From assembly GCA_965248235.1 (NCBI GenBank), contig CBDFIU010000004.1:1275330-1339329 (forward strand): 64,000 nucleotides of DNA, read 5' to 3'. Positions 1 through 64,000 of this stretch are shown here, one piece after another. How positions within the stretch are numbered: the first letter of the stretch is position 1; the number at the start of each line of letters is the position of its first letter. The position numbers were made by a program, and so were the translations under genes. The DNA comes from Bryobacterales bacterium. GTDB taxonomy: Bacteria; Acidobacteriota; Terriglobia; Bryobacterales; UBA6623. The notes beneath the pieces were generated by a model. The model ran no database searches, had not been told where the DNA came from, and was given only the letters and a program-made list of their open reading frames with translations.

Positions 1-210
1 CGGAATAGCTTTCAGTTTGCCACCAACCCGCGGAGAGGTACCCGCGAGCGACGTGGCGTACGCCGGCGGCGCGCCGCGAACCGTTTCGTCGGTTCGTCTC
101 CCCGGATTTCGGGGGAACTCGCAACTCGTCAATACAGACACGCCCCGATGACTCGGGGCGCGGCAAGGAGGGAGCCTCACACCACATCAGAGTTAAATGC
201 GGACGGCTTT

Positions 211-636
211 CTAGCCCATGAACCCCATGTTGCTTGAGGGGAAGTTGGCGAGGTTGGGGAACACGGTCGGGAAATCTACTTCGGCCACGCCGAACCAGCG
301 CGCGAGGGTTGCGCCGAAGGTGTCGAGCGACGTCGTGGGAATCCAGCGGCCTCGCTGGTCCGTGCTGTCGGGGCCGGCCGGGTCCAAGGTTGGAAACGTC
401 CCGTAGATCCCGCCCTGCACGGCTCCGCCGAGAACGAACATAGGGCTGCCCCAACCGTGGTCCGTGCCGGCGGTCGCGTTGGGCTCGAACGTTCGCGCGA
501 AATCGGATTCGGTAAAGGTGGTGACGCAGTCTTCAACGAGTAATTCGCCTGTCGCCGTGTAGAACGCATCGATGCAGGCGTCAATGTTCGTCAGCAGATC
601 GAGATGTAGGGGAGCCTGATTCGAGTGATTGTCGGT
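211..636 (-). pseudogene. C-terminal fragment of a DUF1501-family protein
   Basis: Translation has DUF1501 C-terminal motifs (DNH..Q..H..LL, TTFTESDFARTF, GTDHGWG, VLGGAVQGG.YG.FP, RGRWIPTTS, FPNLANF); the N-terminal two-thirds and Tat signal are not present upstream. Confidence 0.75.
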
Positions 637-961
637 CGCGGCGCCGTCCGCGATCAGACTTGGAAACATCCGTCTCAGGTCACCTACGATCAGGAACCAG
701 GGACCCTAAGCCATTTTGCCTCTTTGATCCCACACCTGGGACTTTCTTCATACGCCTCCGCCACAGGTTCGTCAATGTAATCGGGCCAAAATTCTAGGTC
801 GCAGGGGACTAATGTACTGCTCCTCGATCGTGCTCGGTCACGAAACGAATCGCGAGGAGATCGACGTTCCTTTCCCGTTGCGCCCACATTCCCGCGCGGC
901 AATAGGGGCTTCAGGGCGCGGGGGGGACTCCCCACCGTTTGTCAAGTGCTGAGGAAGGGCG

Positions 962-998
962 GTACCCTTCCAGAGCGGCTGCCCAGCGCGGTAGTTCA
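962..998. repeat. 37-bp inverted repeat, right-end copy (partner 2433-2469)
   Basis: GTACCCTTCCAGAGCGGCTGCCCAGCGCGGTAGTTCA is the reverse complement of 2433-2469 with 1 mismatch; includes the transposase stop codon. Confidence 0.95.
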
Positions 999-2252
999 AG
1001 CTGCCGCTTGGGCCGGCGGCTGACGACGGGCGGGGTCATACAGGGTTCCCTGACGAAGCATGGCGCACAGCACGGCCAGAAGTCGGTCCGCAAGACCGCG
1101 CAACGCGCGCCCGTGAGAATGCCCTCGGCTGCGCAACTGATGGTAATGGTGACGACTGTGGGGGTCGTGTTGGATGCTCACTCTCGCCCAATGGTAGAGC
1201 GCGTTGCGTAAACGGTCATTGCAGCCGCGACGCATCAAGACGGCGATCTTTTTGCCACTGCGGCGCGTGATCGGGGCGCTGCCGCAGTAGGCTCGAAGAG
1301 CGGGGTAGTCTCGATGGGCGAGAGCCTGTGAGGCCTCGGCCAGCATCGTGGCGGCGACGACACGTCCGACCCCGGGCAAGGAGAGGATGATCTCGACGTC
1401 GCGATGCTGGTGAGGATCCTCGTCGTCCTCGGACGGGGAAGCGAGTTGCTCCAGCAGGGTTTGGAGGCGCCTGGCCAGCTCGGTTCGCTGCTGGGCGATG
1501 AGTCGCAGATGAGGAATGAGTAGAAGAGCGTGTTCGCTCGCTGCGTCGGCCGTTCCGGCAGCAAGTTGGAATCCCGGCGCTCGCAGTTCGTTGACGATGT
1601 CGGCCGATTGGAGCCGGCGAATGCGGTGGGCGCGAAGCAACTTTTCGATTCGTGCCGGTTTCAGTCGACGAGCCTTTGCGGGGCTGGGAGCCAGTTCCAG
1701 CAGGGCCCAGAGCCAAGCTTCGTTGGCGGCTGGGGACAAGCGCAAAAGCTGCGGGTAGTAGCGATAGAGTTGCTCGCGAAGTTGGCAGCTGTTGCGGTTG
1801 AAGCTGCTACGCAACTCATCGTCGAGACGAGTGAGGTCGCGCAGGCGCATCACGAGCGGGTCGTCGACCTCGATGGCATGGAAGCAATGCGGGTCGGTTC
1901 GCAGCGAGCAAGCCAAGACGAAAGCGTCACGGCGGTCGTCTTTGGCGCCGGCCGGGAAATGCCGGTCTCGGAAACGATCGAGTTGTTTCGGGTTAAGGAA
2001 GAAAGCCGAGAATCCCCGTTCGAGCAGCGTTTCGACCAACGCGCCACGCGGGACTTCGATCGCGACCGCGATGGAAGCCGGCGGGCAGCCGGTCAACTCG
2101 AGCAGTTGATTGAGGAACTCGCCGACCGCCGAACCGGAATGAACGACGGTGCGTTCGTGAACGATCTCGCCCTGGGTGTCGAGCAGACAGATTTGATGGG
2201 CCTCGGTGGCCCAGTCGATACCGACGAAGAATTGAAATGCAGATGCAGACAA
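996..2252 (-). CDS. IS110 family transposase/recombinase (DEDD RuvC-like + Tnp20)
   Basis: GIDW, IEVP and KDDRRDA give the DEDD residues; LPGVG and TRRSGK (catalytic Ser) in the C-terminal domain; TTG start at 2252 follows an AAAGGAG RBS (ORF track start 2390 is too far upstream). Confidence 0.95.
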   Translation of the reverse strand: MSASAFQFFVGIDWATEAHQICLLDTQGEIVHERTVVHSGSAVGEFLNQLLELTGCPPASIAVAIEVPRGALVETLLERGFSAFFLNPKQLDRFRDRHFPAGAKDDRRDAFVLACSLRTDPHCFHAIEVDDPLVMRLRDLTRLDDELRSSFNRNSCQLREQLYRYYPQLLRLSPAANEAWLWALLELAPSPAKARRLKPARIEKLLRAHRIRRLQSADIVNELRAPGFQLAAGTADAASEHALLLIPHLRLIAQQRTELARRLQTLLEQLASPSEDDEDPHQHRDVEIILSLPGVGRVVAATMLAEASQALAHRDYPALRAYCGSAPITRRSGKKIAVLMRRGCNDRLRNALYHWARVSIQHDPHSRHHYHQLRSRGHSHGRALRGLADRLLAVLCAMLRQGTLYDPARRQPPAQAAA

Positions 2253-2269
2253 GACAGACTCCTTTCGCC

Positions 2270-2456
2270 AGCCGCCGCAACCAACGGCACCCCTGTACTG
2301 GCGCTCGAACAAACGGCGCGAACTCCCCACTGGGCTTTCGGTTGCGGACCACACCGGGAGGGCGCAAGTCCCCCCCAGGCGTTCGATCACGCAGGGGGCG
2401 AAGGGCGCTCCTCTCGGGTGGCCGGTCTTCTATGAACTACCGCGCTGGGCAGCCAC
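2270..2456 (-). ncRNA. Putative IS110 bridge RNA
   Basis: Four segments match target and donor in canonical 5'-3' order: CGCCCC (about 2400-2395), G7 (2376-2370), GTGGGGAGT (2330-2322), GTACAGG (2298-2292); RNA ends are estimates. Confidence 0.7.
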
Positions 2457-2469
2457 TCTGGAAGGGTAC
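2433..2469. repeat. 37-bp inverted repeat, left-end copy (partner 962-998)
   Basis: TGAACTACCGCGCTGGGCAGCCACTCTGGAAGGGTAC, 36/37 match to the reverse complement of 962-998. Confidence 0.95.
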
Positions 2470-2541
2470 AGGGGCGCCGACGATGCTCGGTCTTCGGATA
2501 GCGTGTGACGGTTCGGGGCGTTGCTTAAGAACTGATCTGGT

Positions 2542-3157
2542 ATGATTTTCGGCATGCTTGGGGACGAAGAGCGCGCGATTCAACAAGAGACCAGTCGTCA
2601 TTTCCCGGCTTGGGATACCGCCGAGTTGCCCGCGCCTCCTCCTTTTGGTCTCAGAAATTGGACGGCGCTGATCGGTCCCGGACTGGTGTTGGCGGGGTCC
2701 AATATTGGGGGAGGTGAATGGCTTTTCGGCCCTATCGTCACGGCCCGCTACGGCGGCCAAGTGATGTGGTTGGCCACGTTGAGCATCCTGTTTCAGGTTT
2801 TCTATAACTTGGCGGTGATGCGCTATACGCTCTACACCGGCGAGCCGATCATGGTGGGCTTCATGCGTACGAAGCCGGGACCGAAGCTGTGGGCGCCCTT
2901 CTATGTGCTTGCCGATATGGGCGGTGTTTGGCCCTACTTGGCCTCGAACGCCGCTGTCCCGTTGGCGGCCGCTTTTCTCGGAAGACTGCCCGACGCGGGG
3001 GACGATTCGCTGGTCCGCAACTTGGGATACGGGGTTTTCTTGACGGCGTTTGTGCCGCTGATTTTCGGTGGGAAGATCTACAACGCCATCGAACGCTTGA
3101 TGGTGACGAAAATCGTGTTGGTGCTCGGGTATTTGAGTTTCATCGGGCTCTTCATGG
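2542..3157 (+). pseudogene. Nramp/YcsG-like (APC superfamily) transporter, 3'-truncated
   Basis: GPGLVLAGSNIGGGEW, RYTLYTGE and GGKIYNAIE motifs with several TM helices; after FIGLFM the frame runs into the antisense of a sigma54 activator. Confidence 0.8.
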
Positions 3158-3417
3158 CCGAACAACTCGCTCTCCATCAGCGAACCGACCAACGAAGCCG
3201 AATCCACGGCAAGAAACTTCTTGTTCGCCAACGAAGAGACGGAATGGACCGCCCTCGCGACGAGTTCCTTGCCGACGCCGCTCTCTCCGGTGATGAGCAC
3301 GGTCGACGAATCGTTGTGCAGTTTTCGAATGGTTCGCAGGACGCGTTGGATCCGAGGGGAACGGCCGATCAGTCCAAAGTCGTTGGGCGCGTCGTCGAAC
3401 AACAGGTTCTGTTGCAC
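3151..3417 (-). pseudogene. Sigma54-dependent activator, N-terminal part of the AAA+ domain only
   Basis: LIGRSP, VLITGESGVGKELVARAVH (Walker A), ESELFGHE, then breaks off before the expected KGAFTGA. Confidence 0.85.
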
Positions 3418-3492
3418 GGAAGGTTGTTGATGAGATCTTCGGTAATGTCGTCACGGCGGTTTTCCATGCCGCCCGTGATAACTAAGTACTTA

Positions 3493-4353
3493 TTATAGAC
3501 AATCGGGTGGCGGGGGCTGCTCGAACTCACTGACAAACCCGTCGACACCGGAATCGGCCAACTGCTGCTTGAGCCCTCGCGCGGCGGCGGGCCGGGCAAA
3601 ACGGCCGACGATGACCCGATAGCGAGTTCCCTCGGCAAGGCTGCTTTTGACGATTCGGGAGTCGTCGTGGAGGGCGGCCACTTTGTCGTGGAGCAACTCG
3701 GCGTTTTCGAGGACGAAGAAAGATCCGACTTGCACACCGAAAAAGGCCGCGACGGCGCAGGGATCGGGGCCGGCTTGCTCTGCTTCCCGATCGGGTTCAT
3801 GTTGCGGTTGCGGCGCTGTTAGATCGGCCGCGGGCACGACGGCGGGAATGGGCACGGGCGGCGGCGCGGCCGGTTGTTCACGAGGGCGGCCCCTTTGCCC
3901 GGGACGATATCGCATACCCGGTGTGGCAACCACTTCGATCCGCACGCGCGCGGTTCCCGGACCGATCATCTCGATTTTCTTGGCCGCCGCCCGCGACAGA
4001 TCGATGATGCGGCCCTTGACGAACGGGCCGCGATCATTGATGCGAACATCGACGGTTTTGCGGTTGTTGAGATTCTTGACGCGGACCCAGGTATCGAAGG
4101 GCAGCCGTTTGTGGGCGGCCGAGATCTTGTTCATGTCGTAACGCTCGCCGTTGCTGGTGATGCGGCCGTGGTAAGGGCGGCCGTACCAGCTGGCGATGCC
4201 TTGTTGCGTCCAGCCGAGTTGGGCGGGAACGGGCGGAGGCAGCTTCACACGCTTCTTGCCGCCGCAACCGACGGCGAGCAGGAGGCAGGCGACGAGGAGG
4301 AGGCCGAGGGCGGCCGGCCGTGCCGGAGGCACTCTTGCTTTTGGGGTGAGCAC
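3493..4353 (-). CDS. rlpA: Septal ring lytic transglycosylase RlpA family lipoprotein with C-terminal SPOR domain
   Basis: Lipobox LAVGC; GIASWYG, SAAHKRLPF, VRINDRGPF, IIDLSRAAA; SPOR VQVGSF...YRVIVG; start codon uncertain. Confidence 0.9.
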   Translation of the reverse strand: MLTPKARVPPARPAALGLLLVACLLLAVGCGGKKRVKLPPPVPAQLGWTQQGIASWYGRPYHGRITSNGERYDMNKISAAHKRLPFDTWVRVKNLNNRKTVDVRINDRGPFVKGRIIDLSRAAAKKIEMIGPGTARVRIEVVATPGMRYRPGQRGRPREQPAAPPPVPIPAVVPAADLTAPQPQHEPDREAEQAGPDPCAVAAFFGVQVGSFFVLENAELLHDKVAALHDDSRIVKSSLAEGTRYRVIVGRFARPAAARGLKQQLADSGVDGFVSEFEQPPPPDCL

Positions 4354-4399
4354 GGTCCCTTGCGTTCGGGGCTCTGTTTCTACTATCGAGGCTCTTTCT

Positions 4400-5545
4400 T
4401 TAAGCGTCGTTTTTGGGCGTTGGCGGCAGCGGGGCCAGGCCCACACGCTTTCCCACGCGATAGGCGATTGAGCCGTAGATCTTCGCTAACTGCTCGCGGG
4501 CCTCAGCCAGCTCACGGTCGAGGCGCTGGGCCCATTCGGTTCTCTCAGCAGCCCGCGCTTCGGCCCCCTCCAAGTTGTCTCGCGCCTCCTCTACGTCGGC
4601 CTCGAGCGACTCAGCCCATTTCGTTCGTTGGAGCAGTTCCTTGTCGAAACGCGCTTTGATCTGCTTGGCCCAACGGACCTTCTCTTCGTTTTCTTTTTCG
4701 AGAGCGGTGACGGCTTCTTGCGCTTCGCGCTGTTCAGCGCGGTGAATCTCGTCAAGCTGCTTCAACTCTTTCGTCGTCTCGGCCAGCCACTGCTCCTTTT
4801 GCATCACCTCTTGTTTGAGTAGGTGAATATGTTTCTCGCGGTCTCGCAACACATTACCCGACCGCGGCAGATAGACAAAAGCCGGAGAACCATAGAGCGG
4901 CTGCCTCGAACAGACGGCGACAAAAAAATGGGCTTGCGCGGGCTCGGGGACAGCGGTCTCGAGTGTCGTCCGCACACCCTTGACCTCGAGCGGGGTGAAG
5001 GTGATGGCGTTGTTGTGGTTTTCCAGAAACAGGGTCACATGGGGAAAACGCTGTTCGAGCTCTTCGCGAAACTCGACGTAATTGAATTCCCGAACATGAA
5101 AAGGATTTGCTTCAGCCCGCGATTCGGCGTAGTAGTCGCGATTAGGCGTCGAGACGATCAATTGGCCCGACGGAACCAGGACCCGAGCCGTCTCATCGAG
5201 AAAGGCTCCGGGATCCTCGAGATGTTCGATGGCCTCGAAAGCAACGACTACGTCGAAGGATTCCGAGGCGAACGGCAATCGGGCGCAGTCGCCTTGGCAT
5301 TGGCTCAGATTGGCGGCCGCGTACTCGGAGCGACACAGGCGCAACGGCTCCAAGGCGACGTCGACGGCCGCGACCGACGTCGCGCGGCGAGCCAAACGCT
5401 TGGCGCCGTAACCGACGCCGCACCCGGCGTCGAGAACCCTTCGTTCGCTGACAAGTGATTCCGCGAAGCCGTAGCGGGCGATATGTTCATTCAAAAGGTC
5501 GGGGTCGGTTTGCCCCGGGATGACCCGCTCCCCGGTGAATTCCAT
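4400..5545 (-). CDS. Class I SAM-dependent methyltransferase with C-terminal coiled coil
   Basis: FTGER, EHIARY, VLDAGCGVGYG, FEAIEHL, STPN, NPFHVREF; E/K/Q-rich helical C-terminus. Confidence 0.85.
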   Translation of the reverse strand: MEFTGERVIPGQTDPDLLNEHIARYGFAESLVSERRVLDAGCGVGYGAKRLARRATSVAAVDVALEPLRLCRSEYAAANLSQCQGDCARLPFASESFDVVVAFEAIEHLEDPGAFLDETARVLVPSGQLIVSTPNRDYYAESRAEANPFHVREFNYVEFREELEQRFPHVTLFLENHNNAITFTPLEVKGVRTTLETAVPEPAQAHFFVAVCSRQPLYGSPAFVYLPRSGNVLRDREKHIHLLKQEVMQKEQWLAETTKELKQLDEIHRAEQREAQEAVTALEKENEEKVRWAKQIKARFDKELLQRTKWAESLEADVEEARDNLEGAEARAAERTEWAQRLDRELAEAREQLAKIYGSIAYRVGKRVGLAPLPPTPKNDA

Positions 5546-6987
5546 CAGAGTTCCATCTTCCGCGCCACGGCGGCGTAGTCGAGGCCGCCAAAGAACTTGC
5601 TTCGAAACTCGCGCAGCCCCTCGATCTCGTCGAGCGCCGCTAATTCGGGAAAGGCCTCGGGAGCAGGATGCCTCTCATGAATCTCAATGGAAGTAAAGCC
5701 GGCTTCCTCGAGATAGAAGTGCAATTGTTGGGAAGGGACGGGGCGTTGATGAGTTGGATCCAAGTAGAAATCTCCGGCGAAAATCGCCAAGCAGCCCGGG
5801 TTGGGGGTTTCCACGGCGAAGACACCGCCGGCCCCGAGCTTGGCGCCGACCAATCGAATCATCTCGGGCAGACGGTGGGCAGGCAAATGTTCGACAACAT
5901 GCGAGCAGAGAACGCCGTCCAACGAACCGTCCGGTTGGTCGGCTAGAAAAGTGAATAAATCAACAGGACGGATATCGAGGCCCTTTTCGCGACAGGCGGC
6001 GACGGCTTCCGGGTTGGAGTCGACACCAACGGCGTCGAGGCCTTTCTCGCGAGCTAGTTGGAGAAACTCTCCACGACCGCAACCGAGATCGACAATCTTG
6101 TGGCAATCCTTGAAGTAAGGAATGTAAAACGCTTGAGACTGCCGAACATAACCCTCATCCCCGCGGAAACGCTCCCCGAAGCGACTATAGTCGAACAGGA
6201 CCGGCGCAGAAGCGATGGGCGCCACCTTCGAGTCGGACGGTTGCGCGGTTTCCGGTTGGCTCGTCGGGGGCGCTTGCAGGGCGGTTCTTTGCCGGATCAG
6301 ACGTAGCTCGGTGTGGACCAGGCGGTCTTGGTCGGCCTTGAGGGTTTCGATATCCTTCCAGAAGCGGTCTTGGATCTCGCGATTGGTTTGATCGAGCGCT
6401 TGGCGGTATTCGGCCTTCACGCGATCGAGGGCTTGGAGGTAATCTTGGTGCAAGGCGGCGGATCGGGATTCGGAGGCCTGCTCTCGCGCTCGCGCACCCC
6501 CCTCGATCTCTCGGATGCTGTGAAGAAGCTCGATTTCGGAGCGGGTGAGCTTTTCCTCGAACGCGGGCCGCCATTGTTTCCAGTGGTCGAGCATCTCGTC
6601 GACTTGGTGCTTTAAATCCGACTCGGGAGCCCCGACTGCTCGCGCCACACGGAGAATGGCGTGATTTTGCTCAATGGCGACTTCCAATTGCGCGTCCATG
6701 TGTCGTAGAACAGCTTGATTGAAGTCGACCTGATCCCTCACGAACCAGTTGAGTGCGCGGGCAACGCGGCGCTTCGCGGCTTGAATCAGATTGTTGACAA
6801 ACCCCGGAGGGCGAGGGTTGACAGTCCCGATAGCAGCGACTTGTCCCTCGGCTATATCGCGGGCATGACCGAGCGAGTCGAGGGCGGGAAGCGTGAAATC
6901 AGGCAGATCGGGGACGGTTTTTTCGTGACGCCGCTTGACGCCTTCGCGGATTTCATTGACGACCGCGCTGACCTGCTCGGGGGTCAT
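5545..6987 (-). CDS. Coiled-coil protein with C-terminal class I SAM-dependent methyltransferase
   Basis: ERFRG, VDLGCGRGEFL, SHVVEHL, ETPNP, FYLDPTH..P, DYAAVARK; N-terminal coiled coil; TGATG overlap with the next gene. Confidence 0.85.
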   Translation of the reverse strand: MTPEQVSAVVNEIREGVKRRHEKTVPDLPDFTLPALDSLGHARDIAEGQVAAIGTVNPRPPGFVNNLIQAAKRRVARALNWFVRDQVDFNQAVLRHMDAQLEVAIEQNHAILRVARAVGAPESDLKHQVDEMLDHWKQWRPAFEEKLTRSEIELLHSIREIEGGARAREQASESRSAALHQDYLQALDRVKAEYRQALDQTNREIQDRFWKDIETLKADQDRLVHTELRLIRQRTALQAPPTSQPETAQPSDSKVAPIASAPVLFDYSRFGERFRGDEGYVRQSQAFYIPYFKDCHKIVDLGCGRGEFLQLAREKGLDAVGVDSNPEAVAACREKGLDIRPVDLFTFLADQPDGSLDGVLCSHVVEHLPAHRLPEMIRLVGAKLGAGGVFAVETPNPGCLAIFAGDFYLDPTHQRPVPSQQLHFYLEEAGFTSIEIHERHPAPEAFPELAALDEIEGLREFRSKFFGGLDYAAVARKMEL

Positions 6988-7065
6988 ATTCCTATACCTT
7001 ATCAAGGTTCCAGGAGATGACCTCCCAGGCATCGCGCCGATAGACAATCCGACCGAGCCGTCGTG

Positions 7066-7467
7066 TTACGAAGGCCTCACCCGGAAGCCTTGCTCGCGGA
7101 AGTGGCGGTCAACACAGAAGGCCTCGGAGATTCCCAATTCCCGCATCAGGACGAAACTAGCACAATCGACGACGCTAAGCTTCTTACGCCCCGCGAGCAA
7201 GACCATCTCCAGGGCTGTATGATGTTGCGCGGGGTCAATCCACTCGGTGGTGATCAGCGGGAGGACCTCCTCGCGGAACACGCGCACCGCGGTCATCCCC
7301 AGGCGGCGCTGTACAAGGGCTATGCTTTCAACGACGACATAATTGTGCGTGATCAGCCGTGTGCCGTCGTTCAGGATGTTCCGCCACTCGGTGGCGGCGC
7401 GCTCATGATTGTGATCTGTGCGGTCGAGTACGGCGTAGACTGCGGAGGTATCGACGAAGCAACTCAC
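7066..7467 (-). CDS. PIN-domain (VapC-like) toxin
   Basis: FVDTSAVYA, VVVE, LSVVDCASF, DRHF; overlaps the antitoxin stop. Confidence 0.9.
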   Translation of the reverse strand: MSCFVDTSAVYAVLDRTDHNHERAATEWRNILNDGTRLITHNYVVVESIALVQRRLGMTAVRVFREEVLPLITTEWIDPAQHHTALEMVLLAGRKKLSVVDCASFVLMRELGISEAFCVDRHFREQGFRVRPS

Positions 7468-7748
7468 GTGCCCGGATCCTCGTCCGGGGCCGTGTCGCCT
7501 GTCGAATAATAAGCGTCGGCAAGATACCGGTCATGTTCCGAACTGACATCGCCGAGGCCAGAGGAGAAACGCCCCGCGACATCGAGTGCCCGCTGCCGCC
7601 TTTCCTGGTCGCTGGGGCCACGCCGAGTATCGAGGTACAAGTCGACGCCTTGTCGAATCAACTTGGCCATCGATTGACCCTGGGTCGCGGAAAGCTTGCG
7701 TAGCTCTCGCACCTGTCGTTCAGACAACTGAACCTGTGTTCGAATCAT
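7464..7748 (-). CDS. Ribbon-helix-helix (CopG/VapB-like) antitoxin
   Basis: MIRTQVQL...SMAKLIRQGVD RHH pattern and DVSSEHDRYL tail; directly upstream of the PIN toxin. Confidence 0.85.
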   Translation of the reverse strand: MIRTQVQLSERQVRELRKLSATQGQSMAKLIRQGVDLYLDTRRGPSDQERRQRALDVAGRFSSGLGDVSSEHDRYLADAYYSTGDTAPDEDPGT

Positions 7749-7754
7749 GCCATA

Positions 7755-7763
7755 ATGATAACA
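7755..7763 (-). promoter_or_regulatory. Extended -10 (TGtTATCAT), probable leaderless promoter of the TA operon
   Basis: TATCAT ends 6 nt before ATG 7748; no Shine-Dalgarno sequence. Confidence 0.5.
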
Positions 7764-7945
7764 CTTTGCAAGACATGATAGCGGCATCTAAAAGGGAGAT
7801 ACCCCTAGACACAACAGCCGGTTTCTGTTGTGCTGTGCGTCGACCGCCCTGTGGATAGACGCTGGGAGAGGCATTGGTTTGCGGCTGTCTCCACTCAGCG
7901 GCTATGCTGTGGGGGCGAGTGCCGGAGGGTGCTCGGGAGGTTGCC

Positions 7946-8326
7946 ATGATCGATCTTGTCAAGCTGCACCATGTCTCTTTCGCGATTCGGGATCTGGAGG
8001 TTTCGAAACGGTTTTTCGGCGGCGTGTTGGGCTTGCCGGAAATCGAGAGGCCGGGCTTCCGGTTCTCTGGGGCTTGGTATGCGATCGGCGACCGGCAACT
8101 GCATCTCATCGCTGAATCTTCGAATGCCGAGAAAGGCGCCCATGGGCTCGGCCAGTCCGATCACATGGCGCTGGAAGTGCGAAGTGTCGAGGCGGTCAAG
8201 AAGATCCTCGACGATAACGGCATCGAGTACGGCGAGGGCGGCAACAGCAATTTGGGCATGGATCAGATCTTTTGCCGCGATCCCGACGGGCATGTGATCG
8301 AATTCGTCTATTACCACGATAATTAG
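7946..8326 (+). CDS. VOC/glyoxalase family protein
   Basis: LHHVSF, QLHLI, DHMALEV, QIFCRDPDGHVIEF; GGAGG RBS. Confidence 0.9.
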   Translation: MIDLVKLHHVSFAIRDLEVSKRFFGGVLGLPEIERPGFRFSGAWYAIGDRQLHLIAESSNAEKGAHGLGQSDHMALEVRSVEAVKKILDDNGIEYGEGGNSNLGMDQIFCRDPDGHVIEFVYYHDN

Positions 8327-8377
8327 CCCGACCGGGGGCCGCGACCGGGAGGGCGTTACTGCTTTCGGGAGGAGCCG

Positions 8378-8977
8378 ATGACTTCAACCTCAGGAGAATT
8401 CCGAGTGCTGTGCGCGGGCGGCAGCGTGCGGCCGGGAAACCAAACCGCCAAGGCGCTGGCTTACGTCGCCGACGAGATCCGGTCGCGCGGCAACGTCGCG
8501 GTCGATGTCATCGACCCGGCCCGGCTACGGATGCCGCTGCCGGGCACGGCCGCTGATCGCTCGACCATGGAAGAGTTGCAGGCCAAGGTGACCGCGGCAA
8601 CCGGGATTGTCTTGGCCACGCCGGAGTACCACGGCAGCTACAGCAGCGTGATCAAGCTTTTCATCGAGCAGTTGGGGTATCCGTCGGTTCTGAGCGGCAA
8701 ACCGGTTGCGCTGCTCGGCGTCGCCGCCGGCGCGATTGGCGCCATCAAGTCGCTGGAGCACCTTCGCAGCGTCTGTTCGCACGTGGGCGCGATTGTGTTA
8801 CCGGGACCGGTGTCGATCGCCGGCGTCCACAAAGTATTCGACGAGCAGGGCGTTTGCTTGGACCCGGCTATCGAGAAGAGACTGCGGGGACTGGGGACGA
8901 ACCTCGTCGATTACATCCACAACCAGATTTGCCCGCAGGTTGCTTTGGAGCAGATGGTGCGCGAGCGCGAGGGCTAA
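8378..8977 (+). CDS. NADPH-dependent FMN reductase
   Basis: GSVRPG, LATPEYHGSYSSVIK, LSGKPVAL. Confidence 0.9.
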   Translation: MTSTSGEFRVLCAGGSVRPGNQTAKALAYVADEIRSRGNVAVDVIDPARLRMPLPGTAADRSTMEELQAKVTAATGIVLATPEYHGSYSSVIKLFIEQLGYPSVLSGKPVALLGVAAGAIGAIKSLEHLRSVCSHVGAIVLPGPVSIAGVHKVFDEQGVCLDPAIEKRLRGLGTNLVDYIHNQICPQVALEQMVREREG

Positions 8978-9076
8978 TACACGCCGCGCCAAGCGTGCTT
9001 CGGGAGGCTTGGGCGGGGCGAGGGCGGCCGGCCGCGCGCGTGATAGAATAGACGCTTCCGTCGCAACCGCGAGGCA

Positions 9077-9499
9077 TTGGTTTTGGACTCCATTCGAGAG
9101 ATTCTTCCGGACGCATTTCGCCGTGAGCGCGGTTTCGCGGAGGAAGAAACCGAGCAACTCGCCTGCTCCTGCTGGGCGGGGGCGGTGGGTCCGCGGATCG
9201 CCGCGAATGCGCGGCCGATACGGCTGTTGGGTAAGCGGCTCATTGTCGATGTGGAGGGGCAGGAGTGGCGGCGCGAATTGGCGTCAATGAGCCGCAAGAT
9301 CGCCGCCAAGGTGAATCGCGCCATGGGATCGGATCTGATCGAGGATGTCGATTTTCGTGTCGCGGTTCCGAACCGACGCGGACCGGGTCGCGCCGAGTCA
9401 GCCGCCGGTCAAGTTCTCAACGACGAAGCCGCCGGCATCGACGACCCGCACCTGCGCCGCCTCTACCGGCGCTCGAAAAAGAAAGCGTTAGCCAAGTGA
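9077..9499 (+). CDS. DUF721/DciA family protein
   Basis: W..AVGPRIAANARP...L.V.V...W..EL......I..KVN pattern; basic tail. Confidence 0.75.
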   Translation: MVLDSIREILPDAFRRERGFAEEETEQLACSCWAGAVGPRIAANARPIRLLGKRLIVDVEGQEWRRELASMSRKIAAKVNRAMGSDLIEDVDFRVAVPNRRGPGRAESAAGQVLNDEAAGIDDPHLRRLYRRSKKKALAK

Positions 9500-9795
9500 A
9501 AATCACCGAAAAGGAAGTGCGGTATATCGCCGACCTCGGGAATTTGACGCTGACCGAGGACGAAGTACACAAGTATGCCGCCGACTTGGAAGAGATCCTG
9601 ACCTACGTGGAGAAGCTCGACGAACTGGATACCTCTGAAGTCGAGCCGATGGCGCAGGTAATCTACGCGGGGAGCGAAACGTCGATGTTGCGGGCGGACG
9701 AACACCGCGAGAGTTTCGACCGCGATGTCGTGCTGCGTTCGGCGCCGCAATCGGGCGCGGGGCAGTTTAAGGTTCCGCGCGTCATTGAACGGTAG
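9496..9795 (+). CDS. gatC: Asp/Glu-tRNA amidotransferase subunit C
   Basis: ITEKEVRYIADL, ILTYVEKLDELDTSEVEPM, FKVPRVIE; directly upstream of gatA. Confidence 0.92.
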   Translation: MKITEKEVRYIADLGNLTLTEDEVHKYAADLEEILTYVEKLDELDTSEVEPMAQVIYAGSETSMLRADEHRESFDRDVVLRSAPQSGAGQFKVPRVIER

Positions 9796-9913
9796 GCGAG
9801 CGGCAGGACGGCGGCGGAACAAACATTTCGTCCGCCTCGAGCCTTGCGCCGGAGGCTGCGTACCCTACCCGAATCGATAGCCATGCGCCCGTCGGACGAG
9901 GTGCCGGCCGACG

Positions 9914-11362
9914 ATGGAAAACTACAAACAACTCACAATCGACGCGGTGCAATCGGGATTGACCGCCGGCACCTTCAGCGCGGCGGAACTGGCGCGGGAA
10001 GCTCTGCGGGTCTCCGAGGCCGAGAACGAGCAGTTCGGAGCCTTTCTGCATTTTTCACCGGAACAAGCAATCGCCACCGCCAAGCGAGTGGACGCCGATC
10101 TGGCGGCGGGAAAGCCGCTGGGGAAATTGTCCGGCGTGCCGATTGCCGTCAAAGACGTGATTCTCACCGAAGGTCTGAAGACGACTTGCGCGTCGCGATT
10201 GCTCGAAAATTACGTCGCTCAGTACGATGCCACGGCAATCACTCGCATCAAGGAAGCGGGCGCGGTCATTATCGGCAAGACAAACTGCGACGAATTCGCG
10301 ATGGGGTCGTCGAACGAGAACTCGGCGTTCTTTCCGGTGAGGAATCCGGCGGCTCCCGACCACGTGCCGGGAGGCTCGAGCGGCGGGTCGGCCGCGGCGG
10401 TCGCCGGCGGTTTCGTGCCGATCTCACTCGGCTCAGACACCGGAGGCTCTATCCGGCAACCGGCGTCATTTTGCGGAGTGGTCGGCGTGCTCCCCACCTA
10501 CGGCCGTGTCTCTCGTTACGGCTTAACGGCCTTCGCCAGCTCGCTCGATCACATTGGACCGTTTTCGCGGACGGTGAAGGATTCGGCGACGGTTCTGGAA
10601 GTGATCTCCGGCCGCGACCCGATGGACGCCACCTCGGCGGCGGCGCCGGTCGATGATTACGCCGCCGCGTTGAGCGGCGATATCAAGGGGCTGAAGATCG
10701 GCGTACCGAAAGAATACTTCGGCGACGGCCTGGACGCGGAAGTGGGCGGACGTATTCAGCACGGACTCGACGTTCTCAAGAAACTGGGCTGCGAGGTGGT
10801 CGACATCAGCCTGCCCAACACCGAATACGCCGTCGCCTCGTACTATTTGATTTGTACCGCCGAGGCGAGCGCGAACCTGGCCCGCTATGACGGAGTGCGC
10901 TACACCACGCGCGCGAAGGACGTGGAGAGCCTGGATCAGATGTACCGCAACACGCGGGGCGAGGGATTCGGGGCCGAGGTGAAGCGCCGCATCATTTTGG
11001 GCACGTATGTTCTCAGCGCCGGCTACTACGACGCCTACTATTTGAAGGCGCAGAAAGTGCGCGCTCTGATTGCCGCCGGCTTCACCAAGGCTTTTGCACA
11101 AGTGGACGCGATCGTGACGCCGGTGTCGCCCTTCCCGGCTTTCAAGTTGGGAGAAAAGACGGCTGATCCGCTGGAAATGTACCTCTCCGACATTTATACG
11201 ATCACGGCTAGTTTGGCGGGTATCGCGGGGGTCAGCGTTCCTTGCGGCACGTCGTCGGCGGGGCTGCCGGTGGGCATGCAGATTCTGACGAGCCACTTCG
11301 AGGAAGCGAAGATGCTGCGGGTCGCCGACGCTTTTGAGAAGGCGGGGGGCTTCGCGGGGTAG
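9914..11362 (+). CDS. gatA: Asp/Glu-tRNA amidotransferase subunit A
   Basis: Amidase signature GGSSGGSAAAV, GSDTGGSIRQPA; NLARYDGVRY; EVKRRIILGTYVLSAGYYDAYY. Confidence 0.97.
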   Translation: MENYKQLTIDAVQSGLTAGTFSAAELAREALRVSEAENEQFGAFLHFSPEQAIATAKRVDADLAAGKPLGKLSGVPIAVKDVILTEGLKTTCASRLLENYVAQYDATAITRIKEAGAVIIGKTNCDEFAMGSSNENSAFFPVRNPAAPDHVPGGSSGGSAAAVAGGFVPISLGSDTGGSIRQPASFCGVVGVLPTYGRVSRYGLTAFASSLDHIGPFSRTVKDSATVLEVISGRDPMDATSAAAPVDDYAAALSGDIKGLKIGVPKEYFGDGLDAEVGGRIQHGLDVLKKLGCEVVDISLPNTEYAVASYYLICTAEASANLARYDGVRYTTRAKDVESLDQMYRNTRGEGFGAEVKRRIILGTYVLSAGYYDAYYLKAQKVRALIAAGFTKAFAQVDAIVTPVSPFPAFKLGEKTADPLEMYLSDIYTITASLAGIAGVSVPCGTSSAGLPVGMQILTSHFEEAKMLRVADAFEKAGGFAG

Positions 11363-11398
11363 AAGCGGGCGTGCGCTCGGTCCTTTGTTTGTAATTTG

Positions 11399-11875
11399 AT
11401 GCTCGAATCGGCTGACAAGAAACCCGGCGGACTGCCGGTCGGCGTGGTGGTGTTCGCGTTGGCGGCGATTGTGGGTGGAGTCGGTGCGTATTTCTTGCAC
11501 CAAGACTGGATGGACCGCGCGCCCTTGGTGCCGCAGCTCTCCGAAGAAGCCAAAGCCTACTTGCCCCAACTGGCGCTAAGCGATGTCGAGATGGGCGCCG
11601 AGGAAAGCTTTCTCGAGCAAACCATCGTTGCCATCGAAGGCAAACTCACCAACCAGGGAACTCGCGCGCTGCGCGCCGTCGATATCCACTGCGTCTTTCG
11701 CGAACCCCACGGACAAGAGGTTGGGCGGGAGTTAGTGAGAATCGTGGGTCGGCGGGGGAACGAACTGCCGCCCGGGGAGACACGATCTTTCCGTCTGGCT
11801 TTTGACGACGTTTCCCTGGAATGGAACCAGGCGTTACCGGATCTGTATATCGCTCAGGTTGATTTCGCGGAGTAG
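11399..11875 (+). CDS. Membrane-anchored FxLYD/DUF3426-like Ig-fold protein
   Basis: One N-terminal TM, then IEGKLTNQG and LPPGETRSFRLAFD. Confidence 0.6.
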   Translation: MLESADKKPGGLPVGVVVFALAAIVGGVGAYFLHQDWMDRAPLVPQLSEEAKAYLPQLALSDVEMGAEESFLEQTIVAIEGKLTNQGTRALRAVDIHCVFREPHGQEVGRELVRIVGRRGNELPPGETRSFRLAFDDVSLEWNQALPDLYIAQVDFAE

Positions 11876-11899
11876 GCCGGCCAATTCGGACGATTAGTT

Positions 11900-12820
11900 T
11901 CACTCGGCGATTTCGCCGACAATCGTTTCGACAAGGTCGTAGGGGTTTTGGCGGCCCTCGGCTATGTCGCGAGCCATCTGCTCAAGCCGCGAATCGTCAA
12001 CCCGCCCCAAGACTCGCTCGGCTAAGCGTTGCTTCACCATCTCGACCAGACGCTCTTTCCATGCGGCCGCGTGACGGGCGTTTGACCGGGGTAGCGATTG
12101 CAGGGCATCGAGGAGGCGATCGACGCCCTCATCCTCGACTGCAATCGTGCGCACGATCGGGGGCCGCGGCTGATCCTCGGGGAGCAGCGACAACAGGGCT
12201 TCGAGCTGCCCCTCGATCCGGTCGGCGCCGGGCTGGTCCGATTTGTTGACCACGAAAACGTCGGCGATCTCGATGACGCCGGCCTTCATGGTTTGGACGT
12301 CGTCGCCCATGGCCGGAGTGAGAACCAGCGCCGTGATCGAGGCCCATTTGATGATGTCGATCTCCGCCTGCCCGACACCGACGGTTTCGATCAGCACCAG
12401 GTCACGGCCGGATGCCTCAAGCGCGGTGACAACGTCCGCCGCCGCCGGGGCCAGCCCGCCCAGCACCCCGCGTGTCGCCATCGAGCGAACAAACACTCCG
12501 GCATCGGCGTGGTGCGACTGCATGCGGACGCGATCGCCGAGAATCGAGCCTCCCGTATAAGGGCTGGTGGGATCGACGGCGACAATCGCAACCGTGCGGC
12601 CTTGTCGGCGCAGGTGAGCGGCGAGTTGGTTGACGAGAGTGCTCTTGCCGACCCCGGGGGCCCCGGTGACGCCAATCCGCAGAGCCTTACCCGAGTAAGG
12701 AAACAGCGCCTTGAGGAGAGCTTCGGAGCGCGGGCCGCGGTTTTCGATTTCCGTCAGGGCACGAGCGAGCGAGCGCGGTTCCCCACCCCGGATTTGTTCC
12801 ACCCAATGAGCCAGCTCCAC
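11900..12820 (-). CDS. meaB: Methylmalonyl-CoA mutase-associated GTPase MeaB/ArgK
   Basis: GVTGAPGVGKST, AVDPTSPYTGGSILGDRVRM, IETVGVGQAE, VNKSD. Confidence 0.93.
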   Translation of the reverse strand: MELAHWVEQIRGGEPRSLARALTEIENRGPRSEALLKALFPYSGKALRIGVTGAPGVGKSTLVNQLAAHLRRQGRTVAIVAVDPTSPYTGGSILGDRVRMQSHHADAGVFVRSMATRGVLGGLAPAAADVVTALEASGRDLVLIETVGVGQAEIDIIKWASITALVLTPAMGDDVQTMKAGVIEIADVFVVNKSDQPGADRIEGQLEALLSLLPEDQPRPPIVRTIAVEDEGVDRLLDALQSLPRSNARHAAAWKERLVEMVKQRLAERVLGRVDDSRLEQMARDIAEGRQNPYDLVETIVGEIAE

Positions 12821-12832
12821 CGTTCCAGCATC

Positions 12833-13975
<1,143 letters not shown>

Positions 13976-14116
13976 GGCCTGCCCTATTGTCTCTTAATCG
14001 GAGCGCGAGACCGCGAGCAACACGGACGCTCAAGGCGGCCCTCGCGAGACGGCGGAAAGCAGTTCCACGCGATGCGAAGAGCAGGCTGGGCGGCCGGCGA
14101 GGCTGAGCGGGTCACC

Positions 14117-15097
14117 CTATTTCGCGGCCCGCTCGACGCGTGCGGCGAACAACTCTCGCGCCAAATAGTGGCTGAGCTTCGTCTTGCCCGCGGCGTTGAG
14201 ATGATAGGGGTCCTTGAACAAATGGTAGTCGTCGGTTGGGTCCCCGAGGTCGAAGAAAGGGATCTCGTGGTTGCGGCAAGCCGCGGCGAGCCGGGCCCGA
14301 ATCCTCTCATACGGTTGAGAGGGAAGCAACTTGTCATGGAATTCCGCGTAGCGGTCGGTCACGGGCATGAGAACGATCCTGACCGCGAAGCCGCCGCGGC
14401 GGCCGAGGGTCGCCAAGCGCCCGAGCACGTCCAAATCCATTTCGAAGTCCCTGACAATGTCCAGGAACTGCGTATGGTCCACACGGATCGCTCGTCCGTC
14501 GTAGATCGGCACGGCGGCCTTGCGCGCCGGGTTGCTGAACGGCAGTAGAAGTCGAGCCGCTCCGAGTTGGATGCGATCGACTATCGAGCCGCGGGCGGCC
14601 CTGAGCGCCAACCAACGATCAAAATCGAAGGGGGAACCGCGGTCGGCCCACGCCCTATAGCGGATCGAAGCCGATGCGCGCTGACCGTTGCGATTGAAGT
14701 CATCGATGTTGACAAAGAAAGCCGCCTCGCGCGGGATGTAGGGTACTCGATCCTAGAAGCGCATCATGGCGACCGAACCCGCCGCCGACGCGGAGCCGTG
14801 CGCCAATACGACGGCGCTCCGCGCACTTCCTTGGGAGATGATCTCGGCGTCCAAGCCGCGGCCGGCTATCGAGTTTCCAAGCATCCAGACATCGGGGCGC
14901 TCGCGGCGTAGTTTGTCGAGATAATCTCGAGTGAGCCGGTGCAAGGAATAATCCCGCTCAAGCAGCCCCTGAGCGATACCGATCCGCACGCCAATCTCAA
15001 GGCCCGCGAGCAGGAGCAGCGCCGTCAGCGCGGCGCGCGAGAACCTTGGCCGCTCCACGAGCGTCTCAAAACTGAAAATAGATAAAAGGAGTTTCAT
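14117..15097 (-). pseudogene. SGNH/DltD/AlgJ-like partner of the MBOAT, with internal TAG and a frameshift
   Basis: N-terminal TM, LGNS motif, C-terminal DPYHLNAAG (DxxH); in-frame TAG at 14755-14753 and a frame change near 14630. Confidence 0.7.
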
Positions 15098-16516
15098 TGT
15101 CGGGCTGAAGCAGGATCATCAGAAGAACCATCGTCGCGTAGGCCGCGCCGCGAATCGGACCTCGCCAAGCACTTAACGCCTCGCGGCGCCCCTTGCGATG
15201 GCGCGGAAGATCGGCCCCCAGCACGAGCGCTCCGTAAAAGACCACCGCGGCCGTTCGCCGCAGCAGCGACAGTGTTCCGTAGGGGTCCCGCAAGACGGCG
15301 TCGACACCACCGCGAAGGGAGAGAATCCCCGCGAGGTATTGCACAGCCGAAGCGGCTGTCGTCGCGCGAAAGAAGATCCAGGCCACCAGGACCAGGTGGA
15401 AAGTCACCAACCTCTTCCCCAGCAGCCGCGCCGTAAGTTCGCGCGGCGTTTGCTCGTGCGACGGAGCCGTCCCTTGCCGGCCGAGCATGACCTTGTGCAG
15501 GGACAAATAGACGCCGTGCAACGCGCCCCAGATCACGAAAGTCCAATTGGCGCCATGCCACAAACCACCCAGAACCATCGTCAGCAGCAAGTTTCGATAG
15601 GTGTTGAAGACTCCGTTGCGGTTGCCCCCGAGCGGAATGTAGAGATAGTCACGCAGCCAGGTCGACAAGGAGATGTGCCACCGCCGCCAAAACTCAGTGA
15701 TGTTGGCGGCGAGGTAGGGCCGGTTGAAATTCCGCATCAAGTCGATGCCGAACAGCCTGGCCGCGCCCCGGGCAATATCGCTATACCCGGAGAAGTCGCA
15801 ATAGATTTGGAACGAGAACAGCCACGCCCCTTCCAGTAACACTACCCACGATGCGTCAGCCGCGCTGCTGAAAATCAGGTCCACTCGATGCGCCGTCGCG
15901 TCGGCGATGGCGATCTTCTTGAACAGCCCCAGCAAGATGAGGAACAAGCCGCTCGCGGTCTTCGACGCGTCGACCAACCGGGGCCGCTCGAACTGGCCGA
16001 GTAATCTTCCCGGGCGTTCAATCGGACCGGCGACAAGTTGCGGAAAAAAGCTCACATAGAGCGCCACGACGGCGAGATCGCGGCTCGGCTCGATCTTGCC
16101 GCGGTAGACATCGATCGTATAGGCCAGCGTTTGAAAGGTGTAAAACGAGATGCCGACGGGCAGAATGACGTCCAGCAGGGGAGGATCGGCGGACATGCCC
16201 ACCGACGAAAGCAACTCGGCGAACGAGGCCGCGAAAAAATCGAAGTACTTGAAGAAACCCAGCACGCCGAGGTTGCCCGCCAAGCTCAGTGCAGGTAAGA
16301 CCTGGCACGCCGCGGATCACGGCGAAGGCTCAAAGCGCAGTTGTAGTCGAGCAGGATGGAGAAGGCCAACAGGCCGCAGAACCGCCAATCCCACCAGCCG
16401 TAATAGAAGAAACCGGCGGCAACGAGGAATAAATTTTGGAGTCGCTTTTCGAGACTGTAGTAGATGCCGACGACGATAGGCAGGAAGACGGCAAATTCAA
16501 TGCTATTGAATAGCAA
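15066..16516 (-). pseudogene. MBOAT family O-acyltransferase (AlgI/DltB/PatA type), frameshifted near 16290
   Basis: MLFNS..F N-terminus in one frame; NLGVLGFFKY, LPVGISFYTFQ, FFPQLVAGPIER, DFSGYSDIA, FWRRWHISLS, GLWHGA, FIYFQF in the next; one added base restores YLALSLAGN. Confidence 0.88.
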
Positions 16517-16594
16517 GATGTTCTATGGTCAGTGCTGCATTATTAGGTTACGGACAGTTTCTGATCCTAACACACCCGGCGCGATATCGATCGG

Positions 16595-17629
16595 GATGGA
16601 TATTTACTTGACTCAGGTATTGGGAAATAGCCCCTACATGTTGTGGTCGTCCGTAGCGCGTGTCGCGGTGCCTCCGACCAGCGATTTGTAGGGTGCCGGT
16701 GGCACGGCGACGGCCTGTTGAACCAGGCGGTAAAAGAGCTTGCCTCGACTTCTGGACTTGCGGCGGTTGAAGCGGAAGGCGAATTCGTCGAGGTAGGAGT
16801 CGAGATGCTCGTGACTGACCGCTCCTTGATGCGTGCCCAGTATCCAGCGCTTCACTAACGACACCACGCGGTGCACCCGGGGGAGCAGTTTCGAGGCGCG
16901 CGCCGGTTGCCCCTCCAGGTAGCTCACCTCGTGGCGATAGCCGTCGCCTTCGAGCGGTTCGTATCCCAGCCAACCGTCGGTATGGACCACGCTGCCGGGT
17001 TCGATCGACTCGCCGACGAAGGCCATCAAGCTGTCCCCGGAGGCGTTGGGAATGGTCGTATCCGAACCCGCCCGATGCCGGCACCATCTTCCTCGGCCGC
17101 TACTACAATCAGCGCCTTAGCGTCGGTTTGGCGACCGCGCACGCCCTCCTCCAAGCCTCCTAAGTAAGTCTCGTCAACCTCCACGCGCCCGCTGAGCCGA
17201 TCGCGTCCGGGCCGCACCATGGCGCGCCGGAGCTTATGCAACCAAGTCCAGGCCGTTTTGTAGCTGCCCAGGCCCAACACCCGCTGCAAGCCCAGCGCGC
17301 TCGCCCCGTTCTTCTGGCTCGTGAGCCACCACATGGCTCGAAACCAACTCTGGAGGGGTTGGCGGGTGTCTTGAAATATTGTGCCCGCCGTTGGAGAAGC
17401 TTGATGCCCGCAGCCGGCGCACTCCAGCAGCGCTGTCCGCACCGCCCACGCTTTGTCGTGCCCGCATCGCGGACAACGAAAACCCTCCGGCCAGCGGAGT
17501 TGACACAGATACTCTCGACAGGCCTGCTCGGTGGCGAAACGCGCCTCGAACTCGGCCAGATTCCGAGGATAATCTTCCATTTCCCCGATCCTACATCTTG
17601 TGGTCACATGAGTCAAGTCAATACCCATC
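16595..17629 (-). mobile_element. IS1595 family element (ISSod11-like), copy 1
   Basis: About 24-bp terminal IRs (GATGG[A/G]TATT...TTGACTCA); 8-bp duplication TCGATCGG at 16587-16594 and 17630-17637; near-identical to 24435-25470. Confidence 0.93.
16634..17580 (-). pseudogene. IS1595 transposase, frameshifted
   Basis: 1-bp deletion near 17057 (AATGGTCGTA versus AATGGTGCGTA in copy 2) splits the ORF. Confidence 0.9.
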
Positions 17630-17764
17630 TCGATCGGATATGGACGGGCCGGCCCGGTTCGACCGCACGCCCACGCGGCCCGCTGCATGAGTCGCATAGC
17701 CGGCGTTTGGCAACGCACAACACACGATCGTCTGGTCCGACTTTTCTTGAGATACTGAAGGCCT

Positions 17765-19060
17765 ATGCGGGCCCGACCGGCAACAGCCTTGATGACGGCG
17801 GCGGCCATCTACTTGAGTTCGCTCGCCGCGGCGCCCGCGGCCGCCGACAAACAGAGCGAGGCGGCGCCCGACTCCTTCCCCCTGCACGCGGTTCAGGTCA
17901 TCGGAAACGATATCTTCTCCCACGAAGAAATCCTCGTAGCGACCGGTCTGAAAATCGGTGAAGCCGCAACGCCGATTGACTTTCAGAAAGCCCTGAAACG
18001 CCTCAACGACAGCGGCGTTTTCGAGTCGCTCGAATTTCAATACGGCGCCCAAGGCGACGGTTATCAGGTCACCTTCCAAGTGACGGAGTTGCGGGAGTTT
18101 TACCCGATTCGATTCGAGGGCATGGAGGAACCGCCCGAGACCCTTCACCAGTTGCTGCGCGAGAAAGTCCCGCTCTACACCGGCAAGGCGCCCGCCGACG
18201 GCCCGATGATCAAGTTGATCGGCAGTATCCTTGAACACCATCGCGTCCAACAAGGGAAAGAAGCGAAGGTTATCGGTCGATTGACGCCGCGCGGCGAGAG
18301 TGAAGAGGAATTCGACCTTGTTTTTCAACCGCCCTCCGCGATCAAGACGATTGCGTTCGTGACGTTCGAGAACACCGGAGAGCTTTCGCCGCTCGATTTG
18401 CAGCGGCGGTTCAATCAAGCGGCCATGGGCGTTCCCTTCTCGCAACCTCGCCTCAAGGAGCTTCTGCGTCACAATGTCAGGCCGCTCTACGAGGCGAAGG
18501 GATATCTCGGGGTGGTGTTCTGTCCTTGTACCGCCGAACCCGACGCGGAAACCGAGGGCATCTTGGTCCGAGTCCACGTCGAACAAGGCCCCGTGTACAA
18601 ATTCGGGGACATTGGTTTCGCGGAAAACCGGTCCCTCGATACTAATGAGCTGGCGGGGATGATCCTTTTCCACAGGGGCGAAACGGCCGACATGTCGCTT
18701 GTGGAAAAAGCTCTCGCCGATATTGAGCAAAGAATGAAAGCATCGGGATATATGCGTGTCTTCGCGCGTTACGATCGCAAGGTTCGCGACGAAGACCGCG
18801 AGGTCGACGTCGTGATCGAGGTCCGGCCGGGAGCGCTTTACCGCTTCGGTAAGCTGACCATCACGGGGCTCGACATTGAAGGCGATGCGGCGGTCAAGAA
18901 GCGTTGGATCTTCGCCCAGGGCGACCCCTTTAACGGAAGCTACCCCAATGCCTTTTTGAAACGCATCCGGGGCATGTTCGACAACCTCTCCAAGACGGAC
19001 TCCAAGGTACGCATCAACGAGCAAGAGAAGACCGTTGATGTCGAATTGATTTTTCAGTGA
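17765..19060 (+). CDS. Exported multi-POTRA-domain protein without a beta-barrel
   Basis: Signal peptide; repeated POTRA-like units (V.V.GN..F, L...G.F..., Y...GY, V.V.QGPVY.FG.I, EV.PG.LYRFG.L.I.G); ends at VDVELIFQ. Confidence 0.75.
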   Translation: MRARPATALMTAAAIYLSSLAAAPAAADKQSEAAPDSFPLHAVQVIGNDIFSHEEILVATGLKIGEAATPIDFQKALKRLNDSGVFESLEFQYGAQGDGYQVTFQVTELREFYPIRFEGMEEPPETLHQLLREKVPLYTGKAPADGPMIKLIGSILEHHRVQQGKEAKVIGRLTPRGESEEEFDLVFQPPSAIKTIAFVTFENTGELSPLDLQRRFNQAAMGVPFSQPRLKELLRHNVRPLYEAKGYLGVVFCPCTAEPDAETEGILVRVHVEQGPVYKFGDIGFAENRSLDTNELAGMILFHRGETADMSLVEKALADIEQRMKASGYMRVFARYDRKVRDEDREVDVVIEVRPGALYRFGKLTITGLDIEGDAAVKKRWIFAQGDPFNGSYPNAFLKRIRGMFDNLSKTDSKVRINEQEKTVDVELIFQ

Positions 19061-19104
19061 AGTCCGATCGACACCCGACATCCCTCGGCGAGAGGTCGAG
19101 AGCG

Positions 19105-19693
19105 ATGATCGAGCCCGCCATCGACGGTCTGGAGATTTTCGCGGTCAGCGTAAGCCCGCGCGGAAACTGGATCTTCATCCGCCTGCGGGCGGGCGCGGGA
19201 CTGACGGGAATCGGCGAGGCCTCGCACAGTTTGGGTTTCTCCCGCGCTCGAGGCGATTGAAGATACCTTGGCCATTGGCAAGGCCGTCCCGCAGCGGCTG
19301 GCGGGTGGAGAAATCCTTTTTGGCCGAGAGGGCTTCGAGCCCTTGTGTCAAGCCCGCGCGGTGGATGTCATCATGCCCGACGTCAAGCATTGCGGAGGCA
19401 TTCACGAAGCTCGAGAAATCGCCGCGCAAGCCCGGGCCCAAGGTATCGAGGTTTCACCTCACAATCCCAGCGGCCCCGTGCCGATGGCCGCTTCAGCCCA
19501 CTTGGCGGCGACGCTCCCGAACTTTTCCGTGCTGGAACACGCCTGGGGCGAGGTGGACTGGCGCGCCACGCTCATCGATCCGGCTGAGCGCTTCGAGAAC
19601 GGCGAGCTATGCCTTTCCGACAAACCCGGCCTCGGCTTCACGTTGACGGAGAGCACCCTTGAAAAACACCTCAGCGGCCGCCGGTACGAGTAG
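19105..19693 (+). pseudogene. Mandelate racemase/galactonate dehydratase family, large internal deletion
   Basis: N-terminal WIFIRL...GLTGIGEAS joined out of frame near 19250 to C-terminal LAGGE, PDVKHCGG, SPHNPSGP, KPGLG; middle of the barrel is missing. Confidence 0.85.
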
Positions 19694-19768
19694 TACGATC
19701 CGCTCATTTACCGCGGGGACCCACAGTGGATACAATTCGAGGGACTTCGGTGTTTCCGCCGCTTGACT

Positions 19769-22271
19769 ATGAATGATTCAATCTTCCGCCGCTTGCTCCT
19801 TTTCGCGGGTTGCGCCGCGCTGCCGGTCTGGTCGCAGCCGGTTGAACTGGTGCCCGGAGAACCCTCCGTTATCGAGTATCCGGGGACCCCGGAGGTCACC
19901 CTTTTCCATGGCGATCGCGGTTTCGTCGTCGACGTCCCGGTGGGTACCGCGCGGCTGATCATCGACTTTGCCGGTTCCCCGTCCGGCACGCGGTTGGATC
20001 TGTTCGCTCGGTTCGGCCAGGATGTGGAACTTGACGCCGAGGGTGATGTTATCGCCGACCACCTTTCCCGGGGACCGCGCGGTGTCGAACAGATCACCAT
20101 AGACGATGACAGTGTTCCCGCTCTCGAAGAAGGGCGATATTTCATCGCGACGCACGGCTTTGAGGGAAACGAGGCGGTCACGGGCACGTTCGTGGCGACG
20201 CTGGTCGAGGGAGCGGATGTTGAAGGCCTTATTACCCTCGCCGCCTCCGATTTCGAAACCGGGATGGATGGGTGGACGATCAACTACCCCGCGCCGGACC
20301 CTGAGGTTTCTCTGCGAACCCTCGGCAATCCCGAATCCACGCTGATGACCACGGAGCTCGGCAGCGACGACTCACGGGGACTCCTGATCACCGGCACGAG
20401 TTCGGACGCCTTCGTGGCGCCGTCGAAATACCTCGGGAACCTAGCCATGCTGGGACCCCGCGCGCAGCTCCAATTCGAGCTGAAACATCGACCCGACGAC
20501 GGGCTCGCCAGAAACGTGGTTGAGGTGAAAATGTTCGGGCGAGAGAGCGCCTATAGCTGGAAAGCGTCAGCGCCCGAAAGAAAGTTCTCACCCTATGCGG
20601 TGGTCTTCGCCGAATCGGACTGGCAGAGAGTTGGGGGACAAGCTTCCTTCGACGAGGTGCTCGCGGAGGTGCTGCGATTTGAAATTCGAGCGGCCTTCGG
20701 CGCCGGGCCGGGAGAAACGACCATCGATAACGTCGAGCTGCTTGGTGATGTCCCGATTCCGGTCGTCCCGGTGATGTCGGATTTCGAAAATGGGACGGAC
20801 GGCTGGAAACACAATTTCCCCGGCTCGCCTCTTTTGATCCCGCGCACACCCGGCGCGACGTTCGGTGAAGTGCGCGCTTCCCAGAATTTCGAGCATGCCA
20901 CTCGAGGAGGCAACCCGGGCGGTTTCCTGAGGCTTCGTGATTTCGACGAGGAGAAACGCGATTTCTTTGTCGCCCCGGGGAAGTACCTCGGGGACTTGGC
21001 CGCGCTCGGCTCCGAGGGGCGCTTTGAGTTCGATCGTTATCACTCCTCCGACGAAGCAACGAATCGGGAAATCGAGGTGCGTATCGTCGGCTTCGGCGGG
21101 GCATACCGTTTTCGCGGACGACTGCCCACGACGGGCTGGGATCACTATATCGTCCCCTTCGACCCCTTACAGTGGCTCAGCTTGGGTGGTTCCCTTACCT
21201 TCGCCGAAACCCTAAAAGCCGTCCAACGAATCGAGGTCAGCGCGGATGAGGCGCCCGGTAGGGAAACGGCCGGTCTCGACAATTTCCAGCTGCTGTCGTC
21301 GCCTTTAGTGACCTCGACACGAAGAGGCTGAGTGGACGGCGTCGGTTAACGTCCCATGGCTGCAACTCTCCCAAAAAGCGGGGAAAACCCCCTCGGCCAT
21401 CCTTGTGACGATTAACCCGCTCGGTCTGGGGCTGGGCGATCACGAGGGGACGGTCACGATTGCGACGGTCGGCTCGTCGGATCCTCCCACGACGGTGGCG
21501 GTGAAGCTGATGATCGTGGTGCAAGGAACGCCGCTGATCTTCTCGCGGGGGATCGTCAATTCCGCCGACTTCACGAGCAATGACCGGCCGGGCGGGGAGT
21601 TGGCGGGTGGAATGTTCGTCTCTATTTTCGGAGAGAGCCTTGCCGTAGGAACGCAGGAGGCCTCCACGGTTCCCTTCCAGTTCGAGTTGAACGGAACTTC
21701 CGTCAGGATTGGAGGCTTGCCCGCGCCGATCGTTTTCGTCAGTCCCAATCCGCTCGTCGTGGTCGTACCGCAAGCAGTTGAGGGTCCGACCGCGGATGTC
21801 GTGGTGACGGCCGATGGACTTACCGGTCCCGCGGAAACCGTTCGCGTCACCACTGTACGGCCGGTCCTGGTTTCTCAATCGGAAGACGGAACCGGACCGG
21901 GAGCGATCCAGAATGTGGCCGATGACCGGGGCGTGACGCTCAACACATTCCAGTCCGCCGCCAAACCCCGACAGTTCATCACGATTTTCGGTACCGGTTT
22001 CGGTCCCACGGAAACTTTCGTTGCCGATGGCTTTGCCGCCAGCGGGATCAACCGGCTTGCGAACAACGCGCAAATTCGCATCGGGTCGCGATCCGTGAAA
22101 CCGAGCTTTGTGGGCCTGAGCCCCGACTCTCCGCACCTCTACCAAGCCAATTCGCAGCTTCCTTCCGACACACCCGAGGGGTGTTCGATTGAGGTTCAAA
22201 TCTTTATCGACGGCGTACCCAGCAACGTGGTGACGGTTGCCGTCAGCTCGGACGGCGGACCCTGCCGGTAA
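19769..22271 (+). pseudogene. Secreted modular protein: PPC-like + two laminin-IV(B)-like + BACON-like + TIGR03437-type C-terminal domain, broken near 21310
   Basis: Signal peptide; DLFARFG..E.I.I (PPC-like); two SDFE.G.DGW...FVAP.KYLG.L repeats; second frame from 21312 (WTASVNVPWLQLS..., GIVNSA.F, VSIFG..L, TIFGTGFG, LYQ.N) lacks the first half of the BACON-like domain. Confidence 0.7.
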
Positions 22272-22314
22272 GACCGCGGGCGAGCGAGGTGCGCTGCGCG
22301 CCCAAGGAGAAGTC

Positions 22315-23166
22315 ATGAAAATTGGAATCAATCTCTTGCTGTGGACCGACCATCCCACAGCCGAGCACGCCGGCCTGATCGAAAAAATCAAGAAGTGGGG
22401 ATTTGACGGCGTCGAATACCCCGTGATTGCGATGAGCGACGAAGAGATCCGCGAATCAGCCAAGATCCTCGACAACCTTGGGCTCGCGCGAACAGCCCTT
22501 TTGGCGTACGGCGCCGACCAAGCCGACCCGCTCAGCCCCGATCCCAAGTTGCGCCGCGCCGCGGTCGATCTGATCAAGAGCAGCATCGATAAGACGCGCA
22601 ACCTCGGCGGCCGTGTTCTGGTCGGCCCCTTCCAGGCGGGCTTGGGCCGTTTTACAGGCGCCGGACCGACCAAGGACGAATGGAAGCGCGCCGTTGACGT
22701 GATTCGCGAGGCCGGCGAGCACGCCGCCACCATGCACGTGGATCTCGCCGTCGAGCCCTTAAACCGCTTTGAAATGTTCTTGATGAACACGGTGCGCGCG
22801 GCGGGGCGATTCTGTCGCGACGTGGATCTGTCGAACGTCGGTTTACTGGCCGACACCCATCACTCCAATATCGAGGAGCACCGCACCGGCCGAGCGTGGA
22901 CCGCGGTCGCCGAGCACATTGTCCATGTTCATATTTCGGAAAACCATCGAGGCGTTCCCGGCCAAGGGCAAGCCGTGCGGCCGGACGTTTTTCAAAGTCT
23001 GCGCGAAAGCGGGTATGACCGCTGGTTGACGATCGAGTCCTTTGGGTTGAAAGTCCCTGGGATCATCCAACCCTTACACCTTTGGCGTCCGTTTTTCGAG
23101 AAGGAAGAAGACGTCGCGGTGATGGGCCTGCGGCACATCCGAGAGGGTTGGAAAGCGGCCGGTTAG
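22315..23166 (+). CDS. Sugar phosphate isomerase/epimerase (D-psicose/D-tagatose 3-epimerase family)
   Basis: EPLNRFE, DTHH.NIEE, HVHISENHRG.PG.G, LTIESF; AAGGAG RBS. Confidence 0.9.
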   Translation: MKIGINLLLWTDHPTAEHAGLIEKIKKWGFDGVEYPVIAMSDEEIRESAKILDNLGLARTALLAYGADQADPLSPDPKLRRAAVDLIKSSIDKTRNLGGRVLVGPFQAGLGRFTGAGPTKDEWKRAVDVIREAGEHAATMHVDLAVEPLNRFEMFLMNTVRAAGRFCRDVDLSNVGLLADTHHSNIEEHRTGRAWTAVAEHIVHVHISENHRGVPGQGQAVRPDVFQSLRESGYDRWLTIESFGLKVPGIIQPLHLWRPFFEKEEDVAVMGLRHIREGWKAAG

Positions 23167-24434
23167 TATTCGCTCGCCCTGGATGGGGTGGGCAGGCCCG
23201 TGTGACCGGGACCGGTTGCCGGCGGCGTGGTTCAGAGCATTCCCAGGCCTTCGAGTACGCCCGGGGATTCCTCCTCGATGGCCAACAATTCGTGGCAAAC
23301 ATCGCAATCCTGGGAGAGAGTTTTGTCGTCCGGGGTGGTACGGAGATCATCGTGGCAGCGAAAACAACCGGGTGAATCGGTGTGTCCGATGTGATTCGGA
23401 TAGGTCCCCCAGCCGACGCTCATGCCCGGAAACACATTCGCAAGATAGATGCGCGCCACGGCTTCCGCGGTTTCCTTGATTACTCGCCGCGCGCGGCGGC
23501 CACCTCGGGGTATTCGCGAGCATAAAAGTCCGTGACGGCCTCTTTGATCCGGGGGCCCGCCTGCTCACGTGTCTGATAAGGTCCTCGGAGGACCTTGAGC
23601 GCATCGCGCTTGATGAAGGGCAACTCACGATCCACCGTCTTGAGATAGAGAGCCTCGTCGACGGCGCGCGCGGGGTCTTGAAACGTGTGGGCCGGGCGGT
23701 TATGGCAATCGGTACAATCCATCGATCGCCGCATGAAGCCTTCGGCTTGCTCGGGATTCCAACCTTCGGCGTATTCGGTCAAACGGCCCGAGGCATCGCT
23801 GAAACCCACCCACGAGATCGTCTCTCGCTCGGGGTCGGAAAGGTATTCGATCGCAACCCCGTTCCCGAGATGGGCGCCGTGGATGCCCCCTCCTCGAGAC
23901 CCGCCGCCGAGCCGCATGAGCAGGACGGTGTAAGAAGACGTATTGGACTCGTCGTCGGCGAATTGCCGGAAGATCCGCAATTTGTCCCCGAACGGGCGTT
24001 GCGCTTCATGGCAGTTTTCGCAGGTTTTGTCGGCCGGACGCAAATGATGAATCGGTGTTGGAATCGGTCGCGCGTAAGACGCGGTGACCATGCTGATGAG
24101 CTGACCCGCTCCGCGCCATTTGGCCCACAAGGCGGATCGCACCTCCTCCGACATGGCAGTCCACGCAGCCGACCTGAGAGTGCGCCGAAAGCTTGTAGGC
24201 GGTGAATTCCGGCTCCATCACGTGGCAAGTTTGCCCGCGGAATCGGGCGGTATCCATGTAGTCGACCGCCGTGTAGGAGAGGTGTCCGCCAATGATGATG
24301 TTCGCGATCGTAGCCGCCGCGACGAACGAAGTAATCTGCCGAAAAGCGGGATTGGCCCAATTGACGGCGGGAAATTCTTCCGGATAAGTGCCCCGCCGGC
24401 GGCGCTTGCGTCCGCGCAACCGAATACCGATCGG

Positions 24435-25470
24435 GATGGATATTTACTTGACTCAGGTATTGGGAAATAGCCCCTACATGTTGTGGTCGTCCGTAGCGCG
24501 TGTCGCGGTGCCTCCGACCAGCGATTTGTAGGGTGCCGGTGGCACGGCGACGGCCTGTTGAACCAGGCGGTAAAAGAGCTTGCCTCGACTTCTGGACTTG
24601 CGGCGGTTGAAGCGGAAGGCGAATTCGTCGAGGTAGGAGTCGAGATGCTCGTGACTGACCGCTCCTTGATGCGTGCCCAGTATCCAGCGCTTCACTAACG
24701 ACACCACGCGGTGCACCCGGGGGAGCAGTTTCGAGGCGCGCGCCGGTTGCCCCTCCAGGTAGCTCACCTCGTGGCGATAGCCGTCGCCTTCGAGCGGTTC
24801 GTATCCCAGCCAACCGTCGGTATGGACCACGCTGCCGGGTTCGATCGACTCGCCGACGAAGGCCATCAAGCTGTCCCCGGAGGCGTTGGGAATGGTGCGT
24901 ATCCGAACCCGCCCGATGCCGGCACCATCTTCCTCGGCCGCTACTACAATCAGCGCCTTAGCGTCGGTTTGGCGACCGCGCACGCCCTCCTCCAAGCCTC
25001 CTAAGTAAGTCTCGTCAACCTCCACGCGCCCGCTGAGCCGATCGCGTCCGGGCCGCACCATGGCGCGCCGGAGCTTATGCAACCAAGTCCAGGCCGTTTT
25101 GTAGCTGCCCAGGCCCAACACCCGCTGCAAGCCCAGCGCGCTCGCCCCGTTCTTCTGGCTCGTGAGCCACCACATGGCTCGAAACCAACTCTGGAGGGGT
25201 TGGCGGGTGTCTTGAAATATTGTGCCCGCCGTTGGAGAAGCTTGATGCCCGCAGCCGGCGCACTCCAGCAGCGCTGTCCGCACCGCCCACGCTTTGTCGT
25301 GCCCGCATCGCGGACAACGAAAACCCTCCGGCCAGCGGAGTTGACACAGATACTCTCGACAGGCCTGCTCGGTGGCGAAACGCGCCTCGAACTCGGCCAG
25401 ATTCCGAGGATAATCTTCCATTTCCCCGATCCTACATCTTGTGGTCACCTGAGTCAAGTAAATACCCATC
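24435..25470 (-). mobile_element. IS1595 family element (ISSod11-like), copy 2, intact
   Basis: 24-bp IRs GATGG[A/G]TATTTACTTGACTCAGGT (23/24 match); 8-bp duplication CCGATCGG at 24427-24434 and 25471-25478. Confidence 0.95.
24474..25421 (-). CDS. IS1595 family DDE transposase
   Basis: Zn ribbon CPRCG...CAGCG; EVDETY, HTDG, H(x6)K and EFAFRFNRR, matching the DDHK+ER4R7 pattern of the ISSod11 group. Confidence 0.93.
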   Translation of the reverse strand: MEDYPRNLAEFEARFATEQACREYLCQLRWPEGFRCPRCGHDKAWAVRTALLECAGCGHQASPTAGTIFQDTRQPLQSWFRAMWWLTSQKNGASALGLQRVLGLGSYKTAWTWLHKLRRAMVRPGRDRLSGRVEVDETYLGGLEEGVRGRQTDAKALIVVAAEEDGAGIGRVRIRTIPNASGDSLMAFVGESIEPGSVVHTDGWLGYEPLEGDGYRHEVSYLEGQPARASKLLPRVHRVVSLVKRWILGTHQGAVSHEHLDSYLDEFAFRFNRRKSRSRGKLFYRLVQQAVAVPPAPYKSLVGGTATRATDDHNM

Positions 25471-25895
25471 CCGATCGGAATCAGAATGAGCCCAACGACG
25501 AATACAGCCGGCAGAACCAGAAAAAATAGGATCCCCAGATAGGGATGGCCCGCCCGGGCGCCCGTTTATCGGCAGGATAAACAGCCACGCCACGCCGCCG
25601 GTTGTCGTCAGCAAGACGCCGAAGAAGCTAATCGGATTACTCGATAGATAGATCAGCGGCCGAAGCTGGTGGGAGAGGTTAGGCATGCTTTCACGGTTTC
25701 CGCGACCGTTTTGTAATTCCGCGACTCGGGGACGTCCCCTGCCGCAATTCTACCCTTCGCGTCGTAAGAACCACACCCCGCGGCGAACGGATCGACCGGC
25801 GGATCACGGTATAACCCGTGAAACGGCCTCGTACCGAACGACGAGGGCTCTAAACCGGAAGCCGGAAACCGGCCCTACGAGGACCGCCTATTTGC

Positions 25896-25916
25896 GAACC
25901 CAAGCCCGGTGAACCG
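25896..25916 (+). repeat. 21-bp direct repeat (partner 30028-30048)
   Basis: GAACCCAAGCCCGGTGAACCG versus GAACCCAAGCCCGCTGAACCG, 20/21 identical. Confidence 0.8.
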
Positions 25917-26063
25917 CGGTGAACCGGGCGGAGCGCTCGCATTGCGAGAGGGATGTTCCGCATTTATGTTGCACACCTCACATCCCTCCGAAGTTGGCGG
26001 AGCAAGCCTCGGTGGCTCTTCGGGTTACAATAGGGTCAGCGTTCTTTCTCGCCCCCCCACGTC

Positions 26064-28862
<2,799 letters not shown>

Positions 28863-28896
28863 TGGTTCGACACAATCGCTCGGTTGACGAATAGAA

Positions 28897-28921
28897 TGGG
28901 CAGGCCTGGAGACCTGTCCCA
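28897..28921. repeat. REP-like intergenic hairpin
   Basis: Minus strand TGGGACAGGTC-TCCA-GGCCTGCCCA imperfect palindrome between secA and the next gene. Confidence 0.45.
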
Positions 28922-28925
28922 CTGC

Positions 28926-29915
28926 ATGACAAGAATTGTTTCGCTTTTGTTGCTCTTCCCGCTGTGGGCCGGGGCGGCGCTGCTGCCCGAGGCGTTGGGC
29001 GAGTTTGAGCGCAAGAGCGTCGAGCCCTACACCCCCGACAACAGAGACCTCTACCTGGAGTTCGGCTTCGAAGAAGGCGAAACGGCGCGCTACGTCACCG
29101 AGGCCGGCCCATCGGTGGATATCACGGCCCGGCGTTTCCAGGACCCCACCGGAGCGTTCGCGGTTTTCCTATGGCTGCAGCCTGGGGAGGGTGTCGCGCG
29201 GCCTTACGGCGAGGGCGCGGTTCAAAGCGGCGACCGGACGCTGATCCGTTTCGGCAACTACGTGATCGAAATGCGGGGCGCCGAGCCGGTTGACGAACAT
29301 GTCGAGTTGATGTTGGCTTTTTTGCCGCGCGTGCAAATGACGGCGCCGCCTCCTTTGCTGGCCTATTTCCCGACCGACCAAATCGTTCCTTATTCGGCGA
29401 AACACATCCTCGGACCGGCGGGGCTCGAGCAGGTCGCGCCGAAAATTCCGCCGTCAACGGCCGCCTTTCATTTCGGAACCGAAGCCCACTACGGCCGCTA
29501 CGCCACCCCAAACGGCGAGCACGAACTGCTGCTTTTCAGCTACCCCACACCGCAAATCGCACGGGACCAATTAGAGGCCTTCAACCAGTTGGACGCCGTG
29601 GTCGCCAAACGTTCCGGCCCATTGGTGGCGATAGTGCCCGATCCACCTTCCGCCGACGAGGCGCAGCGTCTGTTGGCGCGCGTTCGCTACGCCGCCGAAG
29701 TTACGCCTCATCATCGTGAGATGACGCGCAGTGAAAATTTGGCCACGCTGCTTATCGATATCATCATCTTCTGCTGCCTTCTGGTGTGTCTCATGATTGT
29801 CGGAGGCGGCATTGTGGCGGGCACGCGGATGATGGCCGGCAAGTACGCACCCGAATCCATCCTCGCCTCGACGGACGAGGGCAATATCCTGCGCTTGGAT
29901 ATCGACAAGCACTAA
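28926..29915 (+). CDS. Exported protein with C-terminal TM anchor (DUF6599-like)
   Basis: Signal peptide; F.D.TGAF..F, YPTPQIAR and KRSGPLV motifs; C-terminal TM. Confidence 0.55.
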   Translation: MTRIVSLLLLFPLWAGAALLPEALGEFERKSVEPYTPDNRDLYLEFGFEEGETARYVTEAGPSVDITARRFQDPTGAFAVFLWLQPGEGVARPYGEGAVQSGDRTLIRFGNYVIEMRGAEPVDEHVELMLAFLPRVQMTAPPPLLAYFPTDQIVPYSAKHILGPAGLEQVAPKIPPSTAAFHFGTEAHYGRYATPNGEHELLLFSYPTPQIARDQLEAFNQLDAVVAKRSGPLVAIVPDPPSADEAQRLLARVRYAAEVTPHHREMTRSENLATLLIDIIIFCCLLVCLMIVGGGIVAGTRMMAGKYAPESILASTDEGNILRLDIDKH

Positions 29916-30027
29916 CCCGCATCTCTCACCGCCTGACGGGCAAAGTACACGATAGGCCCGCCATTACGTCATTGCGCTTGCTCGCCGTGCTCACCGTACT
30001 GTTCAAGTACGCGTCTTTTGATTAAGT

Positions 30028-30048
30028 GAACCCAAGCCCGCTGAACCG
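30028..30048 (+). repeat. 21-bp direct repeat (partner 25896-25916)
   Basis: 20/21 identity to 25896-25916. Confidence 0.8.
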
Positions 30049-30079
30049 GGCTAACCCGTCGCTTGCGCTCAGGGCTCTG

Positions 30080-30403
30080 TCGGGCTTTACGGTCACATCT
30101 CGGACGTCGGGCCGGGAGGCGCTGGAGCTGTTTCGAGCCCAGCCGGATCGCTACCATCTCGTGTTTTCCGATATTACGATGCCTCAGATGACCGGCATCC
30201 AGTTGGCGCGGGAGTTGATCGCGATTCGCCCCGATTTGCCGATCATTCTGGGAACCGGTTTCGGCAAGATGGTCACGGAGGACCAGGTCAGGGAAGTGGG
30301 GGTTCGGAAGCTGATCGGCAAGCCGTACCGGCCTGCCGAGCTGACCCGCACGATCCGTCAAGCGCTCGACCGCGACCGCGTCGAAGCAGCCGAGGATATT
30401 TGA
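30080..30403 (+). pseudogene. Receiver-domain remnant, probably the C-terminus of a hybrid histidine kinase
   Basis: EALELF, LVFSDITMPQMTG, PIILGTG and KP motifs present; the first beta strand with the acidic pair is missing. Confidence 0.75.
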
Positions 30404-30467
30404 TTTGTCATTCGCGGAAGCGCCTGGGGCTTTGTTTCCGCGTATGAATTGGGCGCGGCTCGGAAAC

Positions 30468-31757
30468 CTATTTCAACTTCACGCAAACCAAGCTATCGCG
30501 GTTGCGGACGTAGTAGAGTCCGTTCGCCAGGGCGGCGTACGCCCGCACGGTTCCTTGAAGAATTTGCGCCCGTGAGATCACTTCGAACCGCTCCGGCGTC
30601 GCGGACGCTATGACGAGTTCGCCGTTTTCGCGCTGAATCAATAAGCGGTCGCCCGCCACGATCACCGAACCGCCGCCGAAGTGCTCCTCGCTCCAGTGGA
30701 CTTTGCCGGTCTTCCAGTCGGCCGCGCGAAAGCTCGGCGAGTATTCCTGCCGACCGTGAAACCCGTACAGCACGCCGTCCTTGTGAACGCTTGTCGCGTA
30801 GTGGTTGGTCAACACGTCGTCCGACGCCCACAGGGTGTGCACTGCCCCGTCTTGCAACCGCACGACCGTCGCGCCGGTTCCATAACTTGACGAGAGAAAA
30901 ACCGTGTCGTCGACAACGAGAGGCGTGGCCGCGTTCACCGAATTGCGGCTGCGCGCCCGCCAGCGATGTTCGAGCAAGACTTCGCCCGTCCGGGGTCGCA
31001 CCCCAACCAATCCATTTCGCGTAAAGAAGAGAACGGCCGATTCTTCTCCCAAGCGAGTCTTCACGGGAGAAGCGTAGGAAGCCTCGTCGGAGCCTGTTTT
31101 CCAAAGCAGCCGACCGGTGTCCTTGTCCAGCGCGATGAGCCCCGCGCCGCCACTGCCCCCGACATTCAAAAAGATTCGCGATCCTTCGACCAGCGGAGTT
31201 CCCGACGCTCCGAAGAAACCTTTGCGCACATCGAAATCGCGGTGTGTGTCAAGGCTCCAGAGTTTACGGCCCGAGGCAAACTGTAGACAATGCAACAGGC
31301 CCTGGGCCCCGAAAGTATAGACTTGTCCGCCGACAACCACCGGGCTTGCGCGCGGCCCGTCGCTGAAACCGAAGTCATCGCGGTAATCGGTGGGGTAGGA
31401 AAAGGACCAAATCTCGTCGCCCGTTTCGGCGTCGAGCGCCTCCACGACATCTTGATCGCCCTCACGGTGGACCAGGATCACGCGACCGTTGGCAACGACC
31501 GGGTTGCTGTAGCCCTCGCCGACCGGTCGTTCCCACACTTGCGAGGGACCTTGGGGCGGCCAGGTTTTCGCGAGGTCGCGCGCGGGATAGACGCCGTCAC
31601 GGTTGGGCCCCAGAAACTGTGGCCAATCGGCGCTGAAGGCATTGGCGGCGAGACAGGCGAGCGCGAGGATGCCCAGGGCGTGGGTGACTCGGCTCGGGCC
31701 CTGGGGAGGCGGCATGGACGTGTGCCACGTCTTGCGCGGAGATGGGATTTGCGCCAT
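30468..31757 (-). CDS. PQQ-binding-like beta-propeller protein
   Basis: DWPQFLGPNRDG, GYSNPVV, repeated LD..TG..W blades, ASYASP. Confidence 0.88.
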   Translation of the reverse strand: MAQIPSPRKTWHTSMPPPQGPSRVTHALGILALACLAANAFSADWPQFLGPNRDGVYPARDLAKTWPPQGPSQVWERPVGEGYSNPVVANGRVILVHREGDQDVVEALDAETGDEIWSFSYPTDYRDDFGFSDGPRASPVVVGGQVYTFGAQGLLHCLQFASGRKLWSLDTHRDFDVRKGFFGASGTPLVEGSRIFLNVGGSGGAGLIALDKDTGRLLWKTGSDEASYASPVKTRLGEESAVLFFTRNGLVGVRPRTGEVLLEHRWRARSRNSVNAATPLVVDDTVFLSSSYGTGATVVRLQDGAVHTLWASDDVLTNHYATSVHKDGVLYGFHGRQEYSPSFRAADWKTGKVHWSEEHFGGGSVIVAGDRLLIQRENGELVIASATPERFEVISRAQILQGTVRAYAALANGLYYVRNRDSLVCVKLK

Positions 31758-31779
31758 GGGGCGTTTGCCGCTGACTGAG

Positions 31780-33120
31780 TCAGCCAAGCAGGCGTTCAAT
31801 AAAATGCGTATCGAAATTACCCAACGAAAAATCGGGGTCGGCCATGATCCTCTGATGCAGCGGAATCGACGTGTGAATCCCCTCGACAACGAACAGATCG
31901 AGAGCCCTCTGCATTCGAGTCACGGCTTCGGTCCGATCCCGTCCGTGGACGATTAACTTCGCCACCAAGGAATCATAATAAGGCGGCACGAACCAGCCGC
32001 TATAGGCCGCCGTGTCGACCCTGACACCGATGCCGCCCGGCGGAATCATGTTCGTGATGCGCCCGGCCGAGGGCGCGAATGTTTCGGGGTTCTCGGCATT
32101 AACACGGCACTCGATGGCGTGGCCGCGGACCTCGATCTTCTCGGGCACGACGGCGGAAAGATGCTCGCCGTCAGCCAGCAGAATCTGGCTCTTCACCAGA
32201 TCGATCCCCGTGATTGCCTCGGTCACGGGGTGTTCCACCTGGATGCGGGCGTTCATTTCGATGAAATGAAGTTGGCCGTCTTCATCCATTAGAAACTCGA
32301 CGGTCCCGGCGTTGGAATAACCGATTTCAGAGAGCGCGGCCCCAATTCTTTCGGAGAGATCGTCGCGAGTCGCGGCGTCGAGCGTGGGCGAAGGAGCCTC
32401 TTCGATCAACTTCTGATGCCGTCGCTGGATCGAACATTCCCGTTCACCTAGCGCGACCACTTTGCCGTGACGGTCGCCGAGGACCTGAAACTCGATATGC
32501 CGGGGCCGCTCGACAAATTTTTCCAAATAAACGTCGGAGGAGTGGAAACTGACGGCGGCTTCGTGCTGCGCCTGGTGAAACAGTTCCTCCAAACGCTTGG
32601 GGCTCGCGACGACGCGCATGCCGCGTCCTCCCCCGCCCGCCGCGGCCTTGATAATCACCGGGTAGCCGATTTCGTCGGCCGCGCGCCGCGCCTCGTCCAC
32701 GGAATGAATCGGGTTCTCGGTGCCGGGCAAAATCGGCAGACCGGCCTTCTTGACCGCGCGGCGAGCTTCGGCCTTATCGCCCATCAGGCGGGTAATTTCG
32801 GGATCGGGGCCGATGAACGTAATGCCCGAGACCTCGCAGATCTCGGCGAACGAGGCGTCCTCGGCCAGGAAACCATAACCCGGGTGAATGGCGTCGGCAT
32901 CGGTGACTTCGGCGGCGCTGATCACCGCCGGCACATTGAGATAGCTCTCGGCGCTTCGCGGCGGGCCGATGCAGAGCGCTTCATCGGCGTGGCGGACGTG
33001 CAGCGATTCGCGGTCGGCTTCCGAATACACGGCGACCGTGCGGATCCCCAGATCCTTACAAGCGGTAATCACCCGCAGGGCGATTTCTCCGCGATTGGCA
33101 ACAAGCAGTTTTCGAATCAT
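31780..33120 (-). CDS. accC: Acetyl-CoA carboxylase biotin carboxylase subunit
   Basis: LVANRGEIALR, IHPGYGFLAE, KAAAGGGGRGMR, ERECSIQRRHQKL, EMNARIQVEHPVTE. Confidence 0.96.
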   Translation of the reverse strand: MIRKLLVANRGEIALRVITACKDLGIRTVAVYSEADRESLHVRHADEALCIGPPRSAESYLNVPAVISAAEVTDADAIHPGYGFLAEDASFAEICEVSGITFIGPDPEITRLMGDKAEARRAVKKAGLPILPGTENPIHSVDEARRAADEIGYPVIIKAAAGGGGRGMRVVASPKRLEELFHQAQHEAAVSFHSSDVYLEKFVERPRHIEFQVLGDRHGKVVALGERECSIQRRHQKLIEEAPSPTLDAATRDDLSERIGAALSEIGYSNAGTVEFLMDEDGQLHFIEMNARIQVEHPVTEAITGIDLVKSQILLADGEHLSAVVPEKIEVRGHAIECRVNAENPETFAPSAGRITNMIPPGGIGVRVDTAAYSGWFVPPYYDSLVAKLIVHGRDRTEAVTRMQRALDLFVVEGIHTSIPLHQRIMADPDFSLGNFDTHFIERLLG

Positions 33121-33239
33121 GGAAAGCGCGACTCTCGTGAAAAAATGGGGGCTGTGCCAAGCGTGGTCCGAGCAAGTTCCATCGAATCAACAATCCGCTC
33201 GGCGTGAAGTGAACTGTTCCCGGTCTGTTTTACAGCCCC

Positions 33240-33746
33240 TCAGGCGCTGGGTTTGACGGCGAACAGTTTCTCGCCGTATTCGACAGGCTGGCCATTGGAA
33301 ACGAATCGCTTGATCACGACGCCGCCGACTTCAGCTTCGATTTCGTTCATCAGCTTCATCGCCTCGATAATGCAAAGAACCTGTCCTGCCTTGACGATAT
33401 CGCCAACCTCGACGAAAGCCGATGCGTCGGGCGATGGCGATTCGTAGAAAGTTCCCACAATGGGCGAGGTGACGACCTCGGCGTCCTGATCATCGTCGGC
33501 CGCGGAATCCGCTGCCGGCGCGGAAGGGGGAATGACCGGCTGTTCAAGCGGGGCGGGTAAGGCCGCCGGGGCGGCTTCCCGCGACCCCAGGGCGGGATTA
33601 GACATGACGACATACGGCGTCGCCGCGTCTTCATTGCGGGGATCGCGTCGAATGCGGACGGTGCCCTCTTTCGACTCGACCTCGAGTTCGGCGATATCAC
33701 CCTCGGTCACCGCCTCGATCAATGCTTTGATTTTTCTCAGATCCAT
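33240..33746 (-). CDS. accB: Biotin carboxyl carrier protein
   Basis: [20 protein letters not shown] biotinylation motif. Confidence 0.96.
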
Positions 33747-33799
33747 GGTTTAGCGCGCCGCGAACGAATCGATCAATGAACGCTCGGCTCGGGAGAAGA

Positions 33800-34909
33800 T
33801 CACAGGACGCGCAGTTGCCGCGAAGTTTTCGTCAATACTCGGCAACCGGTCGGCGTCACAGCCACAACATCCTCGATGCGAACGCCTCCCACATCTTCCA
33901 GATAGGCGCCGGGTTCGATCGTAATCACCATTCCGGTCACCAACCGCGCCTCTTCGGCGGGACCGACCCGCGGCGGCTCGTGTATTTCCAAGCCCAAGCC
34001 GTGGCCGGTGGAATGCGGAAAAGCCTTTTCCAGCTTAAACTTTCGCAGAACCCGACGCGCCTCGCGATCGACCGTTCGGGCCTTGACACCAGCCTTGACC
34101 GCAGCCGCAGCGGCGGCCTGAGCCTCCCGAACAGCCCGATGCAGTTCTCTGAACCGGGCACCAGGCTCTCCAAAACAAACCATACGAGTCATGTCACTCG
34201 TATAACCATCGAGTATAGCACCCTGATCGACGACGATCGGCGCATTTCGGCGCAGATGATGCTTTCCAGGTGTTGCGTGAGGCAGTGCGGAGCGTGGACC
34301 ACTTGCGACAATTGTGTCGAAAGCCTTGCCTGTTGCGCCTAAAGAGGACATTTCGTACTCGATCTCCGCGGCCATGTGCGATTCACTCCATTCCGGCCGC
34401 GCTCGTCGGCACACATTGTCGAACGCCTTCGAATTAAGCACTACGGAGCGCCGAATTCTCTCCACTTCATCGGGACTCTTGATGGCGCGTTGCGCCTCGA
34501 CCAGCTGTGTCAGAGGGCTCAAACGGCATCCGCGGAGGTTTTCTCGAAGATACTGGTACTCAGCGAAGGAAAGCCGGTTGCGTTCAAAGCCCAGACGCCG
34601 TATCTTGCGGCGCTTGAGATCCTTGATGACGCCGGAAAGAAATCCCTCACTGAACACTTGAATGTCCACATCAGCGGCCTGCTGTCGAGCCTGGATCGCA
34701 TAGCGGCCGTCCGTGTAGAGCACGGTTGCCTCGGGAGCGATGAGAACGATACCGTTGCTTCCGTGAAACCCCGTCAGGTAGCGGATATTCGAGAGGCCGG
34801 AGACGAAGAAATACTCCTGGTCCTCGGAGGCGAGCAACTTACGCAAGCGGGCTCGACGTCCCGGATAGGGACTTTTCCCCCGTTTTTTGGTCGTTGCCGC
34901 CGTGCTCAT
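33800..34909 (-). CDS. Xaa-Pro aminopeptidase (M24)
   Basis: NIRYLTGF, DGRY, SALPH, DQG...GY.SDMTR, HSTGHGLGLEIHE, TIEPG.Y, GVRIED. Confidence 0.93.
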   Translation of the reverse strand: MSTAATTKKRGKSPYPGRRARLRKLLASEDQEYFFVSGLSNIRYLTGFHGSNGIVLIAPEATVLYTDGRYAIQARQQAADVDIQVFSEGFLSGVIKDLKRRKIRRLGFERNRLSFAEYQYLRENLRGCRLSPLTQLVEAQRAIKSPDEVERIRRSVVLNSKAFDNVCRRARPEWSESHMAAEIEYEMSSLGATGKAFDTIVASGPRSALPHATPGKHHLRRNAPIVVDQGAILDGYTSDMTRMVCFGEPGARFRELHRAVREAQAAAAAAVKAGVKARTVDREARRVLRKFKLEKAFPHSTGHGLGLEIHEPPRVGPAEEARLVTGMVITIEPGAYLEDVGGVRIEDVVAVTPTGCRVLTKTSRQLRVL

Positions 34910-35685
34910 TGGCCGCTTTTCGATACTTGGATATCCAATCCGCCCGAGTGCGGGAACAAGAGCAAATTGGGGAAGCTCGTGACGTCGAGCACAAGCCGCG
35001 CGACCCAGGGATCTTGTTTGAATTGCCCCACTCGAATCCGTCTCACCAAGGCGTGATCGACGTTCTCAACGAGGCTCGAACGTGGCAAGCCGACACGCGC
35101 ATTGGCAACGTCGATCACGATGCGTTTCGGGTTGTCGAGTTGAAACTTGTTGTAGGAGGGTCGACCGCTCAGAGCCACGGTCATTTTGAGATCCCCGCCG
35201 CGGTTGGAGATTTTGAGATCGCTCAACCGCAACGGCGAAGAAGCCGAACCGGACGAGGCCTGGTCGGTTGGGGAGGGCCTAGCCTGGGCCGGTCGCTTCG
35301 CAACGGCGGCGGCGCGCTCAGCCGGAGGCGATGCGGCGGGTTCGGCAGGGGCCGACGCCGGAGCAGCAGGGGCCGCCGTGCCGCCGTTTGACGCTTCGCC
35401 CGCGCCGTCGGGGGCGGCCTCGGCCGGTTCGGCGACATCGGCCGCATCGGCGGAGAGATCGTCCGGGGCGACGGCACCCGCCGGCGAAGCCCGCTCCGGG
35501 TCATCCCGGCCCACCTGTCCGTCGAAATAGAAGTACATCGCCGTTGCGCCGCCGGCCAGCAGCAATCCGCCCAGCGTCGCTTCATATCCGGAAATAAACA
35601 ACGTCCGCTTCTTGGGCTTACGGCCGGGCTTGGTAGCGTCGGGAACCGCGGAAATACGCGGCCGCAATAGGTTGACTCGAATCAT
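34906..35685 (-). CDS. Bitopic protein: PilN-like VNLL N-terminus, TM, Ala/Pro linker, AMIN domain
   Basis: MIRVNLL start, one TM, long A/P-rich linker, then F.LDNPKRIVIDV...IRVGQF...RLVLD (AMIN); ATGA overlap with pilM. Confidence 0.8.
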   Translation of the reverse strand: MIRVNLLRPRISAVPDATKPGRKPKKRTLFISGYEATLGGLLLAGGATAMYFYFDGQVGRDDPERASPAGAVAPDDLSADAADVAEPAEAAPDGAGEASNGGTAAPAAPASAPAEPAASPPAERAAAVAKRPAQARPSPTDQASSGSASSPLRLSDLKISNRGGDLKMTVALSGRPSYNKFQLDNPKRIVIDVANARVGLPRSSLVENVDHALVRRIRVGQFKQDPWVARLVLDVTSFPNLLLFPHSGGLDIQVSKSGQ

Positions 35686-36704
35686 AAGTCTTCGAAACCA
35701 CGCAAGGCGAGACCGACAGCGACCGCGCAACCGGCCCGATGCTCCTCGGCGATCCCTATCGCCTCGCTTTCGGCCGGCAAATCAATTTCCCGAAAGGGAT
35801 CAAATAGGGCTGCTTGAACCTCAAACCGCTCGCTGATCGCATCGACAACTTCATGGCGGGCGCGGCCGCCGGAAACCCAGATCGACTCCACGCCGTCCAT
35901 TTGCGTTTGTTCGCTCAGCACATCCCACAGTCGATGAGCTTCCGAGGAAATCCAGGGAGCTTCGTGCCCGTCTTGGGATCCTCTGTCGTGCATACGGGCC
36001 GTCCGCGAGCAAAACAGCACGTCGCCGCGCGCCAAACAGGCGTTGAGCGTTCCGGCCCCGGCGTGCAATAGGAGCGTCCCCGCGTCTTTCCGGGGCTTGT
36101 TGTTCACCGCGAAAGCATTTGTTAACGCACAGGCCTCGGCATCGACTACTTCCGCCGTCTTGCCCGCGAAATCAATCACCTCACGTACCCACTCGACTTG
36201 CTCGGTCGGCACGCAGACCCACAACAGCTCGTCCCCATCCGGACCGGAGATGAAGTCGTAGTCGAGTGTCGCGGTCTTCAGCGCATAGGGCGTCACGCTT
36301 TCCACTTCGCTCCGAACCGCCGACTCGATCTCCTCGGCGGAATGAGCAGTCGGGCGGTAAGATTGGCAAAAGACCCTGTCTCCACTCACCGCCACGGCGG
36401 CGCGAGAGGTTTTGATGTCGTGAGCCGACCAGATGGTTTCCAGCTGTTCGGCCACCGCCAAGCCGTTGGTAAACTCCCCGGCCGTGGTGGCCTCGGGAGC
36501 GGTGGGAAACAAGGCCGCCTTTTCGAGAGAGATCGCTCCTTCGGCTCGGCGAAGAACGATCACTTTCGTCCTCTTGGAGCCGATATCCACGCCGACCATG
36601 GACCCGTCGGAAGCGCCTGACTTACCGCGAATTCGCTGCCACCAGCCCGCGCGCGGAGCGCCGGCCTTCCCGCCGTTCGTCGATCCAAGCAATGACTGCG
36701 CCAC
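35682..36704 (-). CDS. pilM: Divergent PilM-like actin-fold protein
   Basis: VGVDIGS..KV, PY..A.LDY, AG....VVD.E..AL.N, SGG, DPF..I, AVAVGLALR; phosphate-2 reads LLHAGA. Confidence 0.78.
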   Translation of the reverse strand: MAQSLLGSTNGGKAGAPRAGWWQRIRGKSGASDGSMVGVDIGSKRTKVIVLRRAEGAISLEKAALFPTAPEATTAGEFTNGLAVAEQLETIWSAHDIKTSRAAVAVSGDRVFCQSYRPTAHSAEEIESAVRSEVESVTPYALKTATLDYDFISGPDGDELLWVCVPTEQVEWVREVIDFAGKTAEVVDAEACALTNAFAVNNKPRKDAGTLLLHAGAGTLNACLARGDVLFCSRTARMHDRGSQDGHEAPWISSEAHRLWDVLSEQTQMDGVESIWVSGGRARHEVVDAISERFEVQAALFDPFREIDLPAESEAIGIAEEHRAGCAVAVGLALRGFEDL

Positions 36705-36765
36705 GATAGTCTTTCTCGGTGAATCTCCACCCTAAGATCAGAACGCCCCTAACAAAAGCTGCTCA

Positions 36766-37389
36766 CTACGGCAGGCTCGCGGCCAGGTCTCTCGCCAACA
36801 ACACGGCACGACCGGCCAAGTTGCGCGCCAAAGCCGGGTCGCGCGATCGCGCCTCGTCGGCTTGCCGTAAGAACTCTCGAATCCGGCGCACGGCATTAAT
36901 CTGTTCCGCCGTCAAGTCACCGCCGACGATTCTCGCCACGATACGTCTCGCGGCATCCAAATCCCCGCCAATCAGACGATTCCGTTCTCTGCGCTGTTCC
37001 CGTGTCAAGACGGGTCCCAGCCGCGGCAGCACTCCGAGAGACGTCGTTACCTTAGGCGCCCCGCCGCCTTCATCGGCCCCCTGGTCGGCCGAGGTCTTCT
37101 CCCGAAGGGGCTCAGTCTCGGCGCCCTTCGGTAAGCGCCCCGCTTCGCCCGCCAGCGGCTCGGGCCCCTCAGGCACGGCCTCGACCGAAAGCGGCGCGGC
37201 GGCCGGCAGCGGCCCCGAGTTTTGGGTCTCCACAACCGAACCGACAGACCGGCTCGGCGCCGGCGCCGCGGCTTCCACGACGGGTTCGGGCGCGGGAGGC
37301 GTAGCGACCGTCTTCGTTCCGCAGCCGACTCCGCTCAACGTAAGGAAAACGGCGGCGACCGCTCCTGCCGCGGACCGTTCGCGGATCAT
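36766..37389 (-). CDS. Hypothetical lipoprotein, Pro-rich linker and helical C-terminus
   Basis: Hydrophobic stretch ending GVGC; ATGA overlap with the kinase stop. Confidence 0.65.
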   Translation of the reverse strand: MIRERSAAGAVAAVFLTLSGVGCGTKTVATPPAPEPVVEAAAPAPSRSVGSVVETQNSGPLPAAAPLSVEAVPEGPEPLAGEAGRLPKGAETEPLREKTSADQGADEGGGAPKVTTSLGVLPRLGPVLTREQRRERNRLIGGDLDAARRIVARIVGGDLTAEQINAVRRIREFLRQADEARSRDPALARNLAGRAVLLARDLAASLP

Positions 37390-39275
37390 GGGTCGATTCC
37401 CCGTTCGCTCGCCGCTTGCTCCTCCGATGCCGTCGAAAACCTCAGTTGGAACTCGGTTCCCTTGCCCGGCCAAGTTTCGAACCCAATTGTACCACCGTGC
37501 AATTGGACAACCCGAAACGTCATCGCCAACCCGATACCCGATCCCTGCCCCTTGGTCGTGAAATATAGGTTGTAGATCTTGTCGCGGATATCCTCGGGAA
37601 TCCCGTCCCCGTGGTCTCGAATGGCAACTTGCGGACCCTCCTGGGTCGACGTCGTCGAAATTTCCAACCGGCCGCCCTCGGGCATGGCGTCCACGCCGTT
37701 CACGACAACATTGAGAAGAGCTTGAGTCAGCAGATCCTTATCACCCCGAATCCACGCCGGCGAGTCGTCGCGACTGGCTTGGATGCTCACCCGGCGACGC
37801 TCGGCGTCGGGAACAACCAAAGCCGCTACGTCGTCGACCAGTTCCGCCAGATCCATTCGAACCATCGTCGGCTCGACGGGTCGCGTAAAGTCCAAAAAAC
37901 TCTTGACGACGCGGTCGAGTCGAGTGATTTCCCGCGAGATGACCTCGATCTCGCCTTCGGTCTCCACGCCCGCGCCCTCGAGCTTCGTCTTCAGCACTTC
38001 CAAATGAAGCGCAATCGAGTTCAAAGGATTCTTGATTTCGTGAGCGGCCCCGCTGGTGAGGCGACTGATCGAGGCCAGCCGCGACGCCACATCCAACCGC
38101 GACTCGATCTGCCTCCGCGGTCCGGCGTCCCGCAGCGTCACCATCGTGCCGCGCCGTTCATGTGTCACAAAGTCCTCGACCACTTCCACGTTGACGACCA
38201 TTTGGACGGTCGCCGAGTCGGGCCGATCGTACGTCACCACCCGATCGGTCACCGTCTGATTGAGCCGAACCGCGCTTTGGACGAGTGCGCCCAAATCGGA
38301 GGAGGCGGAAAACACTTCGTCGACCGAAGAACCCATCCATTCCCAACGACCGCCCAATAAACGCTGCGCCGCGCGGCCGGCCATCAATAAATTGTCGTCG
38401 GGACCGAACAGCAACACGGCTTCCTCGAGCCGATCGAGCAGCCGATCGACATTGGCTTGCAATTGTTCGCGGTCCGCTCGCTCCCCGCGAAACTGTTCGC
38501 CCAAGACGCTCAGCTTTGACTCGACCGCCGACACTTCACTCGATTCGCCGCTGTGTCGCTGCTTTTCGGCGGCCGGCTCGCCGCGGCTTATTCGGTCGAT
38601 CACGTCGCCGATCCGCGCCAAGGGCCGAAAAGCGATCTTCGCGGCCACCATCGCCAGCAGCACCGAAAATACTAAGGAAATGGCGGAAACCAGCGCCAGG
38701 GTCCGCAGACTCGGCAGAATCTCCGCCCGCATCAACACCGACGAGAGCACCACGCGAACCGCGAAGATCGCCTCCTCTTCCCCGGTGATTCCGAGCGGTT
38801 TCGTCACTTCGTAATCACGACTCGCCCCCAGAACGTCTTCAAGCTTGCGCCACCAGGGCTGTCCGGTGAACTCCTCCAGACTCGGCCGCGCACGAACCTT
38901 CTGGCCCTTGCGGGATGGGATCGACGCCGACAGCACTCGATCGCCGGCCCCGCTGACCAACACCTCGACCATGGCAGGCGAGTTACCGGTCAGCTTTTGC
39001 AGCAGGACGGCCAAACCGTCATCTTGCTCGACAATCTCAACCCAAACCCGCTTGACCTCCTCGAGCGTCGTCGGCGGCGGGTCGCGCCGTCTCGTCTGCT
39101 CATCGACAATTTGGAGGATGAAGCTTTCGACCTGTGTCGCCCCGATCGAGGCCAAATTGAAGGAGTCTTCAAAGCGCGCTTCCACCACGCTTCGAATGTG
39201 GAGGATCGAAAGTGCGACGACCACGATCACGACCAGCGCAATGATCGAAAAACGGAGCCGATTCTTTACAGACAT
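37386..39275 (-). CDS. Sensor histidine kinase (periplasmic domain, HAMP, PAS-like, HisKA, HATPase)
   Basis: AHEIKNPL, NVVVNG, DHGDGI, YFTTK.GSGIGL; two TMs. Confidence 0.93.
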   Translation of the reverse strand: MSVKNRLRFSIIALVVIVVVALSILHIRSVVEARFEDSFNLASIGATQVESFILQIVDEQTRRRDPPPTTLEEVKRVWVEIVEQDDGLAVLLQKLTGNSPAMVEVLVSGAGDRVLSASIPSRKGQKVRARPSLEEFTGQPWWRKLEDVLGASRDYEVTKPLGITGEEEAIFAVRVVLSSVLMRAEILPSLRTLALVSAISLVFSVLLAMVAAKIAFRPLARIGDVIDRISRGEPAAEKQRHSGESSEVSAVESKLSVLGEQFRGERADREQLQANVDRLLDRLEEAVLLFGPDDNLLMAGRAAQRLLGGRWEWMGSSVDEVFSASSDLGALVQSAVRLNQTVTDRVVTYDRPDSATVQMVVNVEVVEDFVTHERRGTMVTLRDAGPRRQIESRLDVASRLASISRLTSGAAHEIKNPLNSIALHLEVLKTKLEGAGVETEGEIEVISREITRLDRVVKSFLDFTRPVEPTMVRMDLAELVDDVAALVVPDAERRRVSIQASRDDSPAWIRGDKDLLTQALLNVVVNGVDAMPEGGRLEISTTSTQEGPQVAIRDHGDGIPEDIRDKIYNLYFTTKGQGSGIGLAMTFRVVQLHGGTIGFETWPGKGTEFQLRFSTASEEQAASERGIDP

Positions 39276-39350
39276 GGCTTCGGGCTTGACCTACTAACGC
39301 GATCGAAAAACGGGCCGCTTCGCGGAGAGCGGCGCCGCGCCGCTCGGGCG

Positions 39351-40766
39351 CTACGCTTCCGGTTCCGACTCCCACGAACTATATTCCTTCAGCTTGTTGT
39401 GCAGCGTCTTGAGGCTGACCGAAAGGATTTGCGCCGCTCGCGTCTTATTGTTGTCGGTGTGATCGAGAGTCTTCAAGATCAGCGCTTTCTCGGCCTCGCG
39501 CACGGTTGTTCCCACCGGCAGCATGACGGCGTTCGGGTCCGCCGCGGCCCGCGCCGCTTCGGGCCTCTGCCCGGGCGCTAAGCCGCCCACCAGATGCGAC
39601 GGCAGGATCGTGCCCTCCCCCGCCAGGATGACCGCCCGCTCGAGCACATTACGAAGTTCCCGCACATTGCCCGGCCAGTTGTAGCGCCGAAATCGTTCCA
39701 CGACTTCGGGGTGTAGATCGACTACCTTACAGTCGTGTTTTTTGTTTAAGGTTTGGACGAGGGTTTCACTGATAACCAGCAGGTCATCCATATGTTCCCG
39801 TAGTGGAGGAAGCGGAATATGAAAAACGTTGAGGCGATAGTAGAGGTCTTCGCGCAGCGACCCTTCGGCGAGCGCCTTGTCCATATTCTTGTTGGTCGCC
39901 GCGATCACGCGAACGTCGACTTCGATCTCCCGCGCGCCGCCCAGACGCCGCACGCGCGAGTCTTCGAGTACGCGCAACAACTTGGCCTGAGTCCCGATCG
40001 GCATGTCGCCGATTTCGTCCAGCAGAAGGGTGCCGCCGTCGGCCATTTCGAAACAGCCCGCCCGGCGCTGCACGGCTCCCGTGAATGCGCCCTTTTCGTG
40101 CCCGAAAAGCTCGCTCTCCATCAGTGTCTCCGGCATGGCGGCGCTATTGATGGCGACAAACGGCCCACCGCGCCGAGGGCTGAGATCATGGACGGCTCGG
40201 GCGACTAACTCCTTCCCGGTGCCGCTCTCTCCGGTGACCAACACGGCGGCGCTCGACGGGGCGACTTGGCGCGTCATCGAGAAAACTTCCCGCATCGGAG
40301 CCGACGTACCGGCCAAGCCGTCGAGCAATCCTTGGTAGCTCAATTGGCGGTGCAGCAGGTCGGTTTCCTCGGTGAGCTTGCCCTGCGACGCGGCGCGTTC
40401 GAGCAGCACCTTTAGCGCCGTCGGTTGAATCGGTTTTTCGAGGAACCAAAACGCACCCAGGTCATGGACCGTCTTGATGGCGTTCTCCATGCTCCCGAAA
40501 GCCGTCAACACGATCGAAGCCGGAGAATCCCCCTGCACGCTCAATTGCCGTAACAGCTCGAAACCGTCCATGCGCGGCATGTTGAGGTCGGTGACGAGCA
40601 CATGCGCCCGAAATTCGGCGAGCTTTTCCAGGGCATCGTGCCCATCGCAGGCGGTTTCGACGCTGAATCCCCACGACGACGCCAAACTGGCCAAGGCTCG
40701 TCGTTGATCTTCCTCGTCGTCGACGATCAGCACCCGCGCGGGGGCCGGTTGAGGACTCTCACTCAT
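39351..40766 (-). CDS. Sigma54-dependent NtrC-family response regulator
   Basis: VDDE and DLNMPRMDG receiver; GESGTGKE, GAFTGA, LLDEIG, WPGNVREL; Fis-type HTH. Confidence 0.96.
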   Translation of the reverse strand: MSESPQPAPARVLIVDDEEDQRRALASLASSWGFSVETACDGHDALEKLAEFRAHVLVTDLNMPRMDGFELLRQLSVQGDSPASIVLTAFGSMENAIKTVHDLGAFWFLEKPIQPTALKVLLERAASQGKLTEETDLLHRQLSYQGLLDGLAGTSAPMREVFSMTRQVAPSSAAVLVTGESGTGKELVARAVHDLSPRRGGPFVAINSAAMPETLMESELFGHEKGAFTGAVQRRAGCFEMADGGTLLLDEIGDMPIGTQAKLLRVLEDSRVRRLGGAREIEVDVRVIAATNKNMDKALAEGSLREDLYYRLNVFHIPLPPLREHMDDLLVISETLVQTLNKKHDCKVVDLHPEVVERFRRYNWPGNVRELRNVLERAVILAGEGTILPSHLVGGLAPGQRPEAARAAADPNAVMLPVGTTVREAEKALILKTLDHTDNNKTRAAQILSVSLKTLHNKLKEYSSWESEPEA

Positions 40767-40899
40767 GGCTTCCTATTCTATATGGGACGCGGGAAGGGGG
40801 GCTTGTGTTGCCTGCGTGTCGGCGGAAAAGCGGGCCAAGGTTTGTTTGGGTCTTCTTGGCGTCTGACTTCGGGTTACGGTTTGGCGGGGATCAGCGCAC

Positions 40900-41349
40900 T
40901 CAATCCGAAATTCCAAGAGCCTCTAGGTCGGCCCTATCTTGTGTACGGTCGGTCGCCTTCTTGTTTTTCACGAACGAATCGAGCCCAATGAACGAGACCG
41001 GAAGGCCGTCCAGATCGGACTCGATACGCGAGTCCCAAATCTCCGCGAATTCGACGCCGGTCAGCGACGTGATGAGATCAATGCGATGCGGTGGACGGCC
41101 GAGTTGGACGATATGGTTGGCTACGGCGAAATCAGCGGCGGCGATGCCCACTCGTCCGAAACCGCACGCTTGAAGCGCTGACTCGATCTTCTACGCATTC
41201 GCTTGGGAGCAGCGGACGAGGATGTCGAGATCACCCGTATTGCGTGGCCGCCCGTGAAAGGCCAAAGCGTAAGCCCCGACGATGACGTAGTCAACCTTGT
41301 GAGAGTTGAGTAACGCGATAAACTCTCTCAAATCTTTGTGAAGCTTCAT
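40900..41349 (-). pseudogene. Nucleotidyltransferase-fold protein with in-frame TAG at codon 53
   Basis: MKLHKDLREFIALLNSHKVDYVIVGAYALAFHGRPRNTGDLDILV...NA*KIE...RIDLIT...NKKA.DR.QD..D; stop at 41193-41191. Confidence 0.82.
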
Positions 41350-41485
41350 CGTTGGGATCGCGAGACTGTTCGATCAGCTCGAACAAGATATCCAAGCGCT
41401 GTTGGGGAGTCAGGGAAAGATAGTATTCCCTCGTCGCCTTTTCCTCTTCTTCAAACGAAGAGAAGACTTTCGCTCGCCGCTCCAT
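41291..41485 (-). CDS. Small antitoxin-like protein overlapping the nucleotidyltransferase gene
   Basis: 64 aa, acidic/helical (FEEEEKA...YYLSLTPQQRL); overlaps the NTase start by 59 nt; TAGACT 7 nt before ATG. Confidence 0.65.
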   Translation of the reverse strand: MERRAKVFSSFEEEEKATREYYLSLTPQQRLDILFELIEQSRDPNDEASQRFERVYRVTQLSQG

Positions 41486-41490
41486 AGTTC

Positions 41491-43089
41491 CTAGTCTAGC
41501 GGCCCCGCCCTTCGACTCGACTCCAGTAGCGCCTCTTGCTCGGGCGTGAAACGGCAGCGATCGGGAACCGCGTACAGCATCTCGCTCGTCCCACTTCCAT
41601 GGGTCGCCGTATCGAGCAGCACCGCGTTGTTGCGGGCGTCGAAGTTACACGGATCGGCACTCAACGCGCGCGCGAACGATTCCCTTGCGCCTTCAAGATT
41701 CCCCAACAAATAGAGCGCGGCACCGTAGTTCGCGAGAGCCTGAGGGTCGATCGGATCGGCATCGAGAACAGCTTGAAATTCACGGCGAGCGTCGGCGGCG
41801 CGGCCGGAGCGCAAATAGAACACTCCGATTTCGGTCGTTACATCGCTTGCGTCCGGCGCCAGACGGCGCGCCTCAAGCAACAGCCCCTTCCTCTGCTCCC
41901 ATACCGCGCGCCCGCCCGGCTCCAACGCCCGCGCCAATTGCAGTTTCGGACGAACTTTCCCGGGAGACTTCGCAACCGTATCGCGCCAGAGCGTTTCTTC
42001 GCTCCGCCAAAAGCGGGCGCGGTCGAAAGTGAGGCCGCCTAGGACGAGCGCCACCAACGGCAACAGAAACCGCGTCCGCCTCTTCAGCAGAAGTCCCGCC
42101 GCCAAGCTCAGGCTGAGCATCGGCAAATAGACGCGTCGTTCCGCGAACACATCCGCCAGCGGAACGATACTCGACGTCGGGGCGATCAAAATCAAGAACC
42201 CAACCGCCCAAAAGGCCGCCTCAAACTTGCGGGCGTAAAGCAGCGCGGCGCACGCCATCAAGATCAGCGCCGTCCCGGCCTCGACGGTTGCGCTCTCCAA
42301 GCCGGGGGAAACCGGAAAATCTCGGTCAAAGTTGAGGCCGATCGGCCAAGCGACGAGCCGCAAGTATTCCAAGATTACGCGCGGCTGGGTTAAGACATAT
42401 TCGCGGAGGGAAACCTCGGCAAGGTCAAAGCCAACGCCGGCGCCCTGGGTGACTTGGGCCGCGTAGGCGAGCCGGCCGCCGGCCGCCGCGACCAAGGCGA
42501 CCATCCACGCCAGGGGCTTCCGCAATGCCGCGAAATCCGCGAGGCTCTTGCCGTTGACAAAATATTCAACGCCGAGGAGAAAAATCGGGAACGCCGCGGC
42601 TTCCTCCTTGGCAAGCAAGCTGAGGGCGAACCAGCCGATAGCGACCGCGTACTTCTCGTCAACCCACGCTTTCCAACAAAGCAGACACAGCAACGTCGCC
42701 AGCAACGTCGCGCGCGCGAAGACGTAGGTGACCGCTTCGGTTTGAATCGGGTGCAAGGCGAAAATCAGCATCGCCGCAAGCGCGGCGCCTTCACCGACCA
42801 AGCGGCGGAAAACACTCCAGGCAACCCACACCGCCCCGAGGTGCAGTAACAGGTTCACAAGGTGGAAGCCAAGCGGCTCGCGTCCACCGAGTTGCAGGTT
42901 CAGCCAAAACGTGAAGCAGGTCAAAGGCCGCGTGCGTTCGAGCCGAAACACTTCCCACGATCCCGACCACTCGCTCAAAATCGGGTCACTGAACAGAGAA
43001 TAATCGTCGAGGTGAAACGAGGCCCACAGGCAGGGGCTCAGCGCGGCCGCGGCGGCAAGCAGGACGAGCAGTGGTCCTCGGGAAGGCAT
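41491..43089 (-). CDS. TMTC/PMT-like membrane glycosyltransferase with C-terminal TPRs
   Basis: FHLDD, RPL...F, FHLVNLLLH, FALHPIQTEAV.Y..R, AKE, AERR.YLP, W.SE.TLW, then TPRs. Confidence 0.82.
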   Translation of the reverse strand: MPSRGPLLVLLAAAAALSPCLWASFHLDDYSLFSDPILSEWSGSWEVFRLERTRPLTCFTFWLNLQLGGREPLGFHLVNLLLHLGAVWVAWSVFRRLVGEGAALAAMLIFALHPIQTEAVTYVFARATLLATLLCLLCWKAWVDEKYAVAIGWFALSLLAKEEAAAFPIFLLGVEYFVNGKSLADFAALRKPLAWMVALVAAAGGRLAYAAQVTQGAGVGFDLAEVSLREYVLTQPRVILEYLRLVAWPIGLNFDRDFPVSPGLESATVEAGTALILMACAALLYARKFEAAFWAVGFLILIAPTSSIVPLADVFAERRVYLPMLSLSLAAGLLLKRRTRFLLPLVALVLGGLTFDRARFWRSEETLWRDTVAKSPGKVRPKLQLARALEPGGRAVWEQRKGLLLEARRLAPDASDVTTEIGVFYLRSGRAADARREFQAVLDADPIDPQALANYGAALYLLGNLEGARESFARALSADPCNFDARNNAVLLDTATHGSGTSEMLYAVPDRCRFTPEQEALLESSRRAGPLD

Positions 43090-43186
43090 GCTATGATCGC
43101 TGTTTACCCTGGAAACGGCCGGGCAACCCGGTCACTGTACCACTCGGGCGAACAAAAACTCCCTGCCGGCCCCGCCCCGGCTCCTC

Positions 43187-43897
43187 ATGAAACGCGCCGC
43201 GAAACCGAAACCTCGAGCCGCGAAACCCACCGCCGGCGTTAAGAAACCAAAGACCGCCGAAGAGCGCAAACGACGCATCAGCACCATCCTGCGGCGACTC
43301 AATCAAGACTACCCGGACGTCGAGTGCGCCCTAGGCCACGCAAGCGCTTGGGAACTGCTCGCCGCCACGATTCTTTCGGCCCAATGCACCGACAAGCGAG
43401 TCAACCAAGTGACGCCGGGGTTGTTCGAAAAATATCCGACGATCGAAGACATGGCCGCCGCCGCGCCCGGCGACATCGAGAAGGAAATCAAATCGACCGG
43501 TTTTTTTCGTAACAAGGCCAAGTCGTTGAGCGGCGCGGCCCGGAAGATCATCGCCGAGTACGGCGGCCGCGTGCCGCAAACGATGGAGCAGCTGCTGGCC
43601 CTGCCCGGCGTCGCGCGAAAGACGGCCAACGTCGTCCTCGGCACTTGGTTCGGGAAGGCGACGGGCGTGGTGGTGGATACACACGTGCAGCGCATCTCGC
43701 GGCGATTGGATTTGACTCGGCGCGACGATCCGAAAAAGATCGAGCAAGACTTGATGGCCCTGTTGCCCACGAAGCGCTGGATTCTCTTCTCGCACCAGAT
43801 CATCCACTTCGGCCGCTCCGTGTGTGTGGCGCGTAAGCCGCGATGCGTGGAATGCCGTTTGCAAAACCTTTGTTATGCCCCGGATAAGACGGTATAG
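43187..43897 (+). CDS. nth: Endonuclease III
   Basis: ATILSAQCTDKRVN, HhH LPGVARKTANVV, VVDTHV, C-x6-C-x2-C-x5-C FeS motif. Confidence 0.96.
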   Translation: MKRAAKPKPRAAKPTAGVKKPKTAEERKRRISTILRRLNQDYPDVECALGHASAWELLAATILSAQCTDKRVNQVTPGLFEKYPTIEDMAAAAPGDIEKEIKSTGFFRNKAKSLSGAARKIIAEYGGRVPQTMEQLLALPGVARKTANVVLGTWFGKATGVVVDTHVQRISRRLDLTRRDDPKKIEQDLMALLPTKRWILFSHQIIHFGRSVCVARKPRCVECRLQNLCYAPDKTV

Positions 43898-43996
43898 GCG
43901 GCGGGGGCGAAATTCGCTTTGGATTTTCAAGAGCGGAATCCGCGGGCCCGGCGCCCTCGGCGGCTCACGCTCCTCTCGATAAGGAAGTAGTTTCAA

Positions 43997-44584
43997 GTGT
44001 TGAAAGATCTGGCATCATGGCTGACCGCCTTGGGTCCGTTCGGCGTCTTCTTGATTTCGCTGCTGGACTCCGTTGCCGTGCCCATGCCGCAGGGGGTTGA
44101 CGCCCTGCTCATCGCGCAAGCCATCGCGGCCCCCGAAACAGCCTATTGGGGCGCGGCGCTGGCGGTCGTCGGATCGGCGCTGGGGTCGCTGATTCTCTTC
44201 CACACGGCGCGGCGGGCCGGCCGGGCGATGCTCGAAAAGAAGGCTTCGAAGACCGGCATCGATAAGATGCACCAACAGATCGATCAATTCGGCGCTCTGG
44301 TTTTGCTGATTCCGACGATGGTGCCCTTGCCGCTGCCGATGAAGCTTTTCGTCATTGCGGGCGGCGTATTCCAAATGAAGGTCGGGCAATTCGTGGCGGT
44401 AATCGTCTTCGCTCGATGCGTGCGCTATTTCGGCGAGGCTTTCGTGGCTCTTCGCTACGGCGACCAAACGGCGGACTTCCTGCAAGAAAACGCCGTGGCG
44501 GCGGTGATCGGAGCGGTTCTTCTGATCGCCGTTTTCTACGGCGTCAATCAATGGTCGACTCGGCGGGTGAGCGAAGGTTCGTAG
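43997..44584 (+). CDS. DedA/YqaA (VTT domain) membrane protein
   Basis: LLDS..P.P...D.LL, GS.LGS, PLP.K.FV...G, RY..EA. Confidence 0.8.
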   Translation: MLKDLASWLTALGPFGVFLISLLDSVAVPMPQGVDALLIAQAIAAPETAYWGAALAVVGSALGSLILFHTARRAGRAMLEKKASKTGIDKMHQQIDQFGALVLLIPTMVPLPLPMKLFVIAGGVFQMKVGQFVAVIVFARCVRYFGEAFVALRYGDQTADFLQENAVAAVIGAVLLIAVFYGVNQWSTRRVSEGS

Positions 44585-44692
44585 CGGTCCGCGCGGCGAC
44601 GATCAGACGCCGCCTCCCCTTACCCTTCCCGACACACGGTGGAAATCTCCCCACCACAACGCCGACAATAAGGAACTTCGCGGGCAGGCCGG

Positions 44693-45472
44693 ATGAGCGA
44701 CGAAATTCGGATCGAATACCTCCATCTCGAACAACGCTGGCGACAGCGCTTGGATGTTCTCATCGTCCTGGCCGCCTTGGCGACGATTCCCATTGTCATC
44801 CTGCAAGAAAAAGGCGTTGACCACCCGGCGGTCATCGCGACCGATTGGTTTATTTGGGCGGCCTTCCTCGTTGAATTTCTCTTCGGACTGGTGACGGCGC
44901 GGCGACGCTTGGACTACACACGGCGTCAGTGGCTGAGCGTAGCCGTGGTCGTCCTCTCCTTCCCGCTCTTGCCTGATTTGTTGGCGTCGGTTCGGGTCGC
45001 GCGGGTCACGCGCCTGTTGCGGCTGGTACGGATGCTGGCCGTAACCGGACGAGGTCTGCGCGCCATGCGCACCTCGTTGGCCGGCCAGAGTCTTATCTAC
45101 GTGGCGGCGCTGACCGCGCTGCTGACGGTTTCAGCCGCGGCGCTGCTTACTGTCGTGGAGGGCGAAACGGCACACGCGGAATTCACCGACAGTCTGTGGT
45201 GGGCGATTGTGACGGTGACGACGGTGGGGTACGGCGACATTGCACCAACCACGCCGGTGGGACGCGTGCTCGCGGTCGTGTTGATGCTCAGCGGACTGGG
45301 TTTGCTCTCGACATTGGCGGCCTCGATCAGCGCCTATTTCGTCGGCAGCGATTCGGACAAGGAATTGTTGGAGATCAAGCACCGGCTGGAACGGATCGAG
45401 CGGCTTCTCGAAGAATCGAACAAGGCCTCGAAGACGGATCGGGCGGACCGCGAAGGCAACGGGCCGGCCTGA
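44693..45472 (+). CDS. Potassium channel with voltage-sensor-like domain
   Basis: Selectivity filter TTVGYGD, WWAIVT pore helix, S4-like RVARVTRLLRLVR. Confidence 0.9.
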   Translation: MSDEIRIEYLHLEQRWRQRLDVLIVLAALATIPIVILQEKGVDHPAVIATDWFIWAAFLVEFLFGLVTARRRLDYTRRQWLSVAVVVLSFPLLPDLLASVRVARVTRLLRLVRMLAVTGRGLRAMRTSLAGQSLIYVAALTALLTVSAAALLTVVEGETAHAEFTDSLWWAIVTVTTVGYGDIAPTTPVGRVLAVVLMLSGLGLLSTLAASISAYFVGSDSDKELLEIKHRLERIERLLEESNKASKTDRADREGNGPA

Positions 45473-45563
45473 GGCGCGCCTTGACGGGGTTCCTATCCGT
45501 CTCCAGTGAGACGCCGGATTTCCGCCATCGCGGGAGTTCCGGCCGCAGCGGTCTTCCATCAAA

Positions 45564-45580
45564 GTGACTACAATAGTTAC
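45564..45580 (+). promoter_or_regulatory. Operator-like palindrome overlapping a -10 box (leaderless TA promoter)
   Basis: GTGACTA-caa-TAGTTAC (6/7 IR) contains TACAAT 6 nt before ATG 45581. Confidence 0.55.
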
Positions 45581-45832
45581 ATGATCAAGAATTTGCGCGA
45601 AAGCAAGGCCAAGCTTTCCGAACTCGTGGATTTGGCCGCAAGTGGAGAGGATGTTCTGATCACCGTTCGGGGAAAACCAAAAGCCCGGTTGACCGGTGTG
45701 AAAAAGCTCCCCAAGGACGATCGAGCCGAGTGGATAAGAGATCTTCGAGCGCTACACAAGCGCCATGCCCCAAAAGGGCCGGTCACTCCTATCGAGGAAA
45801 TACTCGATGAGCTGCGCGAAGACTTGGTTTGA
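45581..45832 (+). CDS. Phd/YefM family antitoxin
   Basis: NLRESKAKLSELVDLAASGEDVLITVRGKPKARL. Confidence 0.9.
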   Translation: MIKNLRESKAKLSELVDLAASGEDVLITVRGKPKARLTGVKKLPKDDRAEWIRDLRALHKRHAPKGPVTPIEEILDELREDLV

Positions 45833-46278
45833 CGCCGATGACCTATTGGGACACGTCGGCGCTCTTTAAGCTGTACTTCGCGGAGCGGGATTCATCCGAG
45901 TTCTTCGATCTGCTGGCCCTACAACAAGACGCTAATATCTTCACGTCGGCGATTACCTCGAGCGAAATTCTGTGTTCCTTGCATCGCAAGGAACAATTGG
46001 GAGAATTGGATAAAGGGGAAGCGTCGGAAATCTTTGAAGTATTCAGCGAGGATGTCCAGAGCAGCCGTGTCGTCCTCATTCCGCACGGCGACAATATCAC
46101 AAAGCGGATTGAGATCTTTCTGGCGGAGGCAGCCGCGCGTTCGGCCCCGCTGATCATTCGCAGCCTCGACGCGATTCATTTGGCGACTGCGCTGCAGTTA
46201 GGCGTCGACGCTCTGGCAACAACCGACCAACGGTTGCGAAAGGCTGCCGCACTGGCCAGCCTGTCCACGCTGCCCTAA
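45829..46278 (+). CDS. PIN-domain (VapC-like) toxin
   Basis: YWDTSALFKLY, E, RSLDAIHLATA, TTDQRL. Confidence 0.9.
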   Translation: MTPMTYWDTSALFKLYFAERDSSEFFDLLALQQDANIFTSAITSSEILCSLHRKEQLGELDKGEASEIFEVFSEDVQSSRVVLIPHGDNITKRIEIFLAEAAARSAPLIIRSLDAIHLATALQLGVDALATTDQRLRKAAALASLSTLP

Positions 46279-47708
46279 CCCTTGCCGCTTTCCCCCTCCG
46301 GCTCGCTTTCCCAAGCCCGCCGTCCCAGCAGTGCCACCGAGGCCGCGAAGCCGACCACCAGACCCACAAAAGTCGAGAAATACATAATCACCATGCCGAT
46401 CAACACGATCAGCCCGCGCTCGATGCGGTCACGCGGCATGGCGAGCGCGACGTAAGCGCACGCAAACCCGGTCAAAATCAGCGTCAACGAAAACGCAACG
46501 TCGAGCACCGGGCGAAACAGCTCCAGCAAGGGCCGGATGAAATAGAAAATCGGCAGACCAAAGAGCAAATAGCTGAAAATACCGCTGAAGATCGAGTCCA
46601 TCTCCTTTCGGCCGCGCCGGTAACGCTCGGCCACAACAACGGTTGCACCCGTCCACAAGGGGCCTTGAAGAGGAAAGAACGGCCCGGCCAGGACGGCCAT
46701 CAGCAGATTGCGGCAGCCGATCGTGAGATGCGTGCGGCGCTCATCGACGGGGACGTGTTCGTCGGGGCGCTCGCGGGCCGCGTCGCCGACAATCGCCGTA
46801 CCGGTGATGATGTCGCCGAATCCGACGACGTATGCCGCCACGGCCAACGGCAGAGCGGCGGCGAAAAATTCCAAGCTCGGCAAGCCCTGGGAGAGCGTAC
46901 TGAAACCGCCAAGGAGCGTCCCAAACTCGGGGAGAAAGAAGATGTCGCCGGGATTGAAGATCCACTGTCCGGTCTCGGCGTCGACGAAATACGACTGGAA
47001 GCCCCGATAACTCACCTCGCCGACCCAGGGGCCGACGACCATCGCCGCGAAAAAGCCGGGCGCAATGCCGAGCGCGCCGAGAAAGGCGACACCGCGGTAA
47101 CGCTTCTTCCAACGTTCGAGGGGTTCGGAAAACAGCAGCAGCAGCGAGACGCAGACCGCGAGCAGAATGCAAACCGGCAGAGCTTCGATCCGCGAGGGAC
47201 GAGCGCCCGAACGAGGAATGAACTCCCCGTAGACGGCGCTCATGCCGGCGCCGAGAATGATCCCCGCCTTGAGCGTCCTTGGCACCGCTCGCAGAAACCA
47301 GTTGCTCAAACCCGAGACGCCCATCAGCAGAAAAGTCGCCGCCACCAGCAACACGACCGCCGTGACAAACGCCGTGCGTTCGGGGACGGTCTCGTACTCC
47401 ATCGCCTGGCGGAGAACCAGTGGCAGGGCGGGCGTCAACCAGCCCGCGCAATAGGGGTCACCGAAAACGATCGGTCCCGCGCAAACGACCATCGACGAGA
47501 CGATGCACATGGCCACGGCGGTTTCGAAGCTCATCCCCCACCACTCCATATAGAGCGGCACGATCGAGAGCCCCGTGGCCCCGGCCACCAGCAAGCCCTG
47601 AATCAGTTCGGGAATTTCAACGCCGACGTGGACGAAAGGAACGCGCAGGGTGAAAGGCCCCCATTGAATACCGGGATGGACAGCGCCGTGCGAGCGAAGG
47701 GGGACCAT
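46275..47708 (-). CDS. Xanthine/uracil/vitamin C permease-like membrane transporter
   Basis: About 12 TMs; GWLTPALPL, LKAGIILGAG, AYVVGFGDI, RN, GPLW. Confidence 0.6.
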   Translation of the reverse strand: MVPLRSHGAVHPGIQWGPFTLRVPFVHVGVEIPELIQGLLVAGATGLSIVPLYMEWWGMSFETAVAMCIVSSMVVCAGPIVFGDPYCAGWLTPALPLVLRQAMEYETVPERTAFVTAVVLLVAATFLLMGVSGLSNWFLRAVPRTLKAGIILGAGMSAVYGEFIPRSGARPSRIEALPVCILLAVCVSLLLLFSEPLERWKKRYRGVAFLGALGIAPGFFAAMVVGPWVGEVSYRGFQSYFVDAETGQWIFNPGDIFFLPEFGTLLGGFSTLSQGLPSLEFFAAALPLAVAAYVVGFGDIITGTAIVGDAARERPDEHVPVDERRTHLTIGCRNLLMAVLAGPFFPLQGPLWTGATVVVAERYRRGRKEMDSIFSGIFSYLLFGLPIFYFIRPLLELFRPVLDVAFSLTLILTGFACAYVALAMPRDRIERGLIVLIGMVIMYFSTFVGLVVGFAASVALLGRRAWESEPEGESGKG

Positions 47709-47936
47709 GGTTCAACGGGCGCGAGCCGGGGAGACGGCATCGTAGCACAGTTGATATTGGGTAGGTTCACGAGATGAATCTTTTCAACCGGGGTCGGGCG
47801 CGACGAGCTGTGAGCCACCGCTGCGAATTCGAATGCTGCGGGCCCCTTAGCCCGATGCCGTGTAGTCGCTCCAAATCGGATGCCCGCCGGATGACGGGTC
47901 CTGACGCGCAGGAGCCCCCAAGAATTTCGGCTCGGT

Positions 47937-48026
47937 TTATGACAGCAAGGTGTATGCGACACCGTAGACAAAGAGCCACAGCGGTCCGCCGCCGGCCAGG
48001 ATCAGGAAAAAATGTTCAACGGTCAT
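47937..48026 (-). CDS. Putative 29-aa single-TM small protein
   Basis: MTVEHFFLILAGGGPLWLFVYGVAYTLLS*, purine-rich GAGGG upstream; below the ORF-track cutoff. Confidence 0.4.
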   Translation of the reverse strand: MTVEHFFLILAGGGPLWLFVYGVAYTLLS

Positions 48027-48156
48027 TTTCTTGTGCCCTCTGCTGACTCCTTCGGCACTTAGACGGAGCAGTTACCGATAACTCTGTAAACTCTGTGAGG
48101 AGGCTTACATGACCGGCCTCGGGTCGGTGACTAATAAGACAACCGCGATGAGCTGC

Positions 48157-48867
48157 TCAGTCGCGCATCCTGAGGTTGCACTTGTCTTCGCCGTCGCGAA
48201 TTGTCAGGACGAGCCCCTTCAGTTTTTTCAATTTGCCTTTGTAAGCGAAATAGACGTACCCGCCCGAGGGGTGATCGGCGGGATCGGCTGAAAGGGCGTG
48301 GATGGACAGAATTCTGTCGGGCCGTTCGTCGGCGTGGGGAGGGTTGGGCGCAACGCGGGGTTCGGCGGGCGCTCTCGGCAAAGGCGGGCCGTCGCGACGT
48401 GGGTCGTCGGGGAAGCGCGGAAAGCGCGGAGGCCCGCCGATTGTCACGCCTTCAAACCCGCCCGTGCGCTGATTCGGGCGTCCGACGGACACCGTCGTTC
48501 CGCGGTTCCCTTGGCTGTACTCGGGGCGCAGCAAGGAGGCAACAACGTATTGCGCGTGAACAGGAAGCAGCGGCAGATCCGCTTTCTTCCAATTGAGTTG
48601 GAAATCGCTCGACCCGAGAGCAATCGCTTTTCCGCGCTCGGGAAAGACGCCGATCTCGAAAATAAGCATACCGGGAATGAACCGGATTCCCTGAGGTGTC
48701 GGCAGGCTGCGACGCAGGTAGTCGGCGCCGATCGCTCCGTCTTGGACCCGACAGGCCGATAGGTAATCCTTGACCGAAGCTCTCGGTTCGAGTTGCGCGC
48801 GGGCCGCGACTCCGCTCGCGAGAAAGGCGAGAACACAGACGCCGATGCGTGTCGTTTCTTTCATCAC
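48157..48867 (-). CDS. Hypothetical exported protein
   Basis: Signal peptide (AARA|Q), Pro-rich insert, GGYVYFAYKGK C-terminus. Confidence 0.6.
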   Translation of the reverse strand: MMKETTRIGVCVLAFLASGVAARAQLEPRASVKDYLSACRVQDGAIGADYLRRSLPTPQGIRFIPGMLIFEIGVFPERGKAIALGSSDFQLNWKKADLPLLPVHAQYVVASLLRPEYSQGNRGTTVSVGRPNQRTGGFEGVTIGGPPRFPRFPDDPRRDGPPLPRAPAEPRVAPNPPHADERPDRILSIHALSADPADHPSGGYVYFAYKGKLKKLKGLVLTIRDGEDKCNLRMRD

Positions 48868-48912
48868 GGTCCCGCGGTGGAGGTCGGGCTTCCGTGCAAC
48901 GTTGGAACCATC

Positions 48913-51426
48913 TTACCGCCGCCACTTCACTCGAAAATGATAGCGATCGTCTCCTCGCTTGGGGTCGGAAATTTCGATGACGGCGAGGTAGTGATTACCT
49001 TCCCAGGGTCTTTCGAGCAAAACGACCTTGCCTCGGCCGTCCTTCTTCTCGACACCCATATCGCGAACCCTCGATGCCGGCACGGGCTGCGAGAACGAAA
49101 AGCTCTCGACACCAATCGGGCGGCCGGCGGTGTTTTCCGCCATCACGCGATCGGCCCGGATGCGCAACCGCACGGTGCCGTCGACGCGGCCGCGAAATTC
49201 GAACAGGCCTTCGTTGCGGTCGTCGTAGCTCGACGGATCGTTGTTGTCGGAAAAGATTTCGGTGCCGGGCACAGCGGGCGTGGAAGCGGCCGTTCCCGCG
49301 GAAGGGGAAGCCGGTGCCGGGGCAGGCGCCGCGGGCTGTGGGGAGGTTGCCGGAGGCGCGGGCTCCAGCCGAGCCCCGCGGCGCACCGCCTCCATGTGTT
49401 TCGCCAAGATCGTGCTGCCGCGCGAAGCGGCCCGCGGGTCGTCGGGGAGAGTGGGCGCTTCAGCCGCCGGTTGTCGCGTCGGCTCGGACGGCGCCAACTC
49501 GCCTCGTTCCCAACTCAGCCGAGCATGATAACGGTCTTCCCCGCCCTTCGGATCGGAAATCCGTAACTTCGCGGTATAGCCATTTTCCGGCGTGGGCGGC
49601 TCGACCAGGGTGATCTTGCCACGCCCGTCCTTTTTCTCGAGTTTGAACTGTCGAAACGCCGCCCTCGGCAGAGGCTGCGTGAATTCGGAGCCGTCGTTAC
49701 GCGGCGGCCCGCCGTTCAAGGCGCGATAACCGACACTGGCCGCTCGGACGAAGACATCCAGCTCGCCGTCGACGTGCAGGCGCAAGTCGAACTGACCTTT
49801 CCTCGAACCTTCGTCATATCCGCCGGCACGCGTCGGTTGAAAACTCGTCAGGCCGGAAAAGCTGTCCGCTCCGGCCCCGCCGGACGCGGTGGTGTCCGCC
49901 ACCCGGGTCCGCGCGGGCGTGGCCGCGGTCAGCGGCGTCGAAACCGGGTCGGTCGCGGCCGGCTCGGCGATTCCCAAATACGGGTTGTAGGTGTAGTCCA
50001 GCGAAAAGCGCCCGGGAAAGCGCAAATTCCTTGATGCCGCGTACGCCGGATCCAGTCCCCACTGGCCGGTGGCGAGCACCTTGCGTTTGCGAGTGCGGGT
50101 GTCGTGCCATCCCCAGAACGGTTTAGCTTTGTTGGAACCGTGCTTACGGCCAAGAAAAGCCCCGGCGATTTCGGCAAGCCGCGGACGGGGCCGACCGCCT
50201 TGGGGTGCGTAGGCGTAATAGGCGTCGAAAGCCCGACCTTGTTTCGACGGGCCATGCGCGCGCAGCCACCAATGCTCATAGATAGGCAGTAGCTCATAGC
50301 CCACGTTGCGATCGTCCGGGTGCCGAGGCCGCTCGGCCTTGCCCTTGAAAACGTAGGTCACGCCGGTGCCCTCGGAAAATTCGTCATCCCGAACCGAGTA
50401 GCGCGAGTGACCGCCGTCGGTGCCGTAAACGCCGTGTCCGCCGGATTCGATAAACACCACCGGGTGCGCGCCGTCGCTGAACTCGACTTTGCCGTCAAGG
50501 CGGTGGACACCCTTTTTGACCGCGCGGTCGTTGCGGTAGGAATAGATATTGTTGTGCGCCAGCGTCTCCATGGTTTGGAGTCGGCCGAACTCCGAGCCAT
50601 CGCGCTCGACGGTCAAGATCATACCCTCGTTGTCGTTTTCGTGACACGTGCCGGCGACGCACTTGTCGGAGTAATCACGCGGGTGGAAGAAGTTGTAGAT
50701 CAGAAACCAATGCGTGGAGGTCTCCATCGCGGCGTAGTACACATAGCCCTGCGAGGAGCCGACTTCAGCGCGATCCCAATTGTTGTCTCCCCGCCAGTCG
50801 CCATCGAGGTCAAATCGCGCGAGATAGTCGCTTTTCGGCTGGAACCAAGTTTCCCCGGCCACCTTGGGCGCGTAGTGTTCAGCCAAGTGTCGGTACCTGT
50901 CACGAGAAGGAGATTCGGCCGGAAAAGTTGTGCGCTCGTCCGGCTTGCGGCTCGCGGCATTCTCGGCCACTTCGATTTCGATCGAAGCGGTCTTGCCGTC
51001 GAGAGTCGTTTCGACCTGAAAGCGCCCGGAATTCTCGCCGGCGGTAAACAGCACAGCGTCCTGGAGCGTAAATTGACCGGTCGCCCGACTCAGTAAGACC
51101 GCCCCCAGACCTTGGCCGCGTTCCTGATAGAAATCCTCATCCTCACGACCTTGGAAGCGAAAGAGTTTTGACAGCCAACCGGCGTCTTTGTCTCTTAATT
51201 CGAAGCCTCCGGCATTTCGCTGCAGGCGCACCCGTTTCGGCTCGCTGTCGGGGGCCTCGGCGACTTCGCCGTATGCCCGCATTTGAATAACCAGAGACTC
51301 ATGGGGCCGCACCCGCGCCTCGGCGAGATCGGTGTAGATCTGGATTTCGGTGACGGGTATTTGGGCCAAAAGAGCCGCCGGCATCAGCAAGGAAAGCAAT
51401 AGCAACAAACGCGGAGTTCCAGGCAT
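48913..51426 (-). CDS. Large secreted protein: central NPP1/NLP-like domain and two copies of an approx. 85-aa beta domain
   Basis: Signal peptide; YVYY...LIYNFFHPRD...HENDNEG; repeats VDG...F.QP.P...KKDGRGK..L.E.P...N.Y.A...ISDPK.G.DRY...W. Confidence 0.65.
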   Translation of the reverse strand: MPGTPRLLLLLSLLMPAALLAQIPVTEIQIYTDLAEARVRPHESLVIQMRAYGEVAEAPDSEPKRVRLQRNAGGFELRDKDAGWLSKLFRFQGREDEDFYQERGQGLGAVLLSRATGQFTLQDAVLFTAGENSGRFQVETTLDGKTASIEIEVAENAASRKPDERTTFPAESPSRDRYRHLAEHYAPKVAGETWFQPKSDYLARFDLDGDWRGDNNWDRAEVGSSQGYVYYAAMETSTHWFLIYNFFHPRDYSDKCVAGTCHENDNEGMILTVERDGSEFGRLQTMETLAHNNIYSYRNDRAVKKGVHRLDGKVEFSDGAHPVVFIESGGHGVYGTDGGHSRYSVRDDEFSEGTGVTYVFKGKAERPRHPDDRNVGYELLPIYEHWWLRAHGPSKQGRAFDAYYAYAPQGGRPRPRLAEIAGAFLGRKHGSNKAKPFWGWHDTRTRKRKVLATGQWGLDPAYAASRNLRFPGRFSLDYTYNPYLGIAEPAATDPVSTPLTAATPARTRVADTTASGGAGADSFSGLTSFQPTRAGGYDEGSRKGQFDLRLHVDGELDVFVRAASVGYRALNGGPPRNDGSEFTQPLPRAAFRQFKLEKKDGRGKITLVEPPTPENGYTAKLRISDPKGGEDRYHARLSWERGELAPSEPTRQPAAEAPTLPDDPRAASRGSTILAKHMEAVRRGARLEPAPPATSPQPAAPAPAPASPSAGTAASTPAVPGTEIFSDNNDPSSYDDRNEGLFEFRGRVDGTVRLRIRADRVMAENTAGRPIGVESFSFSQPVPASRVRDMGVEKKDGRGKVVLLERPWEGNHYLAVIEISDPKRGDDRYHFRVKWRR

Positions 51427-51641
51427 CGGTCACCTCTATCCATTGACCCGAGCGAGCGGCCCTCGGTTACTTCAATTTGAGCATAGCGTGAGTGGCGACG
51501 AAGGGAGGAGAAACCGCTGAATACGCCCCACGCGGCCGGGGATCATACGTGTACTCGCGGGATGCCGCGAGCCGCGGTGTTTCGATCGGCAGACGGCGCC
51601 TAACCGACCGGCGGCGCGTAACCACCGCGCTCCGAGTCGCG

Positions 51642-52325
51642 CTACTCCAATTCCTTCACCGCGATGTTCCGAAAGCGGTGGTAGCTCTCTTCCCCGGCCC
51701 AGCGCGAGCCCGAATGCACCTGGACGGCGATCATGCCGTCCTCGGCCCCGCCGGCGGCGTGATTGGCGGTGTCTTGGAAAACGGTCACCTGCTTCCCATT
51801 GAGCCAGACGGTGATGCGCGGAGGATTCCCCGTGATCCGCGCACGCAGCGCGTTCCAGTCGTCCTTGCGCCAGACCTCTTGCCAGCCTTCCGAGGGCGTC
51901 CTGTTCACACCTTCCAACCGTTCCCCGTAAATGCCGCCGACATTCTCACCTTCCAGATAATCGATCATCACCTGGTAAGCCTGACCGGCTCCGTTCGAAC
52001 GCAGAAACAGTCCCCCGTCGCAGCCCCAATCGGGCTTGATTTCCAGATAGACTTCGAAGTCTTTGTAGCGCTTATCGCTGAGCAACACCCCGCCGTTGCC
52101 CTGGGGGCTCTGGCGTCCCGTGAGCACGTCGTCAAGTACACGCCATTCACGTGTATTGCCCTGATGGGTGGTCATACTGATGTGCCAACCGGCGATGTTC
52201 TGATGATTAAAAATTGACGTGAACCCAGGCGGAATCGATCCGATCTCGTGCTGCTGGGATGGGGCCGTGCCGAGGGCCGCGACCAGCCCGACGACGAAAC
52301 CCGCAATGACCGCAATTCGGCGCAT
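51642..52325 (-). CDS. DUF1080 (3-keto-disaccharide hydrolase) family protein
   Basis: IFN...GW, L.SDKRYKDFE, DGGLFLR, YQV, DDWN, G.IAVQVH, FRNIAVKEL. Confidence 0.88.
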   Translation of the reverse strand: MRRIAVIAGFVVGLVAALGTAPSQQHEIGSIPPGFTSIFNHQNIAGWHISMTTHQGNTREWRVLDDVLTGRQSPQGNGGVLLSDKRYKDFEVYLEIKPDWGCDGGLFLRSNGAGQAYQVMIDYLEGENVGGIYGERLEGVNRTPSEGWQEVWRKDDWNALRARITGNPPRITVWLNGKQVTVFQDTANHAAGGAEDGMIAVQVHSGSRWAGEESYHRFRNIAVKELE

Positions 52326-52546
52326 GAAAATCCCTCTCTCGATGCCTAGCCTAACACGACATCCCGGTCTGTTATTGAAACGCGCTGAATGCCCCACCGC
52401 CGGCGGAATCCATCAAACCCGCCCGAATGCGACCGATAAGTACATTAGTCTCTCCTCCAACCGGGTGCGCTGTCACGGCAATGGGTAAAACCGGGCCGGG
52501 CAGCGCGCCCACCCCTTGACCCGAGGAGACGCAAAGACCGCAACGA

Positions 52547-54418
52547 TCACGACGGCAGCCGCTCCGCCAGCAGTTCCGCCACGTCCGCCACGCGAACATC
52601 GTCGCGGCCGGCGTGCTGCGCCGCGTCACTCAGCATAATCGGGCAATAGGGACAAGCCACGGCCACCGTCGAGGCTCCGGTGGCGGCAAGCTCGGCAAAG
52701 CGCTTGTGATTGATGCGGCCCCCGGGCAGCTCGACCTTGTCGTCGGCGATGAAGATTTGCGCTCCTCCGGCGCCGCAACAGAACACGTCCTTCCCATGGC
52801 GCACCGGCTCGGTCAGCTCAACGCCGCAAGCATCCAGCACGGCGCGCGGTTGCTCGGTAACGCCGCGGCCGCGCGCCAGATAGCAGGGGTCGTGGTAGAC
52901 GACGGGCTCCGAGGACGGTTGCACCGTGAGCTTGTGGCGCAGCTCCTCGATCAACTCGGTGTGATGAACGACTCGGATACCCAACTTCTCAAACGCCTCG
53001 TTTTGCCGGTAATCGACATCCAGCATACGCGTGCAATGCGGACAGCAGGTCACTAAGTTCTTCACGTTGTGCGACGCGAACGACCCGATGACTTTTTCGG
53101 AAAGCTCCATGTAGAGGTGTTCATTCCCCGCCCGGCGCGCCGGCTCGCCGCAGCAGGTCTCGCGCTGGAGAACACCCCAAGAAACTCCGGCGGCATCGAG
53201 GATCTTCGCCATCGCGCGGGCCACATCTTGCCCATGCGGGTCGTAACTGTTGCCGCAGCCAAGCCACAGCAGCCACTCGGCGGTTCCGTCCAAGATTGGG
53301 AACTCCTCGCCCTCGATGAATTTCGCCCGCGTGTCGTGAGAAACCTTCCAGGGATTATGCGGGGCCCGCTCCATCGCCGTGAACAGGTCCGACACTTTGT
53401 CATTGTGGGTCCGGCCTTCGCTGACCAGCCCGCGCCGCAGGTCGAGAATTTTCGCCCCGACATGCTCGATGCCGACCGGGCAAATCTGCTCGCAGGCGCC
53501 GCAAGAGAGGCACTGGAAAAGATCGTCTTCGCGAATCCAGGCTTCGCCGCGCTCAACCTCGGCAGTCGTTCCGGCGATCACTTCCGCGCCCGCCAACAGC
53601 CCGTGCTGCATTTGCAGAATGACTTCCTTCGGATTCAGCGTCCCGCCAACGGCGTTCGCTGGACAAGCATCGCCGCAGCGGCCGCACTCCACGCAAGAAT
53701 TCACATCGAGAATGTCTTTTGCCGAAAGGTCGCCAAAGTGGAGCATCCCGAAATCGTCGTCGTCTTCCTCGCGTAGCGGGCGCATGCTGCTCGTCGTCTC
53801 GCCTCGGAACAAGATCGCAATCGGCCCGATCACGAGATGCAAGTGCTTCGAGTTGGGGATCAGCAACAACATGCCGGCGAGCGAAACCGTATGCAGCCAC
53901 CAGTTGATAATCCATGGCGTCGAGCCCGCTTCCAAGCCTTGCCGGCCGGCCAGGTAGGTCACCATCAGCAGAACAATCAGCGCCGCCACGTAGCCCGACG
54001 ACGGCGAGATCTTTCCCAATGTTGGCGGCCGCACTATAAAGCGGCGATAGGCAAGGCCGACGATGCCCACCAACACGGCGATAGCCCAGACGGCGGCGAA
54101 TGTTCCGTACCAACTCTGATCCGCCGCGGCCTCTTCCAGCCCGACGAAGCCCTGGTGGATGTGCTCGATACTGACCCATCCAAAAGCGAAGAAGCCCCAC
54201 ATCACCAGCGCATGCAGGAGCCCCGCAACCGGCCGGTCGTGAATGACGCGAGTCTGGAGCATGACCTCGAGAAAGGTCGAAACCAGGCGACGCCCGAGGT
54301 CGATACGCGGAAGAGGCGGCTCGGCCCGGCGCATTTTCTCCAAGCGAGTGTAGACCGTTCGCAGGAAATACGCGAGCGACGCGAGCAGAAGCAGCAAGAG
54401 TGCGATCTGGGTGATCAC
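52547..54418 (-). CDS. Membrane Fe-S oxidoreductase (FadF/HdrD/GlpC type)
   Basis: N-terminal TMs, two CxxCxxCxxxCP motifs, two CCG domains (CCGEPARRAG, CCGAGG). Confidence 0.9.
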   Translation of the reverse strand: MITQIALLLLLLASLAYFLRTVYTRLEKMRRAEPPLPRIDLGRRLVSTFLEVMLQTRVIHDRPVAGLLHALVMWGFFAFGWVSIEHIHQGFVGLEEAAADQSWYGTFAAVWAIAVLVGIVGLAYRRFIVRPPTLGKISPSSGYVAALIVLLMVTYLAGRQGLEAGSTPWIINWWLHTVSLAGMLLLIPNSKHLHLVIGPIAILFRGETTSSMRPLREEDDDDFGMLHFGDLSAKDILDVNSCVECGRCGDACPANAVGGTLNPKEVILQMQHGLLAGAEVIAGTTAEVERGEAWIREDDLFQCLSCGACEQICPVGIEHVGAKILDLRRGLVSEGRTHNDKVSDLFTAMERAPHNPWKVSHDTRAKFIEGEEFPILDGTAEWLLWLGCGNSYDPHGQDVARAMAKILDAAGVSWGVLQRETCCGEPARRAGNEHLYMELSEKVIGSFASHNVKNLVTCCPHCTRMLDVDYRQNEAFEKLGIRVVHHTELIEELRHKLTVQPSSEPVVYHDPCYLARGRGVTEQPRAVLDACGVELTEPVRHGKDVFCCGAGGAQIFIADDKVELPGGRINHKRFAELAATGASTVAVACPYCPIMLSDAAQHAGRDDVRVADVAELLAERLPS

Positions 54419-54548
54419 GATCGGCGACCGTCCGTGGTTGTTTTCATTTGCGTGGGCGGTGCAAAAATGGGCCCGCGCGGCCCGGACACGCGCCGGTTCC
54501 GCCGAAAAAGTTCAGCCGCTGAACGATCCGCTAAAATCGAATGCATTG

Positions 54549-56990
54549 ATGCCTGACTCCGGGCCCGCCTTTTGCGACGTTGCTCTTCCCGTTCCCGTCG
54601 ATCAGCCGTTCACCTACCGCTTGCCCGAGCCCTTGCGGGAACGCGCCCGGCCCGGTGCGCGCGTCCTGGCGCCGTTCGGGTCCCGTAAGCTGACCGGGGT
54701 CGTTCTTGAGCAACACAAGAGCCCGCCCCCCGGAAAAGTCCGCGATATCATCCGCCTGCTGGACGACGAACCGGCACTCACTCCGGAACTGCTCAAGCTG
54801 GGCCGTTGGATCGCCGAATATTATAGCGCTCCGCTGGGCGAGGTTCTCAAAACGATGTTGCCGCTCGGCGGCACGATCCGAGCCGGCAAGCTGCTCTCAC
54901 TCACCGCCGCGGGGCAAGAGGCCGCCGGCCAACTCGCCGACGAAGACGATGACGATCGGGTCGTGCAGGTGCTCCGAGCTCTCGGCAAGCGGCCCCTCAG
55001 CGAGGCTTATCTCAAGCGTAAGATTGCGGGCGTTGTGCCGGTGGTGCGGAATTTGCGACGCAAGGGGTGGGTGGCAAGCGATCCGGTCGTCAAGCAAAGC
55101 GATCCGTTACGGGCGCGTTCGGGAACGCTGATGCTGGCGGCGGGCGTGCTCGACACAGCTCTCGAAAAAACCACCCGAGGCGAGAGTTGGCTGATCGACT
55201 ATCTACAACGCGACCCCGGTCCACATCGCGTCGACGCCCTGACGGAAGAGCGCAAAGACGTCAAGCGCGTCGCCGCGACTCTGGCGAAGGCGGGTGTCGT
55301 CAACCTATGGCGTGATTTCGGCACGCCCGCCGCCAAGAGCGCCGAGCACTCTCCGGCGCGCGCCCGCGTCTCGCTCAATGACGATCAGGAATCCGCTTTC
55401 GACGCTCTCCGCTCGTCGCTTCAAGACGGAAAATACAGGACGTTCCTGATCCACGGCGTTACCGGCTCAGGCAAAACGGAAGTCTATCTGCGGGCGATCG
55501 AGGAAGCTTTGCGGCTCGGGAAGAGCGCCTTGCTTATGGTCCCCGAAATCGCCCTGACACCCGCCGTGGCGGGACAATTTTTCGCCCGTTTCGGAGACCT
55601 CGTAGCGATTCTCCACAGCGCCTTTTCCGGCCTCGAACGATCGGACCAATGGAAGCGGCTGCGCGAGGGGAAAGCGCGAGTCGCGGTGGGAACCCGCTCG
55701 GCGGTCTTCGCCCCCCTGGTCGACCTAGGCCTCGTCATCGTCGACGAAGAACACGACAACAGTTACAAGCAAGACGAAACGCCGCGCTACCACGGACGCG
55801 ACGTGGCCGTAGTGCGAGGACAACGCGCCGGAGCCACCGTCATTCTCGGGTCGGCGACGCCGAGTCTCGAAACGCGCTACAACGCCGAGCGCGGCAAATA
55901 CGACTTACTGAGCATGCCGGAAAGAATCGAGCGACGTCCGCTCCCCGAGGTCGACATCATCGACATGCGTCTCGAGTTCGTCGAGACCAAGCGCCAAGAC
56001 CTCTTTTCGCGAGCTTTGGAAGAGGCGCTGCGAGCCCGCCTCGACGCCGGCGAGCAGGTCATGATGTTGCTCAACCGGCGCGGGTTCTCAAGTTTCGTGG
56101 TCTGCCGCTCCTGCGGCGAACGCATCGAGTGCCAAAACTGCTCGGTAACGCTGACCTTTCACCGCCGCGAGCAAAAGCTCTCTTGCCATTACTGCGACTA
56201 CGCCGAACCGGTGCCCAAGGCCTGCCCGAAATGCGAGAGCGAATACATCTATTTCATGGGCAGCGGGGCGGAGAAAGTCGAAGACTACCTACGCCAACGC
56301 TTGCCGAAAGCACGCATCGCGAGGCTCGACCGCGATACCGTGCGCGGTCGCGAACACTATGAATCCGTGCTGGGGGCGTTTCGCGAAGGCCGCTACGACA
56401 TTCTCGTCGGCACCCAGATGATCGCCAAGGGACACGACATCCCCAACGTCACCTTGGTCGGCGTCGTCACCGCCGACGTCGGCCTCGGCATGCCCGATTT
56501 TCGTGCCGCCGAAAGGACTTTCCAACTGCTCACCCAAGTCGCCGGCCGCGCCGGGCGCGGAGATCTCAAGGGCAAGGTTTTGTTCCAAACCATCAACCCC
56601 GACCACTACGCGATTCGTTTCGCGGCCGCGCAAGACTACGACGGTTTCTACAAGAAGGAGTTGAACTTCCGCCGCCAACTGCACTACCCTCCTCTGGCGC
56701 CGATGGCCGTTTTGCTGGTGCGTTCGAAGAAGCTCGAAGAGGCCTTGGCGCTAAGCGGAAAGCTCGGCCGACACTTGCACGAAAACGTCCCCGACGGGGT
56801 GCGGTTGATGGGCCCCGCCGCCGCCCCGGTCGTGCGGCTCAAGACGGATTATCGATATCAGTTCATCCTCAAGGGCAGAAATCGCAAGCTGGTCGCCAAG
56901 GTCGTCACCCGCGCCCGCCGTTTCGCCGTCGACGAGAACTGGCCCGCAACCGCCTTGGTCATCGACATCGACCCGACGAGCGTGATGTAA
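54549..56990 (+). CDS. priA: Primosomal protein N'
   Basis: GVTGSGKTEVY, VPEIALT, DEEHD, SATPS, four CxxC, GTQMIAKG, QVAGRAGR. Confidence 0.97.
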   Translation: MPDSGPAFCDVALPVPVDQPFTYRLPEPLRERARPGARVLAPFGSRKLTGVVLEQHKSPPPGKVRDIIRLLDDEPALTPELLKLGRWIAEYYSAPLGEVLKTMLPLGGTIRAGKLLSLTAAGQEAAGQLADEDDDDRVVQVLRALGKRPLSEAYLKRKIAGVVPVVRNLRRKGWVASDPVVKQSDPLRARSGTLMLAAGVLDTALEKTTRGESWLIDYLQRDPGPHRVDALTEERKDVKRVAATLAKAGVVNLWRDFGTPAAKSAEHSPARARVSLNDDQESAFDALRSSLQDGKYRTFLIHGVTGSGKTEVYLRAIEEALRLGKSALLMVPEIALTPAVAGQFFARFGDLVAILHSAFSGLERSDQWKRLREGKARVAVGTRSAVFAPLVDLGLVIVDEEHDNSYKQDETPRYHGRDVAVVRGQRAGATVILGSATPSLETRYNAERGKYDLLSMPERIERRPLPEVDIIDMRLEFVETKRQDLFSRALEEALRARLDAGEQVMMLLNRRGFSSFVVCRSCGERIECQNCSVTLTFHRREQKLSCHYCDYAEPVPKACPKCESEYIYFMGSGAEKVEDYLRQRLPKARIARLDRDTVRGREHYESVLGAFREGRYDILVGTQMIAKGHDIPNVTLVGVVTADVGLGMPDFRAAERTFQLLTQVAGRAGRGDLKGKVLFQTINPDHYAIRFAAAQDYDGFYKKELNFRRQLHYPPLAPMAVLLVRSKKLEEALALSGKLGRHLHENVPDGVRLMGPAAAPVVRLKTDYRYQFILKGRNRKLVAKVVTRARRFAVDENWPATALVIDIDPTSVM

Positions 56991-57128
56991 CCGATCGGAC
57001 CCCGCCGCTCCACAACCGGCAGCGCGTCGGCCTATACTGTCGAACAAGGTCGGCACGAGTGCCGGTCACCGCCATTGCGCTACGCTGAATAGAGTCGCGA
57101 AATCCCGCGGCGTACTCGCGATTGGTTT

Positions 57129-58694
57129 ATGGATTCGCACTCCCGCCGAGCATTCTTGCGAAAAGGTTTTCAGGCCGCCGCCGCCGCGTCGGTAGCCAGT
57201 GGGGCGCCCGCCCTCTTCGGCGCCCGCAAACCGAAACCGCCGCTGTGGAACGTTCTGTTCATCGGGGTCGACGATCTGCGCCCCGATTTGGGTTGCTATG
57301 GAAACAGAACCGTTCACACGCCGAATATCGACCGCTTGGCGGCGGACGGGCTCACCTTTACGGGCGCCTATTGCCAGCAAGCGGTTTGCAGCCCTTCACG
57401 CACCTCGCTGCTGACCGGGCGACGACCCGATACCACCCGCGTCTACGACCTCGAAACGCATTTTCGGCGGTACCTGCCTGGCGCTCGGACCCTGCCCGAG
57501 CAATTTCGGCGCGCCGGATACGCCTCGACGGCATTCGGGAAAGTCTTCCACAAACCACAGCTCGATGATTTCCCCTCCTGGAGCATTCCGGCATGGATGC
57601 CCGACAGCAAACAGTGGAACAGCGAGGCCAACAACTCATCGGCGCGGCAAAAATGGGATGAGTTGCGCGCCGCCAACTGGGTCTCCCCCGAACGCGTCTA
57701 CTACGACCCCGCCAAGCGGCAACCGCGGCCGCCGGGTTCGGGTTGGGGCATGCCCAGTTGGGAGTCGCGCGACGTCCCCGACGCATCTCTACCCGACGGC
57801 CAAATCGCCGATGCCGCCGGCGCGGCCCTGAAAGAGTTGCGCAATCGGCGCTTTTTCATCGGCGCCGGGTTCCTGAAACCGCATCTTCCCTTCGTCGCCC
57901 CGAAGAAATATTACGATCTCTATCCGGCCGACAAGATCGATTTGACCGAAAACACCGCCTGGCCGCACAGCGTTCCGCTCTTCGCGCTGCACGATTCCGA
58001 CGAGCTGCGCGGCTATAGCGACATCCCGGCCGAGGGATCCATTTCTGAAAAAAAGGCCCGCGAACTCGTGCGAGGCTATTACGCGTCAATCAGTTACGTG
58101 GACGCCCAAATCGGTCGACTCATTGACACGCTCGACAGCCAAGGCTTGCGCGAAAACACCGTGATTGTCTTGTGGGGCGACCATGGCTATCACCTCGGCG
58201 AACACGGCCTTTGGAACAAGCACACGAATTTCGAGGCCGCCACGCGCTCGCCCCTCGTCGTCAGCGTCCCGGGGCAACGCAATGCCGGGCGCAAGACCGG
58301 CGCGCTCACCGAATTTGTCGACATCTTTCCGTCACTGTGCGAGCTTTGCGGTGTCTCGCGTCCGTCGGGGCTTGAGGGCTCGAGCTTCGTGCCGCTGTTT
58401 GACGACCCCGAACGGCTTTGGAAGCGAGCGGTCTTCAGCCAGTACCCCAGGGAAATCCCCGGCGTCGGCCCCGGCATGGGGCATTCGATGCGCACCCAAC
58501 GCTACCGCTTCACCGAGTGGAGAGCCTTCGACACCAACTTCTTGACGTCGGAGCTTTACGACTACGAACTCGACCCCCATGAAACACGCAACATCGCCAA
58601 CCGGCCCTCCAACATCAGTTTGGTCAACGGACTTTCCGGGATGTTAAACGAAGGCTGGCGATCGTCGCTGCCGCCGATTGACGGACCCGTGTAG
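57129..58694 (+). CDS. Tat-exported sulfatase (iduronate-2-sulfatase-like)
   Basis: SRRAFL Tat motif; VDDLR, CSPSRTSLLTG (FGly), KPHLPF, GDHG.HLGE, K. Confidence 0.92.
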   Translation: MDSHSRRAFLRKGFQAAAAASVASGAPALFGARKPKPPLWNVLFIGVDDLRPDLGCYGNRTVHTPNIDRLAADGLTFTGAYCQQAVCSPSRTSLLTGRRPDTTRVYDLETHFRRYLPGARTLPEQFRRAGYASTAFGKVFHKPQLDDFPSWSIPAWMPDSKQWNSEANNSSARQKWDELRAANWVSPERVYYDPAKRQPRPPGSGWGMPSWESRDVPDASLPDGQIADAAGAALKELRNRRFFIGAGFLKPHLPFVAPKKYYDLYPADKIDLTENTAWPHSVPLFALHDSDELRGYSDIPAEGSISEKKARELVRGYYASISYVDAQIGRLIDTLDSQGLRENTVIVLWGDHGYHLGEHGLWNKHTNFEAATRSPLVVSVPGQRNAGRKTGALTEFVDIFPSLCELCGVSRPSGLEGSSFVPLFDDPERLWKRAVFSQYPREIPGVGPGMGHSMRTQRYRFTEWRAFDTNFLTSELYDYELDPHETRNIANRPSNISLVNGLSGMLNEGWRSSLPPIDGPV

Positions 58695-58799
58695 CGAAAC
58701 GACCGGGCCAAGCATCCCGATTCACTCACCGAAAAGATCATCGCCATTCGCATGATCGCTGGGATAGCCCGCAATCTCCTCAATGCCGAATCCCCCGAC

Positions 58800-58845
58800 G
58801 TGGCGCACGCTTTAGCCTGCCGTGTCGCCACTCCCGGCGACGTCT
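58800..58845. repeat. REP-like intergenic element
   Basis: GTGGCGCACGCTTTAGCCTGCCG followed by GTCGCC-actccc-GGCGAC hairpin; resemblance to acidobacterial REPs is from memory only. Confidence 0.4.
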
Positions 58846-59062
58846 CTTCTGAAGCAATCGGCCGGCCGAAACGAATTTCATACGTTCCCACACAAGGAAG
58901 TCAGCGCTCCGGCCACAATACGCCACTCAGCCCCGACCCCCAAACAGCCGCCCCTTGAACATCTCCTCCCCGCCGGTTACCCTTTCTCAAGAGCGCCCCG
59001 ACCCCAATTCGCCGGTTGCCCGCTGCCGAATCCTCGCTAACGACGACTCGAAGGAACAAACC

Positions 59063-60220
59063 ATGTCAACCGTTCGCACCGCAAGACGCTTGACGCTGGC
59101 GGCAATGGCGGCCCGCCCCGCGCCACCGCCGGCCGCAAAACCCGACATCGCTATTGCCGACCTCACCGCCCGAGCCGTGCGCGAGCCCGCCGGCGGTGCG
59201 ACCTACGTCATCGTCCGCGTCGAAACCAACCAAGGGACCGTGGGCTACGGCGAAACCCACGCCCGCCCCAACCCGGCGACCGCCGTTGCACGCGTGATGG
59301 CCGGCCGCAAAACCGTGTTGGGACTCGACGCCCTCGCCTCCGAGGCCGTTCGCCGTTCGTTGAACGATCTTCCCGCGGAAGTCCTGGCCGCCGTCGATAT
59401 CGCCCTGCTCGACATCAAAGGCAAGATCGCCGACGCCCCCATCTATCAAGTCCTCAGCGGACGCACCCGCGACAAAGCCCGAGCCTACGCCCCTCTCAGC
59501 GGCTCTTCGTTCGACGAACTCAAAGCGTCCCTCGATCAAGCCCGCGCCGCCGGCTTTCGTGCCTTCTCGCTCCCCATCCAAATTCCCGCCGGTCCCACTC
59601 GCGGCAGACAGTTCTACGCCGACACGCTCGACTTGGCCGAAAAACTCCGCGACGCCGGGGCCGACGACCTCGTCCTCGACTGCGCGGGCCGCACCACCGC
59701 CGCCGAAGCCGCCGGGCTCGCCGCGCGTTTCGAAAGATTCCGGCCCCTCTGGATCGACGAACCCACCACCGAAACCAACGAAGAAGCCCTACGCAAGATC
59801 ACCGGTGAGTCGGCAACCCCGGTCGGCTGGGGACGGGCAATCACCGACAATGCCAAGTTTCAGGACCTGTTGCGGATGGAAGCCATCGACGTGCTACGCC
59901 CGGACATCGCGCTGCTGGGCATCAGCCAAGCCCGCCGCGCCGCCGTGCTCGCCGAGGCCTACTACACCGCCGTCGCCCCCGCCAATCGCGGAGGCCCCAT
60001 CGCCACCGCCGCCGGTTTGCACATCGCCGCCTCGACGCCCAATTTCGTCCTGCTTGAAGTGCCCTTCCCGCCCGACGCCGCCGACCGCAAAATGCGCCAA
60101 GACCTCGCCGGCAGCACGATCGAGCAGGCCACCGACGGCTTTCTCAACCTGCCCACAGCCCCCGGCCTCGGCATCGAAATCAACGAGGACGCGATCGAGA
60201 AATACGAGGTAACCACATGA
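59063..60220 (+). CDS. Mandelate racemase-family protein with degenerate active site
   Basis: Enolase-superfamily fold (GYGE, DIALLDIKGK, WIDEP, PGLGIE) but FSLP, GWGR and APAN replace K, E and H. Confidence 0.85.
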   Translation: MSTVRTARRLTLAAMAARPAPPPAAKPDIAIADLTARAVREPAGGATYVIVRVETNQGTVGYGETHARPNPATAVARVMAGRKTVLGLDALASEAVRRSLNDLPAEVLAAVDIALLDIKGKIADAPIYQVLSGRTRDKARAYAPLSGSSFDELKASLDQARAAGFRAFSLPIQIPAGPTRGRQFYADTLDLAEKLRDAGADDLVLDCAGRTTAAEAAGLAARFERFRPLWIDEPTTETNEEALRKITGESATPVGWGRAITDNAKFQDLLRMEAIDVLRPDIALLGISQARRAAVLAEAYYTAVAPANRGGPIATAAGLHIAASTPNFVLLEVPFPPDAADRKMRQDLAGSTIEQATDGFLNLPTAPGLGIEINEDAIEKYEVTT

Positions 60221-61530
60221 ATCGCCGACAGTTTTTCGGAGGCGCCCTGCTCGCCGCCGCCGCCCGTCAGAAAGCCCAAGCCGCCGACCGCGGCTGTTCG
60301 CCGGCTCTTGCCTCCACTCTCTCCCCGGCCCTCGCCGCTGCCCTCCCACCATCCCCGGGAAAAATCAAAATCACCGGCATGAAGACCTTCGGTGTCACTT
60401 GGGAAGAGGATTCCGACCGGCCCTACGTCTTCATCAAGCTCGAAACCGACGCCGGCGTGGTGGGCTGGGGCGAGGCGACGCTTGAGGGCAAAGCGGGCGC
60501 TACGCTCGCCACGCTCGACGACTTGAAACCCTTCTACATCGGCCAAGACCCCATGCGCGTCGAGCACATCTGGCAGGACATGTATATCCACGCCTTTTAC
60601 CGCGCCGGCCCCATCCTCGGCTCCGCCATCGCCGGCATCGACCAGGCGCTGTGGGATATCCGCGGCAAAGTGCTCGGCCAACCCGTCTACCGTCTGCTCG
60701 GCGGCCCCGTCGATCCCCGAGGCGTGCGCGGCTACTATCACGCCCGCGCCGGGACCAAGGAAGAACTCGCCGCGCTGCGCGAGTCGGCCGAGCGGCTCGG
60801 CGTCACCGCTTTCAAGAGCGGCATCCCCGGCTATTACGAATGGATCGAAACCAACGAAACCATCGACGCCGCCGTCAAGCACATGGCCGGCCTGCGCGAA
60901 GGACTCGGCGACAAGATCGACATCGGCATCGACTTCCACGCCAAAACCAGCCCGACCGTGGCGACCATCCTTTGCCGGGAAGCCGAGCCGCTGAATCTAA
61001 TGTTCATCGAAGAGCCCTGTCCGCCGGAGAACTACAAGGCCATGCGCCGCATCGCGCGCCGCACCACCACCCCCATCGCCACTGGCGAACGCCTCGTCGC
61101 CCACTACTCGACTCAACAACTATTAGAAGACGGCACGGTCGACATTCTGCAATGCGACCTCGCGCACGTCGGCGGCCTCACCGCGCTGTGGAAAGTCGGA
61201 GCCATGGCCGAGGCCTCGGGCTGCCTGATGGCCCCCCACGCCTGCGAAGGCCCCATCGCCGGCATGGCCACATTACACGTCGACGCCGCCATGCCCAATT
61301 TCCTGGTGCAGGAAATCTGCTCCGGAATCGAGCCGACATTCAAGGAAAAACTCTGGGAAGACTGGCTCGGCTTCCCAACCATGCGAATGGTCGACGGATA
61401 TTTTCCATTACCCGAAAAACCCGGCCTAGGATTCGAGATAAATGAAACCGCCCTAGCCAAAAACCCCTTCAAAGGGACGCGGCCGATGGCCCGGGTTTTT
61501 CACGAGGACGGCTCTGTGGCGGCTTGGTGA
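60217..61530 (+). CDS. Tat-exported galactonate dehydratase-like enolase-superfamily enzyme
   Basis: NRRQFF Tat motif; GEATLEG, DQALWDIRGK, FK, DFH, EEP, TGER, PH, QE; ATGA overlap with the previous gene. Confidence 0.9.
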   Translation: MNRRQFFGGALLAAAARQKAQAADRGCSPALASTLSPALAAALPPSPGKIKITGMKTFGVTWEEDSDRPYVFIKLETDAGVVGWGEATLEGKAGATLATLDDLKPFYIGQDPMRVEHIWQDMYIHAFYRAGPILGSAIAGIDQALWDIRGKVLGQPVYRLLGGPVDPRGVRGYYHARAGTKEELAALRESAERLGVTAFKSGIPGYYEWIETNETIDAAVKHMAGLREGLGDKIDIGIDFHAKTSPTVATILCREAEPLNLMFIEEPCPPENYKAMRRIARRTTTPIATGERLVAHYSTQQLLEDGTVDILQCDLAHVGGLTALWKVGAMAEASGCLMAPHACEGPIAGMATLHVDAAMPNFLVQEICSGIEPTFKEKLWEDWLGFPTMRMVDGYFPLPEKPGLGFEINETALAKNPFKGTRPMARVFHEDGSVAAW

Positions 61531-61594
61531 ATTCCGCCCCCGACAGCTGAGGAACCATTCTTTCCAAAGGTCTTGGTTGGGACGCACTCAAAAC

Positions 61595-62053
61595 CTAGAG
61601 CAATCCCCTCTTCGCCAACTTCCAATAGAATTGCCCCAGTGACGTTAGGCGCACGGAATTTGAATTCAATGCGGCATAGTACAAATCCTGTTCTGAGTCA
61701 ACAGACAACAGCCGAGCATCTCTCAGCTTTTTGAACTTCTCGAACAACGCTACCTTCTCAACATCCGCCTCAACGTGAGTTTGCTCGCACGACGGATCCA
61801 GTTCGATTGCGCCATTGCACATTCCGAAAAACTTGGGGAGTTCGCGGAGCAGATCATCAGAAACGCTCGGTTGACAGTTGCGCACCGGGGGCAGCGTGCT
61901 GGCGTGAGTCTTATAAATCGGGCGCTGATCCCAGGATCCGAGAGCCGCCTCGACGTAAGCATAGATGGACGCAGCAGACACGTTCCCGCGCACGTCTGCG
62001 GCACCGCCTTTTAGCGCCCCGACGATCAGATCGGTAAACAACCCCCGCCCTCC
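61595..62053 (-). pseudogene. C-terminal half of a caspase-family (peptidase C14) protein
   Basis: GGRGLFTDLIVGALKGGAADVRGNVSAASIYAYV...WDQRPIYK...YYAALNS...LT.LG..YW.L; His/Cys catalytic half absent; more AT-rich than the flanks. Confidence 0.75.
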
Positions 62054-62057
62054 GGGG

Positions 62058-62166
62058 GGGATCGGTGACGGGGGATTGGTCGGGATCGGTGACCGGGATC
62101 GGGACCGGGATCGGTGACAGGCAGCTGGTCGGGATCGGTGACGGTCGGGATCGGTGACAGGCAGCT
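62058..62166 (+). repeat. Stuttered GGGATCGGTGAC array
   Basis: Perfect copies start at 62058, 62082, 62107, 62131 and 62147; degenerate copies at 62072 and 62095; the 62107 and 62147 copies extend with AGGCAGCT. Confidence 0.95.
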
Positions 62167-62194
62167 AACTGTGGTAATCTGACCTCACCACCAA

Positions 62195-62887
62195 ATGTCA
62201 CGCCAAGCCCGGGTGGTGGCGGAGGGCGTTCCGCACCACATCACCCAGAGGGGCAACAACCGTCAGGACGTCTTCCTGCTCGACGAAGACCGGCGGTTCT
62301 ACGTCGAAGCTCTACGCGCACAATCCGAGCAGCACGGCCTGACTGTTCTGGGCTACTGCTTGATGACCAACCACGTCCATTTGGTCGCCATACCGAAGCA
62401 CGCGACGTCGCTCGCGCGGACGATCGGTCGAGCCCATTGGCGCTACTCGGTTCGCTTCAACAAACAATACGGACGAATCGGTCATTTGTGGCAGAACCGC
62501 TTTTATTCCTGTCCCTTAGGCCCCACACACCTGGTCATGGCGTTGGCCTATGTCGACCTGAATCCGGTCCGCGCGGGCATCGTAGGCGAAGGGCCCGAGT
62601 ACCCTTGGTCGAGCGCCTCGGCGCACTGCGGAGACGCCATGAGCGACCGCCTAATCGACCCCGGGGAATGGCACCGGACAGGCTTGGCGAGCGATTGGGA
62701 ACAACGTTTGCGAGCCGAGTCGAAGGACGAGCGGGCCGACGAAGTACGTGAAGCGACCTATTCCGGGCTGCCGTTGGGGGACGAACAATTCATCGAACAG
62801 ATGGAAGCGCAACAGGGCAGGCGCTTGCGGTCACTCCCTCCAGGCCCCGCGCCGAAGGCACTGAAATCCGCCGCCGGAGGCATGTGA
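62195..62887 (+). CDS. REP-associated tyrosine transposase (RAYT; Y1 HUH, IS200/IS605 superfamily)
   Basis: HHITQRGNNRQ.VF, YCLMTNHVHL (HUH), GHLWQ.RF, YVDLNPVRAG, YPWSS. Confidence 0.92.
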   Translation: MSRQARVVAEGVPHHITQRGNNRQDVFLLDEDRRFYVEALRAQSEQHGLTVLGYCLMTNHVHLVAIPKHATSLARTIGRAHWRYSVRFNKQYGRIGHLWQNRFYSCPLGPTHLVMALAYVDLNPVRAGIVGEGPEYPWSSASAHCGDAMSDRLIDPGEWHRTGLASDWEQRLRAESKDERADEVREATYSGLPLGDEQFIEQMEAQQGRRLRSLPPGPAPKALKSAAGGM

Positions 62888-62899
62888 CCCGGGTTACGT

Positions 62900-64000
62900 G
62901 GCTGTTTTAATGCATAGGTGAGCCGGCGAAGAGGTCCTCCTGAGAGGGATAAAAAGCTAAGCGCAGCCGCCCAAGGCGGCGCCTTAGAACCCGAACTCAG
63001 GAGGACTGAAATGCACTATATCGGACTCGACGTCCACAAGCAAAGCGTCAGCTACTGCACCAAGACCGCCGCCGGGGAGTTGGTCGAGGAAGGTCGCATC
63101 GACGCCACCCGCGAAGCGCTCGCAAGTTGGGCCCAAACGCAACCGCCCTGGCGCGGGGCGATGGAAGCCACCTTGTTCAGCGGCTGGATCCACGACACGC
63201 TCGCGCCCTACGCCGACGACCTCGCCGTCGGACACCCCGCCGCCATGGAAGCCATCACGCGGGCCAAAAAGAAAAGCGATCGCCTCGATTCCGACAAGCT
63301 CGCCGACCTATGCCGCGTCAACCTGCTGCCGCGCGTGTGGATGCCGCCGCGCGAGCTGCGCGAATTGCGCCGCCTGCTGCGCTTTCGCCGACGCCTGGTC
63401 GAACAAGCGACCTGGTCGAAGAACCGCATCGCGACCTTGATGATGGAAATCGGCGAGCCCTACGCCAAGTCCAAACTGCACGGCAAACGCTACTTCTACC
63501 GCTTTCTCGATGATCTGAAGGCAAGCGAAACCGACCTTCTCCTGTTGGCCGCGAGCCGCGACCGTCTGGAGGATTCCGCCGAGCTCGCCCGGCTTGTCGA
63601 GAAACGCCTGCTCGAGCATCCGCTGTTGTGCGAGCGTGTGGCGAGGTTGCAAACGATCCCGGGCGTCGGGGCGATCACGGCGCTCACGTGGGCGGTCGAG
63701 ATCGGCGACCCGCGGCGCTTTCGCTCGCTCGATCGCGCGGTGAGCTACTGCGGGCTCTGCGCGCGGCTCAACGAATCGGCGGGCAAGAGCAAACGCGGCC
63801 CGCTGTCGAAGCAACGCAACCCGCATCTGCAACACGTGCTGATCGAAGCCGCCAAGCTTGCGCCGCGCTGGAACGAGCCGTTGGCCGGGTTGTATCAAAG
63901 CGAACTCGAGCGCGGACATCGCAATCGCGCGACGATTCGCGTGGCCCGCAAGCTGGTGGCGATGCTGCTCGCCATCGACCGCCGCCAAAGCGGCTACGAA
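62900..64000 (+). mobile_element. Second IS110-family element (probably IS1111 type), right end outside the window
   Basis: About 110-nt left end beginning near GCTGTTTTAATGCATAG, then an IS110 ORF; left boundary approximate. Confidence 0.7.
63011..64000 (+). CDS. IS110 family transposase, 3'-partial
   Basis: AGGAGG RBS; MHYIGLDVHK, AMEA, KSDRLD, IPGVG, YCGL...ESAGK, VARKL; open to the window end, so absent from the ORF track. Confidence 0.93.
   Translation, partial: MHYIGLDVHKQSVSYCTKTAAGELVEEGRIDATREALASWAQTQPPWRGAMEATLFSGWIHDTLAPYADDLAVGHPAAMEAITRAKKKSDRLDSDKLADLCRVNLLPRVWMPPRELRELRRLLRFRRRLVEQATWSKNRIATLMMEIGEPYAKSKLHGKRYFYRFLDDLKASETDLLLLAASRDRLEDSAELARLVEKRLLEHPLLCERVARLQTIPGVGAITALTWAVEIGDPRRFRSLDRAVSYCGLCARLNESAGKSKRGPLSKQRNPHLQHVLIEAAKLAPRWNEPLAGLYQSELERGHRNRATIRVARKLVAMLLAIDRRQSGYE

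Follow-up and report, generated by a model that had tools for sequence, protein, structure and literature searches.

The window, the whole stretch of 64,000 nucleotides analysed here (positions G000:C4:1275330-1339329 of the source genome, G000), contains a run of short repeats that begins exactly where a caspase-like gene is cut and stops just before an intact transposase gene. This locus raises the question of what the repeats are and how they came to be written there. By its sequence, the array repeats parts of the left tip of a TIRtron, a small bacterial transposon with a RAYT-like Y1 transposase. The family is already described and little studied; the stutter arrays at its ends appear to be the new part.

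The array and the element beside it

A motif search of the window recovered GGGATCGGTGAC at 62054..62166 as five exact copies, starting at 62058, 62082, 62107, 62131, and 62147; two further cores, at 62072 and 62095, are degenerate. An earlier note on this DNA had likewise counted seven copies, five of them perfect, and had placed them 28 nt upstream of the HUH/RAYT gene; the final AGGCAGCT does end at 62166, 28 nt before the transposase ATG at 62195. The seventh "unit" is the left TIR itself. Since this last copy, with AGGCAGCT, is the true left TIR of the element, the array proper is 62054..62142 (+), where six partial tip copies lie head to tail. These are unit 1 (62054-69), the degenerate unit 2 (62070-81), unit 3 (62082-93), unit 4 with a 1-nt deletion (62094-105), unit 5, the longest, which extends 11 nt beyond the motif start (62106-126), and unit 6 (62127-142). 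Relative to GAC, unit starts lie at about -9 to -13, and the ends are mostly at +3, with one at +11. Their GGTC prefix is specific to this locus.

The left-end array is real. In 4/4 sequencing runs, contigs cover 61400-62178 or more with no other letters, no gaps, and a depth equal to that of the flank, which speaks strongly against a single copy multiplied during assembly. All four runs come from a single sample in a single study, which may be the source itself, and their contigs, which bear on the left array, would conceal any rare length variants. No other place in the window has at least four exact 12-mers per 120 nt, and no such cluster was found in 20 shuffles. A CRISPR-like or RNA array was rejected, as spacers are absent and no Rfam match was found at E ≤ 0.5. 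No sigma-70 promoter-like site was found in 61900-63050. The units were originally described as non-palindromic and spacerless, and the units and TIR of the window do fold poorly; the description fails for many relatives, which have a hairpin tip motif. A small terminal hairpin with a stem of at least 6 pairs (G-T allowed) is present at 52/158 family ends, a count without a shuffle control.

The current left end of the element is the left TIR at 62143..62172 (+). It contains GGTGACAG, a variant of the GGGGWSAS motif, the G of its GAC anchor is at 62156, and its inner sequence is common to other copies. The transposase gene at 62195..62887 (+) is intact and encodes a Y1 HUH protein of 230 aa with the motifs H60-V-H62 and Y119-x3-NP. 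The protein matches PF01797 (E 6e-13) and scores 68.7 bits against NF047646, under the cutoff of 80. Among 75 aligned proteins, H62, Y119, N123, and P124 are invariant and H60 is nearly so. Of the solved structures, TnpA-REP 4ER8 comes closest in both sequence and fold. The C-terminal extension is predicted to be helical, with helices at residues 156-207. The closest RAYT relatives are found in Bryobacterales MAGs, and the source genome has a second intact copy of the element (93% nt identity) and three fragments.

The right TIR starts directly after the transposase stop codon. Its inner half is located at 62889..62905 (-) and is split by an IS110-family element at the CTGT core, 62902-62905. 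The outer half, together with a second, mirror-image stutter array, is found at G000:C4:1339924-1339973, 600 bp beyond the window end. The earlier note had the array lying at the element end; this holds for the left end, and the right TIR with its own array had been overlooked. Beyond the right-end array follows a frame, presumably kinase-like by its motifs, that runs into it. In G003 and G004, whose proteins are 89-92% identical to the window transposase, the right TIR is intact and uninterrupted.

The IS110-family element is 1.7 kb in length (62902..64000, on to C4:1339931, +). About 20 near-identical copies are present in the source genome, mostly within the same motif. All 22 of 22 left ends begin with CTGT and 17/19 right ends go on with CACC, a pattern indicating that the TIR motif is the target of this IS110. 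Downstream, in a long non-coding region of the element, target-matching stretches occur at C4:1339386 and 1339433 within what is predicted to be a stem-loop, and a stretch at 1339521 matches the right end of the element itself. The arrangement appears to resemble a guide RNA.

In the available text of Di Nocera et al. 2013 (PMC3733652), TIRtrons (TIRYTs) have a RAYT-like Y1 gene between TIRs, a GGGGWSAS-like motif in most members, and dispersed related repeats, and include an Acidobacteria group. The window element fits this family: it agrees in the Y1 gene, the flanking TIRs, and the motif, with one mismatch in GGTGACAG. The text of that paper has dimers and clusters, but no polar arrays, element boundary, cut site, or mobility test. 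The contrast first drawn with domesticated, REP-flanked RAYTs was overstated, as TIR-flanked RAYT-like elements were already known as TIRtrons. No papers on stutter arrays were found in the open-access literature; the figures and supplements S4/S5 of PMC3733652 may show such repeats.

The element probably belongs to TnpA-Y1 subclass 2.1. Members are described in the accessible parts of Quentin et al. 2018 (PMC6006769, bioRxiv 279083) as having Y-x3-NP, a long C-terminal extension, and TIRs that are not classic REPs; the window element agrees in Y119..N123P124 and the helical extension. The TIRYT examples in those parts all have an HTH, and copy number and intra-genome identity are given as low for class 2. 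Here, in contrast, 0/75 proteins match a C-terminal HTH Pfam (Bac_DnaA_C, HTH_23, HTH_28) at E ≤ 0.01 in a whole-protein search, and same-genome copies are up to 99.4% identical. Subgroup 2.1.1 is said there to have its own conserved extension.

E. coli TnpA-REP has the same fold and catalytic motifs. The REPtron, in the text of Ton-Hoang et al. 2012 (PMC3333891) that was available, is not mobile as a unit, has GTAG-tagged hairpins cut at C|T, and involves whole BIME units, whereas each unit here copies only part of the tip, from a fixed start and with a first nucleotide that is mostly G. The element falls outside the classic REPtrons: no GTAG-tagged REP hairpins or BIMEs were seen at its flanks, the NF047646 score is under the cutoff, and in place of a single-copy gene there are two intact copies plus three fragments. 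The IS200/IS605 elements (IS608, ISDra2) share the Y1 HUH fold. They differ in their asymmetric ends and conserved flanking target tetranucleotide; the window element has symmetric TIRs and an unconserved flank beyond -12, and is not a member. Bertels et al., in the text available, consider Group 1 RAYTs the most IS-like of the true RAYT groups.

Stutter arrays across the family

The family set was made up of 80 loci and 30 more, giving 195 candidate ends. Twenty-four ends were left out by eye (mis-anchored, contig-end, or the window's own) and 13 as duplicate or too short, and 158 ends were analysed. A duplication was defined as an exact tandem of at least 7 nt starting at -22 to +3 relative to the GAC anchor. 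Duplications were observed at 55/158 family ends, 50/3200 random positions, and 0/158 inner windows; the G-richness of TIR ends is unmatched in both controls, and the inner window is shorter. The remaining 103/158 ends have no exact duplication. Kin among the family ends are non-independent, and the loci cover several phyla. Whether arrays are any commoner beside this RAYT clade than elsewhere was a doubt raised with the first description, and the excess over random sites speaks in favor of the clade.

The same trait is seen closer to the window. In three same-genus genomes, duplications occur at 46/87 ends, and relatives carry stutter arrays at both element ends. The source genome has 28 stuttered ends, chosen by eye from 67 candidates. 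Among its 1678 distinct GG(G/T)GAC(A/G)G contexts, 34 are duplicated, and these are mostly TIR ends by eye. The family consensus over the 158 ends is GGGACAG. The counts support stutter arrays as a feature specific to element ends in this RAYT clade.

Undoing the duplications recovered 107 events. The arrays have a polarity: their starts are narrowly placed, and their ends vary. Among the 49 events with at most 1 nt of ambiguity, 36 have their start at -13 to -10, and in another 10 it lies further outward, at -15 to -23. Unit ends fall between -3 and +6 in 69/76 cases and at +12 to +24 in the other 7, and units are mostly 7-17 nt long. The unit start shows no C|T preference. Beyond -12 of GAC, the flank has no conserved bases. 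In same-family copies, 9-10 nt outside GAC are common to 9/11 pairs, which indicates that the unit start is the boundary, or physical tip, of the element.

The way arrays may be written

On balance, we favor a reading in which the array was written by a Y1 nick outside GAC, a short polymerase extension, and rejoining. The transposase would cut a single strand some 10-11 nt beyond GAC, on the outer side, and, as in Y1/TnpA-REP chemistry, leave the 5' end attached as a 5'-phosphotyrosine. Host polymerase would carry the 3'-OH a few bases into the element; this 3'-OH could come from extension at the nick or from a nascent strand at a fork. Rejoining of the tyrosine-held end to the extended 3'-OH would add one unit next to the element per cycle. 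Nicks drifting by a few bases would yield locus-specific prefixes such as GGTC in the window, and joining of the same end to a farther 3'-OH would give one-sided junctions such as the cut caspase. We infer this cycle from the fixed outer start at the element boundary, the variable inner ends, and the frequent lack of microhomology. A nick, 3'-OH extension, and attack on Tyr-5'P were proposed for BIME amplification in the available text of PMC3333891, a likeness in unit addition, with the difference that a second cleavage is involved there.

Microhomology bears on the strongest rival. In a set of 78 events preselected for starts overlapping -14 to -7, 24 have zero microhomology, and 17 of these 24 start at -11/-10; slippage is thus not required. 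Zero-microhomology starts are broader in three relatives, at -16 to -10 (14/44 events). At the same time, mean microhomology is 1.47 nt against 1.17 nt for the null, and the 2-nt class makes up 31% against 15%, which is compatible with primer realignment as well. It is conceivable, though rather unlikely, that after the same fixed nick the units arise on the other strand, where the polymerase runs off the nicked or protein-blocked template, jumps back through 1-3 nt of G/C microhomology, and copies the tip again. Jumping back would give the same polarity and would account for the 2-nt excess and the G-rich starts; the events without microhomology, in the main set and in the relatives, speak against it.

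Replication slippage at G-rich, hairpin-forming TIRs, independent of any enzyme, is improbable. G-runs are present at the tips, many relatives have hairpins, and some loci have long perfect repeats (L125), which point to secondary expansion. However, arrays are one-sided, with none in the 158 inner windows, and they start at the element boundary. Few of the motif contexts in the source genome are duplicated (34/1678), most of them TIR ends by eye, and the window TIR folds poorly yet has six units. Under the nick-and-rejoin reading, seeded arrays would probably also grow by slippage or unequal exchange.

Repeated self-targeted transposition, in which whole elements or excised tips insert at a tip already in place and nested stubs remain after later deletions, is comparably doubtful. 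The elements are mobile and clustered, and TIR ends occur inside RAYT and IS110 copies, as this explanation would have it. Against it, most units are only 7-17 nt, and the prefix, common to the units of one array, varies from locus to locus and from one end of an element to the other, which argues for local copying. That the array is an artefact of assembly, or was made by the IS110 recombinase, is highly improbable: the read support is from one sample and many arrays in the source genome lie at IS110 ends, but the contigs from four runs cross the array without a difference, no IS110 is present at the left end, and arrays recur in many unrelated assemblies with uninterrupted TIRs.

If units arise by nicking and rejoining, the arrays would predict the cut site within about 2 nt and provide ready substrates, and whether and how TIRtrons move would become directly testable. 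Arrays that count reaction cycles would be a readable record of HUH activity in genomes.

Cut genes, mobility, and shared genomic spots

The gene cut at the array is a caspase-family (PF00656) gene, of which the C-terminal half is present at 61595..62053 (-), approximately residues 171-324. The earlier note had found this frame coherent up to 62053 and stopping at the G-run leading into the array, and its match to PF00656 proteins of ~324 aa, with 709 relatives, confirms it. Five full-length relatives align to the source genome only from residue 171-174 on, one weak 28% paralog apart, and the frame halts at the G-run, so the gene is cut at the array. The N-terminal half, which was thought to be worth locating, was not found in the 92%-complete assembly. 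The fragment is present in 1/61 genomes, the source genome itself, and no empty allele was seen at the locus. A kinase-caspase fusion split by a clean insertion was rejected, as ~170 residues of the caspase are absent and the full-length relatives with the highest scores are caspases of ~324 aa. The joining reaction of this element may have deleted the N-terminal half.

Same-genome copies of the element are 96.0-99.4% identical and have unrelated flanks. Of 61 related genomes, 45 give matches, at most 39 per genome, counting fragments and distant relatives. Among 36 ends of the source genome, four have multicopy outer flanks that stop at the array. These cut flanks are the middle of an IS110, another IS that we take to be IS1380-like by its motif, the RAYT gene itself, and one duplicated gene. 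In the three cases that could be judged, the cut flank was not seen to resume within the regions examined. Neither clean insertions nor split genes with halves on both element sides were found, a weak test in which 18/100 flank frames match Pfam. TSDs show no excess over mismatched-pair controls at 65 loci, and a 6-bp candidate at L035 falls within chance. IS200/605 transposition is likewise not known to leave a target duplication. Near-identical copies in unrelated flanks, and an element that abuts cut genes, suggest that the element behaves as mobile, as had been supposed.

The gene pair to the left of the caspase, an enolase-superfamily pair, is conserved in G001, G003, and G004. Behind the same pair, in 4/4 same-genus species examined, the accessory DNA differs from species to species and runs up to a stuttered TIR (L137, L138, and L139 in G001, G003, and G004, and 61530-62053 in the window). 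The accessory DNA is 54-59% GC and the TIR types differ per species. More broadly, 20/83 orthologous anchors beside TIRs of relatives lie within 5 kb of a TIR in the source genome, compared with 4.4% for random positions. Some of the anchors consist of TIR-linked DNA, and two come from hand-chosen loci. For a ~1-kb IS with 280 near-identical copies in the source genome, 6.1% of sites lie this close. TIR positions are persistent sites. Synteny is broken in 31/36 gaps containing a TIR and 27/56 others, a comparison confounded by gap size (medians 3.5 and 0.3 kb), which hints that TIR gaps break synteny more often. A second shared spot was observed after G000:C5:1345292.

Capture of accessory genes is unsupported by the GC and stop-codon tests. 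Low-GC outer flanks were rejected as a sign of capture, as 10/28 stuttered ends of the source genome are under 58% GC, equal to the 36% of 560 IS flanks. Junctions just after stop codons were rejected as well (28/142, against 123/533 for the 280-copy IS). It is a speculative idea, and not a likely one, that TIRYTs are sequence-tolerant end-joining transposases whose tyrosine-held tip is ligated to any 3'-OH at hand. If so, joining to their own extended nick would give a telomere-like, cycle-counting array, and joining to distant or foreign 3' ends would give deletions, rearrangements, and accessory gene capture. TIR ends would then be persistent spots of gene turnover, and an enzyme joining arbitrary 3'-OH ends would drive rearrangement and, as a ligase-like tool, would be unusual.

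Several further features of the source genome were observed. The 280-copy IS, which is presumably IS1595-like by its motif, has one copy in the window near 4944. The window also includes, at 58764-58881, an intergenic repeat of ~115 nt that is matched many times in genomes of the same genus and family. Near contig ends, two pairs of IS110 loci are identical together with their flanks (C2:1043868 and C3:11989; C4:1777291 and C5:3238), which suggests overlapping contigs or segmental duplicates in the assembly.

At C5:1402340-1402440 (L083), an array is located at an IS110-split TIR, and one unit keeps the pre-IS110 inner sequence, so this array is older than the IS110 insertion. The same end is joined into a RAYT copy at codon ~45. 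Two TIR ends often face each other outward with 0.8-4 kb of cargo between them; of the pairs within 12 kb that 54 ends form, 6 are of this kind and 3 face inward. Many ends are unpaired. Outward-facing pairs are found at C3:73872-77973, C3:549122-550679, C5:737169-738755, C5:1346197-1347353, and C5:1415478-1416239. A second kind of duplication, 13-15 nt long, begins right after GACA inside the motif, which is the IS110 insertion point (C5:741755, C5:155720, C5:1415478, and C2:963752). Dispersed hairpin repeats with the same GGGGACAG motif (for example at C5:176806, C4:1621097, and C5:755801) are almost never stuttered, and this repeat family is also a target of IS110.
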